Source: Podarcis vaucheri (taxonomy: Eukaryota). From it: 64,000 nucleotides of DNA. Below the pieces are notes generated by a model. The model was not told where the DNA came from, ran no database searches, and worked only from the letters and a program-made list of their open reading frames with translations. Made by a program: the position numbers and the translations under genes. Below are positions 1 to 64,000 of the stretch, piece by piece. Positions within the stretch are counted from its first letter, which is position 1. Every line of letters starts with the position of its first letter. Location: NCBI GenBank assembly GCA_965113315.1, contig OZ220367.1, one strand, 5' to 3'.

Positions 1-677
1 ACTCAAAAACAGGTATTTAAAAAGATAATTAAAATGAAAAATGGGCTTAAGAGACATGTGTTTTTATCTCAACTTCTCCATGACTGGATAGGCCTGCCTA
101 AAGAATAATGTTTTAAGCAGGTGTCAAAAAGTGAGGCTGTCTGATGTCACTAGGCAGGGAGATACAACGTTTAGGAGCTGCCACACTAAAAGATTGGCTT
201 CTTGCAAGTGTGGAATGAGTACTCGGTGGCATCTGCCAGTCTGACAGATCAAAGCAGTTGAGTTGTCATGTATGGGTAAGGTGAGCCCGCAAGTAATATT
301 AGACATGGATGAAAAGTTCAATTTTTTAATACAATTTAGATTCCTTGAACAGTTTAGGAAAACAACATGGAATTCAGCGTAACTACAAATTGTTGTGTGC
401 TATTGATTTCCAGAGTGTAACAGGCTGCGACAGGCCTTGAAATAATGACACTTGTTATGGAAGATTGCCAGCATTTCAGTGAAATCAGATCGAGGATAAG
501 AATTCTCATGGTGGGCATTCCTTTGTCACCATCTTTGACAAACTTGGTGCCTTTAAGATGTTTTCAACTGCGATGCCCATCTTCCCTGGGATGGGGCTGA
601 TGGAAGTTGGAGTCTAACCACACTTGTAGGACGCCCAGGTTGAGGAAAGCTGATCTGTTGGACTTGCACCTATGCAG

Positions 678-833
678 GTGTTCAAAGAGTGCGCTCCCAA
701 TTCTGTCGTCAGAAGAAATTGGGCAAGGGCATTTTCATTGAAATTGGGCAGTGTTTCATGCAAGACAAGGGGTGAAGCCGCAGATGCTTCCCCCAAGACC
801 CCGGAGGACATTGAACACAGTTTGTGCCAGCGG
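678..833 (+). CDS. Candidate internal coding exon of an unidentified gene (VFKECAPNSVVRRNWARAFSLKLGSVSCKTRGEAADASPKTPEDIEHSLCQR)
   Basis: Acceptor ttgcacctatgcag| at 677 and donor CGG|gtaagg at 833/834. It is 156 nt, open only in phase 0, and non-repetitive. I do not recognise the protein. Confidence 0.35.
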
Positions 834-1435
834 GTAAGGAGAAGAGAGAGAGGAGTGGCTAACAAATCCATCTGCATGTCTCTTCCCAGCAGCTTCCTAC
901 TGACCTTGCAACCCATGAATTTCCTCAGAACTGAGAAGGGCAGAGAAACACCCAATGTGGTTTACTGACATCCCCTTTCTCTCATGTGTTTTTTTCTTAT
1001 TTTGCTTTGTTGCTGAGGTGGGCGTTTCTCACTGTGGGTGCTTGTGGGCAATGATTCATGCCACTCAGGGCGAGAGCCTAATAGATTGGAGGAAAGTAAG
1101 TTACCCAGGGTGTTCAGCTACTCAGAAACCACAGAGTGAGAGGCTGTTGGCTCAGAACAGGGGGAGAGAGTAGGTCACCATAAATGAAAAACAGGCTGGG
1201 AACTGTGGCTAATCTGGTTGCTTAATCTGTTTGAATGTTTTGTGTTTGTTTTTACGTAGACATTTGGTTGAATTGGAAAATTTAATTTTTGTTGTTGTGG
1301 TTTGGCTGGTTTACCTTCTGACAGAATTGTTAATTTGTTAGAATTGTTAGTTCTTAATACTTTATATATTACTATATATAAATATAACTCTTTTCTATCT
1401 AACTGTCTATCTAGTTAGTTTATCTAGTTAGTTTA

Positions 1436-1554
1436 TTTTTGGAGTGCCGGTCATTGACCATAATAAAGAGATTGACTAAAGAGATTTAAAAAATCAAAAC
1501 TCCTTAGTCGATCAATTGATCTCTTTATTATGGTCAATGACCGGTATTCAAAAA
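1436..1554. repeat. Inverted repeat / hairpin
   Basis: Perfect 26-bp arms at 1447-1472 and 1519-1544, extendable imperfectly on both sides. Confidence 0.9.
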
Positions 1555-1874
1555 AGAATGATTAAAGAAATAGATAAAATATTAAGAAAGAAGGCAAAAT
1601 AAGAGAACCATGACAATAAAATTCCTAGTAAGTATATTGTACTGTAGACTGCCAGGCATAGAGAATAAAATAATAACTTTGCTAAAAATGAGTTTTACAC
1701 GCGGCAGCTCCATATAGAGCTACCCTGCCAGAGGTGGACACATTCTGATCTGAAAGATGTAAAGCATAAAATGAATCTGATCATCTGGGGGGTTTCCATA
1801 AAAAAGGGTTCACTATCTTATGTGTATCATGATAAAAGGAGCAATACATTAGAACATGAGTTTAGTACCAAGGC

Positions 1875-2025
1875 CAGTGCTTCTTTTCTGGGGGGGGGGC
1901 ACAGGGGTACGCATACCCCTAAACATTTTGTGAATCTAAGTTTGGCCTCATTGAGGGGCAGTATTTCAATATGAGTGGGAAAATGAGAGTACCCCTAAAC
2001 ATTTTTTTTTAGATCAAAAGCACTG
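1875..2025. mobile_element. hAT-type MITE (151 bp)
   Basis: TIR CAGTGCTT.../...AAGCACTG and perfect 8-bp TSD ACCAAGGC; a second copy is at 41346. Confidence 0.88.
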
Positions 2026-2236
2026 ACCAAGGCATTTGAAGGACCACCTTTGTCGTCCTACCCGCCCACTGAGCTCTTCAGTGGAAGGCTTCTTAAATCT
2101 GCCCCCAGCATCTGAGATGGCTACAAGAGTGAGACAGAGACAGAGAGAGGATATTCTTGGGGGTGGCACCCCATTGTGGAATGCTCTCCTCTGAGAGGTT
2201 TGCCCGATGCCTTTGTGCTTCCCCAAACCCTTTAGA

Positions 2237-2476
2237 GAGCCAGTGTGGTGTAGTGGTTAAGAGCGGTGGACTCGTAATCTGGGGAACCGGGTTCGCGTCT
2301 CCGCTCCTCCACATGCAGCTGCTGGGTGACCTTGGGCCAGTCACACTTCTCTGAAGTCTCTCAGCCCCACTCACCTCACAGAGTGTTTGTTGTGGGGGAA
2401 GAAGGGGAAGGAGAATGTTAGCCGCTTTGAGACTCCTTAAAAGGGAGTGAAAGGCGGGATATCAAATCCAAACTCT
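2237..2476 (+). mobile_element. tRNA-derived SINE (young squamate family ending ...ATCAAATCCAAACTCT)
   Basis: A-box TGGTGTAGTGG and B-box-like GGTTCGCGTCT; several near-identical copies occur in the window. Confidence 0.85.
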
Positions 2477-2663
2477 AGATGCTATTTTAACCTTGCTGGC
2501 TGTTTTGAGCTGCTTTTGTCCACTTTTAGCTCATGGTGCTGTGTTTGTATCCACCTTTTACTTGTTTTATGATTACTTGCAAACAGCACTAGGAATATGA
2601 TGCCAAAGGTGGTATAAAAAGGCCTACAAAATGCCTACAATGTCTTTCCGCCATTTTATAAAG

Positions 2664-2693
2664 GTGATATCTCCCAAGCGACAAAAGAGTTAA
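2664..2693 (+). CDS. Candidate terminal coding exon (VISPKRQKS*) that could follow 678-833
   Basis: Acceptor tgtctttccgccattttataaag| at 2663 and phase-0 stop TAA at 2691-2693. It is followed by about 1.2 kb of repeat-poor, UTR-like sequence with AATAAA at 3419 and near 3775-3790. Speculative. Confidence 0.22.
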   Translation: MISPKRQKS

Positions 2694-4855
2694 CCACATT
2701 TACCATAGTAGGAGCAGATGCTGCAGAAAAGGTGAATCCTTTTATTAAAAATGAAATGGAATGAAATATCTCCATCAGTAAAAGCAGCTCTCTGAGTGCA
2801 ACTGTGATGTGAAGTTCTCTACCTCCATTGAAACTGTTCAGAACCTTCTTGTTGAGTGCATCAGAGTGTATTTTTATAGCTCGCTTGTTTTTGCTCGACA
2901 TCCATCAATATCCTTTCATGGAATCTGAACAGACTGGTTCATCCTGGTAGCACATATTTATCAGCTATGCAGTGTTACAGTCAAAATGTCGTGACTGAAA
3001 GATAATGAGTGTCCCCATTGACATAGCTATGTTTGCAGTGCCTCTGAAACCTTTTATACTCAGGGTTGACTTGAAAGGGAATGCAGAAAAAAGGGGGAAA
3101 GGTTGCTGTCAGATTTTCTCCAAGCTTCACTCACTCCCGTCACTAACCTGACATCTCAGTACCAGGGTGTCTGTTGTGCTACAGAGTGTGTAGGTTGACT
3201 CTGGTTTTTTTGGTAGAGCTTTCAGATGGATTCCAGCAGCTTTCAAGCAAAGGTTTTTTTTTTTTTTAAGCAATGGAACTCTGTTGTTGTTTTTTTGCTA
3301 AAATTATTTGTGGATAAAACCTGAGGACTGTCTGTGCATAACAAGATTTTGAAGAAAGGGTTTGGCAATGTCAGATACATGTTCGTTGAATCAAGCTTAG
3401 TGCAATTGTGATGTGGCAAATAAAGTGATATGCATGATCTGAAGATAGCTTATGATGACCCCCAATAACGCTTGCTCTGGCTAATACTTGATGAAACGGG
3501 TTGAACTTGATAACCCTTGGTGTCCACTCCTACTCTATACTTCTATGAAGTTGACTCTAAAAGCGCCGAACACATCACAAAATTATTAAACTTACAATTC
3601 TTGGAAATGTGCTCTTAGTCTAAAATACGGTGATTTTTGCAAGAGAAAGAAACATGCTCATTTGATGAGAAATGTTATACTGTCTACAGGGATGCTGACT
3701 GATCTTTTATCTGGTACACTGGCTCACCTTTGGAGACTTTCCTGATCATGCACAAAATGCTTTTTAACTCAAAAAATAAATAGAAATAAATTGCAGCAAT
3801 CAAGTCAATCTCTAGATGACTGTAGAGAAATGATACATAATTCGACATTTATCAAAATGCTGCAAATGGTAGTGATGCCTGTAATCAGTTGGCCATAGCT
3901 TGTTAAGAACTAAGCATTCGGGTCAGTTACCAAGGAAGTCCATGAAGCACTTTTTAAGAACATAAGAAGAGCCTATTGGATCAGGCCAGTGGCCGATCTA
4001 GTCCAGCATCCTATTCTCACAGTGGCCAACCAGATGCCTGTAGGAAGCCCTTAAGCAAGAGCGCTCTCCTGTGGTTTCCTGCAACTGGCATTCAGAAGCA
4101 TTTATATCTCCAACCATAGAGGCAGAGCTATCAATGGACTTCTCAGCCACTGCCAGCTGCGTCCTCCATGAAACCAATGGATCCCATAGACCACTTGGAA
4201 ATTGCTGAGGGTCTTTGAAGATCACATAATCATTTTTCTGCATCTTGCAGCAATTGTAATGTTCACTGCTAGGTGCTGTATGATTGTTAACTGCCTTTTT
4301 ACAGACACACTGAAAACCACCTGAAGAAACCTCATGGACCTACAGTTTGGGAACTTGTGCCACAAAGCCAGCAACAGTTTATGCTATCTGGCTTGATTAA
4401 GGAAGAGGCCAGGCTTTATTGCCAATCTTCACTGGGTTTTGTTATGAATATGAATGTTTGCATGAGACGTAAGCAAGATGAGGGTTGCTCTGTGCAACAC
4501 AGTGGCAGGGTGAAATCTTCGTTCATGTTCTCATTGCCTTGACAGCATTGACTATAAATTGATCTCTGATTATGGTTGCCATGCAAGATAAGATCCAAAG
4601 AACTGGACCTTGCTGCAGGCTTATCCAGCCCAGTGTCTTCCATATGTTGTTGGACACCAGCTCTCATTGGTCATGACCATTGGCTTTGCTGAGTCCAACA
4701 AAATCCAGAGGACATCAATCTTTTGGAAGGCTTCCTTGCTGGGTGTATTCAACTTCAACAAGTCCAGATGCTAAGGGTGTAACAGTCATTTAGATCTGTG
4801 CCTGTTCGATTGGCTTTACTTCAATTTCATGTCAAACAATGTACACATACATATA

Positions 4856-5084
4856 CAGTCGTACCTTGGTTTTCAAACAACTTAGTTCTCGAACATTTTG
4901 ACTCCCGAACGCTGCAGACCCGGAAGTGAGTGTTCCAGTTTGCGAACTATTTTTGGAAGCCGAACATCTGACAGGGCTTCCCTGGCTTCTGATTGGCTGC
5001 AGGAGCCACACTTTGGTTTTCGAATGTTTTGGAAGTCAAACGGACTTCTGGAATGGATTCTGTTAGACTTGCAAGGTACGACTG
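4856..5084. mobile_element. Tc1/mariner-superfamily (Tigger/pogo-like) MITE
   Basis: TA TSDs and TIR CAGTCGTACCTTG / CAAGGTACGACTG. Confidence 0.82.
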
Positions 5085-5316
5085 TATAATGTATAAATGT
5101 CCAGCAACCCCCCCCCACTTGAAGCTATTTGCCTGTAACCTGGCAGGCTGAATCCACTCTGGAGGGGCTATTATGTTCCATAATTGCACTCACTTCTGTC
5201 AAAATGTTACAGCCCCTATTAGCAATAGCAAATAGAGGGGGGGGGAAAATAATAACCACCTTCCAAGAGGACTCTGTCTCAGATGGTCAGGCACAAAACT
5301 GCCGTTGGGTACCAGA

Positions 5317-5760
5317 TGTTATGTACTGAAGTTCTCACCCTGGGCCAGCAGGGGGATACTGTAGATAGTTTTCACTCAGGTCCACATGCAAATAAGGGAT
5401 TGAAAGTGATGTTCAGTGATTGGATAGTTACAGAAAGTGTTACAGTTGCATTGTAGTGGAGCTCTATACAAGCAGGCTGGCTGAACCCTTCAATTCAGTT
5501 CATTTCTGGCCTGTGAATAAACAAGAGCTGTTTGAAGAATCGCTGTGTCATCTGATATGTTCACCCACAACTTAACACTGGTGACGAGGATGGGATGGAC
5601 ATCAGAGCACAGCCAGATGCAGCCACCCTCTGAGCTGAGCTGAATCACTGAGCTGAAACACCGAGCGAAATCACTGAACAGAACCAATTCAGAGCTGACT
5701 GTTCTGACTAAAGCACTGTGTTTCATCCATCACCCTCCACATCGGAACCATGGCTTCACT
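5317..5760 (+). mobile_element. LTR retrotransposon 5' end: LTR (5317-5577), tRNA-Ser PBS (5579-5596) and truncated leader
   Basis: TGTTA...TAACA termini with internal AATAAA. TGGTGACGAGGATGGGAT matches the complement of the vertebrate tRNA-Ser(GCT) 3' end (TGGCGACGAGGATGGGAT) with one CpG transition. accATGG at 5750 may be the gag start; the rest is lost. Confidence 0.8.
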
Positions 5761-8279
5761 GGTGTTTTCCAAAGTGCCAGACTGAGGTTTGAACATGGTT
5801 GGTGCACACCCCTGTTAAATATGTGCACACATTTAATGTACCTTACTCGGGGTGAGAGGGCAGGGGAATCTTCTAAAACAGCACACTCTTAAACTTTGTC
5901 TCCTATCTTTCAGTCCATATTAGTGTTAAGTGTAAAACTATACCAATGATTCAGGAGAGCAAGGCAGCAGCCTCATCATCCCAGGAATATTGCCGCTTTT
6001 TCTAGAGAAGGCTCCAGGGAAATGTCACCCGAAGGAGTTTTATCCTGCTACATTACTTTTCTCTGCGTCTCCGAACTAGGCATTTGGTAGGATTCGTTTT
6101 GTCTGAGAAACTAAGTACGTTTTAAGAGACAGTCCCCGGAGGCAGAGTTTTTCAACTTAGGCCAAGCGTGCTTCTTATTTGCAGTGCTTATATGAGCCCC
6201 TAGAGAGAATGAAGACATGCGCATCTGCCACTGTAAGTGGAATGTTATCGGGGGAAAGCAAAGCAGTCACAAAAAGTACCCTGTGAATAATATATTGCAG
6301 TAGAAAAATAGCAGAAGAGAAGAAAGCAATAAACACTGGAAAAATACAAGCAGTCTGCATTCAGCTTAAGTTCATGACTGCAATGGGGAACATGATGCAA
6401 AACTTAACAGACGACTCCTAATTAACCTTCGAGGTCCATTGGGGTATTTTTAGCATTAAAATATTTGTCCATGGGAAGTCTGGGCTGCTCCATGTAATGT
6501 TTAGTGCTTGTGGTAGACTCATTGTAATTCTTCTATTCATACAATAATTTTCATATCATTTACTATTTTATCATTTCTATGACATTTACTGATTATTTTG
6601 TAAACAAATATTTGCATTCCCCCCTCCCATTTGTCAGTTATTTCCATTTAACCTTCTTTTTGGCGTGGTTCTGCCTCTTTTGTCACTATCCAGATGTTTG
6701 CATGGTCAAATGAATTCACAACCTGATTCTCAGTGCCCAGAAAGGTTTATTTTTCACCATTAAAAGAATGAAAGGTGGTTTGCTAATATTTTAATTAACA
6801 AACACAGCTAGAAAAAACATTGTCGTGCTAATTAAGAGATGGATAAATAAATGGGGTGATAAAATGTTGCACACAACACTGTAAGCAACGTTGCAGTGGG
6901 CATTGGGTCATTACATTGTTTCTGAATAAGTGGCATATAAACAAGGCATAAACAGGAGTGAGTTGCTTTCATCTGGTTTATTGCCAATAGGTGGCAGCAG
7001 ATGACAGTCAAAGACCAGCCCCCTCAAGCTCTCTGTTAGTTTTTGCACAATCTTGGGGTGGCAAATTGTTTTCTTGGGAAGGGTGCTTCTTTCTAACCAC
7101 AGCACAAAACAGAAATATAACCACTCTCCCCATTGTCCAAAGTCCCTTACAGTGTTTTAGACAGTCTGCTGAAAACTTTTTATGTTTCAGCTTGCCTTTC
7201 TAGCCACATGATTTAGTTACATTTGTTTTCAAATCTTTTGTTGATTTTTATCTTGCTTTTAAATGATGGATTGGTTTGTGTATGTGTTTTTTTTTAAAAA
7301 AACCTGTATACTACTTGATTTCCTTTTTTAAAATAAAAAAGTGGCTTATAAATTTCCTGAATAAACAAATAAATATTGCTTTCACCACCATAATCTGGGC
7401 CAGAGTGAGAGGCACGTAAAGAAGCAAGATGGGGGATTTTTTCCCCGTGTAGGTGTGGGCCCCCAGCAGATTCCCCATCATGCATTGCATATGGTCCCTG
7501 CCCTCACCCCATTCTCTTCCAAGCACTTGGTTGGTTCCTCACCTCCCCAGCTCTCTCACCTGCTATTTGGACCAGAATTATGGAAGCCAAGCAGAGGCTC
7601 CCTCAAGGCCTTGTCAGATGTTGGATGAGTACAGAGGGTAAAAGACTCTCTGCTTCTAAAGCTGCAGAAAAGCAGTTGGAGATGGATTGCATTTTCCTTC
7701 TTGAAAAAGGCATTATGTTCCCCATAAATCTCAAACACATTCTTCCGTAGATCACTTTCTTCCTGAGGTTCAAGGAAATTCTGGGTCGAAGAGTAATGCT
7801 CTTAAGGGAATGATTTCTCTTGTGCACTTTTCAATGCACTCCCCCCCCTTATTTTTCCCCAAGTATTATACAAAAAGTGTCCTTTTGTCTTCTTGCTGCA
7901 TTTTAGCTTTCTCCTTCAAAGTATATGGTTATTAAAGGGAAAAAAACTAGCAGAGGGCTTCTGAAAGGGTCACCGTTGCAGTGATCCAAATGACTGTTAA
8001 TGTTTCCTCTTTATCAGGGTATTATCAGGAGTTAAGCTTCCTATAAGAGCACAAAGGAGGATGGGAAAGCCATGACTTTCCAGATGTTGGTGGACTCCAA
8101 GTCCCATAAGCCGTTAGCCATAGCGGCCACTTGCCAGGAATGATGGGAGCTGTATGCCAGCAACATCTAGTGGTCTCTAGTCCTTGAGTCTGAATAAATC
8201 ACTCTACCTGCCTTTCCTCCTTTCTTCCTAAGTTTCTGACAAACTTGCGTCTTTCTCTATTGAAGTTGCATATTCTTCT

Positions 8280-8358
8280 TTGAAACCTTTTTATTTTCAA
8301 AAAAGTGATACAGAGAAAAAAGGAGGGAAGTGAGGGGAGAAAGAACAAAGGTATGTAT

Positions 8359-8397
<39 letters not shown>

Positions 8398-9040
8398 CAA
8401 TATAATCCCATAATTCCGATATAAATTGATATAGTGTTATTATCCTAATATATATGTACATATTATTACCCTGCTACATTAAAGGGTATCATATTGTTAT
8501 TCTTCCAGTTCATCGGTATCAGTCTCTTGGCCACCATTAGGGCACATAGAATCCATTTTCGTTGTCCTGTTGTTAATTTCTATACAATAGGTATACAGTT
8601 CAAAAGAATATTCTCTGCTGAAAGATTTGACTTTTTTCCTGCACAGTCATAGTTATACAGTCCAGTACTTTCTTCCAAAACTTATAGAACACTGTACAAA
8701 CCTATGTTTCAGGGAAGCATTGTCCTTGTGACATCTCCAAAGCTAGCTAGTCCTTTTTTTAATACATCCATATCAGTGTCTACAGCCACAGCAGGTGCCG
8801 TAAGTCTCCAATGGTTTGACTTCATCGCCAAAGGTGCATTCTTCCATTATTTCCCAAGACAGGCAGATGCCAACCATGAGTCTATGATCGTAGCTGCTTT
8901 CTTTTAGAAATCCTACTTCATGTTTCTCTTTCTGAAGGCTTATCCTTGTCAGCTTCGTCACCAAGATATGTAATCTAATCTTCTGTGAATGTTTGCATTT
9001 ATTTTCTAGGGAGTTTGTTTTCAGTTGCAGTTGCAAAGCC
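8280..9040 (-). mobile_element. Decayed L1 3' fragment (end of ORF2 and 3' UTR)
   Basis: Minus-strand remnants of the Cys-containing ORF2 C-terminal region, and a poly(A) signal (tttatt) near 8290. Confidence 0.6.
8362..8395. repeat. (AC)n microsatellite
   Basis: Seen directly. Confidence 0.95.
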
Positions 9041-9185
9041 TATTTGCCAAACAGGGATTCAAATGTTGGGCTGCGATAGCGACTGACCAAACATAACTGC
9101 AGCAGTCCTGGACAGTAGCTGGAAGAGTTGAGTGACAGCTGTGACAAGAGGACATACGTGATTAACATAAACAATGCTTCTAGAT

Positions 9186-9408
9186 TCAGGTAGGTAGCTG
9201 TGTTGGTCTGATGCAGTCGAAATAAATAAATAAAAATTGTCCAGTAGCACCTTAGAGACCAACTAAGTTTGTTATGGGTATAGGCTTTTGTGTGCATGCA
9301 CACAGAAGTCACCAGTCCCTTATATATAGTGGGAGGGTGGGGTGGGGCTTTTCTCAGAAGGGTAGTGGGAGATGGGTGATTGACTCAATGGGTATGGTAA
9401 AACTGGAG
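9186..9408 (-). mobile_element. Penelope-like element terminal-repeat fragment
   Basis: ccagtagcaccttagagaccaactaag...gtgtgcatgcacac is homologous to 48450-48560 in reverse orientation. Confidence 0.65.
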
Positions 9409-9802
9409 TCATAAACGATGCTGCCATTAAAGTAAATGGGCTCGCCCCAGTTACATATATGCGTACAAAATGAAAATATAATTGGTCCATTTTTCAAGCT
9501 TTTGATCCTAACACCTGTTTAAGTCATCACCTCTCTCTGAAAAGACAGTGATGATGCAAATGGAGTCAGTGGAACTGGGAAGCTAAAAGCATTCAAGATT
9601 AAAACCAACCAACAAGCTAGGTACCAGGAAACATCTACTAAGAATTCCCATCCCTAGACTAATTTATTGGACTGGTATGGCCTTTACACTAACCACAAGA
9701 ATTCTCAAAGCATTTTAGTTTCTCCAAGTGTTACCATTTAATGCTTTATGTCATTAGGTGACACAAAACTTCTTTATAATCCTACATTTAAGTCCCTGTA
9801 GG

Positions 9803-10135
9803 NNNNNNNNNNNNNNNNNNNNNNNNNNNNNNNNNNNNNNNNNNNNNNNNNNNNNNNNNNNNNNNNNNNNNNNNNNNNNNNNNNNNNNNNNNNNNNNNNN
9901 NNNNNNNNNNNNNNNNNNNNNNNNNNNNNNNNNNNNNNNNNNNNNNNNNNNNNNNNNNNNNNNNNNNNNNNNNNNNNNNNNNNNNNNNNNNNNNNNNNNN
10001 NNNNNNNNNNNNNNNNNNNNNNNNNNNNNNNNNNNNNNNNNNNNNNNNNNNNNNNNNNNNNNNNNNNNNNNNNNNNNNNNNNNNNNNNNNNNNNNNNNNN
10101 NNNNNNNNNNNNNNNNNNNNNNNNNNNNNNNNNNN
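9803..10135. other. Assembly gap
   Basis: Run of N. Confidence 1.
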
Positions 10136-11019
10136 CCCCCCTTTATTAGACTGATAGACTATTCTAACAATCTAACAACTGAGCTATTACCTTGAAAGTT
10201 TGGCAAAAGGCCAATCACTGTGGGGCATCTAAAACGTTCCCGAAAGCAGTATTTTCACTCCTGTATTGTGAAAATTATAGTACACTAACAGTAATTAATA
10301 TTGTCATTTGGAAAACAAAAACAACAGGCTAAGACAGATATTTTGTTTCATACTGGCTGAGAAAATTACACCTATTAACAGAACAATTCAGGAAGCAATC
10401 GCCACATAATTTTAGTCTTGGTACAATTATGTCAATACATCCCTAGCAGACAGCTTAGAGTGTCAGACAGTAAACAATAGTTCCGTCATATTTTATTATT
10501 CTTTCTATACAAGGAAGATGACATTTTCTATCTTCAGATTATGGACTAATTTTCAGACAAGTGGTTCTTGGAAGCTTTACCACAGTTTATGTTTATCTCA
10601 TTTAAAACACTCAAGGGATTGAGATGGCTTGAAGCAAGTTTGTCAAAGGTGGCAAAACATTTGTTGCTTTAATATCGTTGAAGGATTGTTTAGTTATGGC
10701 TGAAATCTGAGCACAAACATCTTAAATAATGGGTGATAACAGATGTTCGTTAAACTCAGGTTGGACCCACTGAAATAAAGAGATTTGGATTTGGATAATT
10801 TACTTAGTTTGCCCTAATCTATATACACGTGCATATGAATAAAAACAAGTGTGTTTCTCGGTGCAAATTGCACATGGTATAAAAATGTCATTTGAACTCC
10901 AGCTGTCTGTTTATTTTGCAAGAGGTTGGGCTTAATTGGGATCAGGATCAAACTGCAGCAGGGTGTGGAAGAAGAGACCTGGGTTCCAATTTTCCCCTTA
11001 TGCTGCACTCACAATTTAA

Positions 11020-11390
11020 GCGCTGTGCTCTAAACCACTGAGCCTCTTGGACGTGCCACTTGGAAGGTTAGTGGTTCGAATCCCTGCAATGGGGTGAGCT
11101 CCCATTGCTCTGTCCCAGCTCCTGCCAACCTAGCAGTTCGAAAGCACACCAGTGCAAGTAGATAAATAGATGCTGCTGTGGTGGGAAGGTAAACGGCATT
11201 TCCGTGCACTCTGGTTTCCATCACAGTGTTCTGTTGCTCCAGAAGCGGTTTAGTCATGCTGGCCACATGACCTAGAAAGCTGTCTGTGGGCAAACACCAG
11301 CTCCCTTGGCCTGGAACCAGATGTGCACCACACCCTATAGTCACCGTTGACTGGGCTTAACCATCCAGGGGTCCTTTACCTTTACCTTAC
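11020..11390 (+). mobile_element. Sauria SINE
   Basis: tRNA-like head with B-box GGTTCGAATCC, typical Sauria body and (ACCTTT)n tail. Confidence 0.88.
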
Positions 11391-11453
11391 TACTATAATC
11401 TATGGAAATGAAAATGGAGTTACACCAGTATTTTTTTTCTTCTGTGGCCAATA

Positions 11454-11576
11454 CAGTGGTACCTCTGGTTACATACGCTTCAGGTTACATACACTTCAGG
11501 TTACAGACTCCGCTAACCCAGAAATAGTACATCAGGTTAAGAACTTGGCTTCAGGAAGAGAACAGAAATCGTGCTC
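11454..11576. mobile_element. Truncated Tc1/mariner-type MITE (CAGTGGTACCTC family)
   Basis: One TIR after TA; about half of the element seen at 12259. Confidence 0.75.
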
Positions 11577-11794
11577 CCTTTTCTGGGAATTTGGAATGGA
11601 GTCAGAGTGTGCAAGCAAAGAGTTAGACCCCTCTACATGCCATGCTTCCAATCCAAATAGGCCCACCCTGTTGATAAATTAACATAATGTTGGATGTTGC
11701 ACTTGCAGAATTCCCACATCACATGTGGTTTGACCCCTCGGTTTTAGTGAAAGAATCAATGGAAGAAACTGGCTGTCATCACAGTCCTAGGAGA

Positions 11795-12548
11795 TGCAGT
11801 TATATAACGCTAATAGGCTTTCTGATTATGGTCTAATGAATTGAAAAAAATGTTTAAAATAACTTTTGTAAAAACAAACAAACAAACAAACAAACCCAGA
11901 AGCCTTTTATTAGGAATTGTAGGTACCGACATTCCAAAGGAACAGAAAAGACTTTTCATGTATGTGACAACAGCAATGCGGATGCTACTAGCCCAGAGAT
12001 GGAAAGAAGACAAAGTCCCTACCAGAGAGGAATGGCAAACCAAGCTGTTCGACTATGCCGAAATGACAAAACTTAGCAGAATTTTAATAACACTTCTAAT
12101 ATAGAGAATATTATGGATAATATGGAAAGATATAAAATATGGACTATGAAATAATATGCAGTTGATAAGGTAGACAATAGGATCCATGGAGGGGAAGGTG
12201 GGAAGTCCTGAGATTTGGAGAAATCTCTAAATAGGGTTATGTAATTTGGATTGTTATACAGTGGTACCTCGGGTTATATACGCTTCAGGTTACATACATT
12301 TCAGGTTACAGACTCCGCTAACCCAGAAATATTACCTCGGGTTAAGAACTTTGCTTCAGGATGAGAACAGAAATCGTGCTCCGGTGGCGCAGCAGCAGCA
12401 GGAGGCCCCATTAGCTAAAGTGGTGCTTCAGGTTAAGAACAGTATCAGGTTAAGTACGGACCTCCAGAATGAATTAAGTACTTAACCTGAGGTACCACTG
12501 TAATTCTATATTTGTAAAATCAAATAAAAAATTATTATATATGTAAAA
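11795..12548 (+). mobile_element. L1 3' fragment (ORF2 C-terminus and 3' UTR)
   Basis: LLGIVGTDIPKEQKRLFMYVTTAMRMLLAQRWKEDKVPTREEWQTKLFDYAEMTKL is typical of the reptile L1 ORF2 end; AATAAA near 12523. Confidence 0.82.
12259..12500. mobile_element. Tc1/mariner-type MITE nested in an L1 3' UTR
   Basis: TA|CAGTGGTACCTC...GAGGTACCACTG|TA. Confidence 0.88.
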
Positions 12549-12902
12549 AGGGAGGCTTGGGCGGTGGTGAGTTGGGGCGGCACCTTCCCATTTCATATCA
12601 GGTGATGAAACAGGATGGCACCATCCTTGCCCGTCCCTCAAAAATGCCATCTAAGAAGGGGAAAGGAATTTCTGCAGCAGGGCACTTTCCCTCTCCTCCC
12701 CTTCTTGAATGTACACTCTGTAAAATGGAAGACCCTGCAGTATGAGGAGACGAGTCTTATAGCACAGTCAACCCAAGTGGAGGTGACGATCTTCTTGTCA
12801 TTGCCCCAGTCCCATCCTTGAAACTACAGTCTGTAAAGAGGAAAGAAGGAGACACTCTAAGCAGAACAGGAGGAGAGAACTGCTTTCTACTGAGCTCATT
12901 CA

Positions 12903-15541
12903 CAGGGCCGTCTTAAGCATATGTGGCGCTGGGGTGCAAAGATCCACCCAGCGCCCCTAGGTTGCCCAGAATGTAAGTTACTCTTGTTCTCAGTAAACAA
13001 AAACATATTATCAACATATACAAGGAGAAAAGTTGTTTTCCTTCATTTGCAAGGAATCATACAAAACAAAGTGGCACTAATAAAGAAAAGTTCCAGGGTG
13101 GCAACAGAAAGCAAACTGAAAATGCTTTTGCAGTTCATCGGAACTATCCAGCAATATCAAGTTATAGGAAAACTGGCGCTATTAACAATAACCCTAGTTG
13201 GGGACTTCTGGGTTAGCGCCTCCGGCAATGGCGGATTTCCTCTGATTGGGAGGAATCCGCTCCGTGGAAATCAGGGTCTGGACTGCCACGGCGAGGCGGA
13301 GACCCACTAAAAACCGCAGGCGGGAGAAGCCTGTGGATGTGGGATTCGGCTGGCACCTTTTGCACCTCCCCTACTCACGGGGAAACCCGGTTTTGGGGAT
13401 CCGGAGCGATGTGGGGTGAGCGGCACGGTGCTTCGAATCGACTGCTTCTTTCACGGAGTGAAGCCGCATTGCTGTTGCCGGAGAGCGCTGGCTTTTTCCT
13501 GTGGACAATTGGACTCTAAACAACTACCCGTGAGTAGAACGGAAAATTGGATCTCTAAACATCTTAATTTGGCACCGAAACGGGAAGGTTTCAAACAGGA
13601 AGTCCGCCTTCCTCTTTTGTAAATAGTTTGAAGCAAAATCGTTGCAAGCTAAAGTCTGGAAAGTCTTTTGTAAAGGATTAAATCTCCATCGGTTAAAATT
13701 ACTAAACCTCCCCTTGGAAGCAGGAGAAGAGGGGGGAAATTTTAGATAGCCTAAGCCTGCAGGAGAGAGAGTGAAGAAAGATAAATTACCACCGTTTTGA
13801 ACCTGGGAATGGGCTGCCAGTAAGATCGACGTTTTGGGAAAGTCCATTGACTGTGAATAAAATGTATGTTGACAGATAGTTAAACAAGAGAAATATATTG
13901 TTTCCATTGTTTCCTTTTGCACTTAAAAAGGAGCAAAAAAGTAACTGAAAATTGAGACTAACTTTGTTGCTGGATCTGCGCTTAAAAGGACGGATACAAA
14001 TAGAAATTGTTTCCCCTAGAGGGAGCTTTTGAAACTGTTGCAGGAGTGGAGCTGGGGAATTTTCCAGCTGCAGAGATTAAAGACCGTGAGAATCAGAGAT
14101 TGACCTTGGAAAAGAATGTTGACAGAAGAAGCCTTAGTGATTGCATTTTGCAAGACAAGTGCTTTATTGGAACAGCTTCATGAGAAGATGGATGTGAGGA
14201 TTATTAAAATTGACAATTTGGGACAAAAAATGACTGATTTGGGACAAAAAGTGAATACCTACACAGAAACTACTCAGGAATTGATTCAGGAATCTGTTTT
14301 GACATGGCAAGCTGTGGAGAAGACGAAGGAGAAAGTTGTTGTTGAACCTCAAGTAATTCAAGTGGAGAGAGCCCCGGCCTTACAGAGGCAATTTGATGAA
14401 CATAAGCTGTTGCCTTTTACGATTGAATCTAGAGAAAGCCAGATTTGGTGGGATGGAGCCCTACTTGGATTGGAGAAGGAAGTTGGATAGATCCCCTTAT
14501 GCAGGGATGTTCTGGCTTTTGGGATCTGGATTTGGGTCAAGGGGAGATTGGAGTTGTGGGGGCCTTTAGCTTCGGGGGGACTCTGAAACATGCTCTGAAA
14601 TATCTTTTGGACTCTAGTTCTGACTATGGAAAATGGGCTGACCTGTCAAGAAGGAATAAAGACATTGTTAGGTTGGAGTTTCCCCAAGATCTACTCCTCG
14701 GTGCCAAAGGAAGGAAATTAAGAACAAGATCAGCAGAAGATAAAGTAAAGTGCATGTATAAATATGAAGAAGATCTGCAGAAGGGACATGGAAAAGAGTT
14801 AAGAGCCTCGGACAGAAGATCACCAGGTTGATGGACCATATGAAATTGATAGAAAGGACTGACAGAATCCGAGACCAGGGAGAAGAGACGGTGGAAGAAG
14901 ATTGGGAAAAAAGTTTTTTAAAAAAATTATTTAGAGAAATATTGTAAAATTAATGAGTGTTAGAAAAATGTTGGAATGAAATCATACGGCTTTAGTAGAA
15001 ATGTTATAAGGAGTTAAGTATAAATAAGTTTTAGGGTTTTAATGGTAAGATAAGGTTAAAATAAATTAAGATAATTAAATGACAGAAAACAGTGAAAGAT
15101 GGAAAGGATTTGCTGAAATAATTAATAACTAGAACACAAAAAGGGAGGTGTGAGGAGGTCGATGAAACAAGTTAATGAAAGATAAAGATATGGAAATATT
15201 GGATGTGTTTTTAATTGTTTTCGCTTTTGCTTTTGTTTTGATGTATTGTGTTTTTTGTTTTTTTATATGTACTCTAATGTATTGATTTGTATTGTTTACT
15301 TTTTCTCTATCTTTTTTACTTCTTTCTGTAATTCTTAAACTTTTAATAAATATTATTTTTAAAAAACAAACAAACAAACAAACAAACAAACAGTAACCCT
15401 AGTTGGTTAATTGATTTGCAAACTTTCATGCACATGACGTCTGATGCTAATTCACCCCTGCCCAAAGAGTTAAATGAGATTCAGGTGAGGGTCATATACC
15501 TTGTCAATCCCAGCAGGTATATAACAGGAAGACCCGGCCTG
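12903..15541. mobile_element. hAT-type non-autonomous element (about 435 bp) split by the half-L1-like insertion
   Basis: Imperfect TIRs CAGGGCCGTCTT / AAGACCCGGCCTG and an 8-bp TSD CTCATTCA (12895-12902) / CCCATTCA (15542-15549). Confidence 0.65.
13200..15388 (+). mobile_element. Full-length non-autonomous L1-derived retroelement (half-L1-like: 5' UTR, single ORF, L1 3' tail)
   Basis: 16-bp TSD AACA(A/G)TAACCCTAGTT at 13184-13199 and 15389-15404. It starts with GGGGACTTC and a CpG-rich 5' region. The ORF at 14116-14831 has one frameshift and a coiled-coil-like N-terminus. It is followed by an L1 ORF2-terminal remnant (..TDRIRDQGEETVEEDWEK), AATAAA near 15345 and an A/(CAAA)n tail. There is no endonuclease or RT. 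Confidence 0.85.
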
Positions 15542-18339
15542 CCCATTCAGAATATATTTTTTATTGTTTTTCTCCTCTAAAAACTAGGTGTGTCTTTTGG
15601 AGCGAAAAATATGGTAATTTAGGCACTAAATGTTATAGATTGATAGATACTATTACTATACTAATATCCTTGATTAAGAAAAAGTTCCTTGTATTAAAGA
15701 GCTTCAGTGAAATGACATGATTTTGGAGAGAAAGTAGAAGAGGAGTCGTTATCACAGATAGAGATAGTAATTGCCATTTGGGCCAATTTGAGTATGGCAA
15801 GATCTTAAGCAGGATAAGTGCCATGCGCAGTCATAGCAAACGATTTCTCTAGAAAGATCTGGCATTCCTGAGCAATTGTTGGCTAGGATTCTGATCTCAC
15901 ACATACAGAGAGATGGAATTTTGCTAAAGGAAATTTGCTTTCAGATGTCGAGATCATTTGAGGAGAAGTTATACAGAACCTGGAAGAGATTATTTTTCCT
16001 GCTTACACAGCCAACAGCACTGCCACAGAATGCAGCTTTAGGACATCTAGACTAGAGAACTTTCCCAAATAGCCAAATGTTGCTTCTATGAATGCTTCAA
16101 AACTTTATGGTGATGCTGTCATCTGTTTCCAGGTAATGCATGCTTATTGTGCTACATGTCTATCTCACCTTTCCTTCACGTAGCTCAAAGCAGCATTCTG
16201 GGCTCCACACCTCCATCTTATCATCAGGACAATCCCATGAGGCAGAATGAGTGAACCAAAGCCATGCAGTGAGCTTCATGGCCAACTGAGGCTTTTTGAA
16301 CCCAGATCTCCCTCATCCTACTTTCTACCCCTGATGCCTTAAGAACCCTCATTTAGCATTGCCCACTCTCATCTTTGACTGAATCCCTTTAAAAATAACA
16401 GATAACTTACCTAGTACTGAATGGAACTCAGTTTTTGCAGTCTTCATGTTTTATTCAATTTTTTGTAATTTGGAGGGTAGGGGCTTCAGAAGGTACAAAA
16501 GTGTTTTCTTAGGAGAGAAGAGGGAAGCTATCTCTGTTGCCTTGGCTATCGAACCATCTTTGATTTGGATTTCGCCACTTTTTTGGGGTGTGTGTGCTCC
16601 CCTGGGTGTGCAAAAACTTCTGGTTTGTTCATTGGGGGCTCTTTTTGATACCAATGTGGTTTTCATGGGACCATTGAAGTTGTTATTAGGATGATGCTGA
16701 AAAATATGACAAGGAGATAAAAGTAAACTTCATCTCTGGGGTGAATTCATGTTTTCAAAATGATGCTGTTCTTGCCTTTTAAAAGGACTTGAACTTAAAT
16801 TGTTTTAATAGAGCACAACTGAGGGAACTCTCCGACTCAGGAGACTGCACCAAATGGAACATTGGCTGGTCTTTTCTGAAGTATATCCATTTATAGCATT
16901 CCCACTACAAGTTAGTTGTTTACATGAAAATACTTTCAAATAACCAGAGGTGTGAATATTTACTCCTGTCAAAGTGACTATGGCTGTTTCCAGGCAAAGC
17001 TACTGAACCTTTAAAGGAATTGCACTGAATTTTCTCTTTAGGAATAAGGATAAAGACAGCAACTGAAAGGGGTAAGTACCAGAAAAAGAAAACTGGGTTA
17101 ATGGATGGACTGGTAAGATGGGAGTCAGAAGCACCCTTTTAGAAAAATATCTTAGAAGGTTGTTAATTTTTGTGAATATGTCTACTGGCATAAGCAAAAG
17201 CGGCAAAAAGGGTGTTTGGGAGGAAGGGTAGGATATAAACAATCATTTACATGCTTACATGCAATTTAAACATGAAGCTTGATTTTTTAAATAAAAAATC
17301 CACACTAAATAGGACAGACCTATGTTTGAGTGTCAGTGAAACAGAAATGGGAGTGGCTTAGTCATGAACAGATCAAATGATTACCGGTCCCTCAGCTCTG
17401 TGGTAAACCCCACACTGAGTAGTAGGTGATTGATCTACATCAGTGGTTCCCAACCAGGAGGAGAGACAGGTGATATGGGGTTATCGCAGGGGCCACAAAA
17501 AGTTATCCCACCCCTTCATTTAAAGGAGGGAGGAGGCTTCTTCAAAGAGCACCTTAAGACAGTCTCCCTGTTCCTGGTAAGTTCCTCTGGGGGCTGTGAT
17601 GTAGCCCTGCCCCATCTCAGGCAGACCGGACACTTCTTGTGGGCATGTGGAGTTGGGAAAATGCGAAGGTGCAGGGCCCTGGCAGCAGCAGCTGTAGCAG
17701 CTTGTTCACCCTCTTCACTGCTCGGACACACTTTTGTGGAGCTTGAGAATAACAGGTTAGCCTGAAGGTGCTACTTCCAAAGGGATTTGCTGCTTAGAGA
17801 TCTTTCTGCCTCACCATTCACTCCAGCTGTATCTCTAAAGCTTTTAATTTATTTGTAAAAAAGTAGAAATTCTCACCAAACCGCTGCAGTGTACCACCGA
17901 CTTTGATTGCAAGAATAGTTTTTTTTAAAAAAAAAAAAAAAATAAAGCAACAACAATCCCAAAGCTCTATTGTCAGAATTCATAATACAGGTTAGGCTCT
18001 CTTTAAAAAGGCTTCCATAATTCAAAACACTTAAATGCACAGGTTTTTGTGCATCTGCTTTTATACTCCATTCTCTCTTCTTCCCATTAGTAAGTTTGTT
18101 CTTTTTTTGTCCTTGGATTTTTAAAAGCCTGCCCTTATTCCCTTTCTCTGCCCCACCCCCTCCGAATGCTGGAACACTTGAAGACTCTTTTGTGATGCTA
18201 TAAAACTTGTCAGGTATTTCCAGCTTTAATGAACATTTTCGCCTTTTCACCTTTTGCCTTCCATTCTTCAGAACTTTTCCCTGTGTGAGAAAGGGACTTT
18301 ACTAAAGGAGACAGAAAGTCAATAGGAAGTTGTCCTTTC

Positions 18340-18343
<4 letters not shown>

Positions 18344-18389
<46 letters not shown>
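18344..18389. repeat. (TC)n microsatellite
   Basis: Seen directly. Confidence 0.95.
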
Positions 18390-18391
<2 letters not shown>

Positions 18392-18594
18392 CTTTTTAAG
18401 TGCAGTGCAATCCTAATATGTCTACTTAGAAGAAACTCTGGGAAGAAAGACCCTGATCTGCCCACTCTCATCTCTCTAAGCCAGTATGCCAAGCATCTCT
18501 TGCCACAGAGTGCAGGGAGCACTGGCTCAGGGCCTTTCGAAAAACCAATGGCTTTCGTGCATCCCCAGTTCCCCTCTTTGTTTCTGGTGCTGTA

Positions 18595-18848
18595 GAGGAA
18601 GAAGAGGAAGAGTTTGGATTTGATATCCCGCCTTATCACTACCCGAAGGAGATTCAAAGCGGCTAACATTCTCCTTTCCCTTCTTCCCCCACAACAAACA
18701 CTCTGTGAGGTGAGTGGGGCTGAGAGACTTCAGAGAAGTGTGACTGGCCCAAGGTCACCCAGCAGATGCATGTGGAGGAGCGGAGACGCGAACCCGGTTC
18801 ACCAGATTACGAGTTTATCGCTCTTAACCACTACACCACACTGGCTCT
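18595..18848 (-). mobile_element. tRNA-derived SINE, same family as 2237
   Basis: Reverse-complement copy with a (GAA/GAG)n tail. Confidence 0.85.
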
Positions 18849-19011
18849 CTGACAAAAAAGGATGGTGGTGGCAGCAACTACTGGACAGTGAGACCCGGAT
18901 AACAGCACTGCAGGGCTGTTGTGCAAAGTTGGGTAAAGAAGGGGGGGTGAGAGGCTCTGCTGAATGCTCCCTCTCCTTCACAAACCCAATAATTTTAATT
19001 GTACGTATGAG

Positions 19012-19327
19012 CAGGGGCATAGGAAGCAGTGGGGGCGGGTAAGGGCAGGGAGCTGCGATGCTTTGCTGGTGGCATTCCTCCCTTCCCCCTTCATTTTGAC
19101 AGCTTGGGGGAGGCTTGGGAGTTGCGGGCGGGCAGTGCGCCAAATGTCTGCCATGGTGGCTCACTCTGGCCCCGTGATTGGCTCGCTCCGCCCCTGGCTG
19201 CAGGGCATGTGCGTGCTGCTCAGGGGCACCCAAGCGGCTATCCTGAGCCTGGGAGGGCACCCTCTGCGCCACGCCGCTCTTGGGAGTGTGCCCGCCCTGG
19301 GCAGCATGGGCCTATGCTCCGCCACTG
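19012..19327. mobile_element. GC-rich hAT-type MITE
   Basis: Imperfect TIRs CAGGGGCATAG / CTCCGCCACTG and a degenerate 8-bp TSD CGTATGAG / CTTATGAT. Confidence 0.6.
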
Positions 19328-19782
19328 CTTATGATAGGGGAAGCAAGTATAGAAGTGAGTTTTCAGTGACAGGAAATGTGCATGCTCATCTTGTGGAAAA
19401 CATTTAATGAAAAGTGCCGTCTTTTAAGTCTCTCTGTTGCCATGTTTGGAGAACAAGTGGCTGTTACATATTGGCAGGCCCTCATCATAAAGAGCTTCCT
19501 GAACCAGGAGCTGAACATGATACATTGCTCAATATTCTGGGTGCGCGGACTTCTTTCCAGATAGCACTTGTACCCAGAGGGAACACTTAAAACGGGTGTC
19601 CAGTTGCCCTGGCATCAACCAGGCTTGATTCACCACTCTGGGTGGTTTACTCTCAACTCGTGAAATTTTGCTTTACCGGCCTGATTTCTATGAACCGTTG
19701 AAGCAGTGAACAGTGTTGGACAGGTGGGCAAGGTAATCCCTGGTGTGGCAGAGAAAAATTGACTAGCCAGTTCCTTTCTTTA

Positions 19783-20008
19783 CAATGGTACCTCGGGTTA
19801 AGAACTTAATTCGCTCTGGAGGTCTGTTCTTAACCTGAAACTGTTCTTAACCTGAAGCACCACTTTAGCTAATGGGGCCTCCTGCTGCCGCCATGCCGCT
19901 GCTGCACAATTTCTGTTCTCATCCTGAAGCAAAGTTCTTAACCCGAGGTACTATTTCTGGGTTAGCGGAGTCTGTAACCTGAAGCGTCTGTAACCCGAGG
20001 TACCACTG
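19783..20008. mobile_element. Tc1/mariner-type MITE (CAGTGGTACCTC family)
   Basis: TA TSDs and TIRs; opposite orientation to 12259. Confidence 0.88.
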
Positions 20009-20381
20009 TACTGACTTCTACTGCAGCCAGCTGATGAACAGTAAGCAGAGGCGTCTTTCCCATAGGGCTTAGTGGTTCATTGCGCCAGGGCGATGGCCTC
20101 TCAGGGGCGCCCCAGTGAGTGGGGGAGCTGCGTGGCTTTGCTGGTGGCCTGCCCTTTCCCTGCATGCCTGCCAGCTGCGCCTTGCCAACCATATGGCTGG
20201 TGGGCTTGCAGCTTCCTTCCCAAGCCTCTGCAGGAGGAGAGCGATCCCTGCAGAGGCTTAGGATGGAAGCTGTGCCCTGCCAACTATATGGCTGCCCTGG
20301 CGCGCAACGCCCTCTCTCTCTCTCTCTCTCTCTCTCTCGTTTGCCCGCCCTGTGGGAAGAGGGAGGCGGGCGATGGTAAGG

Positions 20382-20511
20382 NNNNNNNNNNNNNNNNNNN
20401 NNNNNNNNNNNNNNNNNNNNNNNNNNNNNNNNNNNNNNNNNNNNNNNNNNNNNNNNNNNNNNNNNNNNNNNNNNNNNNNNNNNNNNNNNNNNNNNNNNNN
20501 NNNNNNNNNNN
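20382..20511. other. Assembly gap
   Basis: Run of N. Confidence 1.
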
Positions 20512-20868
20512 GCCCCCTTTCTTCCTCCTCTAGTCAGCTGTGGAGCCTCCTCACTGGGTTTGTTGCCCTGCTTGCCCGTCCTGTTCAGCTACATCTAGCC
20601 CGAGCCGTAGGTAACAGCAGCTGCTGCCCTGGTTTCTCTCTCTCCCTGGAATCGTGCCCTGTGTTTAATGTTACGGGCAACTCTATCTCGGGAAGGGAAG
20701 CCTCCCCCCTTTGCTCTTCTTCTTCCTCGGGGGTGGGCTCCTTCTCCGGCCCCACCGACAAGGTCCCTAGTGGTTGTAAAGCACGCCAGACCATTTAGCA
20801 TCGACCCCATTCATACTAGCAGCTGACCATCACCCACTCACTCCAAGCCCTGCAAAAAATATAATCAC

Positions 20869-20869
<1 letters not shown>

Positions 20870-20909
<40 letters not shown>

Positions 20910-20932
20910 GTACTACTACTACTACTACTACT
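20870..20932. repeat. Compound (TTA)n(CTA)n microsatellite, probably an L2 tail
   Basis: Seen directly; followed by ctgccctcc...cagggcggctcaca, which resembles an L2 3' end on the minus strand. Confidence 0.85.
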
Positions 20933-21641
20933 GCCCTCCACCCATGGATATCAGGGCGGCTCACAGCCTGAAACTACGGTACTAAGCACATGCTAAAAAC
21001 TAGAACAAAGGCAAACCAAACCAACCCAGCAACGCTCCTGCTCCCTTATTTGTGAAACAAGCCTGTTAATTGCCTGTCCAACTAAAAAAAAAAAAAAAGG
21101 CACTGAAGGTTTCTGAGATCAATGCAAGCTAAAAGGGTTTCCAAGTTCATAATAGTTTTTGTCATTATGTTTTCTCAGTTAATGAAGCCTAACATTACAA
21201 TGATTAGCATGTGGCCACCAACAGCCCCTGGAATTATTATTTTTTAGGTAACAAAGAGCACCTATATTCATACAAGTTGAGAACAACTGGCCTAGATGAG
21301 CCCTAAGGTTGCTCCCAGTTCTAAAATTGCTTGATTCTATTATTAAATGAACAAACAACTAGAAGTGGTGTTCAAGATGTCTAAGCAAACAGCTGTTCCC
21401 TCAATGCACGGCTTCCCTGTACTTCTCTGTAGCATCTTATCTTGGCAATGGTGAATTCAGTGTTCTTTGGTTTATTTTTGCATTGCGAAATAACTTTTCC
21501 ACTGACTGTATTTATTTACTGTTTTTTCTATTTCTAAAAAAATAAATGAATGTTAACATTAGACTCTAATCTAATGATTAGATATGAGTCATATGTGATT
21601 TGCATTCATTTTGTGTAGTATTCATTATGAAGTAAATAAAA

Positions 21642-21655
21642 CCACTAGGTGGCAA
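21642..21655 (+). promoter_or_regulatory. Candidate CTCF site
   Basis: CCACTAGGTGGCAA closely fits the CTCF core CCASYAGRKGGCR in unique AT-rich DNA; motif match only. Confidence 0.4.
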
Positions 21656-21970
21656 CACTCACATTATTTAAAAAGCTTTGCAGGCATGAAACAAATGTCT
21701 GGTTTGACTTCGCACATACATGGGACATGAATCTTCTGACTTGATCATCCTTTGCTTCTGCTAACATCTGAAGTAGGAGCTGTACTTATATAATAGCTTC
21801 TGTTCCTAAAAGTTTAATAATTTCTCACGGGAAACAATTAAAACTACCATGCTGGAGAATGGAAGTTACTTTATTTTGCATTTTCTTGCTTTCCAGAATT
21901 TAATCCTAAGCAGTGTTGGCATCAAAGTTTGAAAATAATGGGCTCAAAATACATTTTCCAGTGTTGTAAG

Positions 21971-22381
21971 TGTTAGAATTCCTGCTCCATGATTGCAGAC
22001 ATGGGATTTTTGTCTTTCACATGATGGTATACGTTTTGACTCCACAGAATGGGAAGTGACGAAGACAGGATGTTTGTGTTACTGTGTTCCATTAAGTGGG
22101 ACTATTGTCCTTTTTCTCTTTGCTGTCTGGTGCTAGAGAGAGAGGGAGCCATGTTGCAGTGCTCCGTGTGTGTTTATATGTAAATAAAGTAGATTAGCCA
22201 AAATGCTGAGTTGCTGAGGTCTGTTACACATGAAGCGCAAACTCTGCGGATCCCTAAGTGTGCCAGTGTCAGTTGGCATCGGTCGCTGTGATGTTTGGAC
22301 AGAAGAAAGCTTATGAAGCTCCCGAACGATCGACCAGGAGGGAGAGAACATTCCAGTCGAGTGTAGGCTGAACTCCTGTCA
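21971..22381 (+). mobile_element. Solo LTR (second family)
   Basis: TGTTAG...CTGTCA termini, perfect 5-bp TSD GTAAG (21966-21970 / 22382-22386) and internal AATAAA near 22183. Confidence 0.82.
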
Positions 22382-23263
22382 GTAAGAGTCTGGATGTTTT
22401 CTGAGAAAAGCTCCATTGCTCGGAGAGCTCCCTTCCTCTGTTTATGATTTGAATTGTGATGCTCTGTATATGCTACAGCTTGTTTTCATCCATTGTACCA
22501 CAGAGAGTTTTCATCCTCCAAGCCTCTTCTCTCCAAACGACTCATCTCAGGGTTATTTGGCCGTCTTCCAAAGTATTCCTTCCACTCTGCCCTTAGATGA
22601 TTCCAAGACCTTTCTGCACTTTCGAGGCATGCACACCTTCACCGTAATCAAACAAAAATGGCACAAAGGCGCATGAAGGTCAAGCCAAAGCACTTCTCAT
22701 CAGCTAAATGAATAGTTTTAATAAATGCCCAGTTGGAAATGCAGACCCAGAAGTTGCATTCCTGGCCTTTAGGGGACATTCAAACAAGGGCGAGCGGAAC
22801 AGAAACAAATCAAGGAGACGTTCCCAAACAAAAGGTTTCAACCTGTATAATTTTAGTAGCTACCTAGAGCCTTGTATTATGAGACTCTCAATACTGAATG
22901 GACAGGAACATGGGAAGCTGCCTTATGCAAAGTACTCACTCAGTGCTGTAGCCGCAAACTGGCAGCAAGTTTGACACAAGGCCTCACCCAGCCTTATCTA
23001 GAGATTCTGGGCATTGAATCTGCCACATTTTGCATGTAGTACATGTGGTGTACCACTGAGCCACTGAGGATATTTTATGTTCCCCAACCCATGTCAAACA
23101 CTCCTTGAAATTATTATGGCTTTACCTGCTGAAATGGCAACAGGTACTATTAAACAAAATGGACCCAATCAAACTGGTTCCTTCCATGTGGCATTAGGTG
23201 AATGCAGCTGTTTCATGAGTCCAGCTTCCAACTCACAGGTTGCTACTTAGTCACCATGTGTTT

Positions 23264-23497
23264 AGAAGAAGAGTTTGGATTTGATATCCCGCTTTATCAC
23301 TACCCTAAGGAGTCTCAAAGCGGCTAACATTCTCCTTTCCCTTCCTCCCCCACAGCAAACACTCTGTGAGGTGAGTGAGGCTGAGAGACTTCACAGAAGT
23401 GTGACTAGCCCAAGGTCACCCAGCAGCTGCATGTGGAGGAGTGGAGATGTGAACCCGGTTCACCAGATTACAAGACTACTGCTCTTAACCACTACAT
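23264..23497 (-). mobile_element. tRNA-derived SINE, same family as 2237
   Basis: Reverse-complement copy. Confidence 0.85.
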
Positions 23498-23626
23498 CAC
23501 ACATTACTTCCCCCAAAGATTCACGAGAACAGTACTTTGTTAAGGGTGCTGCAAATTGTAGCTTGTGGGGTGGGGAAGTAAACTCCAGTTCCCAGGATTC
23601 TTTGGGGAAAGTCATGGGCTCTAAAC

Positions 23627-24170
23627 CAGGGGTCAGCAAACTAAGGTCTGCGGGCCGGATCAGGCCCAATGGCCTTCAGGACTGTCTGTGGATTGGCATG
23701 GGGATTCTGTTCATTCGGGTTGCACCATTCCCCCCCATGCTATTTCATCCCCCCTCCCTCACACACACCGCAGCGGCACCTCCTCCCTCCCTCCTCCTGT
23801 CTTCTCCCTGCCCTGCCTAGAGGAGGAAGGGGGCTGGTCTGAGCTGGCTGAGCGCCATTTTAAGCAGGCTCTCTCCGGAGCCAGCCCTTTTGCACCTCTC
23901 ATCTTCCCTCCACTGCCACCATCCTAGTGCTCCTGTGGGCCAGAGAGCGGAGTGGACGAGCTCACTCTGCCTACCCACGAGAAGCAGCAGTGGTGGCGGC
24001 AGCTCCAGAGGAGGTAAGTGCAGCGGCTGGGGCTGGCGGGGGGAAGGAGGACTACTTGCCCCCTTGCCTCTTCCTCCAGCTCTCTCCCCCCCAGTGCCGC
24101 TTCTCCGGCCCACCACAAGGTCTGAGGGACAGTGGACTGGCCCGCTGCTAAATTTTTTTGCTGATCCCTG
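23627..24170. mobile_element. GC-rich hAT (Charlie-like) non-autonomous element
   Basis: TIRs CAGGGGTCAGCAAA / TTTGCTGATCCCTG and an 8-bp TSD CTCTAAAC / TTCTAAAC. Confidence 0.82.
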
Positions 24171-24711
24171 TTCTAAACGTCCTCTCCACTGAAATGTTTT
24201 CCTACAGGAAACAGGTGAAGATACAGTATATTCAGGCCTGAGCTTTTAAAACGTTCATTGTTGGCAACTTTGTAGATTCAAATCCTATTTTAGGCGCCGT
24301 AAAGCTCAGCTACTTTCCCCATTCTACGTTTTATCGCGCTGGTTGACAGCATAGTAATTCATAGCATGAATTCAAGCCTGACATTAAAAATTAAATGGCA
24401 GCTTGGAGTGCTTACATTATTAATAGCCATAGTGTGTGTGTGTGTGTGTAAATCTCTCTTTTTTTATAGCTATAACATGTGGTTCATGAGAAACAAGTGA
24501 AAGATGGCGAACTTATTGCAGATTCTGTGTAGCTCTCTTTAAATAATGACCCCCCCCCCAAGATTAAAGAGGGAGATCAATGGGGCATTGTTCGGCCAAA
24601 GCTAAAAGTTCAATTTTATTTCAGTTGGAAACATGTCCAGCACAATCCTAAGCACATTTATTCAGAGGTAAGACCTTCTGAGTTCAATAGCACACACTCT
24701 CCCAGTGAGTA

Positions 24712-24937
24712 CAGTGGTACCTTGGGTTACATACGCTTCAGGTTACACACTCTGCTAACCCAGAAATAGTGCTTCAGGTTAAGAACTTTGCTTCAGGATA
24801 AGAACAAAAATCAGGCTCCGGCGGCACAGCAGCAGTGGGAGGACCCATTAGCTAAAGTGGTGCTTCAGGTTAAGAACAGTTTCAGGTTAAGAACAGACCT
24901 CCGGAATAAATTAAGTACTTAACCTGAGGTACCACTG
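24712..24937. mobile_element. Tc1/mariner-type MITE (CAGTGGTACC family)
   Basis: TA TSDs and TIRs; inserted in an older short palindromic repeat (gcacaatccta...taggattgcagc). Confidence 0.88.
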
Positions 24938-27900
24938 TATATGCATAGGATTGCAGCCTTAAGTGCACATTCTGACTAAAATTAATGGAACTCAAAAGCA
25001 CCCTGCTTTTGCTGCCATGTGGCCTCTTTCTGAATATTCTGTTTTCCTAGTCATGGTGTGAAAATATGCAAGGCTTGAATTCTGCTTTCCCCTCTTGCAG
25101 TGCAAACCTCTTATAAATTCCCCCCTAGTAATTCTCAGCCACTCAACATCAGCTTTTTAATTGCCAAATCTGCTATTTCTTTCATTCCGCCCTCCTTATA
25201 TTCCTTCTGTTTTAATAACATTCATTACATCGAGTTATGCGGAAAACCCCTACATTTTATTTTTTACATTTGCAGAAGCTCAGAGCGATTGTAAGGATAA
25301 AAGAGGTTATTCAAGGATGCATCTGCCATCTGTTCATGCATGCCTTCTCTCACTACATGTTCTGACCTATTGGACACATTTTCTATTTAGAAGGAAAGGG
25401 GGAGGAGGAAAATGTTTATATGGGGACGGAGTGGGCGAAGGGAGACACTGGCAATTCTCTGATACCTTTGCGTAGAAATGCTACACTAAAAGATAAAATA
25501 GTAAACGCAGAGAAGACTGGGTTGTCACATAGACAGCATCAAGTATTCCCAGATTACTCACTGTATAAATTGATTATTTTATCGTGAATATCAGCAGAAC
25601 TCCAAGATAAGTGCCTTTTTCATATATCATTGAAGGAAATGTCAGACAGCTTTTGCTTATTATTGCAAGTTATTTGTCACAGGGTTGTTTTTGGTTATAT
25701 TTATCTATAATATACAAAACATTTCCTGCCATTCACTTCACATGCCCGCCAAGTGTCCCTATTTTCCACGGTCTGTCTTGGAATTAAAGAAGCCATCTCA
25801 GTTTCTGTATGATCCCGGAATGTCTCTGTTTTCCTTTTTATTCCCCTCCACATCTTGGAGAACAATTAAAAGTGGTGGAGAGATCAGGACTCCCTCCTGT
25901 CCTTTTTGGAAACAGGAGCCCTTGCTTGCGTGTGTGTGTGTGCAGGTGCAAAAATGGAAATAAAACGGAAAATAAAATACCTGCACCAGATGAAGGAAAT
26001 GGTGAAGCTGACATACAAAGCCCTTCCTATAATTTTGAAGAAAAATATAACCAATCCACTTTAATTATAGCACTTCAGCAACCAGCAGTTTTTCAGAAAC
26101 CTGTGAAGTGCTTATTCCTTCACTGTAAATTGAGCCTTACGCAGCAAGCCTTTACATGTCTACTCAGAAGTAAGAGCCACTGAGTTCAATAGAATTTACT
26201 CTCTGGCATGTTCCTGATCATTCTCACAATTTCTATTATTATTATTATTAATCATCCTTTTTCTGACAGGGATGTAAGGCAGCTAAGAGCTAAATTTTTA
26301 TTTCATTCCATTTATCTGTTGAAGGTGTTGTGCATGAACCCTTCCCTCACACATTTTTTCTTTACAACGATCCTGTGATGTAGGTTGGGCTGAGAGGTTG
26401 TAATTGGCTCAAGACGACAGATGTATATGAGTATATTTCATATATGTGTGAGGGAGATCAAATATGGGAGAAGCTTCCTGGTGTAGAATAGAATGTCCCT
26501 GTTTTTATCTGAGAAACCTTGGAGGGTATAATTTCATCCCCCCCCCCATGTACCAGATGGGCAGCCAGTGTAGCTGTTTTAACAATGGTGACATCAGCAG
26601 GCTGGTGGCCGCATTCTGCACCGGCTGCAGCTTCTGGATGAGGCCCAAGGACAGCCCCGCATGCAGCATATTGCAGTAATACGGACTCTTCCAGTGAGAC
26701 AAGATTATGTACTTGAAGCCTTGAGAGTTCCCAACTTGGATGGCTTCGGTTCTGTTCCCGTTGATTTTGTGCCCCTGATAGGCATTCCAAAGTCCTTGAT
26801 TATCCTCTGCCAACACATCAGCCCAAACTCCAGTAGGTTATGCATTAAACCACTTGAAGCTTGCAGTCCACAACTGTTCACAGCAGCTGGGGGAGCAAGC
26901 GTATTAGTTCATGTCACTGAGTCATGCAATGAGAACAGAAGAAAACAGATTTTAAAATTTGAAGGCTCGCTAAAGATAAAAACTAGGAAAATCACCAGCA
27001 AATCCAAGGGGCATTCCTCTCTCACAGCAGTGTGCCATGCATTTTTAAAGATGTTAAACAAATATTTCTGTTTGTTTGGGGTTTTTTTTACAGCAAAATC
27101 CCTCCCTTCCACTTTCCGCGGCTGGTGTGAATTGTCCCTTCCTGGCCTTTCTGAACACATCTAAGTTAGGGATGACTTATTTGCCATGACAGATTTAAAT
27201 ATTTTACTAGATGTCTGTATAAATTATGAGGGCCCTAAACTTTTACACAATGCATTTTACAGAGGCACTATAGAAGCCACTGAGCATCAGATGGGACATA
27301 TGCCAAAAAGTAATTTATTGAGACACCGGGGTGTGCTTAAGGCTTTTGTCATCTGGAAACCAAAGGTGTGATAACTTCAATATATCACTTGTCTTTAACG
27401 AGACATAATATTATAGCAAATGGGTGCCCAGCCACAGATGGTGAGCAGTTGTCTATAATCAAATGAAGATCAATGTCTCATCCAGAACTGGACTTACTGA
27501 TTGTGCTAGTTGTACGAGGCGAGTATCAGAAGGAAGGTAGCAAAAATACGAATGCACTAGGACAGTTCCCACAAATAAGAGGGCTGACATGCTGGCTAAT
27601 GATGATAAATGCTTTTCCTCAGTATTGCGGGTTTATTCATCTTTCTGAAACTATACAGCGGGAATAATAAAATTGTACAGCCTCCGAGATGGCTGTCAGC
27701 CAGCAGTTTGTCAGCCACCAGTTTCCCATAAATATGTATATTAAAAAATGACACCGAAGTCACGTTGACTAGAATTGTTTCCAAACCTACTGAATGTTTG
27801 AGAAATTGGATTGTTAAAAAATAATATACCATACCAATAAATATGAAACATCACACCTGCAAGATGGGGAAAGAAAAAGAAGGTCCCCTTGGTGGGACTT

Positions 27901-28055
27901 AAGTTAGTCATATGTCAAGCCCTGCTTCCAGGACAGCTCTCAGAGCCCAAGATTCAGGGTTGGCCCATCCCGATTCTCTACCTGAGGCACAACAGTAAGG
28001 TCCCCTGTCCTCTCCCCACTGCCTTCTCTGAAGTCTCACTTACTTTGGTCACATG

Positions 28056-28300
28056 TGTTAAGATGACACAGCGATTCTTCAGACAGCTCTTGTTTATTCA
28101 CAGGCCAGAACAGAACTGTACTGAAGGGTTCAGCCAATTTGCTTATATAGAGCTCAACTACAAAGCAACAGTAACAACTTTCTGTAACTATCCAATCACT
28201 GAACGTCACTTTCAATTTTTTATTTGCATATGCGGACCTGAGTGAAGACTATCTCCAGTATCCCCCTGCTGGCCCAGGGTGAGAACTTCAGTACATAACA
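28056..28300 (-). mobile_element. Solo LTR of the same family as 5317-5577
   Basis: Reverse-complement homologue of 5317-5577 with a ~19-bp internal deletion, TG...CA ends and a perfect 5-bp TSD ACATG (28051-28055 / 28301-28305). Confidence 0.88.
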
Positions 28301-30062
28301 ACATGGCTGCAATTTTAAACAATGTACAGCAGTCACACAATCAATCAATCAATCAGTAGCTGAACTAGGTTCCACAGTCACAAAAACAAAAAAAGAGCTG
28401 CCGCAAAAACAAAAACGCAAAATAAATAGCAAAAACAGACAGACCTCAGTGTAACACTCAAAACAGAAGTGTGGCACTCAAATTGGAAGCATAACACTCA
28501 AAACGGAGCACATTCAACTTCTGAAAAAAGTTTGCAATCCCGAACACTTACTTCCGAGTTTGCAGTGTTTGGGTTCCAAGTTGTTTGAGCACCAAAGTGT
28601 TTGAGAACCAAGGTACCACCACTGTATTAGGCTGTCTTGCTGCAGGCTCCTCACTTCCTCTTCCTTCGTCTGTGCGTTACCTGCCTCTGCTTCTTGCCCT
28701 TTGCCCCCTCTGGTGTATGACTTAGCTTTTTTTTGGTCCTCTGACTCCCACCTTACTTGTAATCAACTTGTAGTGTTCCAAGTCCCTGTGTTTGGGCTCT
28801 TCCAGTGTCAGCCCCTCTCTTATATAGTGCATCAAGCCATTCTGCCACCAGAGTCTGGTGGCTGCCTTTGATGTAGCCACAGTGCACTCAGGCTAGAAGT
28901 GGGATGCTGTGGAGGCTTGCAGCATCCTTATCCATCTTCTTGCAGAACAATTGGCGTTTTCAGTGGGACCTGAACTTGGTCTGCATCCAACTCAATGTAA
29001 ATTTCTCCCCCAAATGCTGTCTTATCTATGTAGCTGAGGACTTTTAAAAGCAAGTATTGAATAAACTTAGCATTTTAAGTAAATGGCTTCATAGAAAACA
29101 AAGGCTGGAAGAAAGAATAGGTGGTTATAATTTTCTCACAGGAGACAGGTAAAGTGCCTATTCTGAGGCAATGTTTTGTAGAAATGGTCGACCAGATCTC
29201 TGGAGTTCCATTATGCAAAATTCTGACACTAAGAATCCCAAAGCAAAAATGAATATACAAGAGCTTCAAACCCAAAGTACGCCGGCACCTTCTGCAAGAC
29301 AATATATGAGGGAACGTATTTCATTTTACATAACCTCTATGCGTCTCATTTTAATAGACTATTATAGGCCTATATACCCTGATAAGACAAGACCTGCTGT
29401 TATTGTGTAGGGAAACCAGACAAATGAATCAAATCCATTTAAAATTATAAATAACATAAAACTATTACCTCTAGAAAGTGGTAAGATTTTAATCTTCTGC
29501 TGCTGTTACAAGCACACCAGTGCCCTCGAGAATGTCTGCCTTTCTCAAGTCTGTTTTTAATCCAAATTTATTGACATACTAAATCCTCTATAAACAAGCT
29601 ATTGCAACTGTCTTCAATCTTTCATGTTTGTTGTTGACAACGTGTTTTTGTTTTAGTCAATTTTATTTTGTTTTTGCTTCCTGTGATAAATTGGAGAACT
29701 GTGCCACATAGAGTCAGTGGACAGAATGGGAATAACTAAACCTATAGAAAAGCAATAGTTCCTTGCTGCAGATTAATTTGCAGCAGAAAGAGACACGGTC
29801 TTTCTACCTTTGACACTGGTGGACAGTGTGGTTGTTGGCTTCAGTAAGGAGCCAACTCACCATATGACTTGAATGCTGAAATAATGTGGAAGCAGCAATA
29901 GACATCTACAGGCTACATTCCAACCAGTAGCAGACAGCACAGTAGGTTCTGCGCTGCTTACCTGACCTCCCTCTGCCCAAGTCACTGATGTATACCTGCA
30001 TAGAGAAGGGAAGGGACAATACGACAGCGAGGTCAGTGTGGTGCAAATGTGCTGGTAGAAGC

Positions 30063-31884
30063 ATTCCATTGGCTCTACTGGTGCATTTGCACTGTGCTGA
30101 CCTTGTCACTGCTTCCCTCCCTTTCTCCAACCTGGGATTCAGCTAGAGAGAGGTCACGTAAGACCCATGGCACCACCCTCTTCAGATAACACCTTCAAAA
30201 AAAGTTGAGATGCATAGGAAGGCAGCTGTCTCATGAACCTTCAAAATTTCTCTACTTGAAAATTTACATAAGTGAAGACTGGGGCCATCCTGAGTGGAAG
30301 GTGAGGCCTAAACTGGATCCTCCATCCTTCAAGAATTTGACTGATACTGTCAAAACCAACCGTACTATTCATCCATAAGGGATGTGTGTGGATTGAACAT
30401 GTAGCCATGGGTGTCAGGAGTGCGTGCAGGAGCCAGGCCTGTGACCAGTAGGGCTTCGCAGGACTGGGGCCTTCCTAAGTTTTCTCTGGAGAGGCAAGGC
30501 GCGGCCACACAGGTGAGGCCACTTGGTAACTCACTGCACCTGGCGGCAAGAGCCGGGAAGGGATATAAGGTCAGCATTTCCCTTCGGCTCTTTGCCACAG
30601 CAACATGTTTCCTGCCTTGCTGCATTTGGCATCTTGCTTCCTGATCCTCAGACTTTGGTTTCCTGACTCCCTGCTTCTTGATCCTTGGACCCTTGGCTTT
30701 GTGACTCTGTGCTTCCTGACCCTCGAACCCCTGGCTTCTGGACTCTCGTTCCTGCTCCCACCCCGCCATCTTGCCCCCCGTCCCGACGTCCTCAGCCAGG
30801 ACTTCGATTGCCCGTAGACTGGACCGTGACAATGGGTATCAGATTTATATCCATGTCCCCCCCCCGTTTTTATCCTAGGCAGCATGTTTTATGCATGCAA
30901 ATTGTGAGTCTGCTTTTGCAGATTTCTTTGGAGGATGAAGACTATCTAGTATTGTCAGTGACTAGCTCTGTTGTGCGAAGTGGATGTAGACTTTGAAAAC
31001 TGGATCAAGGAGAGTCAAATTTAGATACCTCCTATACAATAGACATTCTGCATGGCTGAGCAAATCAGTCTCCTCCGTTCACAAAGCAGAAGCATCAACA
31101 ACCACCTCGCAAAGTTGTTGTGAGACTATATGATTAAGAGGTTTACTGCAAAGCTCTTAGAAGTGCTTTTACGTATGAAATTTATTTAAGAATGTGTCTA
31201 TGTACAAGAATCCGATATTGTTACTTGCAATTAGGGAACATTTCTCGAGCAAGCGTCATGGGATATCAGTCACAGAATGGCTGCCGTGGAGGAGTGTTAC
31301 AATACAAAATGGCTGCAGTGGGGCTTGCCATAATATAGTGGCTGCTACATCTTAAACAAAAAACCCAAAATCACACACAGAGGGAAGAGGACTGGAAGAA
31401 GTTTAAAGTTTATCTACAAAAATATTGTAAAATTTATGAATGTTGAAGGCTCTGAAAATGAAATGAAGGGGTTCTAGCAATTCCATTGGCTCTACTGGTG
31501 CATTTGCACTGTGCTGACCTTGTCACTGCTTCCCTCCCTTTCTCCAACCTGGGATTCAGCTGGAGAGAGGTCACGTAAGACCCATGGCACCACCCACTTC
31601 AGATAACACCTTCAAAAAAAGTTGAGATGCATAGGAAGGCAGCTGTCTCATGAACCTCTTAGAAGTGCTTTTACGTATGAAATTTATATAAGAATGTGTC
31701 TATGTACAAGAATCCGATATTGTTACTTGCAATTAGGGAACATTTCTCGAGCAAGCGTCATGGGATATCAGTCACAGAACGGCTGCCGTGGAGGAGTGTT
31801 ACAATACAAAATGGCTGCAGTGGGGCTTGCCATAATATAGTGGCTGCTACATCTTTAAAAAACCCCAAAAACCACACACAGAGA
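30063..31884 (+). repeat. Local direct duplication with structure A-X-B-filler-A'-B'
   Basis: A (30063-30240) matches A' (31480-31657) with 2 mismatches. B (31156-31384) matches B' (31658-31884) with about 2 mismatches before the A-rich end. Confidence 0.92.
30412..30831 (+). mobile_element. Solo LTR (third family)
   Basis: TGTCA...TGACA inverted termini, perfect 5-bp TSD ATGGG (30407-30411 / 30832-30836), TATA-like GATATAAG near 30562 and a pyrimidine-rich repetitive 3' half. Confidence 0.82.
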
Positions 31885-32372
31885 GAGGCAGGGGCACAAA
31901 ATGGTGCAAGCATGTGTGCGCTCTCTCTCTCTCTCTCCCTCCCTCCCCCCCCCCGGTCAGGGAAAAAGTACCTATGTCAGCTACCACTGCAGTTACTCAC
32001 AGAGAGAAGTGTTTTGACTTTTCTGTTCAGAACAGATGGGAGAATAGCTGTCCAATCCTGGCATCCAATGAAATGTGGTCATGTTTAAGGAGTTGCTCTC
32101 ATTGTAGATGAGGGCGAGTCAATGCAAGGGGTAACTGAGCAGGAAGTGCAAAGAGTCTCTCATGCATTGTGATTTTTTTGGGGGGTGGGGTGGGGTGGAA
32201 TACTTACTGACAACTTTCACAGGAATCATAGGACATACTGGTGGGCACATTAGTACCGACGGGCACCACAGTAGCAACCTCTGTTCAAGGGATAGCGGCT
32301 GCTTCCTTCAGATATTTTTCACCATTCCATTCACTGTTCTAACTTGCAGTAACAGGACATCAAAGCCCTATA

Positions 32373-32587
32373 CAGTGGTACCTCAGGTTAAGAACTTAAT
32401 TCATTCCAAAGGTCCATTCTTAACTTGAAACTGTTCTTAACCTGAAGCACCACTTTAGCTAATGGGGCCTCCTGCTGCCACCGCACAATTTCTGTTCTCA
32501 TCCTGAGGTAAAGTTCTTAACCTGAGGTACTATTTCTGGGTTAGCGGAGTCTGTAACCTGAAGCGTCTGTAACTTGAGGTACCACTG
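32373..32587. mobile_element. Tc1/mariner-type MITE (CAGTGGTACCTC family)
   Basis: TA TSDs and TIRs. Confidence 0.88.
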
Positions 32588-35500
32588 TATAGAAGGGTGA
32601 TAAATTCTTGCTCCCCCAATGTTGGTCTTGGTCATGCCCCTTGCTAGTTTTTTTAGGAGTCACCTCTGAGGGCAAAGAGGGTGAGCACTTGCCATCTTAA
32701 CTAAAGGTTATTGAGAAGGGAGCCTACAGAACAGCAAAGAAAGACACTTTGGGAGCAAAGGCAGTGGCAAAGTGACTAGGAGGTTTGAAGGGGCTGGTCA
32801 GAAAAGCACAGACCTGCTCAAACTAGGACACAAAGCCCACAATAGAAAGATGTAATAGGTTTCTTGTTACTTCATTATTTAATAAGTGCAGCAGCTGAAC
32901 GACAGCAACGTGACTGGAGTAATGCCCTTTCAGAGCAGCAGAACAATTCCTGGCAAGAGTCAGAGTCGTTTCAGTTGGAAGGTGAGGGATCAGGAACTTG
33001 GCTACGACAAATCCCTTCATTTCAATGGGGACCTGCCAATTCTGCCAGCTGTCACTCTATCCCAGTTGTAATTCAAGCCACTTAAGTCCTCGGTTCGGTG
33101 AGAAAATGAGCATGTTTAGCTAGGAAAATATTTCTACTGATCAGCAAGTCAGTGCTCCACTGCTGAACGTTGTTCCTCTTGTTCATCAGGCTCTGCCTAA
33201 TATCACTGTCAGTCGCATTGGCTTCAAATTACCACTGGGATGAACTGGCAGTTGGTGTAATTGGCATAGCTCTATTGAAATAAAAGGATTTGCAGCACTA
33301 GCCAAGGAGCTGACCTGTAACCTTTTCCATATGCAGAGAGACTCTGTGTGCTATATCTAATTACCTATACTTTGGATAAGAGCTGGCTGTTAAAGACAGT
33401 AGGTCAAACAAGGGCCATAGGAATCCAACAAAGAAGATCCAAAGAATGTCTATAAGAGTCTTGATGGACTTTGATCATTAGGCAATATAGGAGAGGTTGC
33501 TTGGCCTTTACTAAAAAGCCAACCTTTGTAATCTTGTCTGCCTCTGGAAAACGTGCAAGGTCAGCCTGAATAGTTTGCATAATATATAAATACAACATTA
33601 CTTCTATGAAAATAAAGGCACCTCATATTAGAAATGCGTTCATCCTAAGGGCGGTTCCAGATGGGGAAATAGGTTATTGGGAATATTGGAAAATACTCAA
33701 GGTAAAGTCACTGAAGTCCTGTGATACAGATTTTCCAAGTTAGCCTTGATAAAATACATATTTTATAACTTGGTTGCTTGTCTAGAAATGCTCAAAGTCA
33801 AAACAGGTGGAGAAGACAAGTAACAGAGAGACTCAAGAAAGACTTCAGGGTGACAGTGGCCTCCACTTCTTCCTGCAGTCTTCACTTACTCAGCATTTTA
33901 CCATAGGTCTTAAATGACCTTGGCAGAACTGCAGGGATAATATTTTCACATGGGTGATCTGTTTGTGACTTGTGAGTACTGTCTTCTGCAAAGTAAGCAC
34001 AAATTGCCTTTTTTTTTTTAAGCATCAGGAATACAGGACTTGTCACGCAAGAGATGGCAGTGGCACGAAGATTAAGAAGAACATTTGCTGCCGAAATGTG
34101 GAAGAGGCAACATCAATGCTAGTAATATGAGTTGTGAGAAGGGGCGTGTGGTTCCAGTGTCTAAACAAGCAGATCCAAGCAATGTACTGCATTTTTCCCA
34201 AAGACAGATGGAGCCAGTCTCCCATTTTGGGCATGGAATACTTGTGTTTGAGGTCTTCCAACTTTTCACTTTGAGACTGTACATTAATGGTGGCTGGTCG
34301 CTGTTGTGAGCTATCCAGAGTAGTGTTTAAGAATAGGCCCCTCTGCAGTATACATCTGAAGCAGTATCATAGCACGTTACACAGTAAGGGCTTCTCCCAA
34401 AGCATCTTGGAAACTGTAGCTTGTTACAGGAGTTGAGAGTTGTTAGGAGACCCCTGTTTCCCCCACAGAGCTACCGTTCTCAGAGTGGTTTAACTATCAA
34501 CCCCTTTCCCCCAGGAACTCTTTCAGAGACTTAACAGTACTGAACATTCATGGTCTTCCATGGGAAGGGATTTCCCAAAAATCCAGACAAAGCTCTCCTC
34601 CTTGCCTCTGCAAATGACATGACATACCGTATGGAGTGGGAAGCATCTTACAAGCCTGCCCATTGTGGTAGGAAGGAGGAGGCTTGCAGAGGGGAACTTG
34701 TGGCCCTCCAGATGTTGTGGACTACAACTTCCACCATCCCTATTAATTGGTCATGTTGGCTGGGATTGATGGGAATTGGTGTCCAACAGCACTTGGAGAC
34801 TCAAAAGGCCCTCCTCCTTACTGTATACTCTCCTGGAGAAATCTATGCTGCCGATATAAAGAATGAGGGAAAATACTGAGCCATTAAATTCAAATTAAAC
34901 CTTTTCTCATTAAGCATTTATCGGAAATCAAATTCACCAAGTCTTTATTTCTCCCATCTAGCTGCATTATGAACATTGTCTTCTGGAAGGTGAACTTGGT
35001 TGGGAAGGATCAATCTTCTGAATTTTGCATACAGTTGTTTGCTCTTGTGCCATTGACTAGAACTGCAATTTAGCAGCTCCATATTCACTCAATTATTTCT
35101 CTGTGGGCTCTAGGTGGGAATTGTTAATGATTTTCTCAATTATGTCAATGAACAATGTAAGTGGAATGTCAATAGAGGCGTCATCTGTTGCACAAAGGCA
35201 AACCTCTTTTTATCTCTTTAAAAAAGTTTATATTCACTAATTAAATTCCTGGAAAAGTTTTATTTATTTTAGAAACAGCATAAGTTTCTGGATTAATTTG
35301 ATTGAGAGCAGAGGTCTGAGGTAGTTGCATGGAGAATGCATTTATGAAAATTCAGCCATGACTCTGGCATCTAAAGATGCCTTTGTTGCTGAGTGCCAAG
35401 AAAAAAGGTTTCATCTTACATAGCACTGTGCTATGTAACCTGTTAGCTGTGATGTAAGGGCACACTTTCAGATGACCCCCAAAACGAATGCTGAGACAAA

Positions 35501-36790
35501 ATGCAAGGGAGAGGGAGATTTCTAACCTCAAAGTGCTCCAGGGATGGAGAATCATTGGGCTGTTGTTGGACTACATACAGCTCTTATCAACCCCATCCAG
35601 CATGGTCAGTGGTCAGGGATGATGGGAGTTGTAGTCCAATATTGGCACCGTATTGGCTACTTCTGTTCTACTGGAATATTTTGTGGTTAAAGCATTCAGT
35701 AGCATGGCAATTCCAATAGTAAGCAAAACTTGGTAACAAAGACCACAAGACTTAAATAGCAGAGTCCTCCTTTGGTCAGAAGAAGCTATGGGCAAAACCA
35801 GCTGCCACAACAACAAAATTAGGACAGGGATTTTTGTTTCACCAAGGTACAAACATATGAACACAAGGAGAAGCTGCGGGATCAGGCCAGTGGCCCATTC
35901 TAGTCCAGCCTCCTCTTCTCACAGTGGCCAAACAGATGCTTTCTGACAAGCCACATGCAGGACCCAAGCATAAGACCACTCTCACTTCCTGAGGTTTCCA
36001 GAAAGTGGTATTTAGAAGCATTACTGAATCTGACTGTGGAGACAGAGGATATCCATTGTGACCAGTAGCCTCCATGAATTTGTCTAATCCTCTTTTAAAT
36101 CCATCCGCTTAGTGGCCCTCACTGCTTCCTTTGGGAATGAGTTCCATAGCTCAACTGTAAGCTGCATGAAGAAGTATGCCGGGGAATTTTGAGGGGGAAC
36201 AGCCCCTTCCTTGATAATTTTGTGCCCCCCCCCCCGATGGTGTGCCTGCATGAAGATTGCCACCCCCCACTACTCTGCATTGGGTTAAACCAATCAACTC
36301 AGAATGGTTATCTTATTTTCTTCTCCTTCCTGATATAGATCAGGAGGCATGCATTAAAATGTGTACTGGAACATTGCAGATTTTTGCTCTGCCAATTTTA
36401 CAGTGGTCCAGCTGTAAGATTCTTCTCTCTCCCTGCATGAATTTAGTCACTGATAAACATCATGAAAGCAAATAATTATTAGAAGCTGCCCCTTTGTGAG
36501 GTTTTAGAAAGTGATATGCATTTCAGCTTTTTTGCTGCCCTCTTTGAAGGTTGATAAAGTAAGCTATTTAATTATGGTGGGCAACCTCATAAAGCAAAAT
36601 TCAATGACCTTTTATTCACCCTCACCCTGGTACATCCCTGTCATTCAGCTGTTATACAATCTGTACATTTTAGCCCTGGAGATAGAAGTCAGTGAGCAAA
36701 AAACCCCTACTTTTCCAACTATTTTTTGTCATCTCTAAAAGGGCTTCCAGACTTGAAAGCATACTGGGAGCATTCTCCCTTATAAAAGTA

Positions 36791-37021
36791 CAGTGGTACC
36801 TCTGGTTATGTACTTAATTCATTCCAGAGGTCCGTTCTTAACCTGAAACTGTTCTTAGCCTGAAGCACCACTTTAGCTAATGGGGCCTCCCACTGCTGCC
36901 GCGTGATTTCTGTTCTCATCCTGAAGCAAAGTTCTTAACCCGAGGTACTATTTCTGGGTTAGCGGAGTCAGTAACCTGAAGTGTATGTAAGCTGAAGCGT
37001 CTGTAACCCGAGGTACCACTG
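36791..37021. mobile_element. Tc1/mariner-type MITE (CAGTGGTACCTC family)
   Basis: TA TSDs and TIRs. Confidence 0.88.
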
Positions 37022-38314
37022 TAGTCCAGTCACATAAATCTGTTTTGAGATTGCCCTTTATCTCACCTCATGGTCCCATGGCCAACTAGAGCTTGTTCCA
37101 ACCTTTTCTATCACTTACCTGAGGGATGTCTGAAAGCTACAATTTCTTTTCAACCTTGAGTTGAAAACTTTGTTGGGATTCCAACATTCAACCTTCCACT
37201 ATATCAATTTTGCATAACTTTAGTGGGATGAACATAAAATGCTTAACCCTACTCAAATCACAGTTGCCATTAACATGAATGCAATTTTAGATTGTAAAAG
37301 AGAGTTCCACCTGATTTTCATGGTTAGCGTGGATTAACTGCATTCACTTAAAAAATCAAGCAGTGAATGCTGTTAATTTGCTAAATCTATCAAAAACATG
37401 CTTTCAACCACCATTGTACGCACTGAGGGAAAGTTAATGAATGAATTTGTCAATTCATCAGTCACCTGTGAGCAACATCTAGCTCAGTTATTCCTTTTGT
37501 AAATGTACAGCTGTACCTTTTGTATAAAACTCCTAGAGCAGGGCACAATTCAGAATCAATAAAGCATATACAGTAAAGCTCAAAATAAAGACAATGGAAA
37601 CATCATAAAAGTAGCAGCCATAAAATAAGTAAGATCAATAAAATCCATCTGAGCCAAAAATCTCAAGAAAGCTGTGCAGAGATTTGATACCATTCCAAGC
37701 AAAACATCAGTTCACTATATTCTACCCTCAGCGAGAACAGAAGGTGAAGAAGAGCTAGCAACAAATTTTTTTGACACCAGGAGCCAGATAAAGCAGAAAT
37801 GAAAGATCACACTAGTCCATTCCACCCTTCAAAGCAGAATGCACCTCAGACATTAAAAAAGAATCAAGAACCCAACATTTTTCCTGGTTCCCGCTTTGCA
37901 GCTCTTTTTTGTCATAGCTGGAGAGTAGACTCACCCACAAAAATCTCTGAGATGCACAGCTGTGACCACTCAATCAAAACTTCGCAACTTTGCAGTCTAT
38001 AACCTGCCCATTTTCTGAAGCAGAAAAGGGAACACGTGATAATATATAAACCAAGCGGCTGGGGAAACATTGTGGTCAGAGGTCATTTTCAGTCAGCTAC
38101 ATGCCTACAGCTGAAGGCCACCTGCAGGATCACAACCATCATTCCCTAGACCTGGGAGGATGCCGGCTAGGTCGCCTCCCTATAAAAGAAGTATGCACTC
38201 AGCATCACACTTGGTAGAGCAGGAGGAAAATGGGGGGTCCCCCACCCCGCTCCCCAGCAAGGGGAAATGGCAGGTTATTTCAGATGGTTGATTTGGGTGG
38301 CATTCCTATTTGGT

Positions 38315-38468
38315 GCCAGTGTGGTGTAGTGGTTAAGAGGGGTAGACTCGTAATCTGGGGAACCGGGTTCGCGTCTCTGCTCCTCCACGTCCACATTTGG
38401 GTAGTGATAAAGCAGGATATCAAATCCAAACTTCTTCTTCTACTCCTCCTCCTCCTCCTCTTCTTCCT
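38315..38468 (+). mobile_element. tRNA-derived SINE, internally deleted copy
   Basis: Head joined directly to the tail and a (CTT/CTC)n repeat. Confidence 0.78.
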
Positions 38469-39557
38469 TTCTCATAATTATTTCAAGGGTAGGTTGTACA
38501 GATGGAAAATAGAATTTCAAGTTATGAATTATGGTCCTAAAGATCTAATAAATTAATACAACTACATTTTTCATTAGATTCTAGCTGTGATTAAGGGGCC
38601 ATGTAACCAACTGAATGAAGAGATTTATTAGGAATGAGTAAATCTTCTGATCTGGATTGTGATTAAGTGACTACATGGCTAATGAATCCATGAACTGACA
38701 GATATTTTTCTTTTTAGCTGTGAGAGGGAGCAACTTTGCCAAATTGAAACTTTTGCTGCCTCTAGCTTAAGGACAATGTGGGGGCAGCATCCACTAATTC
38801 TAGTGGTTTTGAGGAAGAGAGTAACTTTGCAGGTGTGCATCGGAAATTAAGCTCTTTCTCAAGTCTAACATTTTACACCACTCTGTCCCTCTTAGGAGCA
38901 CTTTCTCCTAACTTCTCTTGGTTGTAACATTGAAATGCCCACAAAAAGTAGGTGGGAGTGTGTCAAACAATGGAAATGACTGCTGTGATGGCCCTGCCCT
39001 CTGCTGACTGTTGCAGTAATGCCATGCTATGAGTTCAGCTGTAAGGTGTAAATGGCTCTTCTTATTTGTCATTTTATGGAGGAAAGGTCTCTCTAGTCAA
39101 CTTGACGCCCACTGTATTACATTAAGGGAAATGCTCCATGTACTTTAATTTTGTGGCTCTCCAATAAAAATAGGCACCAGGCCATGATGTGAAATAGCTG
39201 AAAGCAAGGCCTTTTCTATTCTTTTTTTTAAAAAAGAGCTATTTAAACAATTAGCAGTTTCAATCACATTCACATCTTGTTTCTTTGGAAAGCAGGCAGA
39301 AGAATTTGGCTCCCCACCACCCCCATATAGACCTGCTGGTGTTAAGTACTCTGGGAGAGATGAGATAATCTGGCTCCAGCTGTTAAACTAAATGGATTTG
39401 GCTTGGAGCCATATTGGTTTTTATTCACACCAGTAGAAAGGTTAATATACTAGCCTCTCACCTCTCCAGGCTCAAATGGCACAATCCTAGGTCCATTTGG
39501 ATTTACTGAGCCAAATGCAAAGAAGGGTGTGCATAGGACTTTATAGCATTAATGACA

Positions 39558-40452
39558 TTTCTTTTTCTTTTTGTAAATGATATTTATTGAAACAAAAGAA
39601 TTTTTTAAAATTACACAAAAAAGACAAAATTACAAAAAAGAAAGAAAAACAAAAACATAAGAAGAAAAATAAAAAATAAAACCATCCTTTTCAAATTCTC
39701 CAATTTCCATTACCTTCTTTCCATGACCTCCTCCTCCTCCCATCTCTTGTACCTTGATTAGTAATTGTCACAGCAAATCCTTTCCATAATTCATAATATT
39801 TTATCATTACGTTACCTTACTCTATTCTCATTTTGTCTCGTAAAAACGACCTTAGAGCTTAAAACTTAAATCTTTTTTACCAACTTCTCATAACCATTAC
39901 CTTTTTGCCAAATTCTTTAAACATTTTAACAAGAGCCAAGTAATTTCATTTCAACATTTTCCCAACATTCATAAAACATTTCTAGTAATAGTAATGCAAA
40001 AAAAAGTACAATAGAATAAAAGCAATCCAATCTTCTTCCAGCGTCCCCTCCCCCCGGTCCCAGGGTTGTCAGTCTTTTTCCCCATTAGTCTGGCACATTA
40101 ACCTGGTGCCCTTATATCCAAGGCCTTCAAATCTCTTCCATGTCCCTTTCGCAGCTCTTCTTCATATTTTCCTTTCACTCGCGGGAACTCCAGCTTTGTA
40201 GTGTTTTTGACCCTTTTCAACAAATCAGCCCCTTTCTCATAGTCCAGACTAAGCTCCATGTGATGTTTTAAAGCATATTTCAGATTCCCAACAGCTCCAA
40301 ACCTCTGACGACCCATTTCCAGACTCGGAAAGTCCAAACATCCCTGCATAGGGGGGTCAGTCCAACCCCCCCATTTCCAGTTCAATCCAAACTTTATCTT
40401 TCCAAGTCTGTTTTTTTCCAAGTTCATTTGTCAAATCCAAATTTCCTGCTGG
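39558..40452 (-). mobile_element. 5'-truncated, diverged second copy of the same half-L1-like family
   Basis: ORF 40098-40427 (WTDPPMQGC...LEFP...KYEEELRKGHGRDLKALDIRAPG*) is clearly homologous to 14445-14831. It has the same junction to an L1-type 3' end, with a poly(A) signal (tttatt near 39583) and a T-rich tail on the + strand. Confidence 0.8.
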
Positions 40453-41077
40453 GCATTTCTAATGCAGATTTTAGAAGGAATAATAGACTGAAACCCACAA
40501 CTCTTATGGAGCTACACTGTCTTTCCCTTTAGAATAGTTTGCTTTCTTTTAAAAATAGTGGCCTGGGGATGGTGAATAGCATTTCATTGTGCCAGGTGGG
40601 AGCATGTGCCCGATCAAAACCATCATCCTTAATGTGAGCTGGGGTCTTTAGTTTGACTTAACATTCTGTCTGCAACTGAGCTGTACCTGGTGGCAATGCC
40701 CTGTGTTATCAGCAAGTTTGGTAGCTAAGTCTCTGCTCACCATGCCTTCAGTCTGCCATGTATCCCACTAGTGGGTAAAGTAGCCCTAAAAGCATGCCCA
40801 TGGCTCAGCTGAACACGGCAATGTCACAATTCAATTCAGTAAGCATGTGTAGGATAACATGCTACGCTTTGTATTTTAGTATGAGCTCGATGCCATACCT
40901 ATCTTCAGAAGTGAGGAGGCAGTGCAAAATACAGTCCATCTTGTTCTTTCCATTGGTGACAAAGAAGGGAAAGAAAGTTGGTGGGAGGTGTTTAGGGGTA
41001 ACCGTTTAAGTTTCAAAGACAACTGTCAGCTCAACCTCACACCCATTTTCAAAGGGGCCACAAATGATGCCCTCAAA

Positions 41078-41276
41078 GAAGAAGAGTTTGGATTTGATAC
41101 CCCGCTTTATTACTACCCTAAGGAGCCTCAAAGTGGCTAACATTCTCCTTTCCCTTCCTCACCCACAACAAACACTCTGTGAGGTGAGTGGGGCTGAGAG
41201 ACTTCAAAGAAGTGTGACTAGTCCAAGGTCACCCAGCAGCTGCATGTGGAGGAGCGGAGACCCGAACCCAGTTCAC
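41078..41276 (-). mobile_element. tRNA-derived SINE, 5'-truncated
   Basis: Reverse-complement copy of the 2237 family. Confidence 0.82.
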
Positions 41277-41345
41277 ACAGTATGAGAGCTGCCTTGAAAA
41301 CTGAAAAATCAGGATAAAATTGGGTGTGCAGATTAAGGACACAAC

Positions 41346-41500
41346 CAGAGCTTTTTTTCTGGGGGTACGCAGGGGTACGCATACCCCTAAACATTTTGTG
41401 AATCCAAGTTTGGCCTCATTGAGGGGCAGTATTTCAATATGAGTTGGAAAATGAGAGTACCCCTAAATATTATTATTTTTTTGGGGGGGGGAAAGCACTG
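41346..41500. mobile_element. hAT-type MITE, same family as 1875-2025
   Basis: Near-identical internal sequence and perfect 8-bp TSD GACACAAC. Confidence 0.88.
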
Positions 41501-44248
41501 GACACAACTGTCCTTTTCAAACTCAAGCTCCACTCTGACACCCATTGCAAATGATGTTAACACTGAAAAGTGATATAGTCACAGAGAAACCTCCATTTAG
41601 TGGAGTGCTTAGTTTATGACTGTGTCATCCTCATAAGATGGTTATGAAACCTTAATAAGAAGATTTGGACAATTAAATTTATGAATCATTAAGATCAGTC
41701 TACTTGAACACCTCCCCCCCTTTCCTCATCATTCTCTGTACTCTCATTTATTTATTTGCTCATTCTAATGATAAGTAGTTTCATTGAGAGACCTATAAAT
41801 CTAAGATAACTTATAAGGGACCAGAGCCATTGAAAAAAAAATAGGAGTTTGAGGAATCAGGATAGACTTTTTAAAAAAGGGATCTGATCAGCTTGAGGCA
41901 ACATGATACAATGGTCACACCAGAGGTACCTTCCAAAAATGATGCTCAAAAATCCCCTGGGGGGGGTGAACTGGAAACATCTGGGAAGGCTCTTGAGCCT
42001 GCTTTTGGTAAAATAAAATTAAAAAATTCTTTGGCCCCAGCTTCTTGTTAGGAGGTGCAATTTGACCAAAAGTCTTGTGCCATAGACTTCATTACATTAC
42101 ATTTTAAAGGACATAAAATCACCATATGGACCACCCAAGATAAGTAAATTGCAAAATTAATGCCCTATAAGGCGCACTGCAGTTGTTTTCACTGCCCCAA
42201 ACAATTACCCATAAGGCAAACCACTATCATTCCTATTTCATAGATGGAGACCTGAAGCTGGGAGACCCGAAGCCATCCAGTGAGATGATTACAGTCCATT
42301 ACAGCGTCACAAATCTGGAAGGAACCCAAGGTTTAACTCCTCATTATGGGATTGTCATGGCAACAGCATTCCTGGGGAGATCATATTATATTATATCTCA
42401 TATGACATATTCCATACAAAAATAAAATAAGCGGTATATGTGAGGTGGAGGAAATGAAGCAAAGATATCTTTAAATGCTAATTAGCATTTGAAATCAAAG
42501 CCCAATCAAAGCTCCAGTTTTCTGTAGATACTGCTGAAAACTGGTGTTGCCAAGGTGCACTGTTAATATAAGTAGAGTGCTATCATGTTGTATAAATAGC
42601 CTGTGGCTGTTCTTTGCCTTATATAGCTCTTAAATTATGTGTTATTTCCCCTCAGAAATTGCCAGGTTCCATATATTCTTATACCAAATGAATGCATCTG
42701 AAGGATTTCCCCATCAAGACTCTCTCAGACTGCCATGCTGTTCCATGAAGGCTGGGGAGGGGAGCAACTCAACACACTTCTGGTCTCTGCCCCCATGTTG
42801 AGTAACATTGGGAGTATTAATGCATGGAAAGGGCTGATGTCACCAAGAAACCCTTATTACCAAATATTCCCTCATTCGACCATCAACTCCAGAGCTGAAG
42901 GCTGAAGTGAGAAAGCATGCATATTCCCACTGTGAGGAAGCCACTAACAAAATCTGGTGCATTTGTTAACTCCTGGATAACATCAATTCAGTATCAAGAG
43001 GAAATGAAGGGGGATGCTTAATGAACTACTATCAAGATGAAAAGATTGTTTTGCTCCACTGGGTGGTACAGCTGCACAGGCTTCTTTTGTTTCCTCTTTG
43101 GTATTTTGCATTTCAGCATATTTTGACAATTGTGTGAGGAAATAAATCTCTCTCTGTGTGTTTGCTCTCAAGAGTACTTGAACATTAACTAAAAGTCCAA
43201 TATGTATGTTTTAAATTGATTCCCTTATCCTGCTGAATAGAAGACTTTCCTCCCACCTTCTCAAATACTTCATATTCGTATTGATAAATACATCCATACA
43301 AGCCCCTTTCTTTATTGTTAAGAACCTGCCAAAATTATTCCTACGGTTAGTGGAGCTACTGAAGTACTATTTGCTACTTTGGGGTGGGTAGTCTTTTCTT
43401 GTTTATGTACAAAGAACATAGACAAGAAGTTTCATTTCTTTTGGATTTTGGTGTTTGAAATCAAGAATGAAAAACTACATTTTCTTCAGATAGTAACTCC
43501 TTGATTCAACAGGCGTAACAAAAATAATAGCCTAATATAACAGTGTCAGGCCACTGGCTGATCTAGCCCAATTCTGTGTACTCTGACTAATGATGGCTCC
43601 CCAAGGTTATAGGAAGGAGGTCGCTATTTGATATTATTTCATTGGTGATGCAGAAGAGTGAACCTTTGACTATTTACAAGCAAATAATGTTCTTTGCAAC
43701 TAAAATGATTTGTGTAGTTTTGTGAACCTTCTCCAAATTTGTGAAGCATGGAATTTGCACCATCAGGGTGCTTAATGCCAAAATGAAAGTCAGCACCTTG
43801 GGAACATGGTGGCCTCATGCTGAAAAGTTAGCACTGGAAAAACCAGCTAATTTTGCCAGTACTGTTATATTTATCAGAACAACGTATGATTCTCTTTCCA
43901 GATTGCTCAAAACAGGGTTGTATCAAATCAATTTCTGTATTGCTTGTCTGTCCAGTGCTAAAACAAATAAAAGGAGTATTTAGAAGAAAAGTTCAAAAAT
44001 CTAAAACCATATGTTCATGCTCAAAGTTTGAAACAATTAATCAATAATTTTTGGCTATATCTTTATTCATTTACTGCTAAAGTTTTTATCCAGACCTTCA
44101 AAGGTCAAATGGCACGCCCGGGTAAGCTTACAAAAATGCAAAATAAATAGATATGGATAGTGCAGAAATCTAAATCAATCAAAAGCACAGTGTAATATAA
44201 AAGTGTAAAAAAAAAACAAAAACCCCACAGCAGCTTAAAAGAATTATA

Positions 44249-44773
44249 CAGTGGTGCCCCGCAAGACGAACGCCTCGCGAGACGAAAAACTCGCAAAACG
44301 AAAGGTTTTTTCGTTTTCAAGTTGCTTCGCAAGACGAATTTCCCTATGGGCTTGCTTCGCAAAATGAAGCTTGCCCCGCAAGCTCCAGGGACAGCGCGAA
44401 GCACAGCGCGTCTTCCCCGCTGTCCCCGGACCTCTTTTGAAGCAAGGGGCGGCGGGGAGAAGATCGCTTCTCCCCGTTGCCAGCCCCGCAAGCTCCGGGG
44501 ACAGAGGGGAAGGCGCAGTGCCTTCCCCTCTCTCCCCGGACCCCTTTTGAACCAAGGGGCGGCAAAGGGGAGTAGCGATCTTCTCCTCTCCGCCCCTTGC
44601 TTCAAAAGAGGGGACAGAGCGGCGCTTCCCCTCTGTCCCCAGACGGTCTCCATAGTAACGCATTGATTGATTTTCAATGCATTCCTATGGGAAACCGTGC
44701 TTCGCAAGACGAAAAACTCACAAGAAGAAAAAACTTGTGGAACGAATTAATTTCGTCTTGCGAGGCACCACTG
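44249..44773. mobile_element. Young GC-rich Tc1/mariner-type MITE with long subterminal inverted repeats
   Basis: TA|CAGTGGTGCCCCGCAAGACGAA...TTCGTCTTGCGAGGCACCACTG|TA, repeated CGCAAGACGAA motifs and intact CpGs. Confidence 0.88.
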
Positions 44774-45537
44774 TAAACTGTACAGGTTAGCAAATAGACA
44801 TTCACTTTGTGCTGAAATGATAGCAAGGTGGGCCTCAGGTAAACCTCCTTGAGGTGGGCATTCCATAGGTAAGGCATCATAATCATAAAGGCTCTTTATC
44901 TTTGATTGTCATCCATGTAATGTCTGATAGTAGCAGCTCAAAAAAGCCACCCTTGTCCATGGTGGGTGACAAGGGTCTTCCTGGGTCCTAAATCATGCAA
45001 AGTTTTGAAGGTCAGTCCCAGCACTTTGAACTGAGCCGAGAACTCAATACCAGGTCAGTGAAGTTAGTTTAAAACAGCTTTGAATATACGGTAATCCTGC
45101 TTCCTGGTCCCTGTTATTTAGTGATATTTAGTAGTTTGGAATAACTGAGAACTGTTTTGCATGATACGTTTTGCATTTGAGAATGTACTCCAGGGTACAC
45201 AAAATATGTGTGCATGAAGAGCACTCATATGCCTGAAATCATTGGATTTCCCTTGAAATAGGTATGCACAGCTGCATGGCAAAGAACTGGCCCAGGCTAA
45301 TTATATGTGAAGGTAAAAATTGCACTTCATAACTGATGTTATATTTTATATGCAGGAATTTGTTCCAGGCTATACAGTACAGTCAGAGGCAATATGTCTC
45401 TGAATGGTATTTGCTGGAAATGGCAAATGGGGAGAGTGCAGTTGCACCCAGGACTTGCTTGTGGGCTTCCAACAGGCGTCCGGCTGGCCCCTATAAGAAT
45501 AAAATGTTGGACTGGATGGGCCTCTGGCCTCATCTAG

Positions 45538-45887
45538 AAGATAAAGGGACCCCTGACCATTAGGTCCAGTCGTGACTGACTCTGGAGTTGTGGCGCTCAT
45601 CTCGCTTTAGTGGCCGAGGGAGCCAGCGTGCAGCTTCCAGGTCATGTGGCCAGCATGACTAAGCCGCTTCTGGCGAACCAGAGCAGCACACGGAAACACC
45701 ATTTACCTTTCTGCCGGAGCGGTACCTATTTATCTACTTTCACTTTGACATGCTTTTGAACTGCTAGGTTGGCAGGAGCAGGGACCAAGAAACAGGAGCT
45801 CACCCCATCGCGGGGATTCGAACCGCCGACCTTCTGATCGGCAAGTCCTATGCTCTGTGGTTTAGACCACAGCGCCACCCGTGTCCC
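45538..45887 (-). mobile_element. Sauria SINE, full length
   Basis: Complete head to tail on the minus strand, with TSD CCTCATCTAG at 45528-45537 and 45887-45896. Confidence 0.9.
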
Positions 45888-46649
45888 CTCATCTAGCAGG
45901 AGTCTAATGCTATTAAATTAATATATCATAAACAGTGCTAATAAGATGAATTTTGCCCAGGGTGGAGAAACAGAAGTTTATCAACTAATTGTGGGGCAGG
46001 AGGTGAAAAACTAAAATTCTGAGGCTCTTATTCTTGTTCCAGCACCACAAACAGCTCCTTTGTAATCTGCATAATATTCAAGACTTTTATCCGAGAGTGA
46101 GACAGTTCAGAGTGTACATTTGGTGATTCCTGATAAATGTGATAAAAGCCTTGCATCTGAAGCGGCCAATGTTTCAAAAAACAAAACAAAATGGTTATGG
46201 CTATTATTAAATCTGAAAGCTGGCTCAGGACTGGCACTAATTGCATTCATTACTGTATTGGGACTGCTAAGGTCACAGATTCTTCCAGGACAAATTGTAT
46301 TATATTACTTCAAGTGAACTGAGACTTGGGGACTTTTGAGAAGTTTCGTTTTCCAAAGTCGAATGAAGCCATGTTGCAATTTCGTGGCCTCTGTCAACTT
46401 GCATCTATGCTGCATTTCATAGCACTGTGGTCTCTGTTCCCAACTGGCTCAACAGCACTTTAACCTCACACAAAATCCTGGGTGTCATTTAAGATTAAGT
46501 CCAAGATGTCCACCCCTCTGTTCAGTTCCATGACCAGCTCTGCTAGAACTCAATCATTTAGGGGATCTGGAAATTGTACCTCTTTTTTGTGACTGAACAA
46601 CATAAGTACCCATTATATATAAGGGTAATTGAAATACTATATAGCACTT

Positions 46650-46980
46650 CTTCCTTTGGATGTTTCCATGATTTCATTCTCTATCACAAGATCACCCTGG
46701 CCATTTTGGTGAGGGAGATGAGATTATGTCTGCAATGCTAGATTGCTTTTGGGGCCAGGTATCACCACCCACAACAATTTGGTGATTTCTAGCTTGATGG
46801 ACTCTGTATCCTCTTTGATGTTCAGATCAACACTATCTCCAGTATGTCCTTTCCTGTCCTTCTTATAGAGATAACTGTAACCCCCTGGTTCACTCTATTC
46901 CACCAGGTTTCTGTTATGCTCACAATATCTGTGCTTTTCTCAAAACTAAGCACTCCAGAGATCCCATCTTTGCTCAGATG
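46650..46980 (-). mobile_element. Decayed CR1 endonuclease-region fragment
   Basis: The minus strand encodes DIVSITETW and LYKKDRKGHTG-like APE motifs. Confidence 0.55.
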
Positions 46981-47782
46981 TGATTATTAACACTAGCTCC
47001 AATAAACCTAATTAGCAGCAGAATAAAAATTGCATCCAAATAACTAATGCCCCGTCCCTCTGTTTTATTGCTTTTGCAGCATTAAAAGCAAAACAGTTCA
47101 TACATTGACTTGAACCCAGTCATGCAAAACCTGTTCTCAGCAGCTTGCTAACTAGATTTAAAATATTATCACTTGCTTTGTGGCAAAGCATTAGAGAATA
47201 ACATGCTGCTTTTGCAAATATAACCAGGCATTAAACTCTTGCCTTGCATTGTGTGTTGAAACCTCACAGCTGATCACAAATCAGAATGCTGGGATTCAGA
47301 AGTCTTACACTATTAGCCATCAAAATTTAGATTTGTAAAATATTTCTTCCCCAGCTTCTCTGTTCTATCATGCTGAAGGACCAGCATTATGCATCTTTCT
47401 CTGTGAATAAACTCTATACCTACTATTGCTTAGTTTTCTTTTTGGGATTAATCTTTGCTGTTCATTTCCTTCTGAAAGAGTAAGGCTCAATATTTACAGC
47501 CTAATAAGGCTTGAGTTTACAGGTTCCAGTTAAGCTGCTGCTGAATTACAACTCATTACCAAACTCAAAACCATGGAGAGACCTGGTTTGAACAAAGACA
47601 TTGGATTCTTATCTCATTATACATGACTAAGCCATTTTTCACCTTCTCACCCCTTGTCTTTTCCTGGAAGACCTATTGCAGTTGTTAAGAGTCGTCAACA
47701 GGCTCATCTCAGCTATCTGCCAATCTCCCATTCCCACCACCCTTCTGAGTAATACCCCTCCCCACCTTCTCACTATATAGAA

Positions 47783-48435
47783 CAGTGTTTCCCAACCCGT
47801 GTTCCGCGGCACACTAGTGTGCCGTGGAACGTTGCCTTGTGTTCTGTGGGAGGGAGGCGGGCGAGTCGGGCGGTGAGAGGCGGGGCAGCGGCGGCGAGCA
47901 CACGCGGGGCGGCGAGCGAGCGAGCTCCCACATCCCATCGCCGCTCGCTACTGGGCCTGCACTTCCGGGCCTGCCCCAGGAGGTGGGGTTGCGGGCATCA
48001 CGCCCTTCCCCACGTGAGCGGGGAATCCCATCTCAGCCCCCGCGAGAGCAGGGGAATCCCATCCGGCCACGCCTCCTGGCCAGCCAATCGGCTGGCTGGA
48101 GGGGGCGTGGCTTGCCCTATTTAGGGCCGGAGCGGAGGGGGCTCGCCCTCTCTTCTCCGGCTAGCCCCATCGCCGCTCGCTACTGGGCCTGCGCATGCTC
48201 GGCGAGCACACGCGGGGCGGCGAGCGAGCGAATCCCATCTGCCCCCACATGAGCGGGGAATCCCATCTCAGCCCCCGCGAGAGCAGGGGAATCCCATCTG
48301 GCCACGCCTCCTGGCCAGCCAATCAGCTGGATGGAGGGGGCGTGGCTTGCCCTATTTAGGGCCGGAGCGGGTGTGCCGCGAGATGTTTTTCATGAAACAA
48401 GTGTGCCTTTGCCCAAAAAAGGTTGGGAAACACTG
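47783..48435. mobile_element. Young CpG-rich hAT non-autonomous element with internal duplications
   Basis: Perfect 15-bp TIR CAGTGTTTCCCAACC, perfect 8-bp TSD ATATAGAA, intact CpGs and repeated internal segments. Confidence 0.9.
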
Positions 48436-48449
48436 ATATAGAAGGATCC

Positions 48450-48560
48450 GGCAACTTCTGTTTCAGTGTATCTGAAGAAGTGTGCATGCACACAAAAGCT
48501 CATACCAAGAACTAACTAGTTGGTCTTTAAGGTGCTACTGGAAGGATTTTTTTTATTTTG
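48450..48560 (+). mobile_element. Penelope-like element fragment with a degenerate minimal hammerhead motif
   Basis: gtat-CTGAAGA-a-GTGTGCATGCACAC-(G>A)AAA-GCTC-atac at 48468-48505. Confidence 0.65.
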
Positions 48561-49973
48561 AGTTTACAGGGATTCTTAACCTGATGTCCTGAGGGATGTC
48601 AGGCAGAGATGCATCCTATGGCCTCTTGCCCTTCTTGACATTGGACAAAGGAGAGAACATGTGCAAAAGCAACCATACCAGTCAGGGAAGGCTCCTATTG
48701 CTAATAGGCCAAAGGGCCGATGCATTATACACTGGGCAACCTTTGAAAAGAGTTATAAAATGGCAGCAATTTAGCGATCCAATTGTTGACCAAATATACT
48801 GTAGAAAACCGATTCTGGCACTACTGCACTGGCTAGATCTATAAGACCTGGCTTTTATTTGTTGAGTTTGCTATAATAGGCTTTAGTGTTTGTACTATTA
48901 ATTTTTAAAAGTCTCTTAATGGTCGCATTTGTGAGGAACATCATCATCATTATTCTCCCTGAATCTCATAAAAGCTTCCAGGGTCAGACTTATTTACTAG
49001 TCTTCTGAGCAAATAGGAGATGCACTACATCTATGTGCGACACAGGTAGGTGGGTAGCATAGGAATGAGGCTAAAATTGTCCTCACCTACTGACAAGGAC
49101 CTACAGGTTGATGTGGAATGAATATGTTGCCTTAATCATTTGAACAGCATTGCACATCTGGGCCTCTCAGTTTCCATCCAACACCAACTTTTTGATCATT
49201 CGCTCATGCTTAGTGAAGACTAATGGCCACAAGCTTTGGCAAGAGTCACAGTGGCCCATGTGAATATGTATACTGAGAACCCATTGTATGAGTAGCAGAG
49301 AAGGAGCTGGTGAGTGTGTGTGGGAGCAGGATACATTAGAAGATAGAAGCAAGCAGCAAATTCACCTGGCCTTTCCTCCCTCCTCTACTAAGACAGTATT
49401 ATTTAGCCACCTGGTTTGCCCTATGACAGCCTTCCCTAAGCAGGTACTGTACATTGGCTTTTGGACTACAGCTTTCATCAGTATCAACCTCTGCAGGGCA
49501 TCAGGTTGGGAAAGGCTGACCTAAACTCAGGTACGCTGTGGAAACTCTTGAAGCCTTCCAAATCTGTGAACAATGTTTACGATCTGAAGCTTCTCACACT
49601 GGTGAAAAATTTACTAGCGGTGGGAAATGTTTCCTGCTTCTATTATTGATTTGTTGATGACACATGCACAGGTTATGTGGAATGCATTGAAGAATGCTCT
49701 CTCTTTCTCTTTTCATAGATGTCCACCCCCCCATCTTTCCTTCTCACACCATAAACCAAAAGAAAGAGAGGTGGCTTTTCCCCAGAGATGCTATCAAATC
49801 AATGACTCTAAACCTAGTCCTGATTTTTTTAAAGAAAACCTGGCCTACAGGCTTTTCTTTTGCAATGGTAGGGGACTACACTATTGATTCCAGCACACTT
49901 CATTTCCTTATTCCACATGGAACTTCTATATATGAACTTCTTGCACTGGTTGAAAAAGATTGCTTCTCTTCCA

Positions 49974-50131
49974 TTAAAGGTAAAGGGACCCCTGGCCGTT
50001 AAGTCCAGTCGTGAACGACTCTGGGGTTGCAGCACTCACCTTGTTTTACAGGCCGAGGGAGCTGGTGTTTGTCCACTCCGCAGACAGTTTTTCTGGGTCA
50101 TGTGGCCAACATGACTAAGCCGCTTCTGGCG
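49974..50131 (-). mobile_element. Sauria SINE, 3' half
   Basis: aaggtaaagggacccctg... tail and body homologous to 45538-45887. Confidence 0.82.
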
Positions 50132-51294
50132 CTTAGGTACAGCATAAACATATATTTGTGGGATTAGTGTAAAGATATAGGTCAGAGGTGAACTTTTCTG
50201 CAGCGTGAGGGTTGCAGTCTAAGGGCCACCTATCAGTGGTGTGTGTGGCCGGAAAGGAGGGGCTGGCGCAGGGCCAGTGATGGATATGGTGAGAGAATCC
50301 CAAGGGCCAGATGTCTGGACAGCTGCATTTGACTTTCGTACTTGAGGTTCCCCATCCCTCCTAAAGACAGAGTGAAACAATGCATCTCTGCTAGATGTGG
50401 CAAGGAACTCATTGAAAGACCCCAAAGGATCATTAGATATCTTATTGGCTTTCTCTATGTGTTTGGTGGAAACTGCAAGGGAAGGCAGCATATAATCAAA
50501 CTCTAGTATGGCTCAAGTGGAGGTACAGAGTGATTTTGACACTGCTGTTATTTCCAAATCTACTCTGGGAGCTATTGAAGTTCCACACCATACTATCAGG
50601 ACCTCCTTGACCTTGTTTGTCAGCTATACATTCCTGCCATTTTGATATGGTCTAACTTTGTTTTTCCAGAAACGTAAGGAAGTCCATGCACCACTTAAGT
50701 ATTATTTAACTGGCATGTGACAGCAAATTCCGAAGCTATTTTCACGGCATGGAAAATTGCTAATCATGGGTCAAAAGCGTTATTGGATGGCTGGTATGTA
50801 GCTAGGATCACTTTAGCCTGAATTAAGCAACCCCATGCTTTATATGATGTTCACCTTGCTGCTAGTATACAATGAAATGAAAGGAACCAAATTATGATGA
50901 GCACTTCATGAAACGAGGCTATCATGTAATAATTGCCATAATCACACAGATAATAAATCTACGCTAGCCATTCCAAGAAACTCCATTTGGTAGGCTTATG
51001 CAAATTGCTTTTTGATGAATGAAAGAAAAGGTTATAGTAAACAATGTCTAATATTTTTTATCAGGTCTAGTATATGGTCTTGACTCCACCCATGCGGCCA
51101 AATCCATACTGACTCCCCTTCTGTTTTAAGAACAGCAGAAGAGCCTGCTGGATGAGACCAATGGCCCATCTAGACCAGCATCCTTTTCTTACTGTGACCA
51201 GCCAGATGCCTGTAGGAAACCCATAAGAAGGACTTGAGCACAACGACACTCCCCCTTGTGGTTTTCTGGAACTTGTATCCACAAGCATTGCAAA

Positions 51295-52015
51295 GCTCTC
51301 TTTCTCTTTGGCAATCACTCGTAGCAGAGTAAGATTGTCTTTCATAAACATGGTTTTAACAATGAGTCCAAAAGTGACTGTGGAGGCCAATTCGGGATCC
51401 ACACATCCTTCCACAGTGGGGACATTGGGTTCTGGGTGGGAGTTGATCACGGTGTGGATTTGCCAAGCATGCCTTCCACTTAGCATGTTTCTCCCTTTCG
51501 TCCTGAGTTTGAGTGTCTTCAAAGCCCATGAGACCTTTGGTAAAGGCTGGAGCACTCGCAGGCCAGTGTTTCCCAGTTGTCAGTGTTTATACTACATTTT
51601 TTAAAGATTTGCCTTGAGACAGTCTTTAAACCTCTTTTGTTGACCACCAGCATTATGCTTTCCATTTTTAAGTTTGGAATAGAGTAGTTGCTTTGGAAGA
51701 CAATCATCAGGCATCCACACAACATGACCGGTCCAACAAAGTTGATGTTGAAGAATCATTGCTTCAACACTGGTGATCTTTGCTTCTTCCAGTACACTGA
51801 TATTAGTTCGCCTGTCTTCCCAAGTGATGTGTAAAATTTTTCGGAGACACCGTTGATGGAATCTTTCAAGCAGTTGGAGATGGCGTTTATAAGTGGTCCA
51901 TGTTGCACAAGCATATCGTAAGGTTGGTAGTACAATAGCTTTGTAAGCAAGCATTTTGGTTTCCTTGCAAATGTCCCGGTCCTCAAACACTCTGCACTTC
52001 AATCGATACTGAAAG
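51295..52015 (-). mobile_element. RTE-clade LINE, 3' fragment
   Basis: ORF 51601-52002 (TKMLAYKAIVLPTLRYAC..LERFHQRCLRKILHITWEDRRTN..WTGHVVWMPDDCLPKQLLY) matches the conserved post-RT region of RTE elements. Confidence 0.88.
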
Positions 52016-54377
52016 CTTATCTCTAACTTGTTTTTGCAGAATTGTGAGAGGACCTCAGCAGCTACGGGGGAGTTGCGGTTAAGGAGATGTTCTTTCCAGC
52101 ACAGTGTAATAGCTTATCTTTTAGAAGTGTGATACCGTCTGCTGAGCGTAGGGGGCATATGCTATGATTTATTGGCCCATAGATGGCCTTTGTGGCTTTA
52201 AAAAAGCTCTGTGCACCATGAGTGCAGAGCACAGCCATCATGGCTAGTAGCCTTCATAGTTCATTTCCTTTTACAGCCCCCTTGCCTTTTTGTTTCTCTG
52301 CTATCACATGTATTCTTTGCACAGGGAAAAGTGTTACACTGAGAAATGCATGCATTTATTTAGACTGCTCCCATATTGGCTGAGTTTTCCAGGGCTGGCA
52401 GTCTGGATTAATCTTTTTTTAAATAACAGTGATCAAACTATATGGAAATGAGCAAGATAGAAATGAGCACCCCATGGCTTGTTTTTATAGTGTTGTTTTT
52501 CAAAAGTCTACCCTATGATTTGTTATCTAAAGGAGATAAGGAACAACACTGAATGTTATTAAATCTTGAATGCAGAGGGACCCCACTGAGTAATCCAGCA
52601 CATTTATTTTTCAGAATAGCTTTTGGTGACACCCGAAAACATTGAAAAATCAGGTTTTGGGGTAACTAAATTCCCTAAGCTGCTTTCTGTCTGATCTGCC
52701 TTCTCTACTCATGTGGGCTGAATCTTGACTTGAAATTCATTCATTCCCCTCACCACCCACTAAGCTTTCAGGGAAATGCTGTGTGTGTGGGAAACACCTT
52801 TGGGTACTTTCACAATTTTCTTGGAAAACTTGAGGGTGGAGGATATCAAACAGAGTTTCCTTACTTCGCTGCAGATTTCACCACCCCTTTCCCGATCTGC
52901 CCCCCTCAACCCTTTTCCTTGAGAAGGGGAAAGGGATAGCTGGCTGCAAGGGGACTCTTTGGGAGACAGAAGAGTGCTTAGCAACCTCTCTTTAACTGGA
53001 AATGCTGATCCACAGCTTGTCTTGCTCTGCTCTTGCTGACTCGCTACATAAAAGCTGAGACTATTCTGCTGATTAACCGTCTGTTGTCTTCTGGCTTTCA
53101 TGGGATTCTTGCTCTGGTTTATTGGTTGCTGCATTGGCTGTTGCAGATTTATTTATGTGGTGTAAGATGCTTGGCCCCAGAGAGGCAAAAGGTGGGATTT
53201 ATGTTCATTTTATTCAGACCTGGTCTTGGCAAACTATGGGGATTTATTGCTCGGTTCATCAAGACCCCAGGGTTGTGCTAGTGCACAGAATTGACAACTG
53301 ACCATCAACTTATGTAACTGGAAACACACAGTTCTGCATGTTCCCATCAGCTAAAATAGCCTGGGTGAGTAAGTGGAGGCTGCTCCCTTCTGCCTCTCAT
53401 AGGAGTGGGAATGGAATGGCAAAAGTGTGAGAGTGGGTAGGTGAAAAAGAGGACAGGGCTCCTTCACCTCTTAAAAGCTGTGCAGATGGTGGAATTGCAC
53501 CACTGAACTAAGTGGAGTTTACTCCTCAGAAATTATGCACTGGATTGCAGTCACTGCTGACCAGGGATGTGAACCTAGGTCTCCTCAACCCAATTCCAAA
53601 CATGTTAACCATTATACCTTCTTTGTCAGGATTAGGAAGCCTCCAGTTTAAATCTTGCCTCTGTAAATTCACTGGATGGATTTGGGTGTCAAATGCTCCA
53701 TTCCCATCTAGAATGTGGTGGGTTAAAAAACGCCAGCCCACCTCATAGATCTGTTATTAACTTCAAGAAAATACAGAGAAAGTTATGGGAACATACTCAA
53801 AAGCTGCCCATAACAGTTAACTGATTCCATCATTATATATTTCATTACAAAATAAATTTCACTAATTTTAAAACTTAGGTACAAAGCAATTTGCAAAGGG
53901 ACAGGTATTTCAATTATTTTGCAGGGTGGGAATCCATCCTTGTTGCAAAGACTTTGCATCCCACTGTGCATGCCACGGAAAGTAATCCTGCTTAGGGGAG
54001 CAACACCTGCACTTGGGTACACGGGTGAATGTGGATGTCCATCCTCTGAACTGCATTAATATCAATGGAGCACATGTTTGGATGTGCATCCCAGAACCAT
54101 CCCGGTTGTGTTTACAAGCAGAATACAGCACCAACAGAGTGGAAGAATGAGGAATAAAAGGAACAACAAATATCCAGAAGAGAAGGGATGATCTTTTCTT
54201 ATTTTTGCAACCCCACAAAATGACAACTCTTGCAGCTGCAAGTTGTGCAGTTCTGGCATAGAAAGCACTGCTAAGTCCCAAATAAAATCAAGGTATACGT
54301 AATAGAAATGTTTAATTCTAGCAGAATTGTGTCCGAGGTTCATTTAAAAGTGTACCAACAAGAACTAAAAGCTCATT

Positions 54378-54401
54378 TGTGTGTGTGTGTGTGTGTGTGT
54401 G
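54378..54401. repeat. (TG)n microsatellite about 0.8 kb upstream of the opsin ATG
   Basis: Seen directly. Confidence 0.95.
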
Positions 54402-55220
54402 GAGACATTGTATTTATCTGCTTCTACCAGGGAGCATAATTTGATTTAGAAATGCATCAAGTGTCCTGGAGTATAGGATTGTAAACTATTTCCCAAAGTT
54501 AAAAACAAAAGCATAAGAACACAAGTTCCCTGTCTTTTTGTGTGTGTCATTATAGAATTATGAGGGGGTGGGGAGACCTATAGATTTCATTTGACACATA
54601 AATCCTAAAGCACCCGGACCTTTCTCATCCCCAGATGGAACCATTTACAGAATTCTGTAGCCTTGCTTGAAACTTCAGTGATCTGAGGAGCTGTCACAAC
54701 CTGAGAAGTGCTGAAAGAGAAAAGAAGGCAGCCTCTCAATCAGACACATGTAACTGATCACCAGGGGGTTAAAATAGACCCCTCCTCCATTCTTTCACCT
54801 TGTCATTATATATTGCTCTTCCGCCGATATTAGAACCAGTCCCTTGTATGTATGTTTCCCTGACCTACATTTTATTTTTCAGGTTGCAACGTTTAACGTT
54901 GGGGATTCGGTACGGTGCCTCAGACAATGAGTGAAGCAAGCAGAAACAAGCGGTCTCCGCTTGGCCACATGGTGGAGCATCGCTGAAAGAAATCCTGGTA
55001 CATTTTAACTCATTGATGTTACCGTTCACCGAATTTGAAAACATTACGAGAAAGAAAGAAAAGAAAGAAAAAAGATGTAACACAGTGAAGGCTTCTCTAT
55101 CTTCTTTTAAGGGTCTTGTGTATGTGTATATATCTGTGTCTGCTTAAGAGAATTTTCCTCTGCTGATCCTGCAATGCTTAGCCAGGCAGCTGAAGGAGAT
55201 CTGGAAGGAGCCTTACTGAG

Positions 55221-55599
55221 ATGACTGTGCCGAGCATCAGCTCCAGTTGCAGTGGTGTTAACAGTGTCTGGTGCAGCAGTAACGGCGGCGGCGGCAGCAG
55301 CAACAACCACAGATATGGCCAAGAGCATCATCTGAGTCCCACTGGCCACCTAGTCACAGCCATCTGCCTTGGCATCATTGGGATTCTGGGTTTCCTAAAT
55401 AATCTCCTGGTCCTGGTACTTTTCTGCCGAAACAAAGTGCTGCGGTCTCCGATTAACTTGCTGCTGATGAACATTTCAGTGAGTGACCTGATGGTGTGCA
55501 TTGTGGGTACCCCTTTCAGCTTTGCGGCCAGCACTCAGGGAAGATGGCTCATAGGGCCAGCTGGCTGCGTGTGGTATGGCTTTGCCAACACCTTGTTTG
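55221..55599 (+). CDS. tmtops: TMT-opsin (teleost multiple tissue opsin, Opn3/encephalopsin group; TMT1-like), first coding exon covering the N-terminus to mid-TM3
   Basis: Translation MTVPSIS...LSPTGHLVTAICLGIIGILGFLNNLLVLVLFCRNKVLRSPINLLLMNISVSDLMVCIVGTPFSFAASTQGRWLIGPAGCVWYGFANTLFG contains opsin TM1 (GFLNN), LRSPIN, TM2 (NISVSDL) and TM3 (GCVWYGF), with Tyr at the bovine rhodopsin 113 position as in TMT opsins. A canonical donor TTTG|GTAAGT at 55599/55600 gives 379 nt (phase 1), the usual ciliary-opsin intron 1 position. ORF-track residues after FG are intron read-through. Confidence 0.93.
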
Positions 55600-56292
55600 G
55601 TAAGTACCACTTTGTTGTCCTGCACCTGTCTAGGAGCATGCTTCCTTCACTTCTTCTCTGTGGCTTGGACCCAGTCAGGGGCTTGCCTACTGAGCAGATC
55701 CCATCTATTGCCTGCTAACTCAGTGTGCATTTTCTTTAGAAAGCTTTGCATCATCTCAGAAGGAGGTTCAGTGCAGCTTAGGTCTCTAGATGCTGCCTTA
55801 CAGCCTCTTTGAGGTACTAACAACAAACTAGATCATAAAGACCAGAGTTGGTAAAGGGCTTGTGGTGGTGCTGGTTGGAGGAAATGAAGTTCTGTAAGTG
55901 TGGAGGACTCTGTGTTTGAAGGAACACAGTTGAGGGACACCTTATTCCCTTTATTTACAAGTTAAGTGCATTATTTGGTTGAGAGGTGATGTGTGTGTGT
56001 GCGTGCGCACGTGTGAGTGAGAGAGTGAGTGAGAGAGAGTGAGAGAGTGCACACACAAGTGCATAGAAGTACCAGAAATCCTATAGACCCCAACCTGATA
56101 CCCTTCAGATGTTTTGGACTACAACTTCCACCAGTCCCAGCCAGCATAGTCAATAGCCTGGAATGATGGGAGTTGCAGTCCAAAACTTTGGGAAGGCACT
56201 AGGATGGGGAAGAGTGCTTTAGATTAAACATGCAAAGGACTCTGGTGATGATGGAGTGTAGATAACATAGTCAAAAGTATATGCTGAGAGCA

Positions 56293-56656
56293 NNNNNNNN
56301 NNNNNNNNNNNNNNNNNNNNNNNNNNNNNNNNNNNNNNNNNNNNNNNNNNNNNNNNNNNNNNNNNNNNNNNNNNNNNNNNNNNNNNNNNNNNNNNNNNNN
56401 NNNNNNNNNNNNNNNNNNNNNNNNNNNNNNNNNNNNNNNNNNNNNNNNNNNNNNNNNNNNNNNNNNNNNNNNNNNNNNNNNNNNNNNNNNNNNNNNNNNN
56501 NNNNNNNNNNNNNNNNNNNNNNNNNNNNNNNNNNNNNNNNNNNNNNNNNNNNNNNNNNNNNNNNNNNNNNNNNNNNNNNNNNNNNNNNNNNNNNNNNNNN
56601 NNNNNNNNNNNNNNNNNNNNNNNNNNNNNNNNNNNNNNNNNNNNNNNNNNNNNNNN
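56293..56656. other. Assembly gap
   Basis: Run of N. Confidence 1.
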
Positions 56657-56873
56657 AGCTATCTAGCTATTATTTATCTACCTATAAAGCAATGAAAGTT
56701 TTTGGAACTACGTTTGGAACTAGGTGAAAACAGGACTAGGTTGAATATCTGGGGCTACAAAGGGAACAGTAAAAAGGTAATGGAGCTGTATTCCTGCATT
56801 GACAAGTCTGCAGCTGTGCTTTTGTTTCAGTAAGGGAGCCCTGGGATTTGTGATTAGCTATAGTATTGTGAGT

Positions 56874-56955
56874 GGAAGACAGAAGTGCCTGGCATGCTCT
56901 GGTCCATGTGGTCACGAAGAGTCAGACACGACTAAATGACTAAACAACAACAACA
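56874..56955 (+). mobile_element. Bov-B (RTE) extreme 3' end, about 80 bp
   Basis: gcctggcatgctctggtccatgtggtcacgaagagtcagacacgactaaatgactaaacaacaac, with a perfect 14-bp TSD ATAGTATTGTGAGT (56860-56873 / 56955-56968). Confidence 0.85.
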
Positions 56956-57157
56956 TAGTATTGTGAGTATAGGATGAAGGGGGCTTTAGACTATTATGGT
57001 AGGTGGGGAATGACAGCATGACTCTCTGATAGTCTGCCCCTATTAACTTGCTTCTGAGTAGACATGCATAGAATTGCATAGAATCTCAGTTATATTGTAG
57101 CAAAGTTTAGCATTTGGGGGCTTGAGTATATGTCTAAAGAGCTGAAGGATGCAAATA

Positions 57158-57399
57158 CAGTGGTACCTCGTGTTATGTACCGTCCCCCTTATAAATGCTT
57201 CGGGTTACGTGCTCCGCTAACCCGGAAGTAGATGCCCCTTGTTGTGAACTTTGCCCCGGGATGTGAATGGAAGTCGCGCCCTGGTGGCGTGGCAGCAGCG
57301 GGAGGCGCCATTAGCGAAACTGCGCCTCATGTTACGAGCGGCTTCCGGTTATGAACGGACCTCTGGAACGGATAAAGTACGTAACACAAGGTACCACTG
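57158..57399. mobile_element. Tc1/mariner-type MITE (variant subfamily) in the opsin intron
   Basis: TA|CAGTGGTACCTCGTGTTA...TAACACAAGGTACCACTG|TG. Confidence 0.82.
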
Positions 57400-57850
57400 T
57401 GTGGTTATGTATTTTGGTGTAGGATTGCAGCCTTAATAACTTCAGTTTGGGTCCCCTGTGAAGTGTTTAAGAGCAATGTAGTGTTTTGGTTTGCGCTTTT
57501 GCCATATTTGTTCATTTTATCCGCCCTTCTGTGGTTTGCTATTTTCTCATGCTACTGATCTCCTTGTCTTCATTTTATGTCTAAAACTCAATGCAAAAAT
57601 TCAGTTCCATTGGTTATACTCAAGGGAGTGATCATGGTTCCACATCATAATTAATACCCATAACTTCCAGCATGGAATCACTTGATGCTTCCAACCAGCT
57701 CCAATACAAAAATTAAAAACCTGCTAATAGTCACATTTATATTGCTCTGTACAGTGTACAAAGCTTATCACCCAGCTCAGTATTATTATCCCTATAATGG
57801 ATAGTGGTGGTGGTTGAGACAGCAAGAAAATGGCTTTCATTTCATTAGAG

Positions 57851-58066
57851 GTAGTGTGGTGTAGTGGTTAAGAGTGGTAGACTCGTAATCTGGTGAACCG
57901 GGTTTGCGTCTCCGCTCCTCCACATGCAGCTGCTGGGTGACCTTGGGTTAGTCACACTTCTCTGAAGTCTCTCAGCCCCACTCACCTCACAGAATGTTTG
58001 TTGTGGGGGAGGAAGGGAAAGGAGAATGTTAGCCACTTTGAGACTCCTTCGGGTAGTGATAAAGTG
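57851..58066 (+). mobile_element. tRNA-derived SINE running into an assembly gap
   Basis: Same family as 2237. Confidence 0.85.
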
Positions 58067-58200
58067 NNNNNNNNNNNNNNNNNNNNNNNNNNNNNNNNNN
58101 NNNNNNNNNNNNNNNNNNNNNNNNNNNNNNNNNNNNNNNNNNNNNNNNNNNNNNNNNNNNNNNNNNNNNNNNNNNNNNNNNNNNNNNNNNNNNNNNNNNN
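58067..58200. other. Assembly gap
   Basis: Run of N. Confidence 1.
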
Positions 58201-59624
58201 TGTTCAGGACAGAGATAGGTTTTGAACCAGTGTTCTTTAGCTTATTGCTCTCTCTTAAAAACCACATTGCACTCTTTCTCTCACATATACAGTTTGTGCT
58301 TCAGCATCAAGAGCAAAGCCACTGTCAGAGACAGGATATCACTGCTGCTGAGTGAGGGTGGTTATGAAACAACAACACTAAATGTACACTTTGAAAAGAC
58401 ATCTGAGGTTTCTTCTCCTTTGCATATGTCATGTTTTCATGGAGAAACTGCTTGGCCTAGAAATTTCAAACTTTCCCTAGGTATCATTGAGAAAGCTTTT
58501 GACGACCTCTCCTTCTTGCCCGTATTTCAGATGTGGTCTTATGCTTCTTTTGCAAGTTACTTTGTAAAGAGTCTGGTGCAGAGTTGGTGGCCCTGAAGGT
58601 TTTGCTGCTGTTCTCCTTTAAGTGTGGCTCTGTGCGCTATGTCTCAGTTGTGCCTATCAACAATGCATTCTGGCTGGATTTCAGTTGAAAGTGTACGAGC
58701 CCTGATGGATCAGACCCCAATTTCTATCTAGTCCAGCATCTTGTTTCCCATAGTAACCAGCCAGAAACGTGCAAGCAAGCAGGAGATGAGGGCAACAGCC
58801 TGCCCTGCTATTGTTCCCTGCAACTGGAATTTAGAGATATGCTGCCTCATTTCTGATGCTGGATGTAATAGCATAGCAGACACTGGTAGCGTTATTCTCC
58901 ATGCATTTGTTGAAACATCCTTCAAAGCCATTTTAGCTAGTGGAGCAAATTCCATAATTTAACTACACACTGTGTGAAGAAATATCTCCTCTGGCTTGTC
59001 TTTCATTCAGCTTCATTGGTTGACCATAGGTCCCAGACACCTCTCTAATGTCCTCCCATTACTCATTATTCAAGCAGCATCTATCAAAATTCTGTGTTTT
59101 GCTCAAGTATTAAAAGCACAGGAGCTCTGCCTCTTTTGTATGTGGCCACCCTAAGTGTTATTTCAGATCAGGGCTCCCCCTCCCCAGCTGGAGCTCACCA
59201 GAGCTCAGCTCTGGCACCTCTCAGGTGGGTGCCATTGCCATTTCAAGAAAACAAGGGAGAAGTTCATGGTGAGCTCTGGCGCCTCTTTTTCTAGAAAAAA
59301 AGCACTGCTTCAGATCCTTTGATCCTTGTTATTGTCATTTTCCCCGCTTTTCCCCACTCTTCAATATCCTTTCTGAGATGTGGCAACCCAAAATGTAAAC
59401 ATTATTCCAAGTGAGGCAATAAATATCTCTATCATTATGGCATCTATAGCCCACTCCTCCTTCAAGGAGCTCAAGATGGCAGAGATGGCTCCTCCATCTC
59501 ACACATACTTTGTTCTCATACCAAGCTTCTGAGGTAGGTTAGGCAAGAGAGAGAGTCTGCTCCCAAGAGCACCCCATAAGTTTCATGGCTATGTGGGGAT
59601 TTGAATCAAACACTCTAACCATGA

Positions 59625-60372
59625 TGCCTCTTTCCCTCTTTTTAACTCTATCCAAGTTGGTGGGCATAACTGCTTCCTGTGGCAGTGAGTTCCATAGTTT
59701 CATTATGTTGAAACACTTTCTTTTGTCTGTGCTGAATCTTCCAACATTCAGCTTCTCAGGATGCCCATGAGCTCTAGTCTTATGAGAGGAGAAAACTTTT
59801 ACTAAACCCACTTTCTCCATGCCATACATAGTTTTTATAAACTTTTGCAATTCTGCCTCTTATTCACTTTTCCTGTAAACTAAAAGTCCCAGACGTTGCA
59901 ACCTTTCTTCATAGAGGAAATCCATCCATACATCCCCTTAACTATTTGCGCTGCTGTTTTCTGAACCTTTTCCTACTCTACAATATCCTTTTTCAGGTGA
60001 GGTGACCAGAAGTGTGCACAGTATTCCAAATACAGTCACATCATAGATTCATATAACAGTATTTTGATATTAGCAGTTTTATTTTCAGTGCCTTACCTAA
60101 TGATCCCTAGCATGTCCTTTGCCTTTCTCACAGCTGCTGCAAATTGGGTTGATGTTTTTATCAAGCTATCCACTATGACCCCAAGGTCTGTTGCTATCAG
60201 TTCAGTCCCAATGAGCGTATATGTGAAATTAATACTTTTTTGTCCAGGCAGGCACTTTACACTTTCTTACATTGAATTGCATTTGCTGTTTATTCCTAAT
60301 TTCTGCTTCTTGCTGTTTAACCAATGCCTGATCCAGGAGAGTACCCCTCCTCTTATTCCATGACTGCTAAGC
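59625..60372 (-). mobile_element. CR1 LINE ORF2 3' fragment
   Basis: TRAHGHPEKLNVGRFSTDKRK..MKLWNSLPQEAV motif. Further decayed CR1 3' pieces lie at about 3955-4140, 35855-36178, 51125-51290 and 58697-59415. Confidence 0.8.
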
Positions 60373-61635
60373 TTAATCAGGAAACTTCTAAGGCACAGTC
60401 ATTTGGGTAGCTAGAGATTTTATCTCTTGGTTGTTACCGGGGCACTTAAGGAGCCAATCTTTGTGAGGATAGCTGAAGTCACTCGTAACTGCAACATTCC
60501 CTCTTTTGAATGCTTCATTCATTTCATCCTTCATCTCAATATCTCCCTAGGCATTTTGATCAGGCAGGTGATAGCACACCCACAGTGCTAACTTAAACAC
60601 CCACTGGTCCCACCCTGGCTCTCTGGCAGTTGTCTGTCTGCAGTCCTGGGAGCAGATTAAGAAAATGCATAAGCATCTTTTGAGAAGAAGAGTGAGGTGT
60701 GCCTCCAAGTTTTATCCAGAAAAAAGCAATATCTTTGCACATCTGTAAGGTCAAAGTTTAACACTGATCTAGATGAACAAGGATGATTCCCCCATTTTCT
60801 TCTTTTGAAGCAGAGAACAAGTAGAGGTGGCCATTGCAATCCCAACTCTCCAAGCATTGGGAAGTAAATTACAACCAGGGTGGTGTTTTTTCTTTCTTTT
60901 TCTTCTTCTTGTCTGTGCAGACAGACTTTCATTTATTGGGATTTTTCTGTGAATCATGATTTCTACCCACCTTGTTTTCAGCTGTTAAAAATAGGCATCA
61001 TTTCCTCTTCACCAATATATTTTATTAATATTCCCTCTGTTTCTGGGCGCTCATCCTTAGGATGTGACAATATATTTCCTTTTATCAAATCAGCAGCAGA
61101 GCATGGTGGAGAGAGACTGCTGTTCTCTTTCTAACACCTTTCCATGCTTCTGATGCTATCCAGACTGGCTTCACCAGAGCATGCTCCTATCCTCCCGGGT
61201 GCTCTGATTTCTGACCTAATCAAATGTTTTCAGTACGTACACATTCTTATTTTGTTTCTGTTTTCAAAATACACTTCAAAACGAACCTCCTTCAAAAAGG
61301 CTTTTATACACAGTTTCTGCACCAGGCAAAGATCTGCTTCCTGCTTGCCTCTCATTAGTTTCTTTGTTAGGAATCCAGGTTGTATTTTAGTATTTGACAT
61401 TTAACCTTGATACCTTAGAAAGGAGCTAATGAGAGGCAAGTGAGAGGCAGGTCCCTGACTGCTGCTGGAATATTTCCAAGCAATTTAGGAAACGCTGCTA
61501 TCCATGGTTAGTGTGTGTAGGTTTTTCATACTAGCACATTTCAGTGGCTGGAGTGGACTTCTTCAAACTTTTCATGCTCCATCCATATTAAATAACTTTC
61601 AATGTAAGGGAAAGCTGCAAAACACTTGGCATACA

Positions 61636-61855
61636 CCAGCATGGTGTAGTGGTTAGTGTGTCAGACTAGGACCTGATAGAACAGGGTTCAAATCCTCACT
61701 CGACCATAAAACTCACTGGGTGGCCTAGGGCCAGTTACTGCCTCTCAGCCTAACCTACCTCACAGGGTTGCTGTGAAGAGAAAATGAAGAAAGGGAGAAC
61801 CATATACAATCCTCAGATGAAAAGATGGTGTATAAATGAAATGACTAAATAATAA
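61636..61855 (+). mobile_element. Older tRNA-derived (MIR/CORE-like) SINE
   Basis: A-box TGGTGTAGTGG, B-box GGTTCAAATCC and cctacctcacagggttgctgtga core. Confidence 0.72.
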
Positions 61856-61887
61856 AAATTTGTTGAATGGAAGAAAGTTAAGCTGCC

Positions 61888-61926
<39 letters not shown>

Positions 61927-62240
61927 TTATTATTTATACCCCGCCCATCTGGCTGGGCCTCCCCAGCCACTCTGGGCGGCTTCCATAAAAACCAAAAATA
62001 CAATAAAATATCACACGTTAAAAACTTCCCTGAACAGGGCTGCCTTAAGATGTCTCCTGAATGTCAGGTAGTTGTTTATCGCTTTGACATCTGCTGGAAG
62101 GGCGTTCCACAGGGCGGGCGCCACTACCGAGAAGGCCCTCTGCCTGGTTCCCTGTAGCTTTGCTTCTCGCAATGAGGGAACCGCCAGAAGGCCCTCGGCG
62201 CTGGACCTCAGCGTCCAGGCAGAATGATGGGGGTGGCTCA
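61888..62240 (-). mobile_element. L2 LINE 3' end with (AAT)n tail
   Basis: RAFSVVAPALWNALP..FRRHLKAALF is the canonical L2 ORF2 C-terminus. Confidence 0.88.
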
Positions 62241-62277
62241 TATTTCAATCCAAAGCATGTTGACTCAGGAGGAGTAA

Positions 62278-62620
62278 AAAGGTAAAGGTAAAGGACCCCT
62301 GACAGTTAAGTCCAGTCACGGACGACTCTAGGGTTGTGGCTCTCATCTCGCTTTACTGACCGAGGGAGCTGGCGTTTGTCCGCAGACAGTTTTTCTGGGT
62401 TATGTGGCCAGCATGACTAAGCCGCTTCTGGTGCAACAGAACACCGAAACCAGAGCAGTGCATGGAAACACCATTTACCTCCCCGCCAGAGCAGTATCTA
62501 TTTATCTACTTGCACTTTGATGTGCTTTTGAACTGCTAGGTGGGCAGGAGCTGGGACTGAGCAACGGGAGCTCACCCTGTCATGGGGATTCGAACCGCCG
62601 ACCTTCCAATCGGCAAGCCT
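62278..62620 (-). mobile_element. Sauria SINE
   Basis: (AAGGTA)n tail, body and B-box (ggattcgaacc) homologous to the other copies. Confidence 0.88.
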
Positions 62621-62937
62621 ACTAAATAGGTCCCACTAAATTCAGTAGGACTTGCTGTCTTGTAGGGATGGATTTTTTGGGATCATAGCCTCAAAAACAG
62701 CAGCTGAGACAATATATGGCTGCTTTCACCAGCTTGGTCCCCTTCAGATATTTTCAATTACAATGCTCATCAGTCCCAGCTAGCACAGCCAATGGCCAAA
62801 ACATCTTGAGGGCATCAGGCTACGGAAGGATGACCTAATCAAAGCTCCATTGACTGCAGTGACTCTGAGGAAGTGTTTGAGGGATCATCCCCTCTGTTTT
62901 GAATGCCTGTGTGTGACTTGGAACCCATCAAGCTGAA

Positions 62938-63236
62938 CCCCCATCATTCTGAAGTCTAGCTCTGAGGGCCTTCTGGTGGTTCCCTTACTGAGAGAAGTGA
63001 GGTTACAGGGAACCAGACAGAGGACCTTTTCAGTAGTGGCTCCCGCCCTGTGGAAGGCCCTCCCATCAGATGTCAAGGGAATAAATAACTACCTGACTTT
63101 TAGAAGACATCTGAAGGCAGCCCTGTTTAGGGAAGTTTTTAACGTTTGATGTGTTATTGAATTTTTAATATTTTGTTGAAAGCTGCCCAGAGTGGCTGGT
63201 GTGTGTATAAAATTATTATTTTATATTATATTATTA
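62938..63236 (+). mobile_element. L2 LINE 3' end, inverted relative to 61888-62240
   Basis: Homologous to the preceding copy in the opposite orientation, with an (ATT)n-like tail. Confidence 0.85.
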
Positions 63237-64000
63237 CAATTTGCATCCCACAGAATTCAAATTGTAATACAATAAAATACAAGGGATGAAATAAGAAATA
63301 CAAATACAATTAAAAATCAGTATGAATATTCAATGCAGACATGCTGCAGACCACCTGAATAAAGCTCATGGTCCACAGACCACAGTTTGGGAACCCCTGC
63401 CCTATGAAACAACTTTGAACTCAATGGGACTTACTTCTGAGCAGCCATGAATAGGCTCTCACTGTACGGCTTCATTTGCACACAGATGTAGCTGAATGTT
63501 CACCATCATATCTGAGCTCCTGGCAGACAACAGTTTTCTCAAAGCTGCTCAGAAACATTTCTGTTCTGAAAGTTAACCTCTGCACCTGACAGAGACACCG
63601 ATGAGAAGCAACTGAGAGGCAAACTCTTGCCTAATGTGGAAATGTTGCATGGCAAGTGTTTTGTAGACATGTGGATAATTGAGGGAAACTTTTTTTTTTA
63701 ACAGCACATTGCAAGCATGGAAACAATAATAATAGAGCAGGTGACAACTTGGAGGGAGATTTTGACTAACATGTCATGTATTTTGTGCATTTCATTGCAC
63801 ATTGCCTCTAGCACTTATATAGCATAGTAGCAATATATAGATATTAAAAAGAAACAAACTGTTTGCAATGTCACATTGGAGGAATCCAGAGGTGCTCCAA
63901 AACAGGGAACTGATGCACAAATATATGTCTTACAGTTCTTAGATCTTATGACCAGTCACTGTGAGGACCTGAGGGTAACTGCCATGACAGCTAGAGACAA

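Follow-up and report, generated by a model that had tools for sequence, protein, structure and literature searches.

Half-L1-type elements without a complete RRM derived from one L1 family in the lizard Podarcis vaucheri

Half-L1 (HAL1) elements are non-autonomous L1 derivatives that were reportedly described by Smit in 1999 and by Bao and Jurka in 2010. The usual reading of why a half-L1 keeps ORF1 is that its RNA-chaperone activity is needed. R2 SIDE elements and SINE-like LINE deletions keep RNA signals and are not known to encode a protein. Like the element reported here, they are non-autonomous and arose from a LINE by internal deletion (PMC3414825). In mammals, HAL1 encodes ORF1p only, has several independent origins and long kept its coding capacity, as the cited passages describe (PMC5753468, PMC3627910, PMC4859970), and HAL1b ORF1p is drawn with a coiled coil (CC), an RRM plus the C-terminal domain (CTD) in the relevant part of PMC7586669. 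Truncated human L1 ORF1p offers a further comparison, in which coiled-coil fragments without the full RRM form heterocomplexes with full-length ORF1p; as far as the cited sections of that work go, these proteins come from dead L1 loci or constructs and not from mobile families under selection (PMC5605252).

Here, we describe a 2.2-kb L1 derivative, flanked by target site duplications (TSDs) and tailed, at 13200..15388 of the window, which is the whole 64,000-nt stretch of P. vaucheri DNA that was analysed (all features lie on the plus strand). Its family is referred to as family X, and two further short L1 derivatives as families Y and Z. As the earlier note had proposed, the element is HAL1-like: it is derived from L1 without the endonuclease or reverse transcriptase, its copies have TSDs and tails, and an ORF1-derived ORF is its only gene and has been maintained, so that it shares with HAL1 the restriction to ORF1, the several origins and the long-kept coding capacity. 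We regard it as very probable that the element is a half-L1-type non-autonomous L1 derivative whose open frame is selected in cis. Family X differs from HAL1 in its host, a lizard rather than a mammal, and from HAL1b with its complete RRM in that 42 RRM codons, about half of the RRM, and the N-terminal region are deleted from ORF1p; in addition, the sister families Y and Z join the coiled coil in frame to ORF2 fragments. Unlike R2 SIDE and SINE-like LINE deletions, family X keeps an ORF. No published lizard half-L1 and no RRM-less half-L1 was found in the literature, which agrees with the suggestion of an undescribed lizard family; this result is provisional, with Dfam/Repbase and the original HAL1 description outside the comparison, and repeat libraries of lacertid genomes may already list families X, Y and Z.

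The element has both of the natural ends that had been noticed. It starts with GGGGACTTC at position 13200, at the head of a CpG-rich 5′ UTR (CpG o/e 0.89 and GC 0.54 in 13200-13650, the first 450 nt), and closes with an L1-derived 3′ UTR (14948..15360) that contains AATAAA at 15345-15350 and is followed by an A-rich (AAAC)n tail (15361..15388). The 16-bp TSD of the earlier note is present at 13184..13199, and its 3′ copy at 15389..15404 has one mismatch that the note had left unmentioned. The L1-derived 5′ UTR (13200..14115) is about 79% identical to that of the parent L1 and is presumed, by analogy with L1 biology, to act as an internal Pol II promoter. The single ORF, from the ATG at 14116 to the TGA at 14831, encodes a trimmed L1 ORF1p of 238 aa in intact sister copies and carries the one frameshift already recognised, with one base absent at about 14479. 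Because this missing base breaks the ORF, the window copy is a dead element; in a comparison of 35 copies, no other has this frameshift. Directly behind the ORF lie the last ~40 codons of L1 ORF2 (14827..14947), which are out of frame and now non-coding. The ORF is therefore joined to the ORF2 end at the DNA level, as claimed, and not as a protein fusion in the window family. Short repeats are found on either side of the element (12828-13055 and 15450-15677), with separate RNA-read peaks there. Within the element, raw RNA reads of a related species are thin, fall on both strands at mostly 88-95% identity, and peak in the 3′ part common to L1, a pattern that speaks neither for expression nor for silence.

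A Podarcis raffonei record led to the parent L1 family in the window genome (loci L100-L105), and parent fragments are also present in Podarcis records P0031 and P0033. The parent, whose copies are 86.5% alike on average, has a full ORF1p of about 390-400 aa plus ORF2, and is the source of the 5′ UTR, ORF1 and 3′ end of the element. The two are colinear, with 69-83% nucleotide identity along the length, and this comparison confirms that the endonuclease and reverse transcriptase are absent, ORF2 being deleted except for its last ~40 codons. By this alignment, the element protein is derived by three cuts from the ORF1p of a resident L1 family: at the N-terminal region, at 42 RRM codons and at the tail. 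The first deletion (161 nt, junction at 14108..14109) removes the parent ORF1 start codon and N-terminal region, and the parent Met52 is now the start. The second (126 nt, junction at 14575..14576) removes the second half of the RRM in frame, so that a remnant of the first half (14441..14575) lies between the coiled-coil region (14116..14440) and the CTD (14576..14826). The third begins where the CTD ends and stops short of the last ~40 ORF2 codons (14826/14827), with about 3.7 kb of parent copy L104 missing, and the stop codon of the family X ORF comes from the out-of-frame ORF2 sequence that follows. Splicing was considered as the source of the deletions and rejected, with no GT-AG pairs at the six junctions in parent copy L104.

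A DNA search of the element's own genome matched 40 of 40 scored candidates (40 scored of 7,455), most of them near full length at 92-96% identity, and copies of the window subfamily are on average 95.3% alike. Of the 30 copies examined, which were picked by DNA, 25 are flanked by a direct repeat of their own of at least 12 nt (in one case a mere A/T run), and 14 have an intact ORF (225-238 aa). The TSDs are about 13-20 bp, mostly with a purine at the start, and the copies have A-rich tails; with the active L1 families of the genome, these features are an indirect hint at mobilisation by L1 ORF2p in trans. When 20 extra copies were picked by the 3′ end alone, 14 reached the 5′ end within 50 nt. 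The ORF1-ORF2 junction region is the same in all 98 family loci examined; the many TSD-flanked copies with a common junction that the note had proposed to look for thus exist, and a post-insertion deletion of one L1 at this locus does not account for the junction. The common junction, the TSDs and the many intact ORFs bear out the proposal that the element moved in its 2.2-kb form as a multi-copy family. Since protein searches with three different lineages gave at least 150 matches each, family X has at least several hundred copies.

Relatives of family X are annotated as hypothetical proteins in Podarcis lilfordi, and one lineage in the window genome is up to 96% identical to such a protein. 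In Podarcis muralis, gene models P0027, P0013 and P0014 combine the family X ORF with an olfactory receptor, and a TRIM39-like protein with L1 ORF1; these models are probably annotation chimeras, exaptation being the less probable alternative. Family copies nested inside other family copies or parent L1 copies were seen at L076, L101 and L133. Lineage-E copies and parent-L1 ORF1 fragments recur at 9-20 kb spacing near contig ends (G000:C25:107.80-107.91 Mb, C10:134.93-135.03 Mb and the starts of C1, C17, C19 and C26), which suggests a subtelomeric repeat unit carrying both. G000 contig C41 shows strong enrichment for old L1 copies and identical duplicated blocks and may be a sex chromosome that does not recombine.

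Out of 72 loci, 57 full-length copies were aligned, and indels common to at least two of them were counted. In the ORF, all 11 such indels are multiples of 3; in the 5′ UTR this holds for 4 of 44, and in the 3′ part for 16 of 49 (ORF versus 5′ UTR, Fisher p=1e-8; 11/11 by chance, ~6e-6). The ORF also stays open across lineages, some with as little as 25% identity to the parent. Both results contradict the view that the ORF is a neutral relic yet to decay in the source copies; although the dN/dS intervals given below include 1, as this view would have it, we consider it extremely improbable. Among 50 DNA-picked copies, no disablement marks a clade, and all are private save two: three copies have a stop of CpG type in codon 191, and a +1 frameshift is found within an A run at codon 37. 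The latter occurs in 6 of 52 copies, which are scattered on the tree with no other site in common, and a minor frameshifted source copy may lie behind it. Many loci beyond L030 were picked by protein search, which biases them toward open frames. Since disablements are private or scattered among the DNA-picked copies, open frames seem to be needed in the source copies, that is, in cis.

Selection on residues was gauged between pairs of natural copies, by their distances, and site by site, by counts, rather than along individual branches. In 48 of 51 intact ORFs (L041, L046 and L079 were left out), N/S was 1.67 for fixed and 2.50 for private changes (ratio 0.67, p=0.049); by domain, the ratio was 0.59 in the coiled coil, 0.52 in the CTD and 1.25 in the RRM remnant, none with p<0.05 alone, and amino-acid constraint was not detected in the remnant. 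Net dN/dS between subfamilies, with the observed transition bias, ranged from 0.35 to 1.01, and 13 of 14 intervals include 1. Taken together, these results show that frame conservation is strong and amino-acid constraint is weak. Where identity to the parent has fallen to 25-30%, the N-terminal heptad helix (first ~50 residues) and the last ten residues are still present. Prolines were gained in the second half of the coiled-coil region. The C-terminal decapeptide and stop (14799..14831) end in R-x-x-G / P-G, and the shared changes in them are mostly synonymous: across 98 copies, no shared variant at R, A, D, R, P or G changes the residue; of the other four positions, two are free to vary and two have undergone some replacement.

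The C-terminal half had been thought not to resemble the RRM and CTD of L1 ORF1p; our results differ here, in that a recognisable CTD follows an RRM of which half is deleted. One lizard L1 ORF1p shares 43% identity over 63 residues, another matches the whole protein at E=3e-31 with a single internal gap, and identity to the parent is 56%. A profile comparison with L1 ORF1p had also been proposed. The lizard ORF1p profile aligns to human ORF1p 2ykp/2yko (E=8e-4), and the deleted RRM stretch aligns with the human β2-β3 loop, β3 and α2, including T213-P214 and R215, the human residue numbering offset being taken from this same motif. In the human protein, T213-P214 is a phosphorylation site required for retrotransposition and R215 forms a conserved salt bridge, according to the cited part of PMC6428221. 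The element protein has probably lost the ability to grip RNA with its RRM. In Pfam scans, both the element protein and lizard L1 ORF1p had generic coiled-coil matches only, a PDB sequence search with the element protein gave no match, and a Transposase_22 profile search of the genome gave nothing, its own control making that search uninformative. AlphaFold2 on a 15-sequence alignment of the element protein reached a pLDDT of 35. Retrotrans_gag, the best feature match of a Podarcis homologue, scored 0.86, below the 0.9 bar, and was rejected.

Trimming has gone further in some lineages, again in frame: 33 further RRM codons are lost in lineages B and C, and about 17 CTD codons in lineages D and E. 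This bears on whether the trimmed protein could be an ordinary cis-acting ORF1p that binds RNA via the CTD and the remaining basic residues. In favour of such a protein, the CTD is intact in lineages A-C and under some constraint, but every lineage has lost half of the RRM fold, the CTD is shortened in D and E and missing from families Y and Z, and 10 of 11 family X representatives are net acidic, versus +5 for the matching parent region; we therefore judge an ordinary ORF1p to be very unlikely. Heptad periodicity in residues 4-52 was significant (p<0.05) in 9 of 11 lineage representatives, and none was found in the next 50 residues. The test is crude, because the signal of lineage B is not significant (p=0.15 and 0.60) and the parent itself gives p=0.11 in residues 4-52 (0.01 in the next 50). 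The ORF1p of the L1 family at L080, L090 and L093 has a heptad duplication at the same place as element lineages A1 and D, for which convergence and matching to a helper are the suggested alternatives.

The parent search also gave the two independent short families, each with its own TSDs. Family Y has 7 loci of about 2.2 kb (L106-L112, e.g. G000:C41:18965200-18970200) with copies 89-97% alike, and its ORF consists of the N-terminal region and the coiled coil joined in frame to the C-terminal part of ORF2. Family Z has 7 loci of about 2.4 kb (L113-L119, e.g. G000:C42:10500400-10505400), and in its ORF, a piece of mid-ORF2 follows in frame after the coiled coil and the beginning of the RRM; Podarcis raffonei record P0031 looks like an earlier form of family Z with the N-terminal region still present. 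Shared ORF1 indels are in frame in 3 of 3 cases in each family, compared with 1 of 14 (Y) and 2 of 19 (Z) in the UTR. All three families retain the coiled coil and lose the RRM. Judged from their sequences, families X, Y and Z are a half-L1 variant without a complete RRM, and three independent families from one parent.

The main rival explanation is that translation itself is selected, in that a frame of 200-300 codons stabilises an intronless RNA by escape from nonsense-mediated decay or keeps the RNA on ribosomes for helper ORF2p. The protein would then be a by-product, perhaps removed via a C-terminal glycine degron. Strong conservation of the frame with weak amino-acid constraint is what this predicts, the frames of families Y and Z run on into arbitrary ORF2 pieces, and the coiled coil may survive merely as the first stretch behind the start codon. 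Likewise, the R-x-x-G and P-G end of family X fits the Cul2 APPBP2 and KLHDC10 degron patterns as given in the cited part of PMC7458402, a match that we treat as a lead. However, a by-product would not be expected to keep its heptads in lineages D and E at 25-47% identity to the parent, to show only synonymous shared changes at six of its last ten codons, or to have a nonsynonymous deficit that differs between domains. Selection on translation itself is thus possible, and in our view somewhat unlikely.

To model a role of the coiled coil, residues 1-108 of an intact copy were combined in ESMFold2 with two coiled coils of lizard L1 ORF1p as a heterotrimer. The score was 0.65, versus 0.00 for the best of 3 controls, which were unrelated proteins not picked as coiled coils; at least 81% of contacts agree between runs, partner pLDDT is at least 70, and residues 7-74 of the intact copy lie in the predicted trimer. 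Among microbial pairs, the mark used was reached by 51 of 78 solved and 2 of 108 mismatched ones; among eukaryotic pairs, 71 of 105 solved and 2 of 126 unrelated ones reached it. Since the partner is homologous to a family with a solved trimer, a pass is expected here and may reflect likeness more than binding. The element protein may co-assemble with L1 ORF1p, as the earlier note had suggested, with this predicted heterotrimer as the support; the competition with L1 that it had offered as the other option fits the cis-type selection pattern less well. In such competition, the protein would be a dominant-negative subunit that poisons helper ORF1p trimers in trans, and so frees ORF2p or damps L1 for the host. 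The predicted heterotrimer would be compatible with this, and L1 is suppressed in trans by truncated human ORF1p whose coiled coil is intact, an effect that inclusion of the RRM weakens; in the same cited sections, however, suppression needed the N-terminus, without which the human coiled coil did not suppress, and family X lacks the N-terminal region (PMC5605252). Moreover, a benefit in trans should let ORF-dead subfamilies spread, and there are none among the 50 DNA-picked copies. We consider a trans competitor improbable.

The explanation that we prefer, to which we give about an even chance, is that the trimmed ORF1p is kept open, its coiled coil docks the element's own RNA on helper ORF1p, and helper ORF2p copies that RNA. 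Co-translational assembly of N-terminal coiled coils and mRNA tethering by a paused nascent chain are known. The element RNA would be transcribed from the L1 promoter, and the N-terminal coiled coil of the nascent protein would dock on the ORF1p of a complete L1 to form a heterotrimer. With an RRM that probably cannot hold RNA, the protein would most simply be linked to its own RNA as a nascent chain on the ribosome, and such co-translational docking would account for selection in cis in the absence of an RRM. Its middle part would serve as a spacer, and its last residues would pause the ribosome or mark the released protein for destruction. Helper ORF2p, engaged through the poly(A) tail, would then copy the RNA. 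Docking by the coiled coil as the reason the frame is kept has about even odds. In its favour, truncated human ORF1p and ORF1p from different RNAs form heterocomplexes via the coiled coil (PMC5605252, cited sections), and Pol II transcripts require ORF1p for trans mobilisation, as stated in the cited part of PMC2666806.

The identity of the helper bears on docking. No full-length ORF2 frame was found among parent matches of at least 90% (150 scored), versus more than 30 among 150 matches of another L1 family, and active L1 families are present in the window genome. The youngest family X subfamilies seem to post-date the parent, and would therefore have needed a more distant helper; they probably used an L1 other than the parent. 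According to the cited sections of PMC5605252, heterotrimers in human cells form in a species-specific manner, and L1 is suppressed there by truncated ORF1p. Species specificity of this kind, together with a helper more distant than the parent, counts against docking.

A bolder version, which we hold to be rather unlikely, is that the lizard L1 has repeatedly spawned "grappling hook" parasites, in which an ORF1p coiled coil without RNA binding, still on the ribosome, would form a trimer with helper ORF1p and so drag its RNA into the helper particle, and a conserved C-terminal peptide would pause the ribosome or later destroy the protein. If true, the grappling hook would be a protein-based counterpart of the route by which Alu RNA reaches ORF2p. 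The three families account for several Podarcis annotations as "hypothetical proteins" or chimeric gene models, and they extend half-L1 biology to squamates. Families X, Y and Z kept the frame and the coiled coil and lost the RRM, which separates the role of the coiled coil from RNA binding, and they are a natural deletion series for the standard retrotransposition assay.
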